A stretch of 61,713 nucleotides of DNA, counting the filler, from Globobulimina sp. (lineage: Eukaryota): assembly GCA_003354225.1 (NCBI GenBank). It is 13 parts of 13 records of this genome, joined end to end, with 100 filler letters (N's around TTAATTAATTAA, not from the genome) between each part and the next. Parts side by side here need not be neighbours in the genome. Positions count along the whole stretch, not along the records: positions 14,285 to 18,943 come from PIVH01001024.1; 12 more parts are not named here. One strand, 5' to 3'. The translations under genes were made by a program, and so were the position numbers. The first letter of the stretch is position 1; every line of letters begins with the position of its first letter. Positions 1 to 61,713 of this stretch are shown one piece after another. The notes under the pieces are model-generated. The model searched no databases. It was not told the DNA's origin and saw only the letters and a list, made by a program, of their open reading frames with translations.

Positions 1-218
1 ATCCAATTTACACCGTGGCACTGTGTCAAATGCCACTGATAACGCCGCTAAATCTGCAGCGGCATCATCACAAATCTCCCATAATAACTCCAATAATGCA
101 GTTTTATGTGCAACGGCGCCCACAAACCCTCCCACTCAAAAACAATCACTCATCTCCGAAAAGATGCGTTAGTTCACTCCGAGTTTTTTTGTTAAATTTC
201 CCCACTACAATTTAAAGC

Positions 219-1565
219 ATGCAAAAGCAAAAAATGGCGCACAATCAAAAGGTAGACATTGAGCCAGAAAATCTTCGTGAGTTAGCAGAGAATTTATCAA
301 ATACATTTTCCGAAAATTACCGTCAAAATAAATCAAACTCGTCATTAAATCCATCACGATATCTAAGTCGAACTTGTTTTGACTCATCAGATACATTTAG
401 AGATAAATTGGGTAATTTTGATCCAACTAAACTTACTTTTTCTGCTTTTGGTGATGAATTAATCTCAGAAAACGATGATAATAATAGCAATAATGCCGGA
501 ATTAAACGGATTGGAACGGATTTAGACGGTCCAATAAATAAAAAAATGAAACTAAATAACGAACCCATGGCCACTGATAATGAAAATAATGACAATCAAA
601 TTGAAAACGAAGAGGATGAGGATGAGGATAGCGATATAAAAATGTCAGATGATGACGAAAACACTAACAAAAAAAAAGAAAAAAGAAAAAAAATTAAATT
701 ACCAGAAAAATTTAAAGACGACGAAGATTTTCGAGCATTGGAAGCGCCGCCAATTACTCCATCGAAAGCAAATGAATTTTTTGACCCCGTCAATCATTGT
801 AAAATTAATTTAGATGTCGAGAGCAAAATAAATATAAAAACCAAACGATATTTAAATACATTTGAATTATTTAATAATAACGATGTTGAAATCAATGAAA
901 ATGAAATAAAATATATAAAGCATAATGAATTAAATAAATATCTGATTAGCACAGCAAATAAAAATGGATATACACTACAAAAAGAAATATCGGTTTTATT
1001 ATGTTTGGGGTTAAAAGATCATTTGAAAAACATGTTTGATGGTATGGATAAATGGAGGAAATTAAGAAATGATCAACAAAAAAACACAAATTATAAAATA
1101 AAATATGATGCAATCGACAAACAAGAACGGATTGATAATATCAATGAAAAATACTGCGTAAAACAAAAAATGACCGAGGTCAAGGATGAAATCGAAGCAT
1201 TGGAGACTGAGAAAACAGATTTGGATTTTAAGAAAATGACTGGGATATTAACTGACGAGGAAACAAAAAGGAGACAAAAATTGGATGATTTGATAAGAAA
1301 AGCAAAGCAAAATCAGAAACGGAATGATGAATTGAGAGCAAATACATTTTCTTTAGCTGCATTAGGTGGCGCTTTTTCATTTAATTTTAATCCAAATCGT
1401 AATGATAATAAAAATATTAATAAAAAGACAACAAAAAGTAAAGGAAGGAAACTTCAATCGGATAAGTTTTATGTCATTGATGTTATAAATATGATTGAAA
1501 ACCATCAACAATACAATCAACAACATTTGAAACAACTTTCAAAGTTATATCTTAAACACATTTAA
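219..1565 (+). CDS. TAF4: TFIID subunit TAF4-like histone-fold protein
   Basis: C-terminal half matches the TAF4 pattern: KYLISTANKNGY..EISVLLCLGLKDHLKNM (histone fold), RANTFSLAALGG (cf. DANLTALAAIG) and VIDVINMIEN (cf. LRDLIFCLEN). Low-complexity acidic/basic N-terminus. Confidence 0.75.
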   Translation: MQKQKMAHNQKVDIEPENLRELAENLSNTFSENYRQNKSNSSLNPSRYLSRTCFDSSDTFRDKLGNFDPTKLTFSAFGDELISENDDNNSNNAGIKRIGTDLDGPINKKMKLNNEPMATDNENNDNQIENEEDEDEDSDIKMSDDDENTNKKKEKRKKIKLPEKFKDDEDFRALEAPPITPSKANEFFDPVNHCKINLDVESKINIKTKRYLNTFELFNNNDVEINENEIKYIKHNELNKYLISTANKNGYTLQKEISVLLCLGLKDHLKNMFDGMDKWRKLRNDQQKNTNYKIKYDAIDKQERIDNINEKYCVKQKMTEVKDEIEALETEKTDLDFKKMTGILTDEETKRRQKLDDLIRKAKQNQKRNDELRANTFSLAALGGAFSFNFNPNRNDNKNINKKTTKSKGRKLQSDKFYVIDVINMIENHQQYNQQHLKQLSKLYLKHI

Positions 1566-1872
1566 AAACAAATGGTTTACAGTGCAATGCTAAAAACAAG
1601 TGTTTTTATGATCTCACATTCTCATTTTTATTCGTTGTATGTTTGGATTAGTACCTTGTGTCCATAACGGATTGCTGATATCTGTTAATTTAACATTTCC
1701 TCGCACATTTCCAATATTTTTGTTGTTCCTCCAACACCCTTTTCACTGTCTTTTTTATAATAGTTGGAGCATAATAATCAAACCATTGTGCAGCTGTAAA
1801 CTATCGCAAATTCGCTAACAATTCGCCGAAAATTCCCCGACAAGCTTTGAACTAAAAGCAGTCTGTAAAGTA

Positions 1873-3348
1873 ATGCTAATGCAAATCATTTTTTTGTTGA
1901 ATGTGATAACATTCACACAATCTGTCCAAGAAATCACGGATCTTGCCAATATTTTATCAAATGATACGTTGCATGAAATAACTTCCCATTATCAACATTT
2001 AACAAACGCCGAAATGACCGAAATGATATCATTTTTCCTGACTGCATCGGAACAAATTGCAGATGTTAACAAAATCAGAACATTAATTCGCTTGCATGGA
2101 TTATATGATTCAGTTTACATTATTTCGAGTTATTTGCAAATTCAAATCCCTGCGATATTCCGAACTTTTAATCAGTGGAACAGTAAAGAAACATTTCAAG
2201 TCGTATTGAAACACTCTTATCATAACAAACAACAATATTTAGCTGTCAACGAACAAAATCAATTTGTTCTTACAACAGAAGCAAATACACCATCTTCATT
2301 ATGGAGCATGCAGTCAATCCCTGCGAAAGCAAACGTTTTTCGATTACAAAGCATAGGATCAACAGATCAAAAATATTTGAGGTTTCAAGACAATCAAAAT
2401 TCCCCCAATGTCAGAGTGGATATGAAAGGTGGAGGCAGCACTTGGACATTTCTGAATTATCACCATGTTGTTGGTGACATCAGCAAAATTCGTATAGAAT
2501 CCAATTGGTTGCCATTGCATTATCTCTCAATTACCGATTCCAGTGTTTCCACTCAGCTCAAGATGCCAATGCAATGCACGCAACAGCAACACCGTGATGT
2601 TGGTTCAGTTTTTGGTATTTACATTCCAGATCAAAGCATACCTAAAATGCCCCAAGTAATTGCTTTGCAGATGTTGAGTAATCCAGATATTAAAGTGAAT
2701 AGTCATGAATTTCATGGTGGGAAATATCCCCAACCAGCACCAGTACCATATGAATCTCAAGGATTGATAGCAAATGAGCCTGCTTTTGACGATTGGATGA
2801 TACGAACTTGTTCGAATATGTTTAATGTAGAACAGCTATCATATCTCGGTGAGACTGGGAATAACATACCATTACTTTCAGTAAAATATTGGATGACTCC
2901 CAGTAATCTAAAATTTAACAATCATTCTTTGATAGAAATGGTATTTAAATACAAAAATAGTTCGGAAATCCATTTTTTATCGGAAAGAATATCAGATCCA
3001 GTATGCCATCAATTTATCGACCAAAGTTTTGATAAATATATGGAAGGACGATGTGGACGAAGGTCATGCAAAGTGATTCATGAAACTACAAAAGAAGAAT
3101 TTGCATTCAATTATATTGATGTTACAAATCCTAATTTTGGTCCTAAAATATTACCGTACAAAAAATCATTTGTTGATATTACAGAAAATAAAATGCATTT
3201 TAATCAAGGTTGTCATCGCTATGCAATTGATCTATATTCCAAATTAACTGCTGTCGACCAATCAAAGATGGACCATATCGTTGCAGGTTTCATTAAGCCT
3301 CATTTGAGTAAAGAAAGCATTGCTAACGAGCCTCATCTTAATTTCTGA
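1873..3348 (+). CDS. Secreted protein of unknown function with possible beta-trefoil domain
   Basis: 491-aa ORF with a signal peptide. QYLAV..SLWSM..VFRLQS..KYLRF repeats resemble fascin/ricin-type trefoil strands. Confidence 0.55.
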   Translation: MLMQIIFLLNVITFTQSVQEITDLANILSNDTLHEITSHYQHLTNAEMTEMISFFLTASEQIADVNKIRTLIRLHGLYDSVYIISSYLQIQIPAIFRTFNQWNSKETFQVVLKHSYHNKQQYLAVNEQNQFVLTTEANTPSSLWSMQSIPAKANVFRLQSIGSTDQKYLRFQDNQNSPNVRVDMKGGGSTWTFLNYHHVVGDISKIRIESNWLPLHYLSITDSSVSTQLKMPMQCTQQQHRDVGSVFGIYIPDQSIPKMPQVIALQMLSNPDIKVNSHEFHGGKYPQPAPVPYESQGLIANEPAFDDWMIRTCSNMFNVEQLSYLGETGNNIPLLSVKYWMTPSNLKFNNHSLIEMVFKYKNSSEIHFLSERISDPVCHQFIDQSFDKYMEGRCGRRSCKVIHETTKEEFAFNYIDVTNPNFGPKILPYKKSFVDITENKMHFNQGCHRYAIDLYSKLTAVDQSKMDHIVAGFIKPHLSKESIANEPHLNF

Positions 3349-3439
3349 TATGTTGTGAATGTTCTTTTTTTGTATACGCATATGTGAGAATGTCAAAACT
3401 TTCAGCTTAGTTTACTAGGCCTAATAAACTAATTGAAAC

Positions 3440-4662
3440 ATGCTTTACTCAGAGTCGAACATTATACAATTTCTATCAATCTTAGGTCTGTACTGTTATT
3501 CATAATGTTTTAAATTGAGTAGATTGTTCAATAAAAAAAACCAAAGGTAATTTACAATATACCCGAACAGCAAATTATATACCTACTATTAATGAGGGAA
3601 ACGATATTGACTGCACAGCAGCAAATATAAGTGATGATTGCGTGGTTGAGTGTGTTCTTAATACACCTTCCATTCCTAATGTATATTGTGGTGACACTGT
3701 AAACTGCATAATTAATTGCACAAATACCAAATGTTTACATAGTACAAATATACATGCAAATAACACTGATAATTTATATCTTACATCATCTGCAACTGCA
3801 TGTACTCAGAAATCCAATGTATTTTCACCAAACAATGGTAATGCAACAATTATTGGTAATACATTAAGTACAAATAATGATGTAATGAAACAAATGAATA
3901 TATACAGCGGCATTTCCACCGATCGTATGTATATTGAATGCATTGATGAGTCAAATACTGGCGATGAAGATGTAAAGAATGAATGTTCGGGAATTTATGT
4001 TGATGCGAAAGCAGCTAAATATCTAAAAGTTGATATAAAACATTCAGAATGGGAACTGGTTGAAGGTAAAGACGCAACTCCGTCAATAATTGAATGTCCT
4101 GTGAATAGCACATTGTTGACACCATCGTGTATTATAAATGCAACAAATGCATATTCAACCAATACTTTACAAATCTTTGCTGAGAATGGTTCCCCGAACG
4201 ATGTTGTATTTTATGGTGGAGGCACTGGCGATTATACAGGAACTTCATTAACATGCAATGCTGGAACAAGTTCAATAAATACAGCAACCAATACTTTTAT
4301 TGGACAGTTGCCATGTTGGCTGACGGCAGCACCAACTTATACACCAACCACTTCATCACCAACCATTTCATCGCCAACTACTTCATCGCCAACTACTTCA
4401 TCGCCAACCACTTCATCACCAACCACTTCATTACCAACGGTTTCTCCAACGGTATCACCAACGGACTCTCCAACAATTTCACCCACTTTCAATACTATCC
4501 AACAGACTTCTGGTGGATATGTAAGGGAAGATAGTCTCTGTAGGGAATCGTTTGTGATGATCAACAACCAAGGAAAAGTCACTAATAGAGTGAACTCTTG
4601 TGTCTCATTCGATATTGTAAGTCCATTTTTGGACGAGGATGTAGAGCAACCAGTGGAACCTT
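3440..4662 (+). CDS. Cys-rich surface protein with Ser/Thr/Pro mucin stalk (3' partial)
   Basis: Exon 3440-3485 and phase-1 GT..AG intron 3486-3570 join in frame to ORF 3642. Cys-rich region followed by PTTSS repeats; runs off the contig end. Confidence 0.7.
4345..4484 (+). repeat. Coding tandem repeat (PTTSS, 15-nt unit; then PTxS, 12-nt unit)
   Basis: CCAACCACTTCATCA-type units visible in the sequence. Confidence 0.9.
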
Positions 4663-4762
4663 NNNNNNNNNNNNNNNNNNNNNNNNNNNNNNNNNNNNNN
4701 NNNNNNTTAATTAATTAANNNNNNNNNNNNNNNNNNNNNNNNNNNNNNNNNNNNNNNNNNNN
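4663..4762. other. Artificial contig linker (first of 12)
   Basis: 44 N + TTAATTAATTAA (stops in six frames) + 44 N. Identical linkers at 9425, 14185, 18944, 23701, 28457, 33211, 37965, 42718, 47470, 52219 and 56967, each 100 nt. Contig lengths fall steadily from 4662 to 4647 bp. Confidence 0.99.
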
Positions 4763-5720
4763 AAATGGCATGAAAATATCTCGAAACATCCATAATCATT
4801 CGAATCGGAACAGGTGTATCGTCCCAACTTTTTATCAATATTTCCATCATTATTCACCAAATATAAAAATCTATTCTTCACAATCTTATTCTCTTCATTT
4901 TCTCTCCATATTCTGTGCAAATTATTTAATAACGTATGCAAATAATATGTCATTTCGTGTCTAGAATGAGAGCCTCTTACAATTATGTCAAATGGCAGTA
5001 ATATACGATACATATTTTGTGCATTAATCAATGATTTTTTATCTTTTTCATTCTTTATCAGCAATTCACTCATTTTATTCATGAAATATTGGAAATTATA
5101 GGCATGCGATATAAATTTAGCAATTGCTGTTTCAGTGGAATATAAAAAATAATTATTGCAATGATTACCATTTAATATGAAATAATCATTGACTATATAT
5201 TGCATTATATGTTGTTTATCATCCAATTTATACTGATATTGAATCTCGGCACTAAAGAAATAGTATAAGGTACATAATATTTGTAATATGAGGCCTCGAT
5301 ATCGATGAACACAATGCATATCATTATGTTTTGGATTATGCATTGATACATAAATATGTTCAATGGCGATATCAAAATCAAACTGTAATAAATATTCTAC
5401 TTTTTCCGAACGAATCCGTTTCTCATTTGCATTGATTGAAGAACGCATAAAATAATTCCAAAATAAACTTAAATGGCTATGAAAATATGGATAGCCTAAA
5501 ATAGATTTGATGTCAATACTTTCAATCAGTAATTCGAACATATTTTTTTTTTTTTATTAATTGAATAAGTATCAATTGCAACTTGTGTATTATTTAGTAA
5601 ATATTGCAATAAATCGTACATTTTCATTACGTTTTTATGATATTTGTCATCTTTCCAACGCCGTGAATTTCTGGCTTCAGTCATAAATTCTTTTAATCCG
5701 TTATGGAGCACAAATAACAT
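4763..5720 (-). CDS. Hypothetical protein, frameshifted at an A13 run, 3' partial (error or pseudogene)
   Basis: ORFs 5526-5720 and 4763-5541 overlap in different frames at the homopolymer 5543-5555. Confidence 0.45.
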
Positions 5721-6228
5721 AAAGTATTTTTCATATTCTTTGTTAGCGTTATCTGATTATAATTGGTTTTAAGTTTTAACATGGTTTGATAGAATCTCTT
5801 TTATGGATAGTATGTAAATAAAATCAAATCACAAAACTTTTTAATACCGATAATAACTTGCCAAGTGTTGTAATTTCGTGAAATATGTCATTTTTATCCA
5901 ATAAGAACTTTCTCAGTGCTGCTTTGTATTTATGCCTTTGAGTAAGGTTCCAAAATGACTCAAGAACCGCATATTGTTCTTGTTTCGAGACATGTTTCAT
6001 TTATGCAACAAGGGTTGGATTTGTGCAGAGTTTTTCCAATGGTAAGCTGTACACGGATAAATGAAACTTTTTTTGTAAACAAAACAGCAGATCTCGTCCC
6101 AACGAAATATAGACATAATCCCCATAACAAAGAAGCAATGATCGTCACAACAAAAAATATAATATATATATATCATAGCAAACAAAAAGTGGAATAAAAA
6201 AAGAAAATGATAATGATCCGCCAATTTG

Positions 6229-7290
6229 TTAGGAAAAAGATGATAATTTTGTTTCATTGTTTGTTGTTGTTGCGTTTGTGTGTAGCGTCCCCGAGGTCGC
6301 ATTTGTTGACTCCGACGAGATCGCAGACGCAGTTGCCATATTAATGGTTTTTAATTGTAATAACTCGGTTGTTTTTAATCGTGTTTTTGGTGATAATTTC
6401 TTTAAAATGCATGCAGTTAAAAAACTATTACATCGACCACAACAAAGCAGAAATAACTTTGAATGCTTAAACTGCAAAATGAGAGAAAATAAATTAATAA
6501 AAACATCCCAAGACATCACCGTCCAGCTCACTAAAAATAGTTCATTTGTATCAGTAATGAGAGTCTGTCGAATCCAGCCAAATGTATATGAAATGAGCGT
6601 CGATACAAATGCTAAAAATAAACACAATATATAAATCGTAGCAGGTTTAATGAGCTCGAGATTAACGGCCGCGGCATTGGCAGAATCCATATCCATTTCA
6701 ACTGTTTTTGTGAAACGATTTATTTTTAATAGAAATAAAAATAATAACATCAGATTGAAGGATTGGTTAAATATAGCAAATAAGAGCCATGACCACCATC
6801 CAATGCGTAATTTATTGTTTGATGCATACCACGCTCTTAAATTATAAAAAGCAGTCAAAAATACTAAAATAAACTGTAGAATCAAGCAAAATCTTAGGAT
6901 AAAATTACAAGAAACGTTTTTTGATAATGCAGCTATGGACGATAGGCGAATATAATAAACGCAAGAAATACAAATTAATGACATCATATATGATATGATC
7001 GCTATAGTCACTGTTATTGGGATTCTATCGAAATCTGTACAATGGACAGAAAATTCAAAACCTAATAGTTCATGAATTGGGAATACTATGCCAGCGATTA
7101 ATGACAAACTGAATGTGATCCATAGCATGATTTTAAGTGATTTTATTGTGATTTTCAGAGATTGATAACAGCCATAACATAATAAAGGAATGAAAAGACA
7201 CATTCCTAAAAAAGAAAATGTTAATAAAAACATAGTAAATGGCGTAACGGGTTTACATAATGTTATTGTTGAGGAGCCTGTGTTTCCCAT
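6229..7290 (-). CDS. Seven-transmembrane GPCR-like protein
   Basis: Seven hydrophobic segments, a YYIRL motif after TM3, D..IN in TM7 and a Cys-rich helix-8-like tail. Confidence 0.7.
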   Translation of the reverse strand: MGNTGSSTITLCKPVTPFTMFLLTFSFLGMCLFIPLLCYGCYQSLKITIKSLKIMLWITFSLSLIAGIVFPIHELLGFEFSVHCTDFDRIPITVTIAIISYMMSLICISCVYYIRLSSIAALSKNVSCNFILRFCLILQFILVFLTAFYNLRAWYASNNKLRIGWWSWLLFAIFNQSFNLMLLFLFLLKINRFTKTVEMDMDSANAAAVNLELIKPATIYILCLFLAFVSTLISYTFGWIRQTLITDTNELFLVSWTVMSWDVFINLFSLILQFKHSKLFLLCCGRCNSFLTACILKKLSPKTRLKTTELLQLKTINMATASAISSESTNATSGTLHTNATTTNNETKLSSFS

Positions 7291-7368
7291 TAATTTATAG
7301 ATTTATACTAAACTGGTATGCTGACATATTACCATCCACGAAAACTTTTTTTTTAGTTAAACAGTTGC

Positions 7369-9119
7369 ATGGCATACATTGAACAAAAAACCATATTGCT
7401 GTTCGTGGTATCTGGTATCATATTTGTGAGCTTATTTGGATGGATGAATGAATTAAATTACATTACAGTCATTACTGATCCTGATGTTGCCAACCAATTT
7501 AACACAAAAAATATTACATCATCTTCTCAGCATATCTTGCTACATCCCATTGGAGCAAATCCGTTTCATTTTACATGCATTTCATTTCCAGCTCAATGTA
7601 AAACCTTAGGAATATATAACAATACACTGAACTGCATGTCATTATTCTCAACATGTTGGCAAATAATATACAAACAAAACAACCTCTCATTTTTTCTGCC
7701 ACCATTATTTGCCTTATCATTCCGTAGAGAATTCATGCTAAATTATATGCATTCCACCAATATGCATTCCAGTCAGTTGGAATTCGAAACGAATTATTGT
7801 GTGAATAGAATGATTAAAGACATACTTGTACAGATTTATGACTCCCAAAAATGGTCTCGAAACGTGATATATCACACTCATATTAGCAAAACAGCGGGCA
7901 CTTCAATATGGAATACCTTTTGTTTATACAATGCGGAATTCTACAATCATTCATTCCGAATCTCAGAGTCGCAAGACACTCCTCGCGGATCTTACATGTT
8001 TGGCCGCCAGATATGGGCTGATTCTGGCTCTATTGATTCCTGTCAATGGCTATATGACAAATCTTATTTTCGCAAGGATAGGGCTGCAACACTCAGAAGA
8101 CCGTATATGGAGAAAGAAAACCCATTGGATAACTGCAAGGTATTATATTTTATTTATGCACCAACTAATTACAACACACACATTGTTCAAATAAATGCAA
8201 AACAAATATGTTTTTGAATATAAAATATATAATAATTATTATTGAATAGCTTTGTAAGCAGTTTATTAATTCCATTGTACTGCGGGAACCAATGGAGCAC
8301 AGACTGTCTTTCTTAACATTCAAATTGAGAGCGAAATACACTCCAAATGCAAAGTTATTGTGCAGACAGACAAAGTATACAACACATTGGCAACGCAGCA
8401 ATGAATGGTTCAATATTGCCAATGTCAGCTATGTGGGCTGCGATACCATCCGCCAATTAGATGGATTTCTGGCTCATTTATTTGCGTTTCATAGATATAT
8501 GCGAATGGATCCGGCGCATATCATTCATATCGAAGCGCAGAGATTTGCGCATCACTTATTGCGGAATATTAGCTATGGTGGAAAGCACCGGATAAATGTT
8601 GCTAAGCCGATTGCAGCTGTTATCGAATGGATTGGTGAATGGGATAAAAGCAAACATGGTGCTGCTGAACTGACTTTTGATGGAAGTAAATATGCATTGT
8701 TTTATGAACAAGAAAGATACAGATTACATTACAGAAATGCTTCGTATTTTAATGTTTCGCTATTTCAAGGTTTTTTGAATAATATTTATGTTCGATGGCT
8801 AGGATTTAAACATCCAGATAATAACATAAATTATGATGCAGTGTCGAGGAATGACATTTATATAAATGAGCACACATTGAATGAGGCAAAACGAATCCTG
8901 TTGCAGTACGATCACATATTATTGTTGGAAAAAGAAAATAATAAATATCTGCCGAATAGTAGTATAAATTGGAAATTTTATCTGAAGGAGTTTCAGAGAA
9001 TCAGTCATGATGAATATCATAACTTAAATGGAACAAATGAGGTGACATTACAGAATATGATAACCAGGATACGTTCGGTAATGGCGAGTATGGTAGAACA
9101 TCATTGTTCTATGAATTGA
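7369..9119 (+). CDS. Golgi type-II membrane sulfotransferase (3' end possibly chimeric)
   Basis: N-terminal TM anchor; 5'-PSB motif HTHISKTAGTS. Phase-0 intron 8140-8249 joins to 3'-PB motif VLREPMEHRLS. Confidence 0.8.
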
Positions 9120-9423
9120 CAAGAAATACCTGATCAGTTGTTTTGTTCTCTTGGACTTGGCGAGAGGGGCTCGTAGCATTTGACTTTTTCCACGGCCTCA
9201 AAACTGAAAGGAAGAAAGCGAATACTATAGTAACAGCTTGAAAGGTTCCCCAACTACACAACATCTCTTTGTTGTGCACATAAGTACTGTTCACAAGGGC
9301 GTTTAATCCTTCCGATTGTACTATGGGAGGAAGACTATTCAACCAGGGTCCCAAACAAATGGTTCCAAAAACAACCGCATAGATGAAAACGGCCCATTTT
9401 ACAATTATCCAGCGATGTTTAAA
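9109..9423 (-). CDS. Bacterial DUF2269-like membrane protein fragment (5' partial, foreign DNA)
   Basis: Translates FKHRWIIVKWAVFIYAVVFGTICLGPWLNSLPP...FAFFLSVLRPWKK. The W..VKW and terminal S.L[KR]PW motifs are typical of this bacterial family. Sequence is visibly less AT-rich and lies at the contig end. Confidence 0.75.
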   Translation of the reverse strand, partial: FKHRWIIVKWAVFIYAVVFGTICLGPWLNSLPPIVQSEGLNALVNSTYVHNKEMLCSWGTFQAVTIVFAFFLSVLRPWKKSNATSPSRQVQENKTTDQVFLVNS

Positions 9424-9639
9424 CNNNNNNNNNNNNNNNNNNNNNNNNNNNNNNNNNNNNNNNNNNNNTTAATTAATTAANNNNNNNNNNNNNNNNNNNN
9501 NNNNNNNNNNNNNNNNNNNNNNNNAAGTTAAAAAATATTTTTCTATCACTTAAAAACAAACGTAACAACAAAAACAAAATTAAAGTTAACACAAAAAAAC
9601 TATTGACGTGACATTGGTGACAACACATTTAATACATTA

Positions 9640-12600
9640 TTAAACATGAAACGCTAAATTATCAGTATCTGATTGAGAATCATCAGTATCTGACTCATCA
9701 TTATCATATATTTGTTGCTCAGCTGTTTCTGCATTAAGTATACTATCATATATATTTCCAGTTATATTCTGTCGTTTTGTTGATTGCAATTCAACATTGC
9801 TCAGACCTTCGTTATTTACCATTTGTTCTCCACCTTCGTCATCATTTAATAATAATGAACTTAAATATTTACGTTTATCGCTCATTAAACCATAATTTAA
9901 TCCTTTATCATCCATTAATTTCTTTAATAAATCATCAAAATCCTCAAAATTGGATTGATTATTATTCATATTCGGATCAAGCACAATCTCATGTTTACCA
10001 TCTAAACTCTTAAATGTCATTATCATACATTCTCGATTAAAATTAAAAAGTGCTTTAAATTTATTTGTTAAAATAATAATATTTTCTTTTTTTGAATATA
10101 ATTTTATTATTCCATTTAGATCCATATTACTGTCAGTTACAGAATGTAAAACATATAATCTTATTGACATTGTATCAACTGTCGTATTTCGGGATATTTC
10201 AATAATTTTGTTATCCGCACCACATCCAAATACATCACAAAGTATCATTGCCATTTTATGTGTTTTATCTTGATTTGAGACAAATTTGTTATGCACATAA
10301 TCATCATCATCCTCATTAACTATTTTTATTTCAAGCCAATAACAAAAATGAGTACGATTGACATTGCTAATTATAGCCACCAATGGCGTACAAATAATGG
10401 ATAAAATGGAGATAACAAATGCAAATGCAATGTTTGCAGAGATGGTGCCAATCGCAGCGGAATACATACACTGTATAAAAATCTGTGGAATGTTTTGTAA
10501 ACAAATGGTAGAAATAATTTTCATTTTATTCATTTTTTTTAATTCATAATTAACTAAACCAGAATTAAAATATTGTAAAGCAAATATATTGGAGGATAGC
10601 AGGAATAAAACAGGATAACAACCGCCGGAAATTATAATTAAAATCATAAACAATACATTTCTATTCTCGAAAAATGAAATTGCACTCTCATTCTCCTCGG
10701 GAATCATTCTGGTTATTTTCCCACCAAAATATATATTCAAATAATAGGGGATTACTACAAATATAAAACATGAAAAGGCATACATTATAAATCCATTTAA
10801 CACCAATTCAATACACACATTAATATCACTTACAAGAAGCACAAATTGTAACACATAAATCATTAATCCATACCATATACAATCAATTTGTTTTACTTTT
10901 GAATGTATGAATGCTAACAAAGAAATAATAAACATAATAATAAGAGTACTAAATAAGAAAATCAATACACTCGAAATAGTAATACCAGTCTCTTCTGACT
11001 CTGAGGCAGCAAATAGAGCTTCAACTTTATCATAACTTTTAATTTCAAATATTAACTGCGACTCAAATTGCTCATTTTGTGCATTTACATTTGATGCAAA
11101 ATTAACAAAATATTTTCTAAATTTATCCGTGCCAATTAATTCAAATTCATCTTTAAATTTGTTATATTTTGTCAATATTTTACAAGCATATTTACTGCAT
11201 TCAATATTACAATGTATTAAAATCCCATCATTTTGTGCATCGACAAATGTTTGATATTGTTCTTCATTGATTTCATTTCTTTGATAGCTTAATAAATCTT
11301 CAATTTCAAAGTTAAAAAATCGATATTGAAGTCCAGTTGCTTCAAAATATGATTGTTCGATAATTTCACTCATTTTGCTCCAAACTTCAACTATATTCTG
11401 CTGCACCAATATTTGAGTATATTCATCTTCTAAATACTTTATCAAATATGTGATGCTAAAAAATGAGTCATACTCCGCTGAGGTAGTTGGATAGCGGCTG
11501 GGTGCTGCAGTTGGTGGAGAGGAAGGAGCCAACGAAGGTGCTAATGACGGAGCTACGGATGGTGCCATACTTGGTGCGACAGACGGAGCGAATGATGGTG
11601 CATTAGAAGGAGGTGTGGTAGGTGCGGCAGACGGAGCTAATGTTGGTGCCAAACTAGGTGCAGCAGTCGGTGGTGAAGTAGGTGATAATGACGGTGCTAA
11701 ACTTGGTGCCAATGAGGGTGCTAAAGTTGGACTGATACTAGGCGCTAAACTTGGTGCAACACTAGGCGCTAAACTCGGATTTAATGATGGGGCCAAAGTT
11801 GGTGCCAATGAAGGTGTTAATGATGGAGCGAGGGAAGGATTCAATGAAGGAGCCAACGAAGGCGCCGATGACGGTGCTAGACTGGGAGCAATAGTCGGTG
11901 CTAACGATGGTGCTGAACTTGGTGCCAATGAGGGTGACAAAGTTGGACTGATACTAGGCGCTAAACTGGGTGCAACACTAGGCGCTAAACTAGGATTTAA
12001 TGATGGAGCGATTGAAGGATTTAATGATGGGGCCAACGTTGGTGCCAATGAAGGTGTTAATGATGGAGCGATGGAAGGATTCAATGAAGGAGCCAAGGAA
12101 GGCGCCAATGACGGTGCTAGACTGGGAGCAATAGTCGGTGATAACGACGGCGCCAAACTTGGTGCCAATGAGGGTGTGAAGCTCGGAGCTAAAGATGGTG
12201 GTGAAGTGGGTGCTAACGAAGGGGCGAACGACGGAGCCAATGACGGTGCGAATGATGGAGCTAAGGAGGGAGCCAATGAAGGGGCTAAGGAAGGAGCTAC
12301 GGAAGGTGCTAAAGTAGGAGCTGACGAAGGAGACACTGTTGGCGGTGTGGTAGGAACTGCTGATGGAGCTAATGATGGAGATAATGATGGTGCCAACGTA
12401 GGAGCTAAAGTGGGTGCTAAAGATGGTGCCAATGATGGGGATAATGATGGGCTTAATGAAGGTGATAATGTAGGATTTGAAGATGGTGCTAAAGTTGGTG
12501 CGTTTGTAGGTGATTTGCTTGGTGCAGCAGTGGGATTTACTGTTGGTGCGGGAGTGGGATTTGTAGTGGGTGCTGGAGTGGGAGCAGGGGTTGGATTTTG

Positions 12601-14111
12601 TGTGGGCGCGGGCGTGGGTGCAGGGGTTGGATTTGTTGTCGGTGCGGGGGTCGGATTTTGTGTGGGTGCCGGGGTTGGTGCAGGTGTCGGAGATGGATAT
12701 TTATTGCAAACAAAGGTAAAGGTGTTAGTACAACTAAAGTCGTCTAATAAAGCTGTGGAGGATGCATAGGCAATGACGCAATCTTCAGTGTAAACTGTAT
12801 TGTCCCAATAAGCACTGCCTTCGCAATAAGTACCTCCCTCCGTACAATCGTCGTGATCCATCCATTGATAAGTACCATACCTTCTCATTCCAATCCATAC
12901 TCGAGAAACCATGGAATATTTTGTTGCTTTTTGAAATCGAAATCTTTCGGTTTTGCCAATTGTTCTTACTGTGGCTAAATGTGTGCCTAGTCTCGAAAGA
13001 CAAGCTGCCTCCGCCTCATCCCACGTTTTCAGTTCATTGTAAAACACATATTCTATCGAACCTAATTAATGTTATTATAGAATTATAAAGTTTAATAAAA
13101 ACAGGCTTCATTTCATGCACATACTTGAAGCAATTTTACAGTTTGAACCGGTACAATCCGCTGTCATATACGTATTGACACCGCAACCAGGCACATATGG
13201 ATAATTGCATTCTCTCACACTGCCAACTAACTGATATCCTAAAATATAAAATATAAAAATAATGTAAGAATATAAATATAATTATATAACAATATATATA
13301 CTAATATACCTTTACTGCAAAGGAATGGAAAATGGCTTAGTGAACAATAATAATCATTCATTAATGGATTAGCGGACACATGAAATACACCACAATATGA
13401 ATTTTCGCCTGTATTCACCCATCGAGTTGCAGTGGGTTCGCAATAATGTCCTCCCTCGGTACACGTTGATCGATCCACCCAGCTCCAATCTGTCTGATAA
13501 TACCTATTCAATCCATGCCAAATTAGGCCAGAATTAAGAGGATTAATAGCTTGTTGATATCGAACTAATTCTGTAATCGATACATCCACTTTAATTGTTG
13601 CCAATTGTGTGCCATAATTATTTTGACAGTACGCATTTGCATCCAACCATGTCATGGTAGTGCTGATATAAATATACTGTCTGGTCGCTATGTAAATATA
13701 TAAAAAATAATTAATAAAAAACATGATGAAACGTTAACGCATTCATTTGTTACATACAGTCAACAGCCTGACAATCGACACCACAGTCAGCTGAGAGATA
13801 AGGATTAACGCCGCACGGCGGTATCCATCCCGAGTCACAATCTCGATATCCAAGTCCAGCATCTGTATGGCACAGACCATCTGTCCCCGGGCATTCGTGA
13901 TAATTTTGTCCTGCGTTGTACGGTATTATTGGTTTTATTTTACTGTTACAAATTAAATAGTAGTTACACACCAAATGTGTCGAATGGAAACGATATTAAT
14001 ATTACAATCAACAAATGATATTGTTTGGTATATACTGTATGTTGTTTTTGTGTGTTTGCGGGTTAAAACTGTATGTTGTTTTTATAACCGTAATAACGTA
14101 CATAAAAACAT
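9640..14111 (-). CDS. Multi-exon adhesion receptor: signal peptide, 2x(Cys module + C-type lectin), mucin stalk, XK-like multi-TM core, cytoplasmic tail
   Basis: GT..AG introns 14035-14101, 13911-13971, 13688-13757, 13239-13309 and 13062-13124 give one open frame. CTLD motifs TW..A..C..LATI/V, VWIG/IWHGL and FVC/FLC; PSLA/PTPA repeats; TM motif QNIPQIFIQ. Confidence 0.8.
11495..12700 (-). repeat. Coding tetrapeptide repeat array (PSLA/PTPA/PTxN) with higher-order duplication
   Basis: About 1.2 kb of degenerate 12-nt units; larger near-identical blocks (e.g. around 11700-11905 and 11917-12140). Confidence 0.9.
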
Positions 14112-14284
14112 ACTATTTGTAGCCATTGTTCTAAAAGAAAAGTTTTTAGTATTTATCTTGCACAAAAAAACAACAACAAGACAANNNNNNNNNNNNNNNN
14201 NNNNNNNNNNNNNNNNNNNNNNNNNNNNTTAATTAATTAANNNNNNNNNNNNNNNNNNNNNNNNNNNNNNNNNNNNNNNNNNNN

Positions 14285-14378
14285 CAGAATCATATATAAT
14301 ATGACTATAATATGACTATAAAGTATGGAGGAACTTTTCCACCAAATTATAGTCATATATTCAACTATGTACAAGTCG
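14285..14378 (+). repeat. Terminal direct repeat of contig 4, copy 1
   Basis: 94 bp identical to 18850-18943. Confidence 0.97.
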
Positions 14379-14902
14379 GTATGATTTTTTTTGGAGGTAT
14401 GATTTTCCGTTTCAAAGTGATGTGGTGGCCTTTTGACACATTTTTCTTTCGCCATATTGCACAGAGTTTGACGAAATCCGATGAGAATAAAGCGAGAATA
14501 TTGTACTGTATATCGCTAATCACACAGAAGACACATAAATTAAATGAATTTGAATTGTTGACAGGGAATTGGTTTAATAAAAATGAAAGAATGTGTGATT
14601 ATACCGCTGGTGATACCGGACGTTTGTTGTATGACCGGTTATATAATTCTGATTTGCTCTCTTCTTGGAATGAAAGAGCTAACCTATTTGATGAGACTAA
14701 AGGTATTATTATTACCGTTGCGCGCTTCCATATGAAAAAAACCTTGAAGAGTTAAATGGCCACTAGAAAAAAAAGGCCATTGACATTGAATCACTTCTAT
14801 GCTAAAGAGTGTAGTCATATGGTTCTTGATGCTAAGCGACGTAAGTCACGTTCTTTCAAAGGCGCTAAGAAAAAGAAAGAAGATATGTGGAACAACCCAT
14901 GA
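14312..14902 (+). pseudogene. 3' part of a disrupted ORF that spans the contig-4 end-to-start junction
   Basis: Continues ORF 18698 if one copy of the 11-bp duplication ATAATATGACT is removed. An in-frame TAA at 14753-14755 is followed directly by 48 more codons. Confidence 0.55.
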
Positions 14903-15585
14903 GTCGAGCTTGGTTGAAAGTACATAGTACATATAGATGATCATCGAGTGTAGCTCTTATTAAGTTAGTGAGCAGTTAGTGTAGTTAGTAGAAATATTGT
15001 AAAAAATTGAACACACACATTTTAAATTTTTAGTATATTTTTTTTTTGATTAGTAGGTGGTCTAACCCATGAGTCTAGATTGGTTGAAAGTAAACATATG
15101 CTCTGGCATGATGAAAAAATTATATATGAATTGTGGTTCACCAAACGATTTTCCAACGCAACACACCATTATTAATGCATGGTTAGCTTTTGTTAAATTA
15201 CAAGCATGAAAAGTGCTCAAATTCATTAAAAAAATCATCAAAAACAGTAAACTCTCATCAAGATATAGATGAAATATTTTTTGCACATATTGTGATTATT
15301 TTTATTTAAGATTTGTTATTTGTTTGGACAGTGTTTACCACAAAAAAAAGAGAAAGGCTGTATCTTTGACCACCAATCCATAACAATGTTTAATTTCGAT
15401 TCACGTCGATTTTGTTCGTAATATTCTGCTTATTCATGACGTAGTGTGCAGGCCATTAATATTTGGTAGCTGCGTTCAAAGTTTCATAATCCATATTTTT
15501 AGCGACATTCTATTTTTAGGTCTTTACTCTCTGCAGAACCTGGATTAAAAGTATCAACAAAAGCCTTCAAAACAGTGGTTCAATC

Positions 15586-17003
15586 ATGTCCAAACTCTGG
15601 GTTACTGTAATTCAGGTAATGTAATGCTATATTTCAACTATTGTCCATACTAATTTAAACAATACTTTTATTTTTGTTTTGCCAATTTACAGATTTTGAT
15701 CTTATTCTCGTTGGCGTGCACCTATCTGAAGCATTCGCCAAAGCAAAGTGCAACACATTTACAAACGCAAAGTCCAACACTTTCGCCATCAAAATTACCA
15801 ACACACTTGCTAACAGCATTAGATAAACCAAGTTCATCACCAACTGCATCAAAACAAGATGTATTACAAGAGTCTGTAGAAACAATAATTATCGCAATAA
15901 CGAATATTGCTGATGGAGATGCAGTAAATCATATCAATTGTAAATGTGATGAAATAATTTTTTACTGGAGCTTTCCAGAAATCATTGAAAATGGAAGGGA
16001 AGGGATTCATTTTGATAGTTTAGATAATGCAAATTTTGCACAATTCACGACACAGATGGAAATAAAAATTAATTCTACTGGTTGTATTCAAACACAGTAC
16101 ATGGATTGTATTCAAACACAACTTTTAAAATTGTATTCAGGTTTACTTGGAAAAGATATAAGTATTAATGTTTATATCACAGAGAATAGTTTACGCAGAA
16201 GACTGTTTAACAGTTTATGGTATGTTAAAAAATTGATAATGACAGTAGAAGTTATGACACTAGAATATTGTAAAAACACCGGCAATTTAGTCAACAAATC
16301 TCATTATACCACTGTACAGCACCCATCATTCTTCTCACAGTATGACAACTATGCAAATGCCAATTGGAATAATTGGAGAATCACAGTCGGTGGTCGAGAT
16401 TTTGGCAGACTAGTAGGCATTGTTTCTGGGATTGAAGATTTTAGAGCTACCGCATATGACATGTTTTTCGGAAATTTTAGACATGTTTGGACATTTTATG
16501 TTTATAGGAATGACGCATATTTTCCATTATCAGGATTGATTGGAAAAGTAGTTTGTGAGAAGAACCGTGACACACATGGTAAGGGTGTTTGTATTGTTGA
16601 AAACAGCATTACAAGTGTTTATGGGCATACGTGTTTATGGGCATTATATACAGATAAAAACACAATTGATTTTACTTGTTGCTATGACATGTATGATTAC
16701 GAAGCTGTATGTCATCAAAATCATGATCTATTTTTCTTTCATTGGGGTACACACAAAGTTTGGGGATATTACGGGAGTGATTATTGGCGTGATTCTGTTC
16801 CTAAAACAATAGGAGTGAAGAAAGACGCAGCTGGTAAAGGTAAATGTCTTGAAATTACCTGTAATAAGTCGCAAACAATTCAAATGTTATCACTTTCATA
16901 TAAAGAAAAAATTATCAAGTCACCTTATCCATGCAACGGACAACAAACGTGTAGGTTTATGTATGAAGTTGATGTTGTAACATACAGATGTTTGAAAAGT
17001 TGA
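15586..17003 (+). CDS. Secreted Cys-rich protein of unknown function
   Basis: Exon 15586-15615 and phase-0 intron 15616-15692 complete a signal peptide (MSKLWVTVIQILILFSLAC). Short SPT stalk, RRRL site, Cys/aromatic-rich C-terminal domain. Confidence 0.75.
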
Positions 17004-17039
17004 CAGAACATACATTACATTTGAAAAAAAAAAAACACA

Positions 17040-17570
17040 TACATTACTGCCTCTTTCTCTTTCTCTTTCTCTTTCTCTTTCTCTTTCTCTCTCTTTTTGC
17101 TTTTCTGTTCATTAATAATTTGGTTCTCGTCCTCTTGGTCCTTGTCGTCAGTCATTGGCATCAAAGCAGCCAAGTTTGGATCAATTTTTTCGTCTTCTTC
17201 GCGCTTATTATTTTTGGATAAATTCTCTCTTTTCTCTATTTTCTCTTTTTGCAGTTGTTTGTATTTGTTGTTTAATGTCGCTTCGATTCCATCCGAATCC
17301 TCTTCAGAATCTCTCACAATTTTCGACAAAATTCTCCTTTGTTTCTGTGTCTTTTTCGCCGTAATATTCCGCTTAAATCGATTTATCGATGAAGCCTTTG
17401 GTGGTTCGGCCATACAATATCCCCAAATCCTAATGAAATCCCTCTACGCCACGTCGATCGATTTTGTTCGTCATATTTTGCTTTGGGTTGGTATAGATGG
17501 TGGTCCCTTTAATGCTTTGTCCATCCAGCAATGACAGATTATCTCCACCTCATGCAACTCCAGAAAGAAT
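17040..17570 (-). pseudogene. Lys/Glu-rich gene fragment with in-frame stops
   Basis: ORF 17015-17413 extends upstream in frame through TAG and TGA codons and ends at a GTAATG donor-like site with no following exon recognised. Confidence 0.45.
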
Positions 17571-17804
17571 GTTTGTGTTTGTGTTTTTTTGTTATTTTTT
17601 TTTGAAAATTTTCCGAGAATTATAGAAACGTTTTCCGACGATATAAATCAGAGAATTATAGAAACGTTTTCTATCTCCATTTTTATTGATAATGTATCAC
17701 CACTTTTTAAATCAAGCGTTGTTGTGCTTGCTACATCTAAATCTGTCCAATATTCTGTATTATATGAGTGCTGTGCCGCATCACTCCCAAATGCACATGA
17801 TTCA

Positions 17805-18015
17805 AGATGCGGCAAAATGTCGATTAACTGCACGATGCTATCAAAGCCGCGCAATACGCGCAAGATTTTCAGCTCTCGCAATAAGCGCTTGGAGTCGATG
17901 CGGTTGTGGAATATCTTCAATATCTTCTTTATCGCTACTTTCTTGCCGCTCGCCGTATGTCTGCCCTCTGCCACATAGCCATACGCGCCGTGGCCTAAAT
18001 GGCAATATTTTTGTA
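17805..18015 (-). pseudogene. MAP kinase N-lobe fragment (subdomains I-IV only)
   Basis: LGHGAYGYVAEG..KKVAIKKI..KRLLRELKILRVL..IVQLIDILP, then an abrupt switch to unrelated sequence. No HRD, DFG or TxY motif. Locally higher GC. Confidence 0.85.
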
Positions 18016-18377
18016 CCAATAACAGTGACAAAGTTGTATTTTCACCAGATATTAATGACAATGACAATTATCAAACAGAAATCGATTTATTGAAATTTGA
18101 TTACAATACGATCAAACACGCAAGTTATTGCAATTTATTGCAATTTATTGCAATTAAGGATACCTAGGTCCTAGGTCTCGATCAATTGTTATTGCGCAAT
18201 ATAAGAACAACCCCGAATAGAGCCATGAACAAAATGGCTTATTTAAGCTGGTTTTAACCTTTATGAGGTGTGAAATTAATTAGTCATAAAAAGAAGATAA
18301 TAATAAAACAAATTTGCCAATCATAATTACATTAATAGTTAATAATAATATACATATACGTTTTTTAATAACACTGA

Positions 18378-18707
18378 TCAATATAAATCTGGAGCAGTTT
18401 GTATTTCCCATGTTGTTGTTGTTGTTGTTTGTGGGTTATTTGCAATATCAATTCCAGAGACAGTTAAACATTGAATAATTATATAGAAAAAGGAAAAAAT
18501 AGCGATAACGTAAAATGTTAATCTGAGATGATTTATCATTGCATACAAACCAATAATACATAACACTAACTTTCCAAACGATGTCCAATTAATAATATGC
18601 TTCAATTGTGGGGAGGTTGAAGCCCATTGGATTACAAATCCAATAAACACTGCAACACAAACAAACGGAAACAAAACAGCACAAATAAACGACCACAATG
18701 TTTCCAA
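18378..18707 (-). pseudogene. Small 3-TM protein fragment lacking an ATG start
   Basis: Hydrophobic ORF begins at TTG directly after a stop and overlaps the + strand ORF at 18698. Confidence 0.4.
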
Positions 18708-18849
18708 TTATTGATTGTAATGAGAATGGAAATGATATCGATTCTCCTTCAAAATTAGTAATGAATACAATTGAGACATTAAAATTTAATCATTTAAAAT
18801 TGTCGCAAATAAATATTTCCCAATGTACAGGGTTAACTCCTATAAGACG

Positions 18850-18943
18850 CAGAATCATATATAATATGACTATAATATGACTATAAAGTATGGAGGAACT
18901 TTTCCACCAAATTATAGTCATATATTCAACTATGTACAAGTCG
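18850..18943 (+). repeat. Terminal direct repeat of contig 4, copy 2
   Basis: 94 bp identical to 14285-14378. Confidence 0.97.
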
Positions 18944-19043
18944 NNNNNNNNNNNNNNNNNNNNNNNNNNNNNNNNNNNNNNNNNNNNTTAATTAATTAAN
19001 NNNNNNNNNNNNNNNNNNNNNNNNNNNNNNNNNNNNNNNNNNN

Positions 19044-19309
19044 TCTTCAAAACAAGAATTATGATGATCCAAATAATTCCATTTTTGCTGTTTCATTTTG
19101 ATGGCCATAAATGATAGAATATTGTCATTGGTCTCATTAAAATATAGTGTTGGTTTGGCATTGAATTTGCGAATCAAAGTATACCGATCATAAATGCCGT
19201 TTAATATTCCTGAAAATAATGCATCACGTTCGATGTATAAATCATTCCATTCAAAGCTTGGGTAATATGATTTTTTGTGTTGAAATACCATATAAAGGTT
19301 GTCACTCAT
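19044..19309 (-). CDS. Hypothetical protein (3' partial)
   Basis: Open frame running off the contig start; no recognised motif. Confidence 0.35.
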
Positions 19310-19366
19310 TCAATCATTACACCATTATAACTATACAAAACATTATTTGTTCCCACTTCAAGCTTC

Positions 19367-20251
19367 ATGGGAAACTCAACAAATACTGCCAGTGCAAAAC
19401 ACATAGATATCGTGTATTTGATGCCTGCAACACAGAGGGTTGATTATTTAGTGTCTGGTTATATGCGATTAAATTATTCCAAATTATATGTACCACCAGA
19501 AATTATTGCAATATGTAGCAATTATACTGGCATTGATGAGTTGCATGATTATGACTTAATAAAATCAAACACTGAGCTACAACAGGAAGCAGAAGCGGAG
19601 AGAAAACGGCAAGAACACGTTGGCCGATATGGTGGGTGCACTCCAGAGATACAGATTGTGATCTTAGGCAGTGGCGGTGTGGGAAAAACAACCTTAAGCA
19701 TTCGGTTTACGACTGGTGACTTCTTAGAAGAATATGATCCAACCATTGAGGATGCATATAGACCTTTGACAGTGGTGGATGATCAAACATATTTGCTGGA
19801 TATTCTTGACACAGCCGGACAGGAAGAATTCTCATCAATGCAAGATCAATGGATTCGATGTGGCAAAGTGTTTCTTGTGGTATACAGCATAACAGATAGG
19901 AACACTTTTGATGAGATACCTTTGTTGCTCGATAAAATAGCTCGGTGCAAAGATGAGATAGCTTGGTATGGCATAATTGTTGGTAATAAGTGTGATTTGG
20001 AGGATGAGAGACAAGTGTCCAAAAAAGAAGGAATGAGATTTGTGCAGGAGAGAGTTGCAAGATATATTGACGAGTTTGAGAATCTCAAATTTTATGAGAC
20101 CTCTGCAAAGGAGAAAATAAATAATGAGTTGATATTCCATGAAGCGGTTAGATGGGTAATGGATGGACCGTATTTGCGTGAACTATGGCAGCAAAAACGT
20201 AATAAAGAAGACCTTCAAATTGATAGTTGTTGTGCTCGAGCTCTTTTATAA
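19367..20251 (+). CDS. Ras-family small GTPase with N-terminal extension
   Basis: GSGGVGKT, YDPTIED effector loop, DTAGQEE, NKCD, ETSAK. Confidence 0.95.
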   Translation: MGNSTNTASAKHIDIVYLMPATQRVDYLVSGYMRLNYSKLYVPPEIIAICSNYTGIDELHDYDLIKSNTELQQEAEAERKRQEHVGRYGGCTPEIQIVILGSGGVGKTTLSIRFTTGDFLEEYDPTIEDAYRPLTVVDDQTYLLDILDTAGQEEFSSMQDQWIRCGKVFLVVYSITDRNTFDEIPLLLDKIARCKDEIAWYGIIVGNKCDLEDERQVSKKEGMRFVQERVARYIDEFENLKFYETSAKEKINNELIFHEAVRWVMDGPYLRELWQQKRNKEDLQIDSCCARALL

Positions 20252-20341
20252 TGATTTAGAAAGTGAGTTAAACTGTAAATAAAAAGGACGAACACTGAAC
20301 ACAGTCAACACAAACGAAATAATCTTAGTACTCAAGAGACA

Positions 20342-21694
20342 TTAATATATAACCACAGTGTTGTCTTTTAACGTTATCAATATAAAAACAGCCGACAATA
20401 TAAAAGATGTTAAAAGTCCAACAATACCGATAATAATTCTAATTGCATTACAATATGAAAAGTTATTGAACATAGCACACATTATCAATGAGATACTAAT
20501 AAATTGTATTTGCAAAAATATAAAAACCATACAAATTTTGCCATAGGCATAGATTCCAATTTCCAAATTTAAATTGGATTCCAATTTCGGAATCTGATCA
20601 TTAATATCTTCTTTATTTTCAATTTGAAATTCATCGTATTCACATTCACTATAATTCACATTACGTTGTCTAACATTGCTTGTATTTAAATTCAACATTG
20701 GTGAGTTTTTAAAATCATATCCCAACGCCATATTATTATATCTCAATGATTTTGCCACTTTAAATGGTAATGTAAAGGATATGAGATAAAATATTGGTGT
20801 TTTATATATTACTGCAAAGTACCATGTTTTTAGAAATGATATATTTAATATGAGCAATATAATCGTAGCAAATAAACATGGCAATAAATTGGCTTGCGGT
20901 AAATAAAAATAACAAAAACAATGACATGATGTATTAACATCTTGGTCAACACTAACGCCCACAACCCCTACTATATAGCCAACATAGAATGCAGCACAAC
21001 AACCAATCAACCATCTACTCGCTCCCACAATAAGTTCGGATGAATAAACAGGATATCTAATTGCTATTATTATCATATCAATGACACATATCGGAATCCC
21101 AACAATGAATGCAACAATGACTAAAACACAGCGATTAGTATTGGAGTCCAAAATATAGCGGGAAAAAGGATAAATTAAAAAAGAATGTGTGGAGAAATCA
21201 GTTGGGAGAAATATTAATTCATTTAATTGTTGTTTGTAAGATAATCCTGCCAGGTCATGAATAATTGCGTATAAACTATACAATGCTGACGATATCACTA
21301 ACCATATAAATGTTTGATATAACAAGTTATTATTATTGATCTCAAATAATGTTTTGTTGCTTAAATCTGTATAATGGCTTGAATCACAGTGATAATCTTC
21401 ATTGGATGTGTTGTAAAACAAATATTTTGCTAAATCGTTACACATATTCTTTTTTTGCTGCGATAATTTGTTTAGTGGTCCACATGCAAATCCGTGAATA
21501 GGTTTACCAAGCCCTAAATTGGCGTGTATTGAGTAAAAATCTACAAAATAATCGCTATCCATCACTTCCAATTGATCAACATGAGAAAATGAAGAATATA
21601 ACCCACTGATTGCAGATGCTGCTGCTACGCCAAAGAAGATAACCTTCAAATGAGATTGTGTTAGCCAGCGAAACTTTCTTTTTATAGTCTCCAT
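20342..21694 (-). CDS. Multi-pass membrane protein of unknown function
   Basis: About 450-aa ORF with roughly 7 hydrophobic segments and a CHCFC loop. Confidence 0.65.
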   Translation of the reverse strand: METIKRKFRWLTQSHLKVIFFGVAAASAISGLYSSFSHVDQLEVMDSDYFVDFYSIHANLGLGKPIHGFACGPLNKLSQQKKNMCNDLAKYLFYNTSNEDYHCDSSHYTDLSNKTLFEINNNNLLYQTFIWLVISSALYSLYAIIHDLAGLSYKQQLNELIFLPTDFSTHSFLIYPFSRYILDSNTNRCVLVIVAFIVGIPICVIDMIIIAIRYPVYSSELIVGASRWLIGCCAAFYVGYIVGVVGVSVDQDVNTSCHCFCYFYLPQANLLPCLFATIILLILNISFLKTWYFAVIYKTPIFYLISFTLPFKVAKSLRYNNMALGYDFKNSPMLNLNTSNVRQRNVNYSECEYDEFQIENKEDINDQIPKLESNLNLEIGIYAYGKICMVFIFLQIQFISISLIMCAMFNNFSYCNAIRIIIGIVGLLTSFILSAVFILITLKDNTVVIY

Positions 21695-21754
21695 CAACTA
21701 CACTTTTTTTTTATAATTTCAGAAACAAAAACTTTGAAGTGTACAACCGAAAGC

Positions 21755-23700
21755 ATGTCGTCAAATGTTTGGCAAAAGCGATTTAAACGCGAACGTAAAT
21801 TAGCAGACACATTACAAGGCCATATTTATTTAGCCTCCGACTTACAGCACGGCAACAGACGCGTCGTAGTAAAAGAGACCTACAAAACGTTAGTCGACAC
21901 CGGGAAGTCACGCGATGGCCATGTAGTCCACGAAGACTTCCATAACGAGACTCGTATCTTAACCTATTTATCCAAACAACCCGACGCCGACGAAGGTTTT
22001 TGTCGCATCATACTCGAATGGGAAAGCGATGATTGCTTCTATTACGCGATGCAATTTTGCGAGGCCGAGTTATTCAAACATATCTCCAATTCATTCGCGG
22101 CCAGCGGCACCATGTTCGTTTACATGAAAAAAGAGACCAACAAAACGCAAGTGCCCTGCGACAAAAATGACGCCCACGCCTGGCTCAGCGAAGTGCGCGG
22201 CGTATTTCGTCAATGCGTGCAATGTGTGTATTACATGCATGTCAAAGGCATCTGTCACTTGGATTTATCCCTTGAGAACACCATGATCTTTAAAGTGGAC
22301 GGCTTGAAAGTGAAAATCATCGATTTCGGCCTCGCCAAGCATTACGATTACAAAAACAATGAGAAACACGCCAATTTCCTCAACGATAAACGTGTGGGAA
22401 AGCGGGGGTATATGGCGCCGGAAGTGTACAATAAAATGATTTACGACGCGCGCAGAGCGGATATATGGTCCTTAGGTATATACTATACATAAAATGTTAT
22501 CTCATTCTGATTTCAGATACATTTCGCGCTACAACATAAGGCGTGATGTTGTTTATGATGTTGGTCGGTGCGCCTCCGTACAAACGAGCGACGCAACGCG
22601 ACGCCGCGTTCAATTACATCATCAACGGCATGTTGGAGGATGTGTTGAAGCATTGGCGTCGGCTGAGATTGATCAGCCGCGATGCCTTGGATTGCATGGA
22701 TAAGATATTTAAGTGGGAGAAGGATAGGATTAATATGGAGCAGTTAGTACAGCATCCTTTTGTCGATTTGGCCCATTTATTACACGATGACTCTGACAAA
22801 ACGGACCCAGAAAAGTCCTACGTGCGTATCACAGCGGTGGTGTGCGAGTATCACAACAAATATGCTCTGCCGATGCAAGCACAGTACAACAAAGACGGCG
22901 GTGCGTCGGAGCACAAGTCGCAGGCCGCCGACGCCGAGGAGGATGACAGTGCGCAGCTGATCAAATTCACCACGGACGCCATTAGCAAATCGGATAAATT
23001 GATACTGCCCAAATTTGGCACTGCATGTAAGGAGATAGTGAGTTATGGCAATGTGCAGTTATTGGATGATTTTAACCACATTTTGCAGGATCATAGCAAT
23101 GAGAGTGTCAAGCGTATATTATCGCATTCTGTGACCCGTAAATCTGCAAAATCTACGCAGAAAAAGCCAGTGATTGATGCCAGCGATGCGAAAGAAGAAA
23201 GCGATGGAACTGGCAGTGATTTATCTGAATTGTACGAGTCGTTGTTGAATGGGATCAAAAATAAGGCGTTCATTCATATGGATAATAGTATAATAATCCG
23301 GCGTTGTTTTAGGAATCGTCGCAAGTGCGAGGATGAGAAAACTTTGTTGGAAGTGTATGGGAAGTATAACAAGAACGTGATTAATGACGATGGGCATCGT
23401 ATGGCCATGCAGATAATGGATAAGATCTATTTGTATTTCGCGTATACGTACAACTTTGGCTATACACTGAGCAACGACGAAATTAAGCAGTTAACCTTTG
23501 TGGATGCGGAGGAGGAGAAGGAGGATAAAAGTGATGGTGACAACGACGTGGTGCTGTTCAAAGTAAAGCAACTTTTGAAGCGAAAAAAACAGGAAATACT
23601 AAAAACTAAACACGGCAAACAGATATACAATGTGTTACGGAGCAGGAAGGCCAAATATTGCACCGGTTCCAGGAACTGTTTTAGCGACGAAATCAAAGAG
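21755..23700 (+). CDS. CAMK-group-like Ser/Thr kinase with long C-terminal region (3' partial)
   Basis: VVVKE, HLDLSLEN, DFG, GKRGYMAPE; DIWSLG|VMLF is restored by intron 22476-22540. Confidence 0.92.
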
Positions 23701-23800
23701 NNNNNNNNNNNNNNNNNNNNNNNNNNNNNNNNNNNNNNNNNNNNTTAATTAATTAANNNNNNNNNNNNNNNNNNNNNNNNNNNNNNNNNNNNNNNNNNNN

Positions 23801-23997
23801 TGCATAATTTCAAAACAATGATGTGTCTTTAAACCCAAATCATTTAAAACTTTTGAAAGTGTGGTGGTTCCGGTTCGACCTAAACCTGCACCAATTACAA
23901 ATAACTGGTGATCCTCTTCTCTCGATTTATGTTCACTATTATTGATGGCATTAATCACTGCCATCGGGTCATGCGAACTGGGATCACACTCACACAT
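23801..23997 (-). CDS. P-loop sulfotransferase family protein, N-terminus (3' partial)
   Basis: VIGAGLGRTGTTTL..L..LG..HH is the signature start of the Sulfotransfer_4-type family. Confidence 0.85.
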
Positions 23998-24785
23998 TGT
24001 TAGCTAGATACAGTTTTGAAAACAAAAACTTTCAGCCATACCAAAAAAATTAAACTGCAAACTAATGTCAAAATCAGTAGTCGCTGCCTCTGTTATCATA
24101 GTCATCACTTTAGCAACGATCATCAATCAACAGGACAAATCCCAAAAAGAGACAAAAAAATCATTAATCGGAAATTACAGGAAATGTTTTATATGTCAAG
24201 AAAAATTAAAGCATGATCCAATCGCAAAATCTTTAATTAAAGAAGATTTTGCGACATTTACATTGAATAAATGATTTCCAATACATCACACTGTACAGTT
24301 GAAATCAAACGTTTTTAAAAGTGATTATTGGGATTATGACATTTCTCTCCCTCTCATCAATCTTTTTGCTGTGTTTCCTGATTACTTTATACTTTCGTCG
24401 TCAATGTTATTTTTTGTTGTTGTCTAACATTTTCTCATTCTCTCTATTTCCTATCCTGTTCAATTTATGATTTGCGCTTTTTTTGTCTTATCATTTTGCG
24501 TGTACCTTTTTGTGATATTACTGCATATTTCTTTGATAATATCGTATTGGAGCGTTTCTTTTTTCTTTTTTCTTTTTTCTTTTTGTAATAGTATTAAATA
24601 GTAATAATACATTAAATTAAATAAATAATGAACAATTGCCTCGTTTAGAAGGTTTGTTTTAGATTTTTCATAGATTTAATTTATCCTCGCACAAAATCAA
24701 CATTCACGTGATTCCGAGTCAGAATATATCGTTTAAAATTTAAATGTTTTTCCACTACTAACTGAAGTTCAACATAAATGAAACA

Positions 24786-26237
24786 ATGTGGCGTTTACCA
24801 ACAAAGATATTTTTTCGTGAGAGTGGATTGTTACAATTACCAGAAATAATTCAACAAAACATACTTCCAAAAGTATCATCAGCACTGATTGTGACAGATC
24901 ACAAATTTAAGACAAACACAACATGGATAGATAATGTCTCAGAAACATTACAACAAACATTAGAATGCAATGTCAATATCTATGACTCCGCCCCTATTAA
25001 CCCTCGAATTGAAACAGTTGATGAAATCACAGCTATTGCCTTGGAACATCAATCAGATATTATAATAAGTATAGGTGGCGGCAGTTCAATTGATGCTGGA
25101 AAGGCAGCAGCAATGTATGTATCGCCAGAAAATAATAATAGAAAATTATCAGCATCAAAAACATTCGGTGTCCCATCAAAAAATGGATCGTTGCCATTTA
25201 TTGCTGTTCCAAGTACCTGCGGTACAGGCTCGGAAGTTACATGGGTCTCTGTGCTGAATGATGCTAATATTAAACGCAAAATATCAATAAAAGGTGAACC
25301 TATTCGCTCCATGCTCACAGTTTGCGAAAATTAAGCATGTCTTCAGTCGAAAATCTTTTTTTGTTTGCAAACGAAAACTGTTAATTTAAACATTAATTCT
25401 AATTTTGTAATGGTTATAATTTGCAAACAAAAATATATAATAAACCATGCAAACAATCAAAAAAAAACTCATTTGTATAAAGGTGAAAGTATGTTTCCAA
25501 CAGCAGCCATAATTGATAGTGATTTATTGAAAACATTACCAATGAATTTAATTGCCTGGACCTCAATGGATGCGTTGACTCACGCTTTGGAAGCGTATAC
25601 ATGCAATTGTGGCAATGAAATATCTGACCAATTTGCTATACGTGCCATAGATTTAATTTTCGAATATCTTCCCCGGGCCGTAAATAAAATAAAACAAGAT
25701 AGATTTGCGAGGTATTATGTAGCTATGGCCTCAACATACGCAGGAATGGCATTTGGTAATGCAGACGTTTGCGCAGTGCATTGTTTGTCTGAAACATTGG
25801 GCGGTACATATGACATAGCACACGGTTTAGCAAACAGTTCAATTTTATATTGTACCATGAAATATCACCAACCATTTATAAAAGATAAATTAATTGAATT
25901 ATGTAAGAAAATAGAAATTGAAAAGAAAATGATTTACAATATGTTAGTGAATGAATATGATGGCGGACTGGTTGGATTACAAAAATTAAATGGTGATGAT
26001 TTATTTTTATTATGTTTGGATAGATTGAGGTCGGAAATTGGACATGTTTTAAAATCATTTAATGAGTTGAATGTAAATACAAATGATTGGGAGTATATTG
26101 CAAAAGAATGTGTTGTAAATGGAAGTAATAACTCCAATCCACAGGAAATGAAGGAAGAGAATTATATTGAATTGTTAACTATGCTACAAAATGATAGCAT
26201 TACATATATAAAAAATCCTTGTCATCAACATATGTAA
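24786..26237 (+). CDS. Iron-containing (type III) alcohol dehydrogenase
   Basis: GGGSSIDAGK, PSTCGTGSEVT, DALTHALE, VH, HGLAN. Intron 25294-25482 restores KG|ESMFP. Confidence 0.93.
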
Positions 26238-26527
26238 AAAGACAATATGCATTTGTTTGAGAAAAAAAAGTCATCCAATGTTTTTTTTTTCGAGAGAAAC
26301 TGCAAAACAAGTTGTATAAATTGAATTAAATTCTTATCTTCACACAAAGACAAAACTATCAATCCACAACGATTTCTAACTTTTGAAAACCATTTTAAAT
26401 TAAAATTAATGTTAGAAATGTTTCTGACGTTGTTTAATATCTGGATCAACATTCAACAAAACATCATATATGTACATAAATAAATAAATAAAAAAACTAA
26501 TAAATATAATATGCAATAAATTTCATG

Positions 26528-27772
26528 TCAATCAATAATTTTTTTTGATTTGGCAGCATAACGACAGAGATTCATAAAACATTGATTGCAACAATTACAT
26601 AACGATGTATATAATGGATCACCGAATGGAATCATCATTATTACACAAATTGAATTTACTAAACTATCAATACTCGCCATATTCATAGGTATTAGCAATG
26701 TAAACCTCGTTTGCGGTAAAAATAGAAACCGAAAAGAACACCAAAAAAATGTTACTAAAGCAACAGATGTTGACGTAACAAATACCAATACAGAGTTTCT
26801 TGCTGTAACTTGCAAGAAATCTAATTCAACCCTCCGCTGACTATCCTGTCGAAACATCTCCTGATTACTTGCACTTTGCTCCATTGCTGGTTTTGGAATT
26901 GGAGCGGATTTTGATATTATTGACAATGGGTTGGGATGTTGCTGTTGAGGTACTCCATATGGCTCGATATGAGCACCAGAGGCCGAGGGTGAATGCACTA
27001 TGACTTGCATACTGTTATCGGGATCGGGTGATCTGATGATAAGTGGCATAGACTGTTCTTGCATTATCAAATGTAATAATCTTTTACTAAACATATATAA
27101 TAAAATAAATGTTATAATTAAATATAAAATACGAAATGAGTTAAATGCGACTTCTGCCACAACTAAATTTTGTGTGTATACAGCCCAATAAGCAACAACT
27201 ACGGAGATCAAACCAGTAACAGTGACAAACATATTTATTGCATAAAATAACGTTTTTGAGAGTGAAAATGCTGACGATTTAAAAGCGAAAAATAATCTGC
27301 CATTAAAAAACCAAACTAAAGCTATGGTGCCGATGTACCAGCAGATGGTTGATATTATACGAAAGTAATGAGATGGATGGTTGATATAAAACACGTTGTC
27401 ATCGTAATGTGGGTCTAATAGCAGATGTATACTGTATGCCGCATTAAATAGTGAACAGCCGGCATTGAATACCTGTAAAATAGACGCAGAGAATTTAAAA
27501 TATGCCGCAATATCATCGGCTTCACATTTTTCAGTGTCAGAGGAAACACTTTTTGTTGGTGCATTTTTCGTTGTCGTCGATTTTGATTTACATTCTGTGG
27601 TTGTCGTCGATTTTGATGGTCGTCGTTTCATTTTCATTATTTTTCGATTTTTTTCATTCGGATTAGCAAAATGGTTTATAACATATCCAGCAATTACTGT
27701 TGTTATTATTGCAATAAATGTTGATATGACGGCTGCTAATATTACGATAACTTTCTCGGTTGATTGGAACAT
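26528..27772 (-). CDS. Seven-transmembrane GPCR-like protein
   Basis: Seven hydrophobic segments, FNGRL after TM3, long third loop, DSLVN in TM7, LC..C tail. Same type as 6229-7290. Confidence 0.7.
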   Translation of the reverse strand: MFQSTEKVIVILAAVISTFIAIITTVIAGYVINHFANPNEKNRKIMKMKRRPSKSTTTTECKSKSTTTKNAPTKSVSSDTEKCEADDIAAYFKFSASILQVFNAGCSLFNAAYSIHLLLDPHYDDNVFYINHPSHYFRIISTICWYIGTIALVWFFNGRLFFAFKSSAFSLSKTLFYAINMFVTVTGLISVVVAYWAVYTQNLVVAEVAFNSFRILYLIITFILLYMFSKRLLHLIMQEQSMPLIIRSPDPDNSMQVIVHSPSASGAHIEPYGVPQQQHPNPLSIISKSAPIPKPAMEQSASNQEMFRQDSQRRVELDFLQVTARNSVLVFVTSTSVALVTFFWCSFRFLFLPQTRFTLLIPMNMASIDSLVNSICVIMMIPFGDPLYTSLCNCCNQCFMNLCRYAAKSKKIID

Positions 27773-27911
27773 TGTTAATAATAATTTCCTTGTGATTTTT
27801 CCAAATTACAATCTGTATCAACATAAATTAGATGAATGATTGCGATGAGCACAGCACAGCACAGTACAGTTGAAGTGAAAACATTAATTGATAATCGACT
27901 AATAAATAATA

Positions 27912-28399
27912 ATGGGTGCCGGTCAATCGAAGAAAGCAAAAGCAGCTAAAAAAGCAAAAGAAAACAAAGCAAATGCAGGAGCATGTTGTGTTATTGTAGC
28001 GATAATATTAATTGTTATTGCATTGATTGTGAATGAATTAATTCTTTATTCAGATCCTGATGTTGATGATCGATGCCTCGGTACGATATGGTTGGGATAT
28101 AATTGAGACATGTCTTCCAATTATAGGCTGCATCGATGTTTCCGTAGATTCTCTTTGTGATCTTTGCATTGATGATTGCGAGCAGTGTCAAATGATGAAT
28201 ACTGCAAAAAGTCGCAAAATTTACGAAATTTTTAGTAGTGGCAGTGGTGATATTGATCGCTGTGGCAGTGATTACATATTATTCAGTTGCTGCAGATACC
28301 GAAGCATGGGATTCGGACTCTGATACGGTGCATTTTGGCGCATCTGGATGGTTAGATGTATTTGCTGCAATTGTTGCAATGTTTGGATGCTTAGCTTAA
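27912..28399 (+). pseudogene. Claudin/amastin-like tetraspan pseudogene
   Basis: Three frames stitch into TM1, a YGW..C..C loop, TM3 (FLVVAVVILIAVAVITY) and TM4 (FGASGWLDVFAAIV). Frameshifts near 28070 and 28205; TM2 appears deleted. Confidence 0.6.
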
Positions 28400-28556
28400 G
28401 TGCAAGGATAAAAAATTAATGTTTGTATATAGTTTTAATAAATAATTAGATTTGCTNNNNNNNNNNNNNNNNNNNNNNNNNNNNNNNNNNNNNNNNNNNN
28501 TTAATTAATTAANNNNNNNNNNNNNNNNNNNNNNNNNNNNNNNNNNNNNNNNNNNN

Positions 28557-28848
28557 AATCAATCCTTGTGTTAATCATTTTTTGTAACGCATGTCTTATT
28601 CCTTTTTTGTCAATCACAAAAATATCAATTCCTTCTCCTGAGGCTGAATCTCTTTGGATTGCTGCGTTTAATGATTTTACTACAAGGTTAACTCCCTCTT
28701 CTTCGCTTAAGCCCTTCTTGAAAGTTGATTCAAGAACTCCATAAGCCATTACACTTCCTGACCCGCTTGATACAAAATCGTCAATCTCTGCGATTGAGCC
28801 ATCTGGGTATAGGTCATATAACTGTGCTTTATTATCATATCCTCCAAT
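28557..28848 (-). CDS. psmB: Archaeal-type 20S proteasome beta subunit, C-terminal fragment (foreign DNA)
   Basis: GGYD..LYDLYPDGS..DDFVSSGSGSVMAYGVLES..AIQRDSASGEGIDI. The Thr1 region is absent. Lies at the contig end. Confidence 0.85.
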
Positions 28849-29897
28849 TGTGATAACTGTTTTGTCATTCATCATAAAGCTGGGTAAGCCCATGTCTTTC
28901 ATGTCGTCGCCCATGCCCTATTTTTTAAGTGTGGCACAGTTTAAGTAAAAAAAACATGTGGATAATGTATAAAATGTATAAAAAAACGTGTGTCTGTGTG
29001 TACGTAGCAATATAGGCATACCATCGGGAACATATTCATTTCGAATGGATGGTTGTTTGCGTTCAATGTATTGATGTTTTCATCCGCACCAAACCAGTCT
29101 AAATTGCTATTATTATTATTCAAAATCGGTGCGGACACTGCATCCATTATCATTGCACCATCATTGCCACAGTGACCACCGTTGCTTAATTCTAAATTAT
29201 TACTATTCTGTGCCTGTGTATGTGGATGGGTATGTTCGCCCGGTTTTTGTTCGATATTTGGTAAATTCGATGCAATATTCGTCTCATTTGGTGCCGTGGC
29301 CGGTGTTATATTCATATTGCGCTCATTCTGCATATAAACACATAAAAACATAAAAAAAATGCATATAATTATTCATCGGAGTGCCACACCACACACATAA
29401 CAAAAAAAAAAACAGATCGGTCTGAAACTCAACTGCATTTATATTAATATTACTTAATTTCTCTTTGAATAACGCGCGTTTCGTGATATTATTATGCTTC
29501 TCCTCCTCCTCAATCGCGTGATTTATAGCTCGTTTATGTGGGGATATTATAGGCTCATTTTCCGACTCAGCACCACTTATTGACATATTATTATTATTAT
29601 TCATCTCCGAACCATTCATATTTCCCGATTGGAATTGTTGGACTGCACCGGGAACATTTAAATGGTTATTATGGTTCGTGTACGTCGCATATATGTCCTC
29701 CTTATAAGTACAAAAAAGCAAATACGAAAAAGTTACCATACAAATCTGACAAATTGCAAAGGTTTACACGTGTAAAAAAGTGACAAAATGCATGGATATA
29801 TGAGAAATCCGCATAGTGTGTAAATGCATAAAAAATAAAAACTAAACAGAATGCGTGATTTTGCGCCGCTTATTGGGGTGATTTGCATTATTATACT
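28849..29897 (-). CDS. Multi-exon Asn-rich protein with KRRK NLS-like motif, interrupted by the archaeal fragment
   Basis: Exon-like blocks in ORFs 29323-29739 and 28941-29351. Phase-0 splice CCG ATG|gt..ag|GGC ATG leads into 28917. Upstream exon boundaries are uncertain. Confidence 0.5.
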
Positions 29898-30023
29898 GAT
29901 CGTCATTTGTATTCATATTATAATACGCTCTCTTGCCTCGATTTGGACTTTCTATCAATTCGCGATATCGAATCTTTGTTAACTGCGTTACCGTTATGTA
30001 TGAACTTCATTGGATAATATTAA

Positions 30024-30767
30024 CTAAACTGGAATTGGCTGCGTTGGCGGCGGCAAATGATTGTAATTTGGCGGAGAATAAACCTGATTTCGATGGTCGA
30101 TCAGCAATGGATTGGGTGACAGTGACTGTTGCCGAGTGTACTGATAATACGATGGGAATGAATCAATCTGAAATGGCGAGTGTATGTACGTAGGCTCCCA
30201 AAAGGATGGCTGCGGAATGGGCGTCAATGGAGGCGGAGTGTAGTATGGTGGGCTTAGTCGAAGTTCGAACTGAGTCACAGTTTTTGGAATGTGTTTCAAA
30301 TTCGGCAGCTGCAATGTTCTGCTTTTCAATTTCGACTTTTTCTTCTTATTCTTGCTGCCTTTGGGCCGGCCTCGGCCTCTTTTTTTGGGTTTTTTGGGTG
30401 TTTTGGGCGTGTTGGACGAGAAATGCTTGTTTTCTTTGTCTGAGATGGATTGCAGTGATAATGATTTTGTTTTTGTTGGGGGATTTAACTCAAATTCTTC
30501 AGGTTCGAAGTCATTTAAACCGTCAATGTATTTGCTATTAATGGTTGGCGTGGATGGTGTCGGCGGTGTGGCTGCGCCTGCGGCTAATTTGAAATCGCAG
30601 TCAAACTCTAATGGCGCCAATTTGAAATAGGAGGGATCGGATGGAAACTGTTGGTGTTTTTGTTTGTGTTTTAGGTTTAAAACCGAATGGTTTAGGATTA
30701 TTATTTCCAATTTTTTTGGTTTTGGGTTTATAATAAGTTTAAACTTAACATCGCAAGCAATATTCAT
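30024..30767 (-). CDS. AT-hook-containing Pro-rich nuclear protein
   Basis: KKRGRGRPKGSKNK is a canonical AT-hook. Start placed at the ATG of MNIACD. Confidence 0.65.
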   Translation of the reverse strand: MNIACDVKFKLIINPKPKKLEIIILNHSVLNLKHKQKHQQFPSDPSYFKLAPLEFDCDFKLAAGAATPPTPSTPTINSKYIDGLNDFEPEEFELNPPTKTKSLSLQSISDKENKHFSSNTPKTPKKPKKRGRGRPKGSKNKKKKSKLKSRTLQLPNLKHIPKTVTQFELRLSPPYYTPPPLTPIPQPSFWEPTYIHSPFQIDSFPSYYQYTRQQSLSPNPLLIDHRNQVYSPPNYNHLPPPTQPIPV

Positions 30768-31005
30768 TGGAGTATTTTTTTGTTGAATGATAATTGTTTG
30801 TAATGGGTACAAATTATTAGATTGGAACAAAAATGTGATTTGTATTTTATTTGGTGAATGAGTGGTGAGATTGAGGTGGATTGGCTGCGAATGGAGTTGA
30901 TAAGTTGTTCGTAACTTTAAGTTACAAACTGGTGGACGAAAAGATGAGTTCGAAAAAGATTTTGGAAAAGATGAGCTCGAAAAGATGATCACTAGCCATA
31001 CCCTC

Positions 31006-33027
31006 ATGGATTGCCTTATTTTACTAACCTTTTATATCCATGCATTGCAATCCCAAGTTGATCCATTCACAGATTTTACCCAATCGAGCATATTCATGCC
31101 ATGGGGTCAAACCTCACTGTTGCTGGGATATCATGCCTCAACCAACAGAATATGGTTAATTGGCGGTGATCGACACAGTGAAACGACTAGAAACGAAGTA
31201 TGGTATTATGATATTGATGCAGACTCTTTTACTGATGTCAGATCCCTTACATCCAACCTCGATGAATTATACAGTCAAAGTTCGACCTACATTGGAAACT
31301 CGATATATTTTGTAAATAATGCTAGGTTGCGTCGATTTGATATTGGCGCCACAGATGGAACTCTCTACGATTTGGGCACTACAGCAACCTCAGCCGTGTT
31401 GTCGCCGTGCATCACAAAATCAAAAGATGAAAAGTATATTTTTATTGTTGCTGGAGAGCCTTTGTCCGCTGTTGGTGATGGCTCCGTATTATTTCAAATT
31501 TATGATATTCAAAATTCGCAATTTAGCACTGGTCATTCATTAAACCATAAAAGATATTTTTTATCATGTAATGTGTCACCGGATGGTAAGGCTTTGTATG
31601 TATTTGGTGGAGTATATGCAATGTTTCCTGGTTATATTACCCCGCAAACTTCCATTGAAAAATTGGATGTTTCTGATATCAATGCTGTGAAATCAAAAAG
31701 TGTTTCTTGGTCCGTTACATCGATGACTATGGCTTCCAATGAATGGTACAGTCGAAGTATTGTCGATTATGTGAATAACTTGATTTATATGGTTTCGAAT
31801 CTGTCGATTATTGTGAATAACTTGATATTGTCGATTATTGGTGGGCGTACGGATGATGGTTTCGAGTCTGCTGACGATAAGATACAAATTGTTAATCCAA
31901 CATCGGATACGATATATTCATCAGCAACAAAATTAAATGTGGGTAGGTCCGCTCCGTCAGTCATCAATCTTGGTCAAACATTGTATGTTTTTGGGGGTTT
32001 TACTGCGAACAATGTAATATTGAATACATTTGGAACATGCAGTTTATTGGATTTATCGGTTACGTCAATGCCAAGCAGTGGCGTTAAGTTTTTTGCTGAT
32101 TTATAAAACTGACCTAAATTTAATGTTTTTTATAATATACAGCCTACATTCAATCCAAGCATCTCACCAACTAATCTCCCGACTAAAGTTCCATCAAATA
32201 ATCCAAGTGGATTTCCCAGCAGTCCACCAACAAAAGATCCATCAAATAATCCATCAAATAATCCATCAAATAATCCATCAAATAATCCATCAAATAATCC
32301 AACAAATAATCCAACAAATACTCCTACAAATAATCCAACAAATAATCCAACAAAAGATCCTTCAAATAATCCAACAACAATACATACGACACTTTACGCA
32401 GAAGGTCGCGTTCAAACAATTTATGTTTCCAATTCGGACAAAACTGCAGAACAAAATAATGATAACGATACACGATCAGATACCATGACATTATTATACA
32501 TTATAATTGCTGTATTAGCGGCAGTTATTGTTGGATGTGGCTGTATTTTATTTTTTATTTATCGTAATAAAGGAAAATTGACTGTAGCAAATCAAATACA
32601 TTTAAATGTTGGTATTGAATTAAACAGTTGCCCTGATTCGCCGCCTCAAGGTACGTATGCTATTATTTTAAAATTAGAGAATTCCAATTGCACAGTTACT
32701 GCAAATACAGGAACATGGATTACCACTCCAAATGATGGTGATATTGTTGCTAAAATAAACGCACACCGGGCACACCATATTGGTTATGTTGGTGATGTTC
32801 TTTATGATGAAGATATTGATAATATTCAATTACAAAATGAATCAAATGATACTGATGCGAGAGGTATGGCAGCATCTGATCATTCTGATGGATATGTTGC
32901 GGAGAAAGAGAAAGGAAAACACGCAGTGATACAATCTGCACAAAGTGATAAAGAAGAGATTATTATTGATATGAATAATAATAAAACAAGTGGAGAAAAT
33001 GATGTAGATAATGAAATTAAAAAGTGA
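31006..33027 (+). CDS. Type-I membrane protein: kelch beta-propeller + PSNN/PTNN stalk + single TM
   Basis: Signal peptide; repeated IWLIGG, LYVFGG and IIGG blades. Intron 32083-32142 joins the stalk exon in frame with TM ORF 32485-33027. Confidence 0.85.
32239..32378 (+). repeat. Coding 12-nt tandem repeat (CCATCAAATAAT)n
   Basis: Directly visible; encodes PSNN/PTNN. Confidence 0.95.
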
Positions 33028-34121
33028 AACCAGATCGAATCTAACTTTGATAAATCTAAGATTGTGCCTTCAATTAATAAAAACTGCCTGTTGTTAATAT
33101 TATTGTGTCATATATAGTTTTCTTGCGAAATATTGGTTTTATATATATATATATACCGAATCACGTACTCTTGTTGGGATATCATTTGCGATCGAAAAAG
33201 ATTTTGGAAANNNNNNNNNNNNNNNNNNNNNNNNNNNNNNNNNNNNNNNNNNNNTTAATTAATTAANNNNNNNNNNNNNNNNNNNNNNNNNNNNNNNNNN
33301 NNNNNNNNNNTTTACATTGTGACATTACAACACTTGTACATCGCAAAATGTTTGAAAACGTTATTATAAACAACAGCATGGCTGATGCATATATTTGGAG
33401 CTGTGCCCCAAAACTTCCACTTGGCGTCCTTGCATTCACCTGGTGGTGATTGGCGGATTTCCAGACAAAGGGGATGTGTGATACAATTCCTTTGTCAGGA
33501 AATCGGCTACCAATCCTGGTGTCATCATTAATTTTACAGTGAATGTGTGTCGAATAGGTATTTTTGTGATACTTCTGTCATTAAAAAAAATGGGATATAA
33601 CTGGCAAAGGTTAATAATGTACAAGTTATCGGTATATAAATATATGCCGGCGATGTATTACAATAATGCATGAATGGAATAGCAACTGTCGGAAAAAACT
33701 CATGACTGCAATTTATATGTTAATTCTGCTTTCGACGCCATGCAAAAACCCACCGGTACGATAAGTTAACTAAACGATATATTCAAAAACCCACCGGTCC
33801 GATAAGTTGTATACATTTAATTTTATTCAATCATCTGAGAAACGCTTTGAAAATCCAAAAACGGTTTGCTATAAGTTTGTCTTGGCTGACAACACCACCA
33901 AACGGATGACCCTGCACTTTGTTACTTTATTCAACATGCACAAAAAAAAAACGCATTTATTAAACAGAAACTACTCAGTTTATGTCATTTCAACTGCATG
34001 AATTGATTCAGATCCTACACCAATATCACTTAACAACGGTTCAGACATTGTCTTATTATTTTTGTTATGATCCACACTAAACACAACTATTCGATTTGCT
34101 CTTTCAATTTCAATATCAACA

Positions 34122-37110
34122 TCACCAGATATATAGTAGAAATACAGATTTTATATGCTGCTTCAACTCTTTTCTATTTCCTCTCAACACATCAAAGATA
34201 GCGCCAGATAACTCATCATATTCCTGATTGATTGATACACGAATAATTAACGGCGGATAAATCTTTTCAACACAAATCCGTTGCTGTTGAATGGCTGTTG
34301 CTTCAGATATCGCCTTGCCAGTTTTTCGTCGTTGATATCTATGTTTGCATAACAATGGATTCAATGCATCCTGTGGGTATGGTAACTTTTGCACGAGAAA
34401 ATGCCTAGAAATATGAAGTAGATATATTAAATGTTTTTGAATTCCATCTAATTCCTGCTTGAATAACAAATATCGATATTGTTAACATCACACAAAAACA
34501 GCGGGGTAACAAAGCAAATAAAGTGGCAATATCCACTGAGCCACGCACTGAAATATACAACATTTGCAAAATAATTTGCGGAATATTTTGCAATACGGTA
34601 TTAAACAATATTTTCCATCGAGTTATTTCCATTTGAATGCGAAATAATGGCAAACCCATTTCAAATACGGATAATCCAAATAACTGACAATTACATACAG
34701 AAATCGCATTGGATGCTTTGCCAGAAATTATTGCCAATATTGTCAAAAATAATACATATTTTCTTAACCAAATTGCTAAATTTGAATCTTGTTTGAATTT
34801 ACGAATCAAACTGAATAAATACACTAAATTCAATAGCCAGGATATAATATTGATGGCAATGGATGTATAAAAGTAATATTTATATTCATCAGAATTAATA
34901 CTAAATGCCCAATTCCAGTCAGATAAAAAATCCCAGACAGCCAAAGCCAATGCAATCAATGCGAATGGCCTGCAGTCGTCAGAAGGCTTCAAACATTTCA
35001 TAAAAAACGCTTTATCTGCATTTTCTCTATGAATTAAACCAAAAATTGCCATAAAAATGAGCAAACCGGCGATAATCCCAACCGCTGCGATTGTGTATAT
35101 AGAAGATTCCAATAATTGTTGCACAAATGACTTCTGTGAATCTGAATGTGAACTTGGCTTATTGGTCGGAGCAGAAGTGACTGGAAATGCTGTCTGTGAA
35201 TAAGTGGGAGGCAATGAAGGCCTGTGCGTTGTGGGTGGCATAGTTGGCAATGTTGTAGGGCTGAATGACGGTGGTTTACTTGGTGAAGGTGTTGGTGGTG
35301 CTTTTAACCAGGAAGTACATTCAAACACAGGATCAACATCTTGACATCTTGAGCCATCCCCCAATGTTAATTGGAATGGATCGCATCCTGGTAATTGATA
35401 TGGATCATAGGTGTTATCAAAGCACTTAATATTCCAATCCGCAGGGATATAAAGATAGGAACCTGTCTGAGCAAAAAGGTAAGATTCGCTACAGCCATAA
35501 CCGTGGTTGCAATCGAGAGTGAAAGATGACGGCTCTCCAATATATAAATGAAAAAATAAATAAATGGATACATCACTGCTCAAATAATCATACCCGGCAT
35601 CAGTTTCAAGTGATATCATATATACAAAATCAGCATTTTCCAAATGAAACGTGTTATATCTCGTATTTTGTAGGAAAAATGAATGAAATACGAGTCCACT
35701 GTACCAGTTAATATATTCCATTCGACCGCCGACCACAACTAAGCTCGTTGAATAGGACGCATTAAATGTAATTTCTGCTGATTGCTGTCCACTGCACGGA
35801 CCGTCCCAAGCTCCCAAACCCACGCCATTGCAGAGTAGAAACACATTACTTTTGGGCGGGAGCTGCAAAATAGAAATCGGTTCTGTCTCGCCAGGCAAAT
35901 ATGTATCACCCATTATTATTACTGCTGTTTTATTATTCATCAACCGGTCTCCATAAACATCCAAATATTGCTGCCTATGGCTATTATATCTGTGCGCATT
36001 GAAAACGAGTACATTCTGCAAGGAAATTGCAGCCGACAATTTGTCAGTAATTTTTTCATCATAAATGGATGGGCAATTGCTTGAATATGACCCTACAAAA
36101 ATGTTATCAGCATTATCTAATATACGAAAATATGGTCCACAATAAATTCGCAAAGTACCTTTTTATTTTTTGAAAGCATGCAAATTGGAAGGTGCAGTAC
36201 ACAGTGTTTTATAAAAACACACCTGTTGTTAATGCGTAACATTGATTGATGGCATATTTGGTGGAATTGATACAATCAAACGTTTTCCCGAACAGTCCAT
36301 TAAGAAAATACAGAAACATATGCCAATTTGCACCAATTCCATATGGTGTGGATTGGAATAAGAAACTGTGGTTACCATTGTTGTGTATTGGGGGATAAAT
36401 TGTCATATCAGAGTCACAACCACTACATTTTAATTGCAATTGATAAATATTGAGCGCAGATATAAAATTGCCTTTATTGCCATCGCTATAAATACACATT
36501 TCACATTCATGCATAACTATGCCGTCAGTTGGCTCGATCAACGAAACATTATTTTGAAGGCTGGAATAATAAAATTTAGACCCTGGATTTTGTGTTTTTT
36601 GGTCGAATAACATAAATTACATTGTGTATAAGATACGTATACGGAATTACATGCCTTGACATGGGGAACAATGCACTTTAGCTATCTGCGGACTGTCATG
36701 GTAGCTGCCAAATAATATATGAACATCAATGTTATTATTATAATATATGTAATAATCAGTGGTTTGATTCATGTCAATATGGATCGAAGAAGTTCTGTTT
36801 CCAAAAATCTGTGCGTTGTTGCAAGCTCCAATACCATCACAAAGTAAGGTCACGTTGTATTTGCCATCAGTGACAGACCAATCATTCTCAAACACAAAAT
36901 AAAGACCTTTGCATGAGAGCTTATTTGAACAATGTATGAGGCAATCATCATATCGACCGCATGTGATATCAGTTGTTGGATTTGTATAGTTCTCCAACGA
37001 AACTGTTTGTGGGTTGTGTGTGTATGATGTTGAGGAATAAGACAGTTATAACTTGTTGCTTGTAACATAAGAATGATAAGATATATTTTGAATTTGTGGA
37101 GTGTTGCCAT
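34122..37110 (-). CDS. Multi-exon Cys-rich ectodomain + PT stalk + XK-like multi-TM core; cytoplasmic tail in a different frame
   Basis: Signal peptide at 37110; exons in ORFs 36647-36997, 36209-36613 and 34405-36153; motifs WDFLSD and QNIPQIILQ. The tail (34122-34400) needs an intron or a frameshift near 34405. Confidence 0.7.
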
Positions 37111-37145
37111 GATTTGTGTAGATTAAAAAACAAAGTAAGAATTCA

Positions 37146-37964
37146 ATGTCAACTTCCAAACTCATCAAAACAAATGTTACGCGATTGATTGTATCGCAGG
37201 GAATGATGAATGAACAAGATGCGATCTCATTGATTCGCCAAGGAAGAATACGAATAAATAATCGCATATATTTTGATCCAAAGCATGGATGTTCATTAAA
37301 AACAGGAACTTCCTTTAAAATTGATAAACAAAAATTTTATTACTATCCATATCTTTATTTATTATACAACAAACCTCAACATATCGTATGCTCATTGAAT
37401 TCTGCAGATTCATCAAAATGTCTTCCAATCTGTTTTTTAAATCGAAACCCATTGCAATTACAACCATTAATGTCATTACCCTCAAACATGAGTGGATTGA
37501 CAATTTATACGGACGATCCATTGCTAATATCACATATTCAGAAAAATAAAAATTTAAAAAATGTGTTTGAAGTACAATTTATGCATAAAATAAAGGATAT
37601 CGATAATGAGAATAATAATTATAATGAGAATAATCTGCATTTTACAGATTGGAATGCATTAAATTCCTCAGCATTTATGAATAAATTATTATACGATGGC
37701 ATTGAGATTCACGCTACAAAAAACAAGAAAAGATTTAAAAATGTAAACATTGATAAATTTGAGTTAATAGATGATAATTTTAAAAATAATAATATTAATT
37801 ATAATGATGTGCGAGTTAGTAAGTGGATGGTGACAATGGATAAATTTCCTAAATCACTTTACAGATTGTTAAGAAGTGCATCATTGAGTCCGTATTACAT
37901 TCATAGAACATCGATCGGTGACGGAATACAGTTAAAACATAATAATAATAATAGGTTATCATTG
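37146..37964 (+). CDS. RsuA/RluB-family pseudouridine synthase homologue lacking the catalytic Asp (3' partial)
   Basis: S4-like N-terminus (LIRQGRIRIN), YNKP..VCS, SGLTIYTDD and IHRTSIG. The GRLD motif position reads MSLP. Confidence 0.8.
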
Positions 37965-38064
37965 NNNNNNNNNNNNNNNNNNNNNNNNNNNNNNNNNNNN
38001 NNNNNNNNTTAATTAATTAANNNNNNNNNNNNNNNNNNNNNNNNNNNNNNNNNNNNNNNNNNNN

Positions 38065-38945
38065 TGCGAATTTTTTAATATTTCAGTTAGTGGCAATATG
38101 TTTGATTGTCTATTTGGCATAACACGCGATATTCGCCTATTTCTTTTATGTGAGGACCATGAAATTAATGGAAACCCAATGGACATAAATATTAATCCAT
38201 ACACACTTAATATAAATATTAAACATTTTAACAATTTTAAGGTTCTTCCTTTGAACATTAATGTTATTATAATATAACTTATCATAGACAATAAAACAAT
38301 TATTAAATCCCAGCATAGTTCAATACGAATTGAAACAAAATCCCATTCGGATTGAATGCCATATATTGAATATATTATACAGCATAAGAATATTGCAAGA
38401 AATATACAAAATATTATTTCGCGAATCATTGTATTTGTAACAAAATAGAAAATTAAAAATATTATAATTGATAGGGAAACATATAAACAAATCATTAATT
38501 TCCGTAAAAATGTGGTATTACCAAAGGTGGACTTGCGTTTATCAAACCAGTTATCGTTCTTACGTTCCGTTATTGAGCCTACATTGCGTCTCCATACATC
38601 ACTTCGACCCAAATGATAATTATGATCATAATATAACATCCATGTTCTCTCCAAAAAGCATGATAGACAGATTAAGATCGTTAATGTTGACAATACTATT
38701 TCTACAATTTCTAGTTTTATATTGATCACTGATATGAGGTTAATTAATATGTAAAATGTACGATCAATACATATGTATAATAATGCAAATATTACTATGT
38801 AATATACTAAATACGGATATCGTTTTTGAAAATGTGGTTCTTTGCAATGCTTTGATATCCTCAATGTACATATTACGCATAGTGGTAAAAATAGAATAAA
38901 ATTAATACAAATTATTGTTATCGCTAATATATCAATAATATCCAT
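38065..38945 (-). CDS. 7TM protein, probably 7TM-RGS type (3' partial)
   Basis: Seven TMs, a KRYP motif after TM1 and R.WMLYY after TM3. Ends LTEILKN, like the first RGS helix. Confidence 0.65.
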
Positions 38946-39252
38946 TTATTGGTCCAATGTTATAAGGATTGTACCTAATGTAAAATTAAAACCAAATCGC
39001 TGTTCGACAATCAGAGCAAGTGAGCAACTACTAGTATGTTGTACGAGTTATTAAATACGCAAGTTTTGAGTTGTTTTCGCAGAAAAATGTGGACCTTGGA
39101 AGCCGTTTACCTAACCTGTGGCATGATGCGCCATTTTTTGCAAAAGTACGTAATTGTTTGTCGATGTTGCGCTATGTACAACAAATATTTATGAGAAACA
39201 AAAACAAAAGAAACAAAATTAAAAAAAAACACATGCAACGTACATAAAAAAA

Positions 39253-41514
39253 CTAATCACCAAAGTCGGGCTCCCTCAAGTCATCAAAATCATTATTCAA
39301 TCCATCATTTGTAATCATATTATCAAAATCAGACAATTCAACTTGTTTCATTACTTCCATATCACTTTCCTCCTCTTCATCATATATTTGTGCTTGTTGT
39401 TGCGATACAATTATACCACCCGCTTTTTCCTCCTCCTCCTCATCATCTGGATGTATTAACGGTTGTTGTTGTGGTGGTATATAAATCTCACTGATCTCAA
39501 ATTCGTCATTATCATTACTTAGACTCTGTTGCTTACTCTCATCATCATGTAAATCAAGTGATATTTCAACTTCATAGTCCATCTGTGATTTCTTCCCACG
39601 ATCAGTAACATCAACGTTAACATTTGGTATATTATCAATTGCATCCATATCATTCACTAATTTATTATTCATGGCATACTCCTCCGCATCGACCATTGCG
39701 CCAAAACCGCCAGTCCAAAAACCACCGTCTTGCTGCGACATCTGATTGTTATCGTCCTCGATATCTTTAAATAATTGTTTCTCTTCATCCATCATATTCT
39801 TATTTTTTGCTGCATTCACAATTAATTCAAATGCAAGATCGTTATCCAATGCTTCTTTATGTGCATATTCCAATGCATCCATATCATTATCGTTCGCTTG
39901 CTTATGCTCATATTCATTATCAAATACATCATCATCATTATTATTATTGTTTGCGTCAAAACCGCCAGTCCAAAAACCACCATTTTGTTGCTGCGATACC
40001 TGATTATTATCATCTGCGATATCTTTGAATAATTGTTTCTCTTCATCCATCACCACATTATTCTTATTTTTTGCTGCATTTACAACTAATTGGAATGCGA
40101 GATCATTATCCATATCATCCATATCATTATCATTCGCCTGCTTATTCTCATTATCATTATCATTCTCAAATACATCATCATCATTATTCTTCTTATTGTT
40201 TGCATCTGCAATGGGTTTCGCACGCTGGCACACTTCACAACATTTAATCAAATAATGGTTTTCAAAGGTACAGGCCTCGCATTTCCAGGTAGAATTCACA
40301 AGTTCTTCCACCACACAATCATCATAATGGATATCTAAATTCGTGGTGATTGCTTCCATGGCATTGTTTTTATTGGTTTTCTGTACTAACACACGTAGCC
40401 TATGACTATCATCGACCGTTAAACATAATAATTTTATAATTTCTTGTTTTAATATGTCATATAAGCCCGATCCGGAATTTTCTAATAAATTTAATAGCAA
40501 ATATAAATTCTCGTCATTTACGTCTGGTTTTATCTCAATGGCACATTTTATGCCATTTTGGATCTTATCAATGAATATTGTTTCGATTTGATACTCCGAT
40601 ATTTGCAACACTGTGCCCCAGGCTCTTGCGACCAATTTATGCGTGAATGACTTGCTATTATCGGTATTAAATATATCTGATTTGCATATCATTAATCTGT
40701 ATATTGTGGTTTGTGGAGCTCGAGCATTATTATCATTGTCGCCATTCTCGTCCTTTGATGGTATTAATAAATCGACCAAATTGTTGCATAAACGCGAAAC
40801 TATAATAAATATCGCAATGGCTATGGATACAAAAGAAAATATCATGGCAATTATTGCTAGACTGATATCGTTGTATTGTTTTAATGACATATAAGCCATT
40901 TGGATGATCATTGAGGGGAAGGAACCAATTAAGACATCATTGATGATGTGGATTATATGCAATTCATTTCTGCTTTTTGTTAATATTTGCATATTAAATA
41001 TATTTAAATGGAATATTTGACAGTTCATAAACTCGATGGTACCAAAGAAATTGCCGAAAAATGTGATAATTATTAGCCATTTGTCATAATTAAGTATCCA
41101 TTCTGTATTTAAGGGTTTATATTTTGCACAATATCGCCATCGAAAAATATATATAATACAAAATATATTTGATAAGATATGCGGTGTAAATAAAAATATT
41201 GCAGCATACATTGTTAATGCATGCTGGGCGACTGCTAATTCTCCAAAAAATAGGATATCTGTTAGAAAATCAAGGGTTGACACAATATACAACGTGAATG
41301 ATAGCCAATTTGCTGGGTCTGATCCTTTCATTTTTGTATGATAGACAAATGCTACGATTGTGATTGTTATTGATACGAATGTGAATAATACTATTGTTAC
41401 CCATGCGATTGTCGTGTATATTTGTAATGAAGTTTCAATACTGTCATTTTGTGATTGCACTGGAACCAAAATTGAAACCAATATTGACGAAAAAACAAAC
41501 AACAACGACATCAT
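39253..41514 (-). CDS. XK-like multi-TM protein with RanBP2-type zinc finger and duplicated acidic tail
   Basis: Signal peptide, LDFLTD, GSFPSMIIQMAY; WKCEACTFENHYLIKCCEVC is an NZF/RanBP2 finger. Confidence 0.8.
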   Translation of the reverse strand: MMSLLFVFSSILVSILVPVQSQNDSIETSLQIYTTIAWVTIVLFTFVSITITIVAFVYHTKMKGSDPANWLSFTLYIVSTLDFLTDILFFGELAVAQHALTMYAAIFLFTPHILSNIFCIIYIFRWRYCAKYKPLNTEWILNYDKWLIIITFFGNFFGTIEFMNCQIFHLNIFNMQILTKSRNELHIIHIINDVLIGSFPSMIIQMAYMSLKQYNDISLAIIAMIFSFVSIAIAIFIIVSRLCNNLVDLLIPSKDENGDNDNNARAPQTTIYRLMICKSDIFNTDNSKSFTHKLVARAWGTVLQISEYQIETIFIDKIQNGIKCAIEIKPDVNDENLYLLLNLLENSGSGLYDILKQEIIKLLCLTVDDSHRLRVLVQKTNKNNAMEAITTNLDIHYDDCVVEELVNSTWKCEACTFENHYLIKCCEVCQRAKPIADANNKKNNDDDVFENDNDNENKQANDNDMDDMDNDLAFQLVVNAAKNKNNVVMDEEKQLFKDIADDNNQVSQQQNGGFWTGGFDANNNNNDDDVFDNEYEHKQANDNDMDALEYAHKEALDNDLAFELIVNAAKNKNMMDEEKQLFKDIEDDNNQMSQQDGGFWTGGFGAMVDAEEYAMNNKLVNDMDAIDNIPNVNVDVTDRGKKSQMDYEVEISLDLHDDESKQQSLSNDNDEFEISEIYIPPQQQPLIHPDDEEEEEKAGGIIVSQQQAQIYDEEEESDMEVMKQVELSDFDNMITNDGLNNDFDDLREPDFGD
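39698..40195 (-). repeat. Two tandem ~80-aa internal repeats
   Basis: DDDVF..KQANDNDMD..DNDLAF.L.VNAAKNKN..MDEEKQLFKDI.DDNNQ..GGFWTGGF occurs twice. Confidence 0.92.
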
Positions 41515-41573
41515 AACTTGAGGAGTTCGAATGAAACATTAATTTAAAAAACTTTTTAAGTATCTTTTATATC

Positions 41574-42717
41574 ATGGCATATTTTAATTGTTGTTCATCA
41601 GATAACAAAATGTGTTGCTGTTGTTCCAGGCAGAACCAAAAGGAAAAGGTGAATTCAAATCGTAGCCAGTCAATGGACTATATTCATAGCGTACGCCGAA
41701 AGAAGTCGTATCGAGATATACAAAGTATAGATGAATTAATGGATATTACCCTGTCACAAAAAAGAGTGAATATGTTCGTGCCAGTTCCAGAAGACATAGA
41801 ATTTGATTCATGTGTTGATTATGTAAACGTATCAACAATAATCCATCCATTCAGTATGTTTCGATTCTTTTGGGACTCCTTTATTATGATCGTTCTCGTT
41901 TTCACATGTTTTGAAATCCCATTAACACTCTCATTTCGTATAGAAACCAGCAATTTATATTCATCATACGGTGTATTTGTGTTACTGATCGATATAGTTT
42001 TATGCACGGACATCATCTTTAATTTCCGCACTGGTTATTACCATCGCTATGACGAATTAAAATTAGTATCTGACCCTAAAAAAATCGCAAAGAAATATTT
42101 TAAACATTGGTTTTTTATTGATTTCATCACGTCCTTTCCCATTGAATTTATGCTACCTTCCCAACTTGAATTGGGTAATGCTCCCGCAATATTAAGAGCG
42201 TTTAGAATTGTTCGTTTAGTGCGTCTATTTAAATTGGTTCGTTTTTTCAGGATGCTCAAATTAGTAAATACGTTTTTGCGGTATGTTGAATGTTTTTGCT
42301 GTAAACACTTCACTTAAAACCTTGCACGCTCAGAGAATTTATGGGATCTCGCTCATCTTTAATAATACGGCTGTTGCGTTTGGTTGCTTATATGATTTTG
42401 GCTGCTCACTTTGCTGCATGTTTGTGGTATTATGTTGGTCTCATTCACTACGATGATCCTGACGGATCATGGTTGGTGGTCCAAAATGTCGACATTGACA
42501 ATAAATTTGATGCCTATCTGACAAGTATTTATTGGAGCATTGTCACATTATTTACCACAGGATACGGTATTTTAATATATGTGTTGGTTGCTATAGGTGT
42601 GATATATACTAATTATATAAACAGGGGGCATTATTCCATCAAATAAGGACGAGAAGTTGGTGGCTGCCGCAGTGATCTTGTTAGGAACCTGTTTTTTTGC
42701 CTATTTAGTTGGGGCTG
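41574..42717 (+). CDS. Voltage-gated K+ channel of the cyclic-nucleotide-binding-domain (KCNH/HCN/CNG-like) superfamily (3' partial)
   Basis: IIHPFSMFRFFWD, NFRTGY, WFFIDFITSFP, Arg-rich S4, HFAACLW and pore YWSIVTLFTTGYG. Introns 42281-42333 and 42567-42624. Confidence 0.93.
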
Positions 42718-42864
42718 NNNNNNNNNNNNNNNNNNNNNNNNNNNNNNNNNNNNNNNNNNNNTTAATTAATTAANNNNNNNNNNNNNNNNNNNNNNNNNNN
42801 NNNNNNNNNNNNNNNNNATGTATGTCTACATTCTATGTCTACATTATCCTTTGAATAATATATC

Positions 42865-43620
42865 GAATACAGGAAAGAGTATCAAAGGATAAAGTTATGG
42901 GAAATAATGTACACATCACTCCCATCGGTAATGCTTCAAATATTTATTGTTTTAACAGCCAATCAATACTCAGTTGAAATCATGCAATCCATTGTCGTGA
43001 CATTAATATCAGTGTCATACGAAATAATATTGTATTTTATAAAGATTATATCCAAACCAGCATTATCATTGCAACAATGCAATATTAAGCAGCGATATGT
43101 ACATATTTTGGGAAATAAAAAGTTTTATCTTTCATTATATTTATATATGTTATCCGATTTTTATGTTCGTTGTATGCCATTTATATATACTATGATTTAT
43201 ATAGACAAAGAATTTTTCGTCGCATATGAAATACTATTTTTCTTGTCATATGTCAGTTTGCTTGGAGTTGTGGAGTATGTTTGGAATAGATCTATGCGCA
43301 CTGAATCATTTAAATCATATCAAACAGTTTTAACAGTATTTTGTATATCTATTTATTCCTCATTTTTCAATGTTTTATGCTGTGTTGATGAACTACGAAC
43401 AAATCAATGGTTTGCAAAATCAGTAATATTTAGTAAATTTGTAAAGGAGCATTATTTTAGATGTATATTATCAACAATGTTAATGGCGTCTTCGTTGGGT
43501 TTGATGGTATGGTATGATGAAGAACTAGAATACCTTACAAATGATATTCTTATTGGTGTGCTATATGCGGTATTGCTGATAATCAACCTTTTTGTGTTGA
43601 ATATTATCTCAAACAATTAA
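42865..43620 (+). CDS. XK-related membrane protein, C-terminal part (5' partial)
   Basis: KLWEIMYTSLPSVMLQ matches the XK E..E..PQ..LQ motif; several further TMs follow. Confidence 0.6.
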   Translation, partial: EYRKEYQRIKLWEIMYTSLPSVMLQIFIVLTANQYSVEIMQSIVVTLISVSYEIILYFIKIISKPALSLQQCNIKQRYVHILGNKKFYLSLYLYMLSDFYVRCMPFIYTMIYIDKEFFVAYEILFFLSYVSLLGVVEYVWNRSMRTESFKSYQTVLTVFCISIYSSFFNVLCCVDELRTNQWFAKSVIFSKFVKEHYFRCILSTMLMASSLGLMVWYDEELEYLTNDILIGVLYAVLLIINLFVLNIISNN

Positions 43621-43900
43621 ATATGTGGTTGTATATACCACAATCCGTCTCATTTGATTGTGTGTTGGTTGGAGTGCATTGTTCTACAGAACCAAAATGT
43701 ATACAGAATGACAGTAGTTTGTTTTATTTTTCGAATTAACAATTTCACGCAACATTTTCATACTTCAACGATGAGTTTTGATACATAAACGCCCCAATGC
43801 AAATTTTCTTTGACCAGAGGGTGGGTTATCTAAAACTCATCGTTCAAACTTTCAACTTCAGTTCTTACAATTTCTTGCATTTTTATTACATTGCAATAGA

Positions 43901-45514
43901 ATGCCTCGCAAAAAGAATCCCTATGCAACTCCATATGTTAAACCTGATTACCATTCACAAAATACGGAAGGCAAAAATGATGAAGACATGGATGGTGTAC
44001 AAAAAAAGAAAATTAAATTGCGATCATCATTAGACATTTATAATCGATTAATTCATGATAAAACATTAAATATTGAGTTAGCAAATGTATTTATTCGATA
44101 TCGTGATAATGTATTAGGCGATCAAGAAATATGTATTTTAGATTGGCGTATGATTGATAAAGGTGGTGATATTCCAATGCATCACATTTTATATTTTATT
44201 CTTATTTTAAACAATGGAAATAAATTGATGTTATGGGATAGAAAAAGGAAATTAGATCGTTTATATGGCTCTGGATTTACAGTCAAGAAACAAAAATTAA
44301 ATGTAATTTTAAATTCTACCAAAATTAAAAATATTAAATCACAAAAAAAAAAGAAATCACAATTCAAAAAAAAAACTTTTGAAAAACACTTAGAAACAAA
44401 AACAAATGAAAACGAAAACGATTTCAAAAGTAATTATAATACGCATAAAATCCCAAAACAAATTGAGCAAACCGATGAGATGATAATTAAATATTTCCCC
44501 CGCTATCCCGCCACTGACGATGGCTTTGTTGAATCATTTGACATTAACAACACCCAAAAATGGTTAAAATATTTAGATTATTATGGATTGGTTGTATTGA
44601 AAGTGTTATCACAGAATGAAGCAAATCAAACAATCAATGGCATGTTTGACGAATTATACGCTCGAACATTAACATTAAATGGCACAAACTCAGCACAGCA
44701 GCAGAAAATTTATAAAGTGGATATAAATAATCCATATACCTGGAATGCACACAATTGGCCAAAGCCGAGGAGTAAATTTTTAACTGATCGGCCAGCATTT
44801 GCTAAACAAGCATTTGTCAACAGATGTTGCCGCAAAATGTATTTTATTTTTAAAACAATTTATAACGATTCAAAATTGAATGTAAGCATTGATAATTGGG
44901 GAATACAGAGAGGCACAAAAGATTTAACATTTGTGGATCCAGAAACTGGTCAGAAACTTTTGAACGGTCACAACAATGAACAGAAACAATGGAGAAAAAA
45001 TTTATGCGCGCACTGGGATATTAATCCGTGGACTTATATGCATTGGTTATTGTGTGGACATTACAAATATATATATCAAGGCGCATTGGCTTTGTCTGAA
45101 CAGAGGTTGCAGGATGGCACACATTTGACATTGCCAGGCGGCATGAATTATTTAGCAAAGTGGTGTGAATTAAATAAAGCGGAGAATCAGAACCCATATC
45201 GACATAATTTGGATAGGAATAGTCATTTATTAAAATATATGCAACCGATACCTCTAAGAAAGGGCGAGATGGTGATATGGAATTATGGGCAATGTCATGC
45301 AAATACAAAGAATTTCAGTAAGAGAATGAGAGTAAGTCAATATATTCGAATGTTTCCAGCGCAACAAAAATATATTAAGAGAGATCATTATTCCGCACAA
45401 ACCATTTTACGAAAATATAAACGTGATATTGATATTGAAAATATTTTAACTGATAATGATAATGAGGCTGTTGACGAACTGACACTGAAATTGCTTGGAC
45501 TTAAACAATGGTAA
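43901..45514 (+). CDS. MJ1316 (DUF504) RNA-end-recognition domain fused to a PhyH-family 2OG-Fe(II) dioxygenase
   Basis: N-terminal LRSSLDIYNRLIHD..Y.D..DIPMHHILYF..LWDRKRKLD..GSG. C-terminal HWD, YQGALAL, GEMVIWN..CHAN and R..QYI. Confidence 0.8.
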   Translation: MPRKKNPYATPYVKPDYHSQNTEGKNDEDMDGVQKKKIKLRSSLDIYNRLIHDKTLNIELANVFIRYRDNVLGDQEICILDWRMIDKGGDIPMHHILYFILILNNGNKLMLWDRKRKLDRLYGSGFTVKKQKLNVILNSTKIKNIKSQKKKKSQFKKKTFEKHLETKTNENENDFKSNYNTHKIPKQIEQTDEMIIKYFPRYPATDDGFVESFDINNTQKWLKYLDYYGLVVLKVLSQNEANQTINGMFDELYARTLTLNGTNSAQQQKIYKVDINNPYTWNAHNWPKPRSKFLTDRPAFAKQAFVNRCCRKMYFIFKTIYNDSKLNVSIDNWGIQRGTKDLTFVDPETGQKLLNGHNNEQKQWRKNLCAHWDINPWTYMHWLLCGHYKYIYQGALALSEQRLQDGTHLTLPGGMNYLAKWCELNKAENQNPYRHNLDRNSHLLKYMQPIPLRKGEMVIWNYGQCHANTKNFSKRMRVSQYIRMFPAQQKYIKRDHYSAQTILRKYKRDIDIENILTDNDNEAVDELTLKLLGLKQW

Positions 45515-45652
45515 TATACTTCATCTGTTTTTTGCTCTGTCTCACGACTGTCTGTCATCGTGATTCACGAACTTCTCTATGATTTGTTTTTAATCTAAGC
45601 TCAAAAAAAAAACCCTTTGAATTAAGTCATAAATATAATGCCAAAGTAAAAT

Positions 45653-47469
45653 ATGGACCACCAACAGCAATTACAATCTATCAATGAACAAAAAGATGAA
45701 GTTGAAATAGAAACATACGCACAATCACAACTACATTTCGGCCTAACCGACCAAACTTCATCAGACTCAGAGCGAGAAAATCTCATTCAACGTATCACCA
45801 ATATATCACGCACCACCTCCGTACCAACAACTATACTCTCTTCTTCCTCTGGCAACCACAATCAAAAACATCAACAACTGTTAAAATCTAAATCCTTGGG
45901 CCACCACAGCAATGACAGCAACAACCGCATTCACCCATTGCTAACCCGTCGCCGTTCCACATTACAACCACAAACACAAAGAGTGCCAACATTGAGCAGA
46001 ATGTTTTCCTCCCAAATGTTGCTAGGTAAGAAAATTTTATCCCGCAGACTCATCCCTGAATCACCAGTATCGCCGCAAGAGCCCACATGGACACCACCAG
46101 CACTGTACGATGTGGATCAGGCCATTGATGAAATGGGACTGGGTAAGTTTCAATGGACATTATTTGTGATACTCGGCTTCGTTTCATTTGCATATGGTAT
46201 GGAGATAATGTTGGTAGCTTTTTTGTTACCTATTTTGCAGAAAGAATTTGGTATCTCACCCTTGGAGAGCACCCTTGTGCCGTTGGCATCCATTCTGGGC
46301 TCATTTGTTGGAGCATTTGTGTTAAGTGTATTGGCTGACAAATTTGGTAGAAAAAAAATAATTATTGTTGGTGTGGTATGCACTGCGATCAGTGCAATGG
46401 TCTCCGCGTTCGCGACTGATATTTATCAAGAAAGTGTGGCTCGATTCTTTGTGGGCTTTTTCATGAAATGTGGGGTGGTCGCAGTCACTTTGTTTGCTGA
46501 GTTCTTACCCACCAAAGATAGGGGTAAAATGTTGATGTTGTCGCAAGCATTCTGGACACTTGGCTTGATGACTAGTATTGGATTGGCATGGATCACTCTA
46601 ACTTATCTGAACTGGAGATGGTATGTCAAATTGTCTACGATTCCGCTATGGATCGCAACCGTGGGTGTCATATGGAAGATGCCTGAAAGTGCGCATTATT
46701 TGAGCATTGCTGGGGAAACGGAACGGTGTGGCGAGATTTTGCAAAAAATCAGTGAGGTAAATTATGATATAATTCAATCTGAATATTGTTGAAAAAGTAT
46801 ACTTTAATATGTCAGGTAAATGGTAAGGATTTGCCAGAGGGAGAACTGTTACATGGAGGCGATTTGCATGCGGATAAAAAGCAAAGAGGTAACGTGTTGA
46901 GTTTGTTTCGTGGAGTTGACGCAGAGCCGTTGAACACAACATTATTATTGTTTGTGTATGTTATCTATCAATGTTGTTATTATGGTGTCATATTTGTGTC
47001 AGTGCGATATTTTGCTAAATTGGATAGTATTTTTCATTTACACCATGACTTATATTGGGAAATGATGCTGACCACTTCCAGCGAGTTACCCTCCATTGTT
47101 ATAGGATATTTTCTAGTGGATCAAGGACGGGCATTGACCATCAATGTTTCTTTGTTTTTGTATGCTATTCCAACATATTTGTTGGTGTTTATGGATTTTG
47201 AATTTAATCAAGGTTTAGGGATTACTTTGTTGTATTTCTCGAGGATGTTTATAAGTGTTACTGGAATGGGAGCTGGTGTCTATTTTTTGGAGTATTTCCC
47301 AACACATATTCGAGCCACAGCACTTGGATTAGCAGTCTCTATTTCAATGGTTATAAAATTCGGAGCTATTGTCATCGCGGAAGTGCTGCATATCATGATT
47401 GCAATGTACATTTTTGGCACTCTGGGGATCATCGCATTTATTGCAAGCTTAATGTTGCAAATTGATTGG
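45653..47469 (+). CDS. MFS transporter, SV2/SVOP-like (3' partial)
   Basis: AIDEMGLGKFQW, LADKFGRK, AEFLPTKDRG, PES and EYFPTHIRATALG. Intron 46757-46815. Confidence 0.93.
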
Positions 47470-47569
47470 NNNNNNNNNNNNNNNNNNNNNNNNNNNNNNN
47501 NNNNNNNNNNNNNTTAATTAATTAANNNNNNNNNNNNNNNNNNNNNNNNNNNNNNNNNNNNNNNNNNNN

Positions 47570-48226
47570 ACAGATGAAAACAGTGATGGAATTTGGGAAG
47601 TGACTATTTCTGTTCCTCTTGGCGACCATGAGTATAAGTTTTCTGCTGACAATTGGGCAGATCAAGACGAATTTGTTCACAAGATCGTAGCCAGCTTGTC
47701 CCCTCTTTGGTTTGGAGGTTGCAGCGGTTGTATTACCTGTACGCTTTTCAACAATAAAGATTATAAAAGTCATTTCATTCGGATTGCGTTTTTCATTTTA
47801 ATTTTGTGTGCTGTTATTTGTGCGTACATTCCAACTACAATGGATTATAAAGTTGCATCGCCGGGAGCTATTGGCTACAGTGCATCATATATGATATCTG
47901 CGTGGGATAAATGTGTTTATCAACCAAGGATTGCATTCAATGAGCTTAATGCAGCCATTGTGAAAGATGAAAACGCGGAAATGCCATTATATTTATATTG
48001 CGATGACAAAGCATTGTGGAACAAAGAAGTTACTGATTGGCCTTTAATTTGTGTTTTAACAGAAAGTGACACTTATTTTATGTCTTCATGGTCATTTGAT
48101 TTGGGTGGGTTTCCTGGCGGAGAAGATGAGTGTATGTTTTATTTGGAGGTCAATTCCTGTTGGAACCGAGGACAATGTAACATAGATACAGATGTAAGTG
48201 TTTGTGTTTCTATGATCAGTTTATAG
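47570..48226 (+). CDS. Membrane protein (5' partial); first ~100 nt resemble a bacterial CBM48-like domain
   Basis: TDENSDGIWEVTISVPLGDHEYKFSADNW, then a TM segment and a Cys-rich C-terminus. Confidence 0.5.
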   Translation, partial: TDENSDGIWEVTISVPLGDHEYKFSADNWADQDEFVHKIVASLSPLWFGGCSGCITCTLFNNKDYKSHFIRIAFFILILCAVICAYIPTTMDYKVASPGAIGYSASYMISAWDKCVYQPRIAFNELNAAIVKDENAEMPLYLYCDDKALWNKEVTDWPLICVLTESDTYFMSSWSFDLGGFPGGEDECMFYLEVNSCWNRGQCNIDTDVSVCVSMISL

Positions 48227-48261
48227 TTTTTTAAGAGTTTTTTCGTAATAGTTGTATAATC

Positions 48262-49512
48262 ATGGATTATCCACAAGAATCACACACATGGACAATACGA
48301 GACAAACACACAGTGAAAAGATTGAATAAAGCAACACAAAGTGACACAATCGATAGTATTATATTTCCTATGTTTGGATGTAAATGGTTTTTGCGATTTC
48401 GGCCAAATGGTTTATCCAAAGGACAATATTTAGGCAACGCATTTTTGATTTTGTATTTAACGGCATTGCCGCCAAACAGATCAGCATTTAATTTTTCATA
48501 TCAATTGTCTTTACTGGAAACAAAAACAGTTTGTAAGAAATCAACAATATTTCAAAATAAATATATGAATATTTGTTGGGATAAAGGTATTTTATCAACC
48601 AAATCGCTTAAAAAACTAAAACAATTTACATTGAGTGTAACCATTGAATTATTAGCGGTTTATGACAAAAACGGTAACGACGTGACAAATGAATATAAGA
48701 TTATCGACGAATATGATCAGATAAATATGGAAAACACACACACAAAAAAGCAAAAAAACAAAATGTTTAAACGTTTGTCGAGGCCCAGTTTGCTGCGAAA
48801 GGCAAATAAAAATACAAATATTGCATGTTCTGGCAGCTATGACGTCGTTGAGTGTATTAATAAAATTGGAAAACTAGAAGGTTCACTAAAAAATGTGAAC
48901 AGTATGTTATCTGAATTGGATGATAGGGTCAATTGCATCAGAAACAGCAAAGAAGAGAAAGCATTTGATTTGTTTGAGATTAATAAGGACCAATATGCCG
49001 TGGTCATGATGGAGATAAATAAAATGAAGAGAGCTATCCATGCGTTACAATCACAGAAACATGTATTTCCACAAAAAAGTGTTTCCAATGCATGTGTACA
49101 AATAGTTGTTGATTCGCACGAATGTTCGCTACAAATGAAAAGATTGAAGAACTGGTTTGTGGCCAATGTGAAATTGCCGCAGTATTTTGAGGTATTTGTA
49201 GAACATGATATTATTGATTTTGATATTCTGTGTAAAATAAGAAAGAATGAGCTGAAAGAAATGGGAATATATAAAATCGGACATCAATTGAAGATATTGC
49301 AACAAATTGACAATTTAAAGACAAATGCAAATGCAATTGCAAGTGTGAATGGATTGGATGGAAACGAACATGTTATATTCACATCGGACACATTGTTGAG
49401 GGATTGTGACCATGATATTGCTGAATCGAGTGATTCTGACGAATTATATACAACGTTGCAAACACAACAAGAAGGAAATTTAAATACAGATACATTGCAT
49501 TGGAATAACTAA
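48262..49512 (+). CDS. MATH(TRAF)-coiled-coil-SAM domain protein
   Basis: HTWTI..S..F.MFGCKWFLRFRPNG (MATH); LPQYFEVF..LKEMGI.KIGHQLKIL (SAM). Confidence 0.85.
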   Translation: MDYPQESHTWTIRDKHTVKRLNKATQSDTIDSIIFPMFGCKWFLRFRPNGLSKGQYLGNAFLILYLTALPPNRSAFNFSYQLSLLETKTVCKKSTIFQNKYMNICWDKGILSTKSLKKLKQFTLSVTIELLAVYDKNGNDVTNEYKIIDEYDQINMENTHTKKQKNKMFKRLSRPSLLRKANKNTNIACSGSYDVVECINKIGKLEGSLKNVNSMLSELDDRVNCIRNSKEEKAFDLFEINKDQYAVVMMEINKMKRAIHALQSQKHVFPQKSVSNACVQIVVDSHECSLQMKRLKNWFVANVKLPQYFEVFVEHDIIDFDILCKIRKNELKEMGIYKIGHQLKILQQIDNLKTNANAIASVNGLDGNEHVIFTSDTLLRDCDHDIAESSDSDELYTTLQTQQEGNLNTDTLHWNN

Positions 49513-50646
49513 ATAGGTATATCATATATAAAAATATTAATTATTATATCTTTAATAGGTATTGTGGGGGTTTATTTTTTATTTTATTTATTGTTTTAAA
49601 ATTAGTTGGTTTATCGAGATATTGGTAATTTGTTTAATTGAACGTTGAGAGCTTTTCCCGTTTTTCTGATTCATTATGAATGTCATGGGGTTCAACACAT
49701 TGTTCCTTCATTCAAATTGTATCTCGTTGCAGACATAGGTCTAATCGCAATTGTAAGCCACGTTTTTCCAAACAATTTTCAAATATTTGTTGTTTTTAGA
49801 TTTTCCAAACAGAGAGATCAATTATGGCATTTAGTGAAACCAACAAAAACGAGATCAATATTACAGCAGGTTATGATGATAATGTTTATAAAACAAAAGA
49901 AAATTAGTAAGTATAATAATTTTTGTTTGACTCAGGTAGGATTTAAACCTACATCAATGTGAATTGCATCAACAATATTGGGTTGTGTGTTATATTTAGA
50001 ATATACAAACAAACTGCATCAAGTGTTTCCACTTTATCCTTCTTTTTTTTTCAAATAAGAAAAGTTGTTGGATGGAACAGCAGAAGCTGCAGACACACGC
50101 TCTATCTAATATTGAGCTACTGAGTCTCGAATTATTTCCATATCTTTGTTTCAATGCAACCAATAATATTGTTTATAAACTTGTGTTAAATTGCACGAAA
50201 ATAGTTATGGTACACTTTGGAAACACTTTTGTTATACCAACTATTATCACATGCTGCTATTTTTTTTGTCAATTTGATATTGGTTAATAATATATTTAAT
50301 ATTTGGTGTGCAGTGCCACTTTGCCGTGTTTTTTTAAACAAACAAATGTTTCATTATTCGAACCCAAAGAAACCAATAATTTCCAATAGACACTAGACCT
50401 AAACAATGGACGAAAGGTTATGATCATAATGGACAAACATATTATGTAAATTTGTTTTTCTTTGAATAAAAAGTGTTTTGAAGACTTTATTTTATTACAG
50501 GCCTGATTTTTTGAACCGGAACAAAAAACCAGGCCCAATAAAATAAATGAACTTGATAAATTCCAATGTTTCTCTTTTCTCAGTTCTACTGAATTAATTT
50601 ATGTAATACTTATAATTTAAACACCAAAACAAATAAACTGAACACA

Positions 50647-51250
50647 TTATTTTTTGCTATGTTTTATGAGCCATTCTAAAGTGATATCGATATTCATTAA
50701 CTCCTTGCATGAGATTTCATAATATGCAATTTCGCGTCCTTTTAATCTCTTCAATTCCAATGTATCAATAATTTCATCCGCTGTTCTTGCCGAATCTAAA
50801 TCATTTTTATTAAACAACACCAATAAAGGTATACCATTTAAAGATGGCGATGTAAAGATGGAATGTAATTCTTTTCTAGCTGTCCCAAATTTATTTGGAT
50901 CGGCAGCGTCAACTACGTATCTGCATAAATTACGCATTTATGTCATATATCATATAATCGCATATTCGCATAAGATATAGGTCATACACAATAGCATCGT
51001 TATTACGGCAATATCTCTCCCACATTCCACGAAATTTTTTTTGTCCGCCAAGATCCCATACTTTGATCTGAACTTTGCCTTTGTCCACTTTATGCATATT
51101 AAACCCCACAGTTGGCATTATTCTGTCTACAAATTCGCCTTTATGTATGACATGGAGTAAGGTACTTTTCCCTGCATTCTCCAGTCCAATAATAGATATT
51201 TCCATTTCTTGCTGCCAGAAACTTCGCACCCAAGACCATAACGCGCCCAT
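50647..51250 (-). CDS. ARL8: ADP-ribosylation factor-like GTPase 8
   Basis: [48 protein letters not shown]. Intron 50921-50987. Confidence 0.95.
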
Positions 51251-51537
51251 TCTTGAGGCTTCACTGATAGTTCACTGCTTCGCTAAAAAACGTCTTAAAA
51301 GTATAAATCTTTTTCGTTAAACAACTCATGACTTCATATTTTAATATATGATATTTAATACAAAAAAAAAACTCAACACAAAAAGGAAAACGTTACGTTA
51401 ATGCATCTGAAAAATGGTTCGATGAGATCGGGATCATTGATGATCGATTAATTTTTTTTTGTTAATATATGACAATTAATATATACACAGTGGCGGCAAT
51501 ATGAGATGAACCACTGTATAATAATAATATTTAATAT

Positions 51538-52217
51538 TTAATATTCCGATAATAAGAATCTAGCGTATGGCTGTTCCAATAACCTGTACAATTCACGACA
51601 TGTCGAATCAAAAATGGTTATTAATTTTGTTGAATTAATGTTTTTCTCTTCCATCCATTCATCATAATTATTCAACAAAAAATCCAAATTACCCCTCATT
51701 ATCCAACTGATATTCACCTCAAACTCTGAGTTTTCCAAAATATATTTCTCGTATAATCTGTAAGCAGATTGTTTGCAGTATCTTATTTTCTCAGCATCCG
51801 TCAAGATTTGATCTGCTTTCATCTCATTTTGGTATCCATGAACAATGAAAGATATTGGCATATTTTTGGGGAATGCAACATCAATTTCCTTCTCATTTTC
51901 CGACATTGTCCTCGACAAAAACACAGCAATATTATTCCCATCGTTTTTGAATAAATCTGATGACGGAGCTGTCGCTGTTTGCGGACTATTATCGCCACTG
52001 CATTTTAGTAAAAAAGTAAACAACAACAACACAACATATACATGCAATACCTAGCAATATGCAATAAATCCTTCCAGTGATTCTTCCATTGAGTTTGCTC
52101 AACGATAAATAGCAACACTTCCATCGCATACTCTTTGTTTAGATGTTTAATAAATGAGCCAAACGATTCCATTCCACTTAGACATTGCGCTAAAGTCGTT
52201 TTTGAGTGTTTATTATG
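51538..52217 (-). CDS. RGS domain protein, C-terminus (5' partial)
   Basis: FIKHLNKEYAMEVLLF..LYEKYI..FEVNIS..IFD..LL..YARF. Intron 51998-52050. Confidence 0.9.
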
Positions 52218-52766
52218 TNNNNNNNNNNNNNNNNNNNNNNNNNNNNNNNNNNNNNNNNNNNNTTAATTAATTAANNNNNNNNNNNNNNNNNNNNNNNNNN
52301 NNNNNNNNNNNNNNNNNNTTTGGTGATCGGATTTAAACTTCTGGAGTTAAACGCTCACCACAATAAATTAGCTCAATAGTTGTGACTGCAGTGAATGGGA
52401 ATCGATTTCAAATTTCTGTATCCAATTAAGTTGTAAACATCGGAAAAATGCAATATTGTTGATATATAAGCATATATATTATATCAATGCAACGTATTAT
52501 ATGTAGTTATGGGAAAGATAATTAAAATATTTACAATTTACATGGTAATCAGACCACGCGGGCCTGACCACCCACAACAGCTTATTAAACATAAAATAAT
52601 TACGACATATCACTCATATCAGCACCGTTTTCGTTTCTCTTAGGTGTGTGACATTAATTTTGTGCATAGTTTAAATGAGAATCAATTAATATTATATTTT
52701 CATGAATATGAAACGTTACGTATAACAGTTCAAAACAATTTTAATTATGCAGGGTTTACAGTGAAT

Positions 52767-54020
52767 TTATTGATTGTTTACTTCTTGGTTTTCTTCTTCA
52801 TTTTTTTCTTCTTCTTCCTCACCTGTTTCTGAATCTTGTTTCTCTTCTTTTTCTTCTGCCTCTTCTGCCTCACAATCATTTTGTAATTTTATTTCCGATT
52901 CGATTAATTCTTTACATCCATTAATTAAATCTTTAACACCGTCCCATTCTGTAATACCTAATCTTCTCTTATTCGATACATCATAAATCCCACCGACTGA
53001 TTCTGAATGCTCACCATGAACCCCTCTAATTTGTAAATGATTTCGTTTTGCAATTTCATCAAATAATTCTTGATTTTGCGAAGTTAATGGCACTTTGATA
53101 TGGACAGAAGCACGTTCACCACAACCAATATTTGTTGGGCATGCAGTTAAATATCCCAATTTTTCATTGTATGCAAATTGTAATTTATCATTAATTGCAG
53201 CCACTGCTTTTTGTAAACGGTTAAATACAGATTTAATATTAGCACCTTGTTCCATTGAAATAATCCTTAACTGATCTTCTTCATTTATCCACACCAAAAA
53301 TGTTTTATTTGTGTTAAAAAAAATACCACGTCCATTTGGCCAAAATTTATTAATTCCGGCACTCTCCAAAAATCGATCACCTTTTTTAAATAAGAAATGA
53401 TCCGCAACCAATTGATTTCGAGTCTCTTCCTCCATATTACTTAATGGATAATAGGTTCCTTTTAATTCTTCATCGTCAAAACCTTCCAAAATGTCTTTAA
53501 TTTTGCTTTCTAACTCAAGCGTTTGTTCCTCAGTCATACCGCCGCGTAATGGATATCCTTCAATATTTCGTGCAACGCGAATTCTTGTAGAAATAATAAA
53601 TTTTGCATCTGGGTCTAAATCCGCAGCAAAGGTTTCATCAAAATTAAAGTTTTGAGTTGGATGACTAAAATTGTCCAACGATTCTAATTTATGATAATCA
53701 ATAATTACCGGGTTTAATAATTCTGAAAATACAGTATATGCATCGCTGTCAGATGCGTATACACCAACTCCTGAGTCTAAGTTATCAATTCCAGAGACGA
53801 TGCATGATTTTAAATCACAGCCTTGTTTGGTTTTTGTCTGCTTTAATTTATCAAATATTTCTTTTGTTAAATGCTTTTTTAGTAAGGATTTACATTCAGC
53901 TTCTTCCAATTTGCTGTATAATTCATTAATACTGTCTGATTCTACATTGGTTGGTGCTGTTTCTGTATTTATTTGTGGTTTTGAACATTGTGCTGATTCT
54001 TCACTGATGCAATTACCCAT
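52767..54020 (-). CDS. Arginine kinase (ATP:guanido phosphotransferase)
   Basis: SLLKKHL, NLDSGVGVYA, STRIRVARN, DHFLF, GDRFL, WINEEDQLR, CPTN, RGVHGEHS, SNKRRLG. Likely start MGNC at 54020. Confidence 0.96.
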   Translation of the reverse strand: MGNCISEESAQCSKPQINTETAPTNVESDSINELYSKLEEAECKSLLKKHLTKEIFDKLKQTKTKQGCDLKSCIVSGIDNLDSGVGVYASDSDAYTVFSELLNPVIIDYHKLESLDNFSHPTQNFNFDETFAADLDPDAKFIISTRIRVARNIEGYPLRGGMTEEQTLELESKIKDILEGFDDEELKGTYYPLSNMEEETRNQLVADHFLFKKGDRFLESAGINKFWPNGRGIFFNTNKTFLVWINEEDQLRIISMEQGANIKSVFNRLQKAVAAINDKLQFAYNEKLGYLTACPTNIGCGERASVHIKVPLTSQNQELFDEIAKRNHLQIRGVHGEHSESVGGIYDVSNKRRLGITEWDGVKDLINGCKELIESEIKLQNDCEAEEAEEKEEKQDSETGEEEEEKNEEENQEVNNQ

Positions 54021-54358
54021 ATTTTCAAATATAGAAATCAATATAAAAATGGTTTGAAGGTACGGTTATAGAAATGTTGACATATAAATACGTACAATTA
54101 TGATCATAGATATGTACAGCAAATTGTTTCTATCATCCCGTCAGAAAATGTGTTCTTTGTTTTATGAATGCATTCACCATTCACTATGAGCTGGGGAAAA
54201 GAATGACAATCCACAGGTTGCCATTGATTATCAGTTTGCTTCTTCATTTGCTAAAAACTTCATTTGCAGTATTTTGCACAGACTTGCCCTTGGACAATCT
54301 TCTGTGCCACTATATAATATCCAGAAATTTATTAACTGAGATACATTTGAATTGGAAT

Positions 54359-56026
54359 ATGAAACTTATTGTGTTTTTTTGTGTGGTTTATGCCTGGTCC
54401 ACTGTTCATTCATTGGTTGAAGGTGAAAATTCAAAACATGCGTCTCGTGACGAAAAAGCAAAATACCAAAGCGATGATTATTCAAAATGGACACCACCCA
54501 TTGAGGCGGGAGGCAGAGTCATTGATTTAATAAATGGCGAGTTTTTCGATGAGCATCTCCGTGATACGCCAGATCATATGAGACCACCTGCCATTGTCGC
54601 CTTCCATGATTCATTTGACGCACAATGTAGCGAAACCTATCACAGTTTGGATTTCGAGGATGCGGTACAATTTCAATTCCCGTCTCGCGCCTTTTTATTC
54701 TCTGCAAAATATGACATGGGCGCTGCTCCAAAACGAACGTGGTATAAATTTATCCCAGAAAGAGACCTTGCAAAACGATTTGGTGTCACTTCATGTCCGT
54801 CCATCGTGTTTGTGCCATCTGAGTGCGATGGCTTTACCAAATGGTGCGACCGCGAGAAGAAAGATGGTGTCACCTATGTGGGCTGCGATGGATATATCGA
54901 TCAATGTGCGGGCAAATATAAAATATGGAGCATGGACGATGCGCAAACTATAGGTTATAAGACCTGGGTTACAGATTTGATCGAAGCCAGCAAATTGCCG
55001 CAAGTGGGCGGCCCAAAATTATCCGGTCCAAACAAGAAGCTCTTCCAAACCATGCAACAGCAAGAAAGTTGGCTAAATTCCAGGGACCATTCCACGCAAA
55101 GAGAAAATTATCGAAACAACTGGGTTTCTGCCGCATTGCCGGCCTTTTCAGAGTTTGGCTACAAAGCGTTTGATATGGAACCCAGACATGTTGCTGAATT
55201 CATTCAGTTCCATAAGAAATGGAGACACCTCCGCAGTCCAGGTAAGCTATATGTGCTTATAATTAATTATCTGTCAATATGTTGCTAACATTGCACCAGA
55301 AAATTGGAACTCTGCCGGACAAACTGCAGGTATATGATCTCCGGATACGTCCATTCAATGGCAATGCAGTGATATATTTGAGTATATGGAGTGAATGGGC
55401 ATGAAGTGGAGCCATCGATGGTGTCATTGGATCGTGACTTTGCTTTTCGGGATGCGATTGTGCGTAAATATGTGCAGCCGGTGTTGGAAGATTGGGTGGG
55501 TTTCCCCTTACAATTAACGTCACATTATGGGATTCGCGAATATTATGACGGTTCGTGGTTGAAAAACCACGTGGATAGAATTGATGTGTTGATCATCTCA
55601 GCGACCCAGTCAGTTGCACAAATTGTGTGTAATACGACCAGTGATGGCTATTGTGACAATTCGGATGATATTGACTTTGTAAGTGGATGGCCAGAAGGCA
55701 TAGAATGGCCGTTGGAAGGGGTTGATTTCAAAGGAAATAATGTACGCTATGCGCATAAACCAGGGACAATGATCGGATACGAATCGGCCAAATTTATTCA
55801 TGGCCGTCCATTTCCATTACCGAAACATCCAAATCATCCGAAACAGAAATATTGCCATTTGGGTGCATTTAGTCATTTTACGCCAGCGGATGGGTCGTGG
55901 AAAAGGAATGGACATGATACGAATGCAAGGAATAATTTGAATCGACATACAAAAGGAGCACATTACAGATCAAATCCACCATATTATCCACCTAAACATT
56001 ATCAAACAATAAAACAAGAGTTGTAA
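54359..56026 (+). CDS. ER-luminal thioredoxin-like + 2OG-Fe(II) oxygenase (prolyl-hydroxylase-like)
   Basis: Signal peptide; LAKRFGVTSCPSIVF (Trx fold); YGIREY..HVD..HGR; C-terminal KQEL. Introns 55242-55299 and 55330-55391. Confidence 0.8.
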
Positions 56027-56296
56027 AGTTGTAATCGACTAAATCGAGATCACTCTGATATTGTAATTTAATACTTTCCCTTTGTTTTCTGACAGTACAT
56101 TTTTCGCTATTAAAAACCCTCACCATTTCTGCTTCGGGTCCAAAATCACTCCAACTCAAATTTACACTACTACTACTATAGTATTATTATAGTGCAAAAG
56201 TCGTGACTTGCAGCTGCAAAATGTTTAATATTAATTAAATTATAATTTCCTATTTTTATCACAAAACGTCCTTCTCAAATATACAAAGTAACAAAC

Positions 56297-56966
56297 ATGC
56301 AGAGTTTAACATTTTTGTTGTTGTTAATTCCATATTTGATTTGTGCAAAGATAACACATGAATTCGTCAAATGGTATGTACCAAAGCATTATTCACAAAC
56401 AGCATGGTACAGAAATGGTGTTAAAATATTATCGATCGGTTTTTGCGATTTGATTTGGATCGGAATACATCACAGCATAACTGCATTATGCATTGGTTTA
56501 TCAATTTATTTTAATTCGAAAACATTGTTTCTTAATGGGTTTTTTTTTGATGCTGGTTGTTCATTTCTTGATTTTTATTACCGTTCAATGAAAAAATTGT
56601 ATTACAAAACATCAATGCTTTCAAATTCGGAGTTCTTTAATCTTTGCACTCATCATTTTTCCTGTTTTATTGGGTACCTTCTCATCATTTCTACTGATAA
56701 TATTTATATAACACAATGGAGTTTTGACCTTGCCTTCTCAGGAAGTATTTTACAAGCATTGTTTGTGTTGCGTTCAACCAGAAACATAACAGATTTGCAA
56801 CAAAGGAGTCAATACACAGTTTACCAATTTATTACCGTTGTTACCTTACTTTATTTTAGAATTTATCGATGTTGGATAACCGGTTATTATTTGTTTTATT
56901 TTGCATTTCAGGATTTTAATTGGTGGGTACAAATAATATGTACAATGTCCTATTTACTGATATGGC
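56297..56966 (+). CDS. TLC (TRAM/LAG1/CLN8)-like membrane protein (3' partial)
   Basis: Multi-TM with an HH motif (LCTHHF) and a YFRI motif. Confidence 0.6.
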
Positions 56967-57066
56967 NNNNNNNNNNNNNNNNNNNNNNNNNNNNNNNNNN
57001 NNNNNNNNNNTTAATTAATTAANNNNNNNNNNNNNNNNNNNNNNNNNNNNNNNNNNNNNNNNNNNN

Positions 57067-58773
57067 AATAATAATAATGCAACAAATATGCGAAATCAAA
57101 GGGGAATGATTTGCAATAAAAGTAAAAGTGATAACCCATTCGACGATGTTGTAATCCCTTTAAATGTACTACGAGATGTAAACACAACATTTGATACGTT
57201 TTTCAATGGCAAATCGTTACCTTTGTGTTGTTTATGTTGTATAATTGGTGGAACATATAAGTTATCCTCGGATAACAGATGGGTTCATATGGCGTGTTGT
57301 CTGTATCAACCAAATGTATATTTTACGCATTCGTTATATTCTGAGTTGCCCGTTTTGGCTGAAATTAGCATGGAATCTGCCGATGCTATGTGTAATTTAT
57401 GCAGATCGAGTAATGGCGCCTGTGTTAAATGTACGTATACGGCATCGGCATGCGGCGCAAATAAGCAATGTGACAAATGGTTTCATATTACATGTATACA
57501 ACAAAATAATTTGTATTTATGGTATGATCAATCCAATAATCAACAAGCACTCACTGCATATTGCAAGAATCATACGCAAATATTTAAAAATAATAACAAA
57601 CAGAAAGCAAAACCAAAACCAAAAAGAATATCTGGTAAAAAAAGAACTCGCTATGAAAGGGACAATGATAAACCACAAACTATAAAACCAAGAACCCAAA
57701 TAAATAGAAATCGAAACAGATCGCGTCCAAATAGGAAGGGCAAAAAAGCAATTATTTTGCCACAATTCTCACCTGAACCAAGTCCGAATGAGATTGAGTT
57801 TATTGATAATAAATTGAATAAATATATGGATAATTTATACAATTTATATAATAATAATGATAACAGTTTGCAATTGGATGAGATATCGTCAATATCATCT
57901 CAAGAATGTATAAATAGTGCGCCGATAAAGAAGAAAAGACGGAAATCAGCGGTTGATTTGTTATCACATTCATCATTTGCAATAAAACGCAATAAATGGA
58001 TATTTAATCGGATATTTCATTTATATCCAAATCATTTGGAATTTTATGAATCAAAAGATTTTGCTAATTCTGAGATTGATAATGCCAATCATTGGACATT
58101 GGAGAGTACGACGGATCCAACTCGCGTGATTGCAAAAGAATGCATGCGATCTGTAGAGACATTATGGACCCATCGACAAACCAATTTATTGGCAAAATCG
58201 CGCAATTCTAGAGATTATCGGAAAGCAATAGGATTTTCAATATTACGCAATGCGTCGGGTGATGTGATAACGTCATGTAATTGGTCGTTTTGGGAGGTGT
58301 CTGCCACAAAAAAAGCAGTATTGATAAAACTATTCATCACAGAGCCCTATTCATTGTCGCATATACCACAAAGAAGGAAGAAGAATGGCACTTTATTAGC
58401 GGCGCATGTGATGGATATATCATTTCGATTGCGAGAGGATGTCGATTATGTGGTAATATGTTCGGAGCGAGGTATTGCGGAAATATTTTGGCGGGCTTTG
58501 GGTTTTATTGACTTTAGCGTTCAGGAGAAAAGATCATTTTGTCGTGGCACAGAAAAGGATTTAAATCAATTTAGGGACACTATTTTATTAAGAATGCATC
58601 ACACTGATTATGTTCAAAAATATTGTAATAACACAGCGGATTGGGATGATGATAATTGTGCCGTACAAAAAGTATTTCGTGTCTGGAGAAAGAAACATTT
58701 GTTCCTCCGACGAAATTTAGTTTTTAAACACAAAGGCAAAATTATTCACACTCAAACAATATCATCCTATTAA
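57067..58773 (+). CDS. Extended PHD (Zn-knuckle-PHD) + GNAT acetyltransferase (probably 5' partial)
   Basis: C.LC...GG.YK...WVH..C; CNLC..GACVKC..C...FHITC..YCKNH. C-terminal QRRKKNGTLL..A..FWRALGF matches GNAT motifs A/B. Confidence 0.78.
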   Translation, partial: NNNNATNMRNQRGMICNKSKSDNPFDDVVIPLNVLRDVNTTFDTFFNGKSLPLCCLCCIIGGTYKLSSDNRWVHMACCLYQPNVYFTHSLYSELPVLAEISMESADAMCNLCRSSNGACVKCTYTASACGANKQCDKWFHITCIQQNNLYLWYDQSNNQQALTAYCKNHTQIFKNNNKQKAKPKPKRISGKKRTRYERDNDKPQTIKPRTQINRNRNRSRPNRKGKKAIILPQFSPEPSPNEIEFIDNKLNKYMDNLYNLYNNNDNSLQLDEISSISSQECINSAPIKKKRRKSAVDLLSHSSFAIKRNKWIFNRIFHLYPNHLEFYESKDFANSEIDNANHWTLESTTDPTRVIAKECMRSVETLWTHRQTNLLAKSRNSRDYRKAIGFSILRNASGDVITSCNWSFWEVSATKKAVLIKLFITEPYSLSHIPQRRKKNGTLLAAHVMDISFRLREDVDYVVICSERGIAEIFWRALGFIDFSVQEKRSFCRGTEKDLNQFRDTILLRMHHTDYVQKYCNNTADWDDDNCAVQKVFRVWRKKHLFLRRNLVFKHKGKIIHTQTISSY

Positions 58774-58796
58774 ATTGATCCTTGACTTGACAATAA

Positions 58797-61679
58797 TTAT
58801 TGTACAGTAGCAATCTGTGAATGTAATTGAACAATAGTTTCAATTCTAGTTCTTGATAATGCAGTATTTATTAAATCTTGATCAAATTTTATTTTATTTT
58901 TATTGAATAATAGAATAACCCCAGAACCGCCATATTTAAATTTTCCCATTAACTCTCCGCATTTTACGTATTGACAAACTTTACAATTTATTGAATATGA
59001 GCCAACTAAAAATGATGCAATAATTATCATACAACAAAAACCAAATGTTTCCTCGTTCTCAAACAAAACACAACATCTTTTATTTTCTGTTAGAACATTT
59101 ACATCGCGAGTTACTACAATTGGTGATATTGAATATAAGGCGCCATTTATTTGTGAGATTGAGACGCATCGACCGTTAAATGGATAGTGATAGCCGTGAT
59201 AATCAGATGGGGATAATCTTATGATAGAAATGCAAAATTTTAAACATATCAATTTTAATACTTTTTTATATTCAATTTTATTTTCAATTTTTAATATTTA
59301 TAATTTTGAAATGTTATATTGGTGGTCAATATAGTTTGATTTTGATAGTAATGTTTTATACATTTTATCTCCAATCAAATTACGTATATTAAATTTTGAT
59401 CCTTTGACCCAAAAACTTGTGCATTCACTAAAATTATTAAAACAAACTACTTTGCCACAACACGGTGATATTATACTATTCTTATTCTTACTATTATTAT
59501 TATATATTATTATATCTCGAGTGAAAAAGTCATTAAATGTTTTATATTTTCTCGTGGCTGATTTATATTTTTGCATATTAATATTATGTAATTTAATAAA
59601 TGGTGCAATTAATAATGAAGATGATTTTTCATCAAATTTACAGGATTTATTTGCAGCAAAGATGTTTAGATATTTTTCAATATTTTTTGAATCGATTCGT
59701 GTCATCCATGCATCGTACATACATTTTAAGGCAATTTTGATATATCCGGGGACATGCTCTCGCATTCTCAGTCCGCTCTTCCTATCCAGCACAAACAAAT
59801 CGTCCTTATCCAGCGAATATAAAGGGCCACGATCAAATCTTATCCACCAGCCACTATCTAATATATTATTCACCGATTTTATCGGATCCACCATTCTCGA
59901 TCGCGACCGCGACATTTTTCTATTATTAATATTGTTCTTAGTTGGTAATTTGATGAATTTTTTACTATTTTTAAAATTCAAATATGCAGTGATATAATGC
60001 GTTAAACTAACACTTGTTTCATACATATGTTTATTATTTAAAACTAAGTCAATAATTTCATCAATTCCAATTTCTGCTTCATTCTCTTTTATATCATTTA
60101 TATCGATATCGATATCATTTATGTCGTTAATCCATTCCTTATATTGTTTATCAGCTAAATGGATACCAATTTCTAACAACATCGAATATATCTCACTTGT
60201 TGTAAACGTATAATTATTTTTTTCATTCGAATTCACCTTTTTAAACCAATGTAATGTAAAAAATTTACGATAAAATTGTTGCAATATTTGTTGTTTTGGT
60301 GATATCTCAACGTCGATTACAACATAACCGATCGGATTTATTTCCTGTATATTATCGTTATTATGGTCAGTAAGTATTATTGGTTGAGCATAAATTGCAA
60401 TTTCAATGGTTTGCATTTTATTTCTTTTAATGTTTTTTAATTGTTGCCATGAAATGTGGCCGCGTCCAATTATATCATTACCAGTCTTAATGTCTTTATT
60501 GTATAAATTAAATATAATATTTGATTGTTTGTCGTCGCTCGATAATTGACAATATAAATAAAATGATTGCTTCCATTTGTTTTTGTCGTCTGCAAATTGG
60601 GTACAAAATATTTCGTCAAACTTCCATTGTATTTGTAATGATGGATTGATAAACTCATTCCCGACGTTACCTGAATAACATGAAATATATTTATCAATAT
60701 GGAGGCTAACAATATGTGAGTATTCATCTAAATCCTTATTCTGATGCTCGATTAGCGCCGCATCCAACGAAATGTATTCAAGTTTTAATTGTAGCATTGC
60801 CTGCATTGCCTGTGATTGTGATAGTGATTGTGTTTGAGAGTGTGCGTTATTAATAATAATGGGAAGCCATATCCATTTATGCCATGAATTAAATTTATCA
60901 ATATCGATAATAAGGGTACCAATTATTTCGTCATTTTGATAGATGTTTAATAAAATATTTTCAATCTCTGATTTTTCAGCCAATTCACAAATACATGCAT
61001 TAAATATTGGATGTATACAATTATATATAGGCGATGTTTTATATTTATTGCCAGATTTACATTGATTAAATTCAATGCTTATATAAACGTCAACGTTTTC
61101 ATTCTTTTTCTCAAATATTAGTGGTATATTTTTTGCTTGATATATATGTAATGTATATAGATTTTGTTCGTTTGAAATACCAAATATGTCCATAGCATCC
61201 TCATTTTTATTTGCATTCCGCAATGTTTTTGTTACTTTCTTGTTCTTTTTATTTTTATTTTTACTCTTAAACGTTTTCCACACTGATTTTTTATTATTCT
61301 TATTATTCTTATTATCGTTATTATCGTTATTATTGTTATTCAATTTAGATTTAAGCATTTCTATCCATTGTTGTCTTTCTCTGGAAGTTCTGGCTCGAAA
61401 TTTCCATGTCCTATTTTTACATAATATAATAAAGGGATATCCGTTATCATTATCATTGTCATTGTCATTGGACGGATTGGATGGATTTCTATCAATATCA
61501 ATGGATACAACATTGTCTGGTGATAAGTCAGCAAAACCTTTGCAAATTTCTAATGTGGAACTTGTATAATATCTTAATTCGTTATCACCACAAAACACAA
61601 AATATCGTAGTTTCCAATTCTTTACAATCTTCCCACACTTAAAAAGATATCCACTATAAATGGTATTATTTAGTTCCAT
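58797..61679 (-). CDS. Phosphatidylserine decarboxylase, PSD2-type, with PH and C2 domains; in-frame TAA at 59298-59300
   Basis: PH (GYLFKCG..NWKLRYF..W), two C2-like regions, TFNDFFTR, RLSPSDYH, VLTENKR, FKYGGS. The two ORFs are in the same frame, 15 codons apart. Confidence 0.88.
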
Positions 61680-61713
61680 TTTTTCATCTTCAATGCTTTG
61701 AGGATTGTGAATA

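Follow-up and report, generated by a model that had tools for sequence, protein, structure and literature searches.

Pack-MULEs and Helitrons are non-autonomous transposons that carry fragments of genes. Helitrons are recognised by a 5' TC, a 3' CTRR about 10 nt past a hairpin, and RepHel, whereas elements of the LTR type have repeats with TG..CA ends, a primer-binding site and a polypurine tract, together with flanks outside the repeats. Host DNA lying between short direct repeats is also known from extrachromosomal circular DNA (eccDNA) and from tandem amplicons, for example the eccDNA of yeast and plants, and recombination between direct repeats is established as a source of eccDNA generally. 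In addition, contigs bounded by repeats are an already known source of false 'circular' calls in de Bruijn assemblies. Here we compare with these systems a contig of Globobulimina sp. (GCA_003354225.1) with identical ends, which an earlier note had interpreted as a circle, or a tandemly amplified unit, made of pieces of host genes. The host origin of these pieces is upheld, by the composition of the DNA and by a MAPK-like fragment, but the circular reading is weakened, since the sequence at the junction occurs as a module in a second record and the overlap of the ends lies at the centre of that module.

The material consists of 13 contigs (4662 to 4647 bp each) separated by N spacers, and the window is the whole joined stretch of 61,713 nucleotides that was analysed. 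Direct comparison of the ends of contig 4 (PIVH01001024.1, positions 14285-18943, 4659 bp) bore out the claim that its first 94 bases equal its last 94, with no match at 95, which implies a unit of 4565 bp. The claim that the other 12 contigs lack such an overlap also held. A scan for direct end overlaps of at least 10 nt gave none in all 12, and blastn of head against tail gave no match in 11 of them and a 12-nt inverted match only in contig 6. Terminal inverted repeats of at least 8 nt were likewise absent from the 12, contig 4 has no terminal inverted repeat either, and telomere-like or inverted ends, looked for on every one of the 13 contigs, were not found. Within the window neither the 94-mer nor its 20- to 40-mers recur, and no 25-mer is common to any two contigs. 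The features of contig 4 are collected in Table 1.

Table 1. Features of contig 4, in positions of the window.
Feature	Position	Strand	Remarks
94-nt end overlap, start copy	14285-14378		Identical to 18850-18943
11-nt tandem repeat TATAATATGAC, 2.5 copies	14295-14321	+	Puts the two adjoining ORFs in separate frames; also present in L001
Imperfect 49-nt palindrome	14310-14358		About 24 nt of related sequence on either side of its centre, which is nt 51 of the 94-mer
ORF, 147 codons	14312-14755	+	Begins in M; no known family; codon score 0.13
Right arm of M, at contig start	14379-14402	+	blastn to L001; two GGTATGAT motifs
Two 39-nt copies, 85% identical	14884-15092		170 nt apart; contig 4 only
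Orphan secreted-type Cys-rich gene	15586-17003	+	Exon 1 15586-15615, intron 15616-15692, exon 2 15693-17003
K/E-rich ORF, 132 codons	17015-17413	-	Own ATG (17413) and stop; codon score 0.36; no Pfam family
36-nt spaced duplication	17612-17671		One copy bears the TGA that closes the kinase ORF
MAPK-like kinase fragment, 64 codons	17810-18001	-	GxGxxG loop to end of strand beta-5; in ATG-less ORF 17651-18067
Membrane-type ORF, 109 codons	18381-18707	-	No ATG at start; first in-frame ATG is codon 57; no Pfam family
ORF, 60 codons	18698-18880	+	Enters M; last 17 codons and TGA in M; codon score 0.21
Left arm of M, at contig end	18822-18849	+	blastn to L001; exact from 18825
94-nt end overlap, end copy	18850-18943		Identical to 14285-14378

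A second context for these ends came from a scan of contigs seeded with the palindrome of the overlap alone. The palindrome is matched exactly in PIVX01000655.1 (L001, 592 bp), a public record other than that of contig 4. By blastn, positions 335-478 of L001 correspond to 18822-18849 followed by 14285-14402, that is, to sequence spanning the junction from contig end to contig start, with 138 of 146 positions identical (95%) and uninterrupted identity over 39 nt from 18825 and over 78 nt from 14300. The shared module, M, is about 145 nt long and consists of about 25 nt, the 94-mer at its centre, and 24 nt; it is continuous across the junction. Outside M, the flanks of L001 (334 nt on the left and 114 nt on the right) gave only chance-level and poly-T low-complexity matches to contig 4. 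L001 is itself host-type DNA, with a GC content of 0.32 and, outside M, an ORF with a codon score of 0.32, against 0.22 +/- 0.13 in in-frame host sequence. A 94-mer dispersed with other flanks was what the earlier note had named as evidence against its reading, and in substance L001 provides it: in this other record 92 of the 94 bases recur together with about 25 nt to either side, all set between unrelated flanks. At 95% and not 100% identity, the copy in L001 cannot itself be the one collapsed with that of contig 4. An exact second copy is absent from the other 12 contigs, which together amount to only about 57 kb.

M has an internal structure of its own. Its palindrome forms the strongest predicted hairpin of the unit (DNA fold of -14.1 kcal/mol, ranking about 21 among 5954 80-nt windows over the whole window), and the symmetry stops at the limits of the palindrome, with none further out. 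The motif RTATGAYT has six distinct sites within about 120 nt of M, whereas the ~60-kb window has 16 outside M, counting both strands. M is a cluster of six such motifs with a palindrome at its centre, and any ORF that lies upstream of it would take its final 17 codons and its stop from M. When the upstream ORFs of contig 4 and L001 are compared at the protein level, only the last 19 residues align, 16 of them identical, and 17 of the 19 lie within M.

A claim that failed concerns the coding sequence at the junction. Instead of a single ORF reading across it from 18698 to 14755, there are two ORFs in different frames that overlap by 4 nt, the first of which stops at a TGA within the overlap. 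A single frame of 203 codons is obtained only when one copy of the 11-nt repeat is omitted. That the 11-nt duplication recently broke a gene of 203 codons was considered and dropped, since L001 has both the duplication and the stop, and there the downstream frame ends after 26 codons. For this downstream ORF of contig 4, an Atlas search returned matches of 0.90 or below with low recognition, which we took as noise, and its AF2 single-sequence model (pLDDT 47) was unfit for fold comparison.

Identical ends of this kind mean that M is present at both ends of the contig, not that the DNA closes on itself. A de Bruijn assembler halts a contig k bases into a repeat at either side, and where a direct repeat of length r lies at both ends the two overhangs have the central 2k-r bases in common, here 94. 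The simplest genome to fit would be linear, namely, flank, M, 4.4 kb, M, flank, with both ends of contig 4 stopping within copies of a short dispersed module of about 145 nt. In simulations, a linear arrangement flank-R-X-R-flank gave contig 4 base for base with every tested r and k for which 2k-r=94, including r=144 and k=119. The position of the overlap bears on the same question: when a loop of 4565 nt is cut at random, the overlap falls inside M at 53 of 4565 positions (1.2%), and an overlap centred in M is expected of a repeat-bounded de Bruijn contig, not of a randomly cut isolated loop. We consider it probable, if by no means secure, that contig 4 is an ordinary assembly break at a dispersed repeat, from a linear locus, with its ends inside copies of M. 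For this we infer that the genome has a second exact copy of M, that k would be about 119 should R be M, and that the locus is linear.

The same simulations leave some room for loops. Isolated circles gave an overlap equal to k, and an isolated loop yields contig 4 exactly if the node length is 94 (k=95 where the contigs of an assembler overlap by k-1); a real head-to-tail unit with one further copy of M elsewhere fits the same assembly graph. Contig 4 could accordingly represent a 4565-bp unit repeated head to tail in the chromosome, the copies of which collapsed to a loop that is either isolated (node length 94) or touches other copies of M, since the isolated circle and the tandem array with a separate M locus each reproduce it. 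This reading gains from the adjacency of end, M and start, which is a genuine conserved order because M is contiguous in L001, from the small tandem duplications common on contig 4, and from the nearest relatives of its kinase fragment, which come from sequence sets of Foraminifera, a group with endoreplication. Passages of PMC10936158 describe endoreplication in Foraminifera, possibly with partial amplification. However, the array requires an unusual k or another exact copy of M elsewhere, and an isolated loop would have its overlap centred in M by chance in about 1% of cases; we hold it to be unlikely, though it deserves to be kept in view.

Both objections apply equally to an extrachromosomal circle of 4565 bp, formed for instance by recombination of two direct copies of M and enriched if the DNA had been amplified by methods prone to rolling circles. 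The identical ends of the contig agree with such a circle, direct repeats of about 145 nt at a distance of 4.4 kb lend themselves to such recombination, and host-type content with no replication genes suits eccDNA more than a plasmid or a virus. But contig 4 bears no mark of a replicon: it has no Rep gene, and its single match to TANTATTAC is no more than chance would give (7 matches in the window where 4.6 are expected) and lies outside the hairpin of M. Overall, we regard eccDNA as quite improbable. That the loop is real in one form or the other, recombination between copies of M having made a 4565-bp circle or a head-to-tail amplicon of host DNA, is in our judgement a doubtful proposition. 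The lineage would be foraminifer-like by its nearest kinase relatives, and such lineages are known for massive endoreplication and suspected of amplifying part of the genome. Were it true, M would be a module for recombination or amplification that also gives neighbouring ORFs a C-terminal tail and a stop codon, and the contig would be a rare case of segmental amplification at the sequence level in a lineage whose amplification has so far been deduced mainly from microscopy and PCR.

The DNA between the copies of M is of the host type. In tetranucleotide make-up contig 4 falls within the norm of the other 12 contigs, and it carries introns of the spliceosomal kind. The intact intron-containing gene for a secreted protein described earlier was recovered in our exon/intron model: exon 1 encodes MSKLWVTVIQ and is followed by a 77-nt intron with GT..AG ends. 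Among 69 ORFs of at least 35 aa, only the kinase piece exceeded the curated Pfam cut-off; Pfam gave no reverse transcriptase and, as had been noted before, no replicase, capsid or transposase. That contig 4 is host-type DNA is supported, and it is probably ordinary nuclear DNA of an AT-rich, gene-dense protist host with short introns.

These observations bring the idea of a small host plasmid or a circular host virus close to refutation. Only the identical ends and the size speak for it, whereas the 69 ORFs gave no match to Rep, capsid or partition families; the spliceosomal intron, the codon usage and the tetranucleotide make-up are those of the host; and collections of plasmid and phage DNA gave no match. 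For a rolling-circle replicon in particular, such as a CRESS virus or plasmid, the 69 ORFs include no Rep family and the hairpin of M contains no TANTATTAC. The palindrome had been considered as an origin of replication and was dropped, there being no Rep gene and the nonanucleotide matching only at chance level.

The remaining content is sparse. ORFs of at least 200 aa make up 0.29 of contig 4, the lowest value of the 13 contigs, against 0.41-0.92 in the others, and neither an Rfam family nor a tRNA was found in the window. Of 2474 candidates that share words with the orphan protein (436 aa) not one passed, and 1.84 billion representatives yielded no hit to it; it has no Pfam family, an Atlas search gave no usable match, and its AF2 single-sequence model (pLDDT 37) was too poor for fold comparison. 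Among the pieces that the earlier note had called broken, the N-lobe of a MAPK and the membrane-type ORF without an ATG stand as described, and relatives of the latter, looked for among longer proteins, were not found; the K/E-rich piece, however, has its own start and stop codons and may be a 5' exon, to judge from GTAATG just ahead of its end. Small tandem duplications are frequent on contig 4. Donor loci were searched for by blastn and tblastn against the other 12 contigs, and the best match reached only E 0.005 over 34 nt.

The kinase piece matches Pfam Pkinase at positions 4-71 of 263 (E 6.6e-10) and is 91% identical to residues 312-375 of a kinase of 722 residues, with sharp breakpoints inside coding sequence. 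In detail, P0001 and P0006, from EukProt sets labelled Bolivina argentea and Nonionella stella, agree with it at 58 of 64 residues; the unnamed ENA proteins P0003 and P0002 are 84-86% identical to it, and P0004, likewise an unnamed ENA protein, is 83% identical in the search table. At three positions that are invariant in the homologues the piece deviates. GC reaches 0.475 locally, compared with about 0.33 overall. Using tblastn with five full or partial homologues, the rest of the gene was not found on contig 4, except for a low-identity extension seen with P0004 only (44% over 170 columns). Comparison with the homologues thus supports the piece as a true gene fragment, of 64 out of about 720 residues.

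A fragment broken inside coding sequence is also what a non-autonomous mobile element with captured gene fragments might contain, M being either the direct repeat at its termini or its two ends joined together. M is discrete, with sharp borders in two contexts, and its dense cluster of short motifs in both orientations resembles arrays of protein-binding sites. In the two copies of M compared, the palindrome might represent two ends of about 24 nt joined back to back, as for a TIR transposon of the Pack type. Yet those two contexts are all that is known for M, and neither a target-site duplication nor a terminal inverted repeat was seen at its borders there. As to Helitrons, CTRR does not follow the hairpin on either strand, and there is no helicase or Rep. 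As to LTR-type elements (TRIM or LARD), the 94-mer begins with CAG and ends with TCG instead of having TG..CA ends, no purine tract precedes 18850, and no tRNA-complementary site, as expected of a primer-binding site, follows 14378. Since Pfam also revealed no transposase, RepHel or reverse transcriptase in the 69 ORFs, we consider a mobile element very improbable.

Returning to the linear, repeat-bounded locus, its 4.4-kb interior would be a gene-poor, decaying patch, with one intact lineage-specific gene for a secreted protein, a 64-codon MAPK-like relic, two or three short unassigned ORFs, and a number of small tandem duplications. Such a patch would illustrate the decay and reshuffling of a protist genome, through the kinase relic, the tandem duplications, and a module M common to unrelated ORFs. 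Beyond this locus, identical ends that are shorter than the k of the assembler and centred in a repeat point to a repeat-bounded contig instead of a circle, and the 2k-r rule separates the two when k is known.

Compared with the MAPK-like kinases P0001-P0006, which have a long N-terminal extension, contig 4 holds residues 312-375 of 722 only, and the HRD, the DFG and the activation loop with TxY of a complete MAPK catalytic domain are missing from its piece. Like Pack-MULEs and Helitrons, it has a gene fragment (64 of about 720 codons) between repeat copies and a hairpin in the repeat; unlike them, it shows no terminal inverted repeats, target-site duplication, 5' TC or 3' CTRR, or partner enzyme. 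With eccDNA and tandem amplicons that arise between short direct repeats it shares host-derived content, the lack of replication genes, and borders formed by direct repeats, but its junction is a pre-existing repeat module, unlike the novel join of such molecules. Finally, contig 4 resembles the repeat-bounded contigs of de Bruijn assemblies in that its ends lie within a repeat and its identical stretch, of the length 2k-r, is centred there, the exact second copy and the value of k being those that we infer.

The 13 contigs of the window are ordered by length, from 4662 to 4647 bp, with N spacers between them. The fourth (contig 4, 14285-18943, 4659 bp) begins and ends with the same 94 bases, and since identity stops there, the unit measures 4565 bp. 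This exact match, described in an earlier note, was recovered in full, as was the statement that the other 12 contigs lack such an overlap: none of these has a direct end overlap of at least 10 nt or a terminal inverted repeat of at least 8 nt, and comparison of head with tail by blastn gave no match in 11 of the 12 and one 12-nt inverted match only in contig 6. The 94-mer and all its 20-mers are absent from the rest of the window, and no 25-mer is common to any pair of contigs. The identical ends are real, far beyond chance.

A scan of public genome contigs with a 49-nt palindrome gave one exact match, in PIVX01000655.1 (L001, 592 bp), whose title names a gammaproteobacterial MAG; the surrounding repeat of about 145 nt, termed M, was thus found by seeding from the overlap. 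Positions 335-478 of L001 align to 18822-18849 followed by 14285-14402, unbroken over the end-to-start junction of contig 4 (138/146 identical). This copy, 95% identical rather than exact and in a separate record, matches the repeat with other flanks that the earlier note had set against its own proposal of a circle or tandem unit made of host gene pieces. The flanks of L001 (334 nt left, 114 nt right) share only chance-level and poly-T low-complexity matches with contig 4, and only the last 19 residues of the upstream ORFs align (16/19 identical). M is a discrete module present in at least two contexts, the 94-mer being flanked in it by arms of about 25 nt (left) and 24 nt (right). RTATGAYT motifs occur six times in about 120 nt of M and 16 times in all the remaining window.

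L001 is probably host-type DNA mis-binned into the MAG: its GC is 0.32, and its ORF outside M, which has no Pfam family, has a host codon score of 0.32, against -0.13 for the antisense ORF. Along its length (1-592) we observed a poly-T end and an acidic/NLS-like ORF of eukaryotic style, the codon usage of which is host-like.

In a de Bruijn graph, when a repeat R of length r (r no shorter than k) bounds a unitig on both sides, the unitig starts with the final k bases of R, runs through the interior and stops after the first k bases of R; its two ends then share the central 2k-r bases of R. First, a simulated linear locus (flank-R-X-R-flank, X being the interior) built from real sequence returned contig 4 base for base at all tested r/k pairs with 2k-r=94, namely, 94/94, 104/99, 142/118, 144/119, 146/120, 160/127 and 188/141; if R is M as bounded by L001, k would be about 119. 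Second, a simulated isolated circle gave an overlap equal to k, so that an isolated loop is possible at a node length of 94; an arbitrary cut of such a loop, however, places the overlap inside M at only 53 of 4565 positions (1.2%), while centring in M is obligatory for a repeat-bounded contig. Third, a simulated tandem array with a separate M locus yielded a contig no different from that of the linear two-copy locus. We favour, with somewhat better than even confidence, the reading that contig 4 is a stretch of ordinary, decaying host DNA whose ends were set by a repeat. As for a real head-to-tail arrangement, foraminifera are reported to endoreplicate and perhaps amplify parts of their genome (PMC10936158), and direct M copies spaced 4.4 kb apart would lend themselves well to either an array or a circle; nothing in the sequence of contig 4 demonstrates amplification, however, and we regard a tandem array as unlikely and a circle as more unlikely still.

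The ORF that the earlier note had read across the junction (18698 to 14755) resolves into two ORFs in different frames (see table), with an 11-nt tandem repeat, TATAATATGAC (2.5 copies), between them. Omission of one copy in silico yields a single 203-codon frame, which probably explains the earlier reading. A recent frameshift by this duplication was rejected: L001 has the same duplication and TGA, and the downstream frame in L001 closes after 26 codons, so the duplication is old and the 203-codon idea is weakened. The overlap contains ATATGACTATAA three times, two in tandem and one inverted, and forms a hairpin stronger than any other in the unit (-14.1 kcal/mol, about 21st among 5954 80-nt windows); the palindrome arms hold related sequence about 24 nt each side of the centre and no further.

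Features of contig 4, in window positions
Feature	Position	Strand	Remarks
Downstream junction ORF	14312-14755	+	ATG four bases before end of upstream ORF, other frame
Secreted-type orphan gene, exon 1	15586-15615	+	encodes MSKLWVTVIQ
Secreted-type orphan gene, intron	15616-15692	+	GTAATG, TACTAAT branch-like site, CAG
Secreted-type orphan gene, exon 2	15693-17003	+	
K/E-rich ORF	17413 to 17015	-	132 codons, ATG and stop present
Kinase-fragment ORF	17651-18067	-	no ATG ahead of kinase part
Kinase homology	17810-18001	-	tblastn; common part exactly 64 residues
Membrane-type ORF	18707 to 18381	-	first in-frame ATG is codon 57
Upstream junction ORF	18698-18880	+	TGA inside overlap

The content of contig 4 is largely as the earlier note described it, a secreted-type gene with an intron plus broken pieces. 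Scored per codon with a model built from 31 long ORFs of the other contigs, the pieces reach 0.06-0.36, compared with 0.22 +/- 0.13 for in-frame host sequence and about -0.05 to 0.0 for open antisense ORFs. ORFs of at least 200 aa cover 0.29 of contig 4, the lowest share (others 0.41-0.92). The orphan protein has an N-terminus that by eye looks signal-peptide-like; none of 2474 word-sharing candidates passed as relatives, 1.84 billion representatives gave no hits, the Atlas yielded no relative and Pfam no family, and the AF2 model (pLDDT 37) was unusable. A GTAATG near the end of the K/E-rich ORF may be a splice donor, and a search with the membrane-type ORF gave no relatives. Two repeat pairs occur in contig 4 only (14884-14922/15054-15092, 39 nt, 85% identity; 15406-15431/17458-17483, 26 nt, 92%); read on the minus strand, both members of a pair give one short peptide (TFNQxRLMG and KQNxTNKID, respectively), which gives the impression of coding-sequence scraps that were duplicated.

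Among the 69 ORFs of at least 35 aa, only the kinase passed the Pfam cut-off, one low-complexity ORF having two sub-threshold hits; no mobility or replication gene was found, in line with the reported lack of replicase, capsid and transposase, and an autonomous replicon is accordingly most improbable. We consider a cargo-carrying mobile element very unlikely: no such enzyme was found, and no LTR or Helitron hallmarks and no target-site duplication are readable at the M borders. The contig ends have no terminal inverted repeat, although the M palindrome may represent a pair of ends joined back to back.

The kinase ORF matches positions 4-71 of 263 of Pfam Pkinase (E 6.6e-10); its nearest solved relatives are MAP kinases, and five relatives were found among longer proteins. 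By tblastn, the fragment is identical to P0001 at 58/64 residues, and to P0002, P0003 and P0005 at 86%, 84% and 86% (P0005 over 35 residues); P0004, 83% in the protein search, gave one long stretch at 44%. In P0006 (722 residues), 58/64 are identical to residues 312-375. Homology breaks off sharply at both ends. In addition, tblastn found other parts of the parent on contig 4 only as the low-identity P0004 extension (44% over 170 columns), and elsewhere in the window only weak hits to an unrelated contig 5 kinase. The fragment has three changes at positions invariant across all aligned homologues, and a GC of 0.475 against about 0.33 around it. Since P0003 and P0004 are single predicted proteins from contigs measuring 4.1 and 2.8 kb, the parent gene seems to be poor in introns or free of them, and the breakpoints would fall within coding sequence. 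EukProt labels P0001 as Bolivina argentea and P0006 as Nonionella stella, two foraminifera of different genera; at 98% identity over 460 aligned columns, the organism behind these labels is uncertain, and one organism's transcript seems to be in both sets, via cross-contamination or a shared associate.

Around the fragment, a 24-nt sequence is present in two copies spaced 36 nt apart (17612-17671, 96% identity), with the TGA closing the kinase ORF in one copy and GGA in the other. Upstream on the minus strand, where contig 4 is richest in AT, a 10-nt tandem repeat, GCAATTTATT (18120-18177, 3.6 copies), directly adjoins a CCTAGGTCCTAGG palindrome.

Contig 4 resembles its companions: GC is 30-38% in all 13 contigs, and its tetranucleotide distance to the others is 0.028 (0.025-0.035 among them). 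On the other contigs, 16 of 37 long ORFs match eukaryote-typical Pfam families, including C-type lectin, PT repeats, Ras, Arf, kinase, arginine kinase, Kelch, SAM/MATH and PH/C2. Contig 3 carries a 1141-codon ORF (9643-13065) that combines a C-type lectin domain with long PT-type repeats; where the repeats lie, the other strand also has an open frame, of 424 codons. A further lectin ORF spans 13242-13733. On contig 6 (24762-26234), a TAA at 25332-25334 divides an iron-type alcohol dehydrogenase into two ORFs that share a frame, and the C-terminal domain continues only after a further stretch of about 70 residues without a match; this is probably an unannotated intron, although the gene may be a pseudogene. 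The introns, of 77 nt on contig 4 and about 66 nt on contig 5, are short and bounded by GT..AG, and these figures resemble the table entry in PMC13746701 for the foraminifer Reticulomyxa filosa, which lists 2 introns to a gene, an intron length of 87 nt and a repeat share of 30%.
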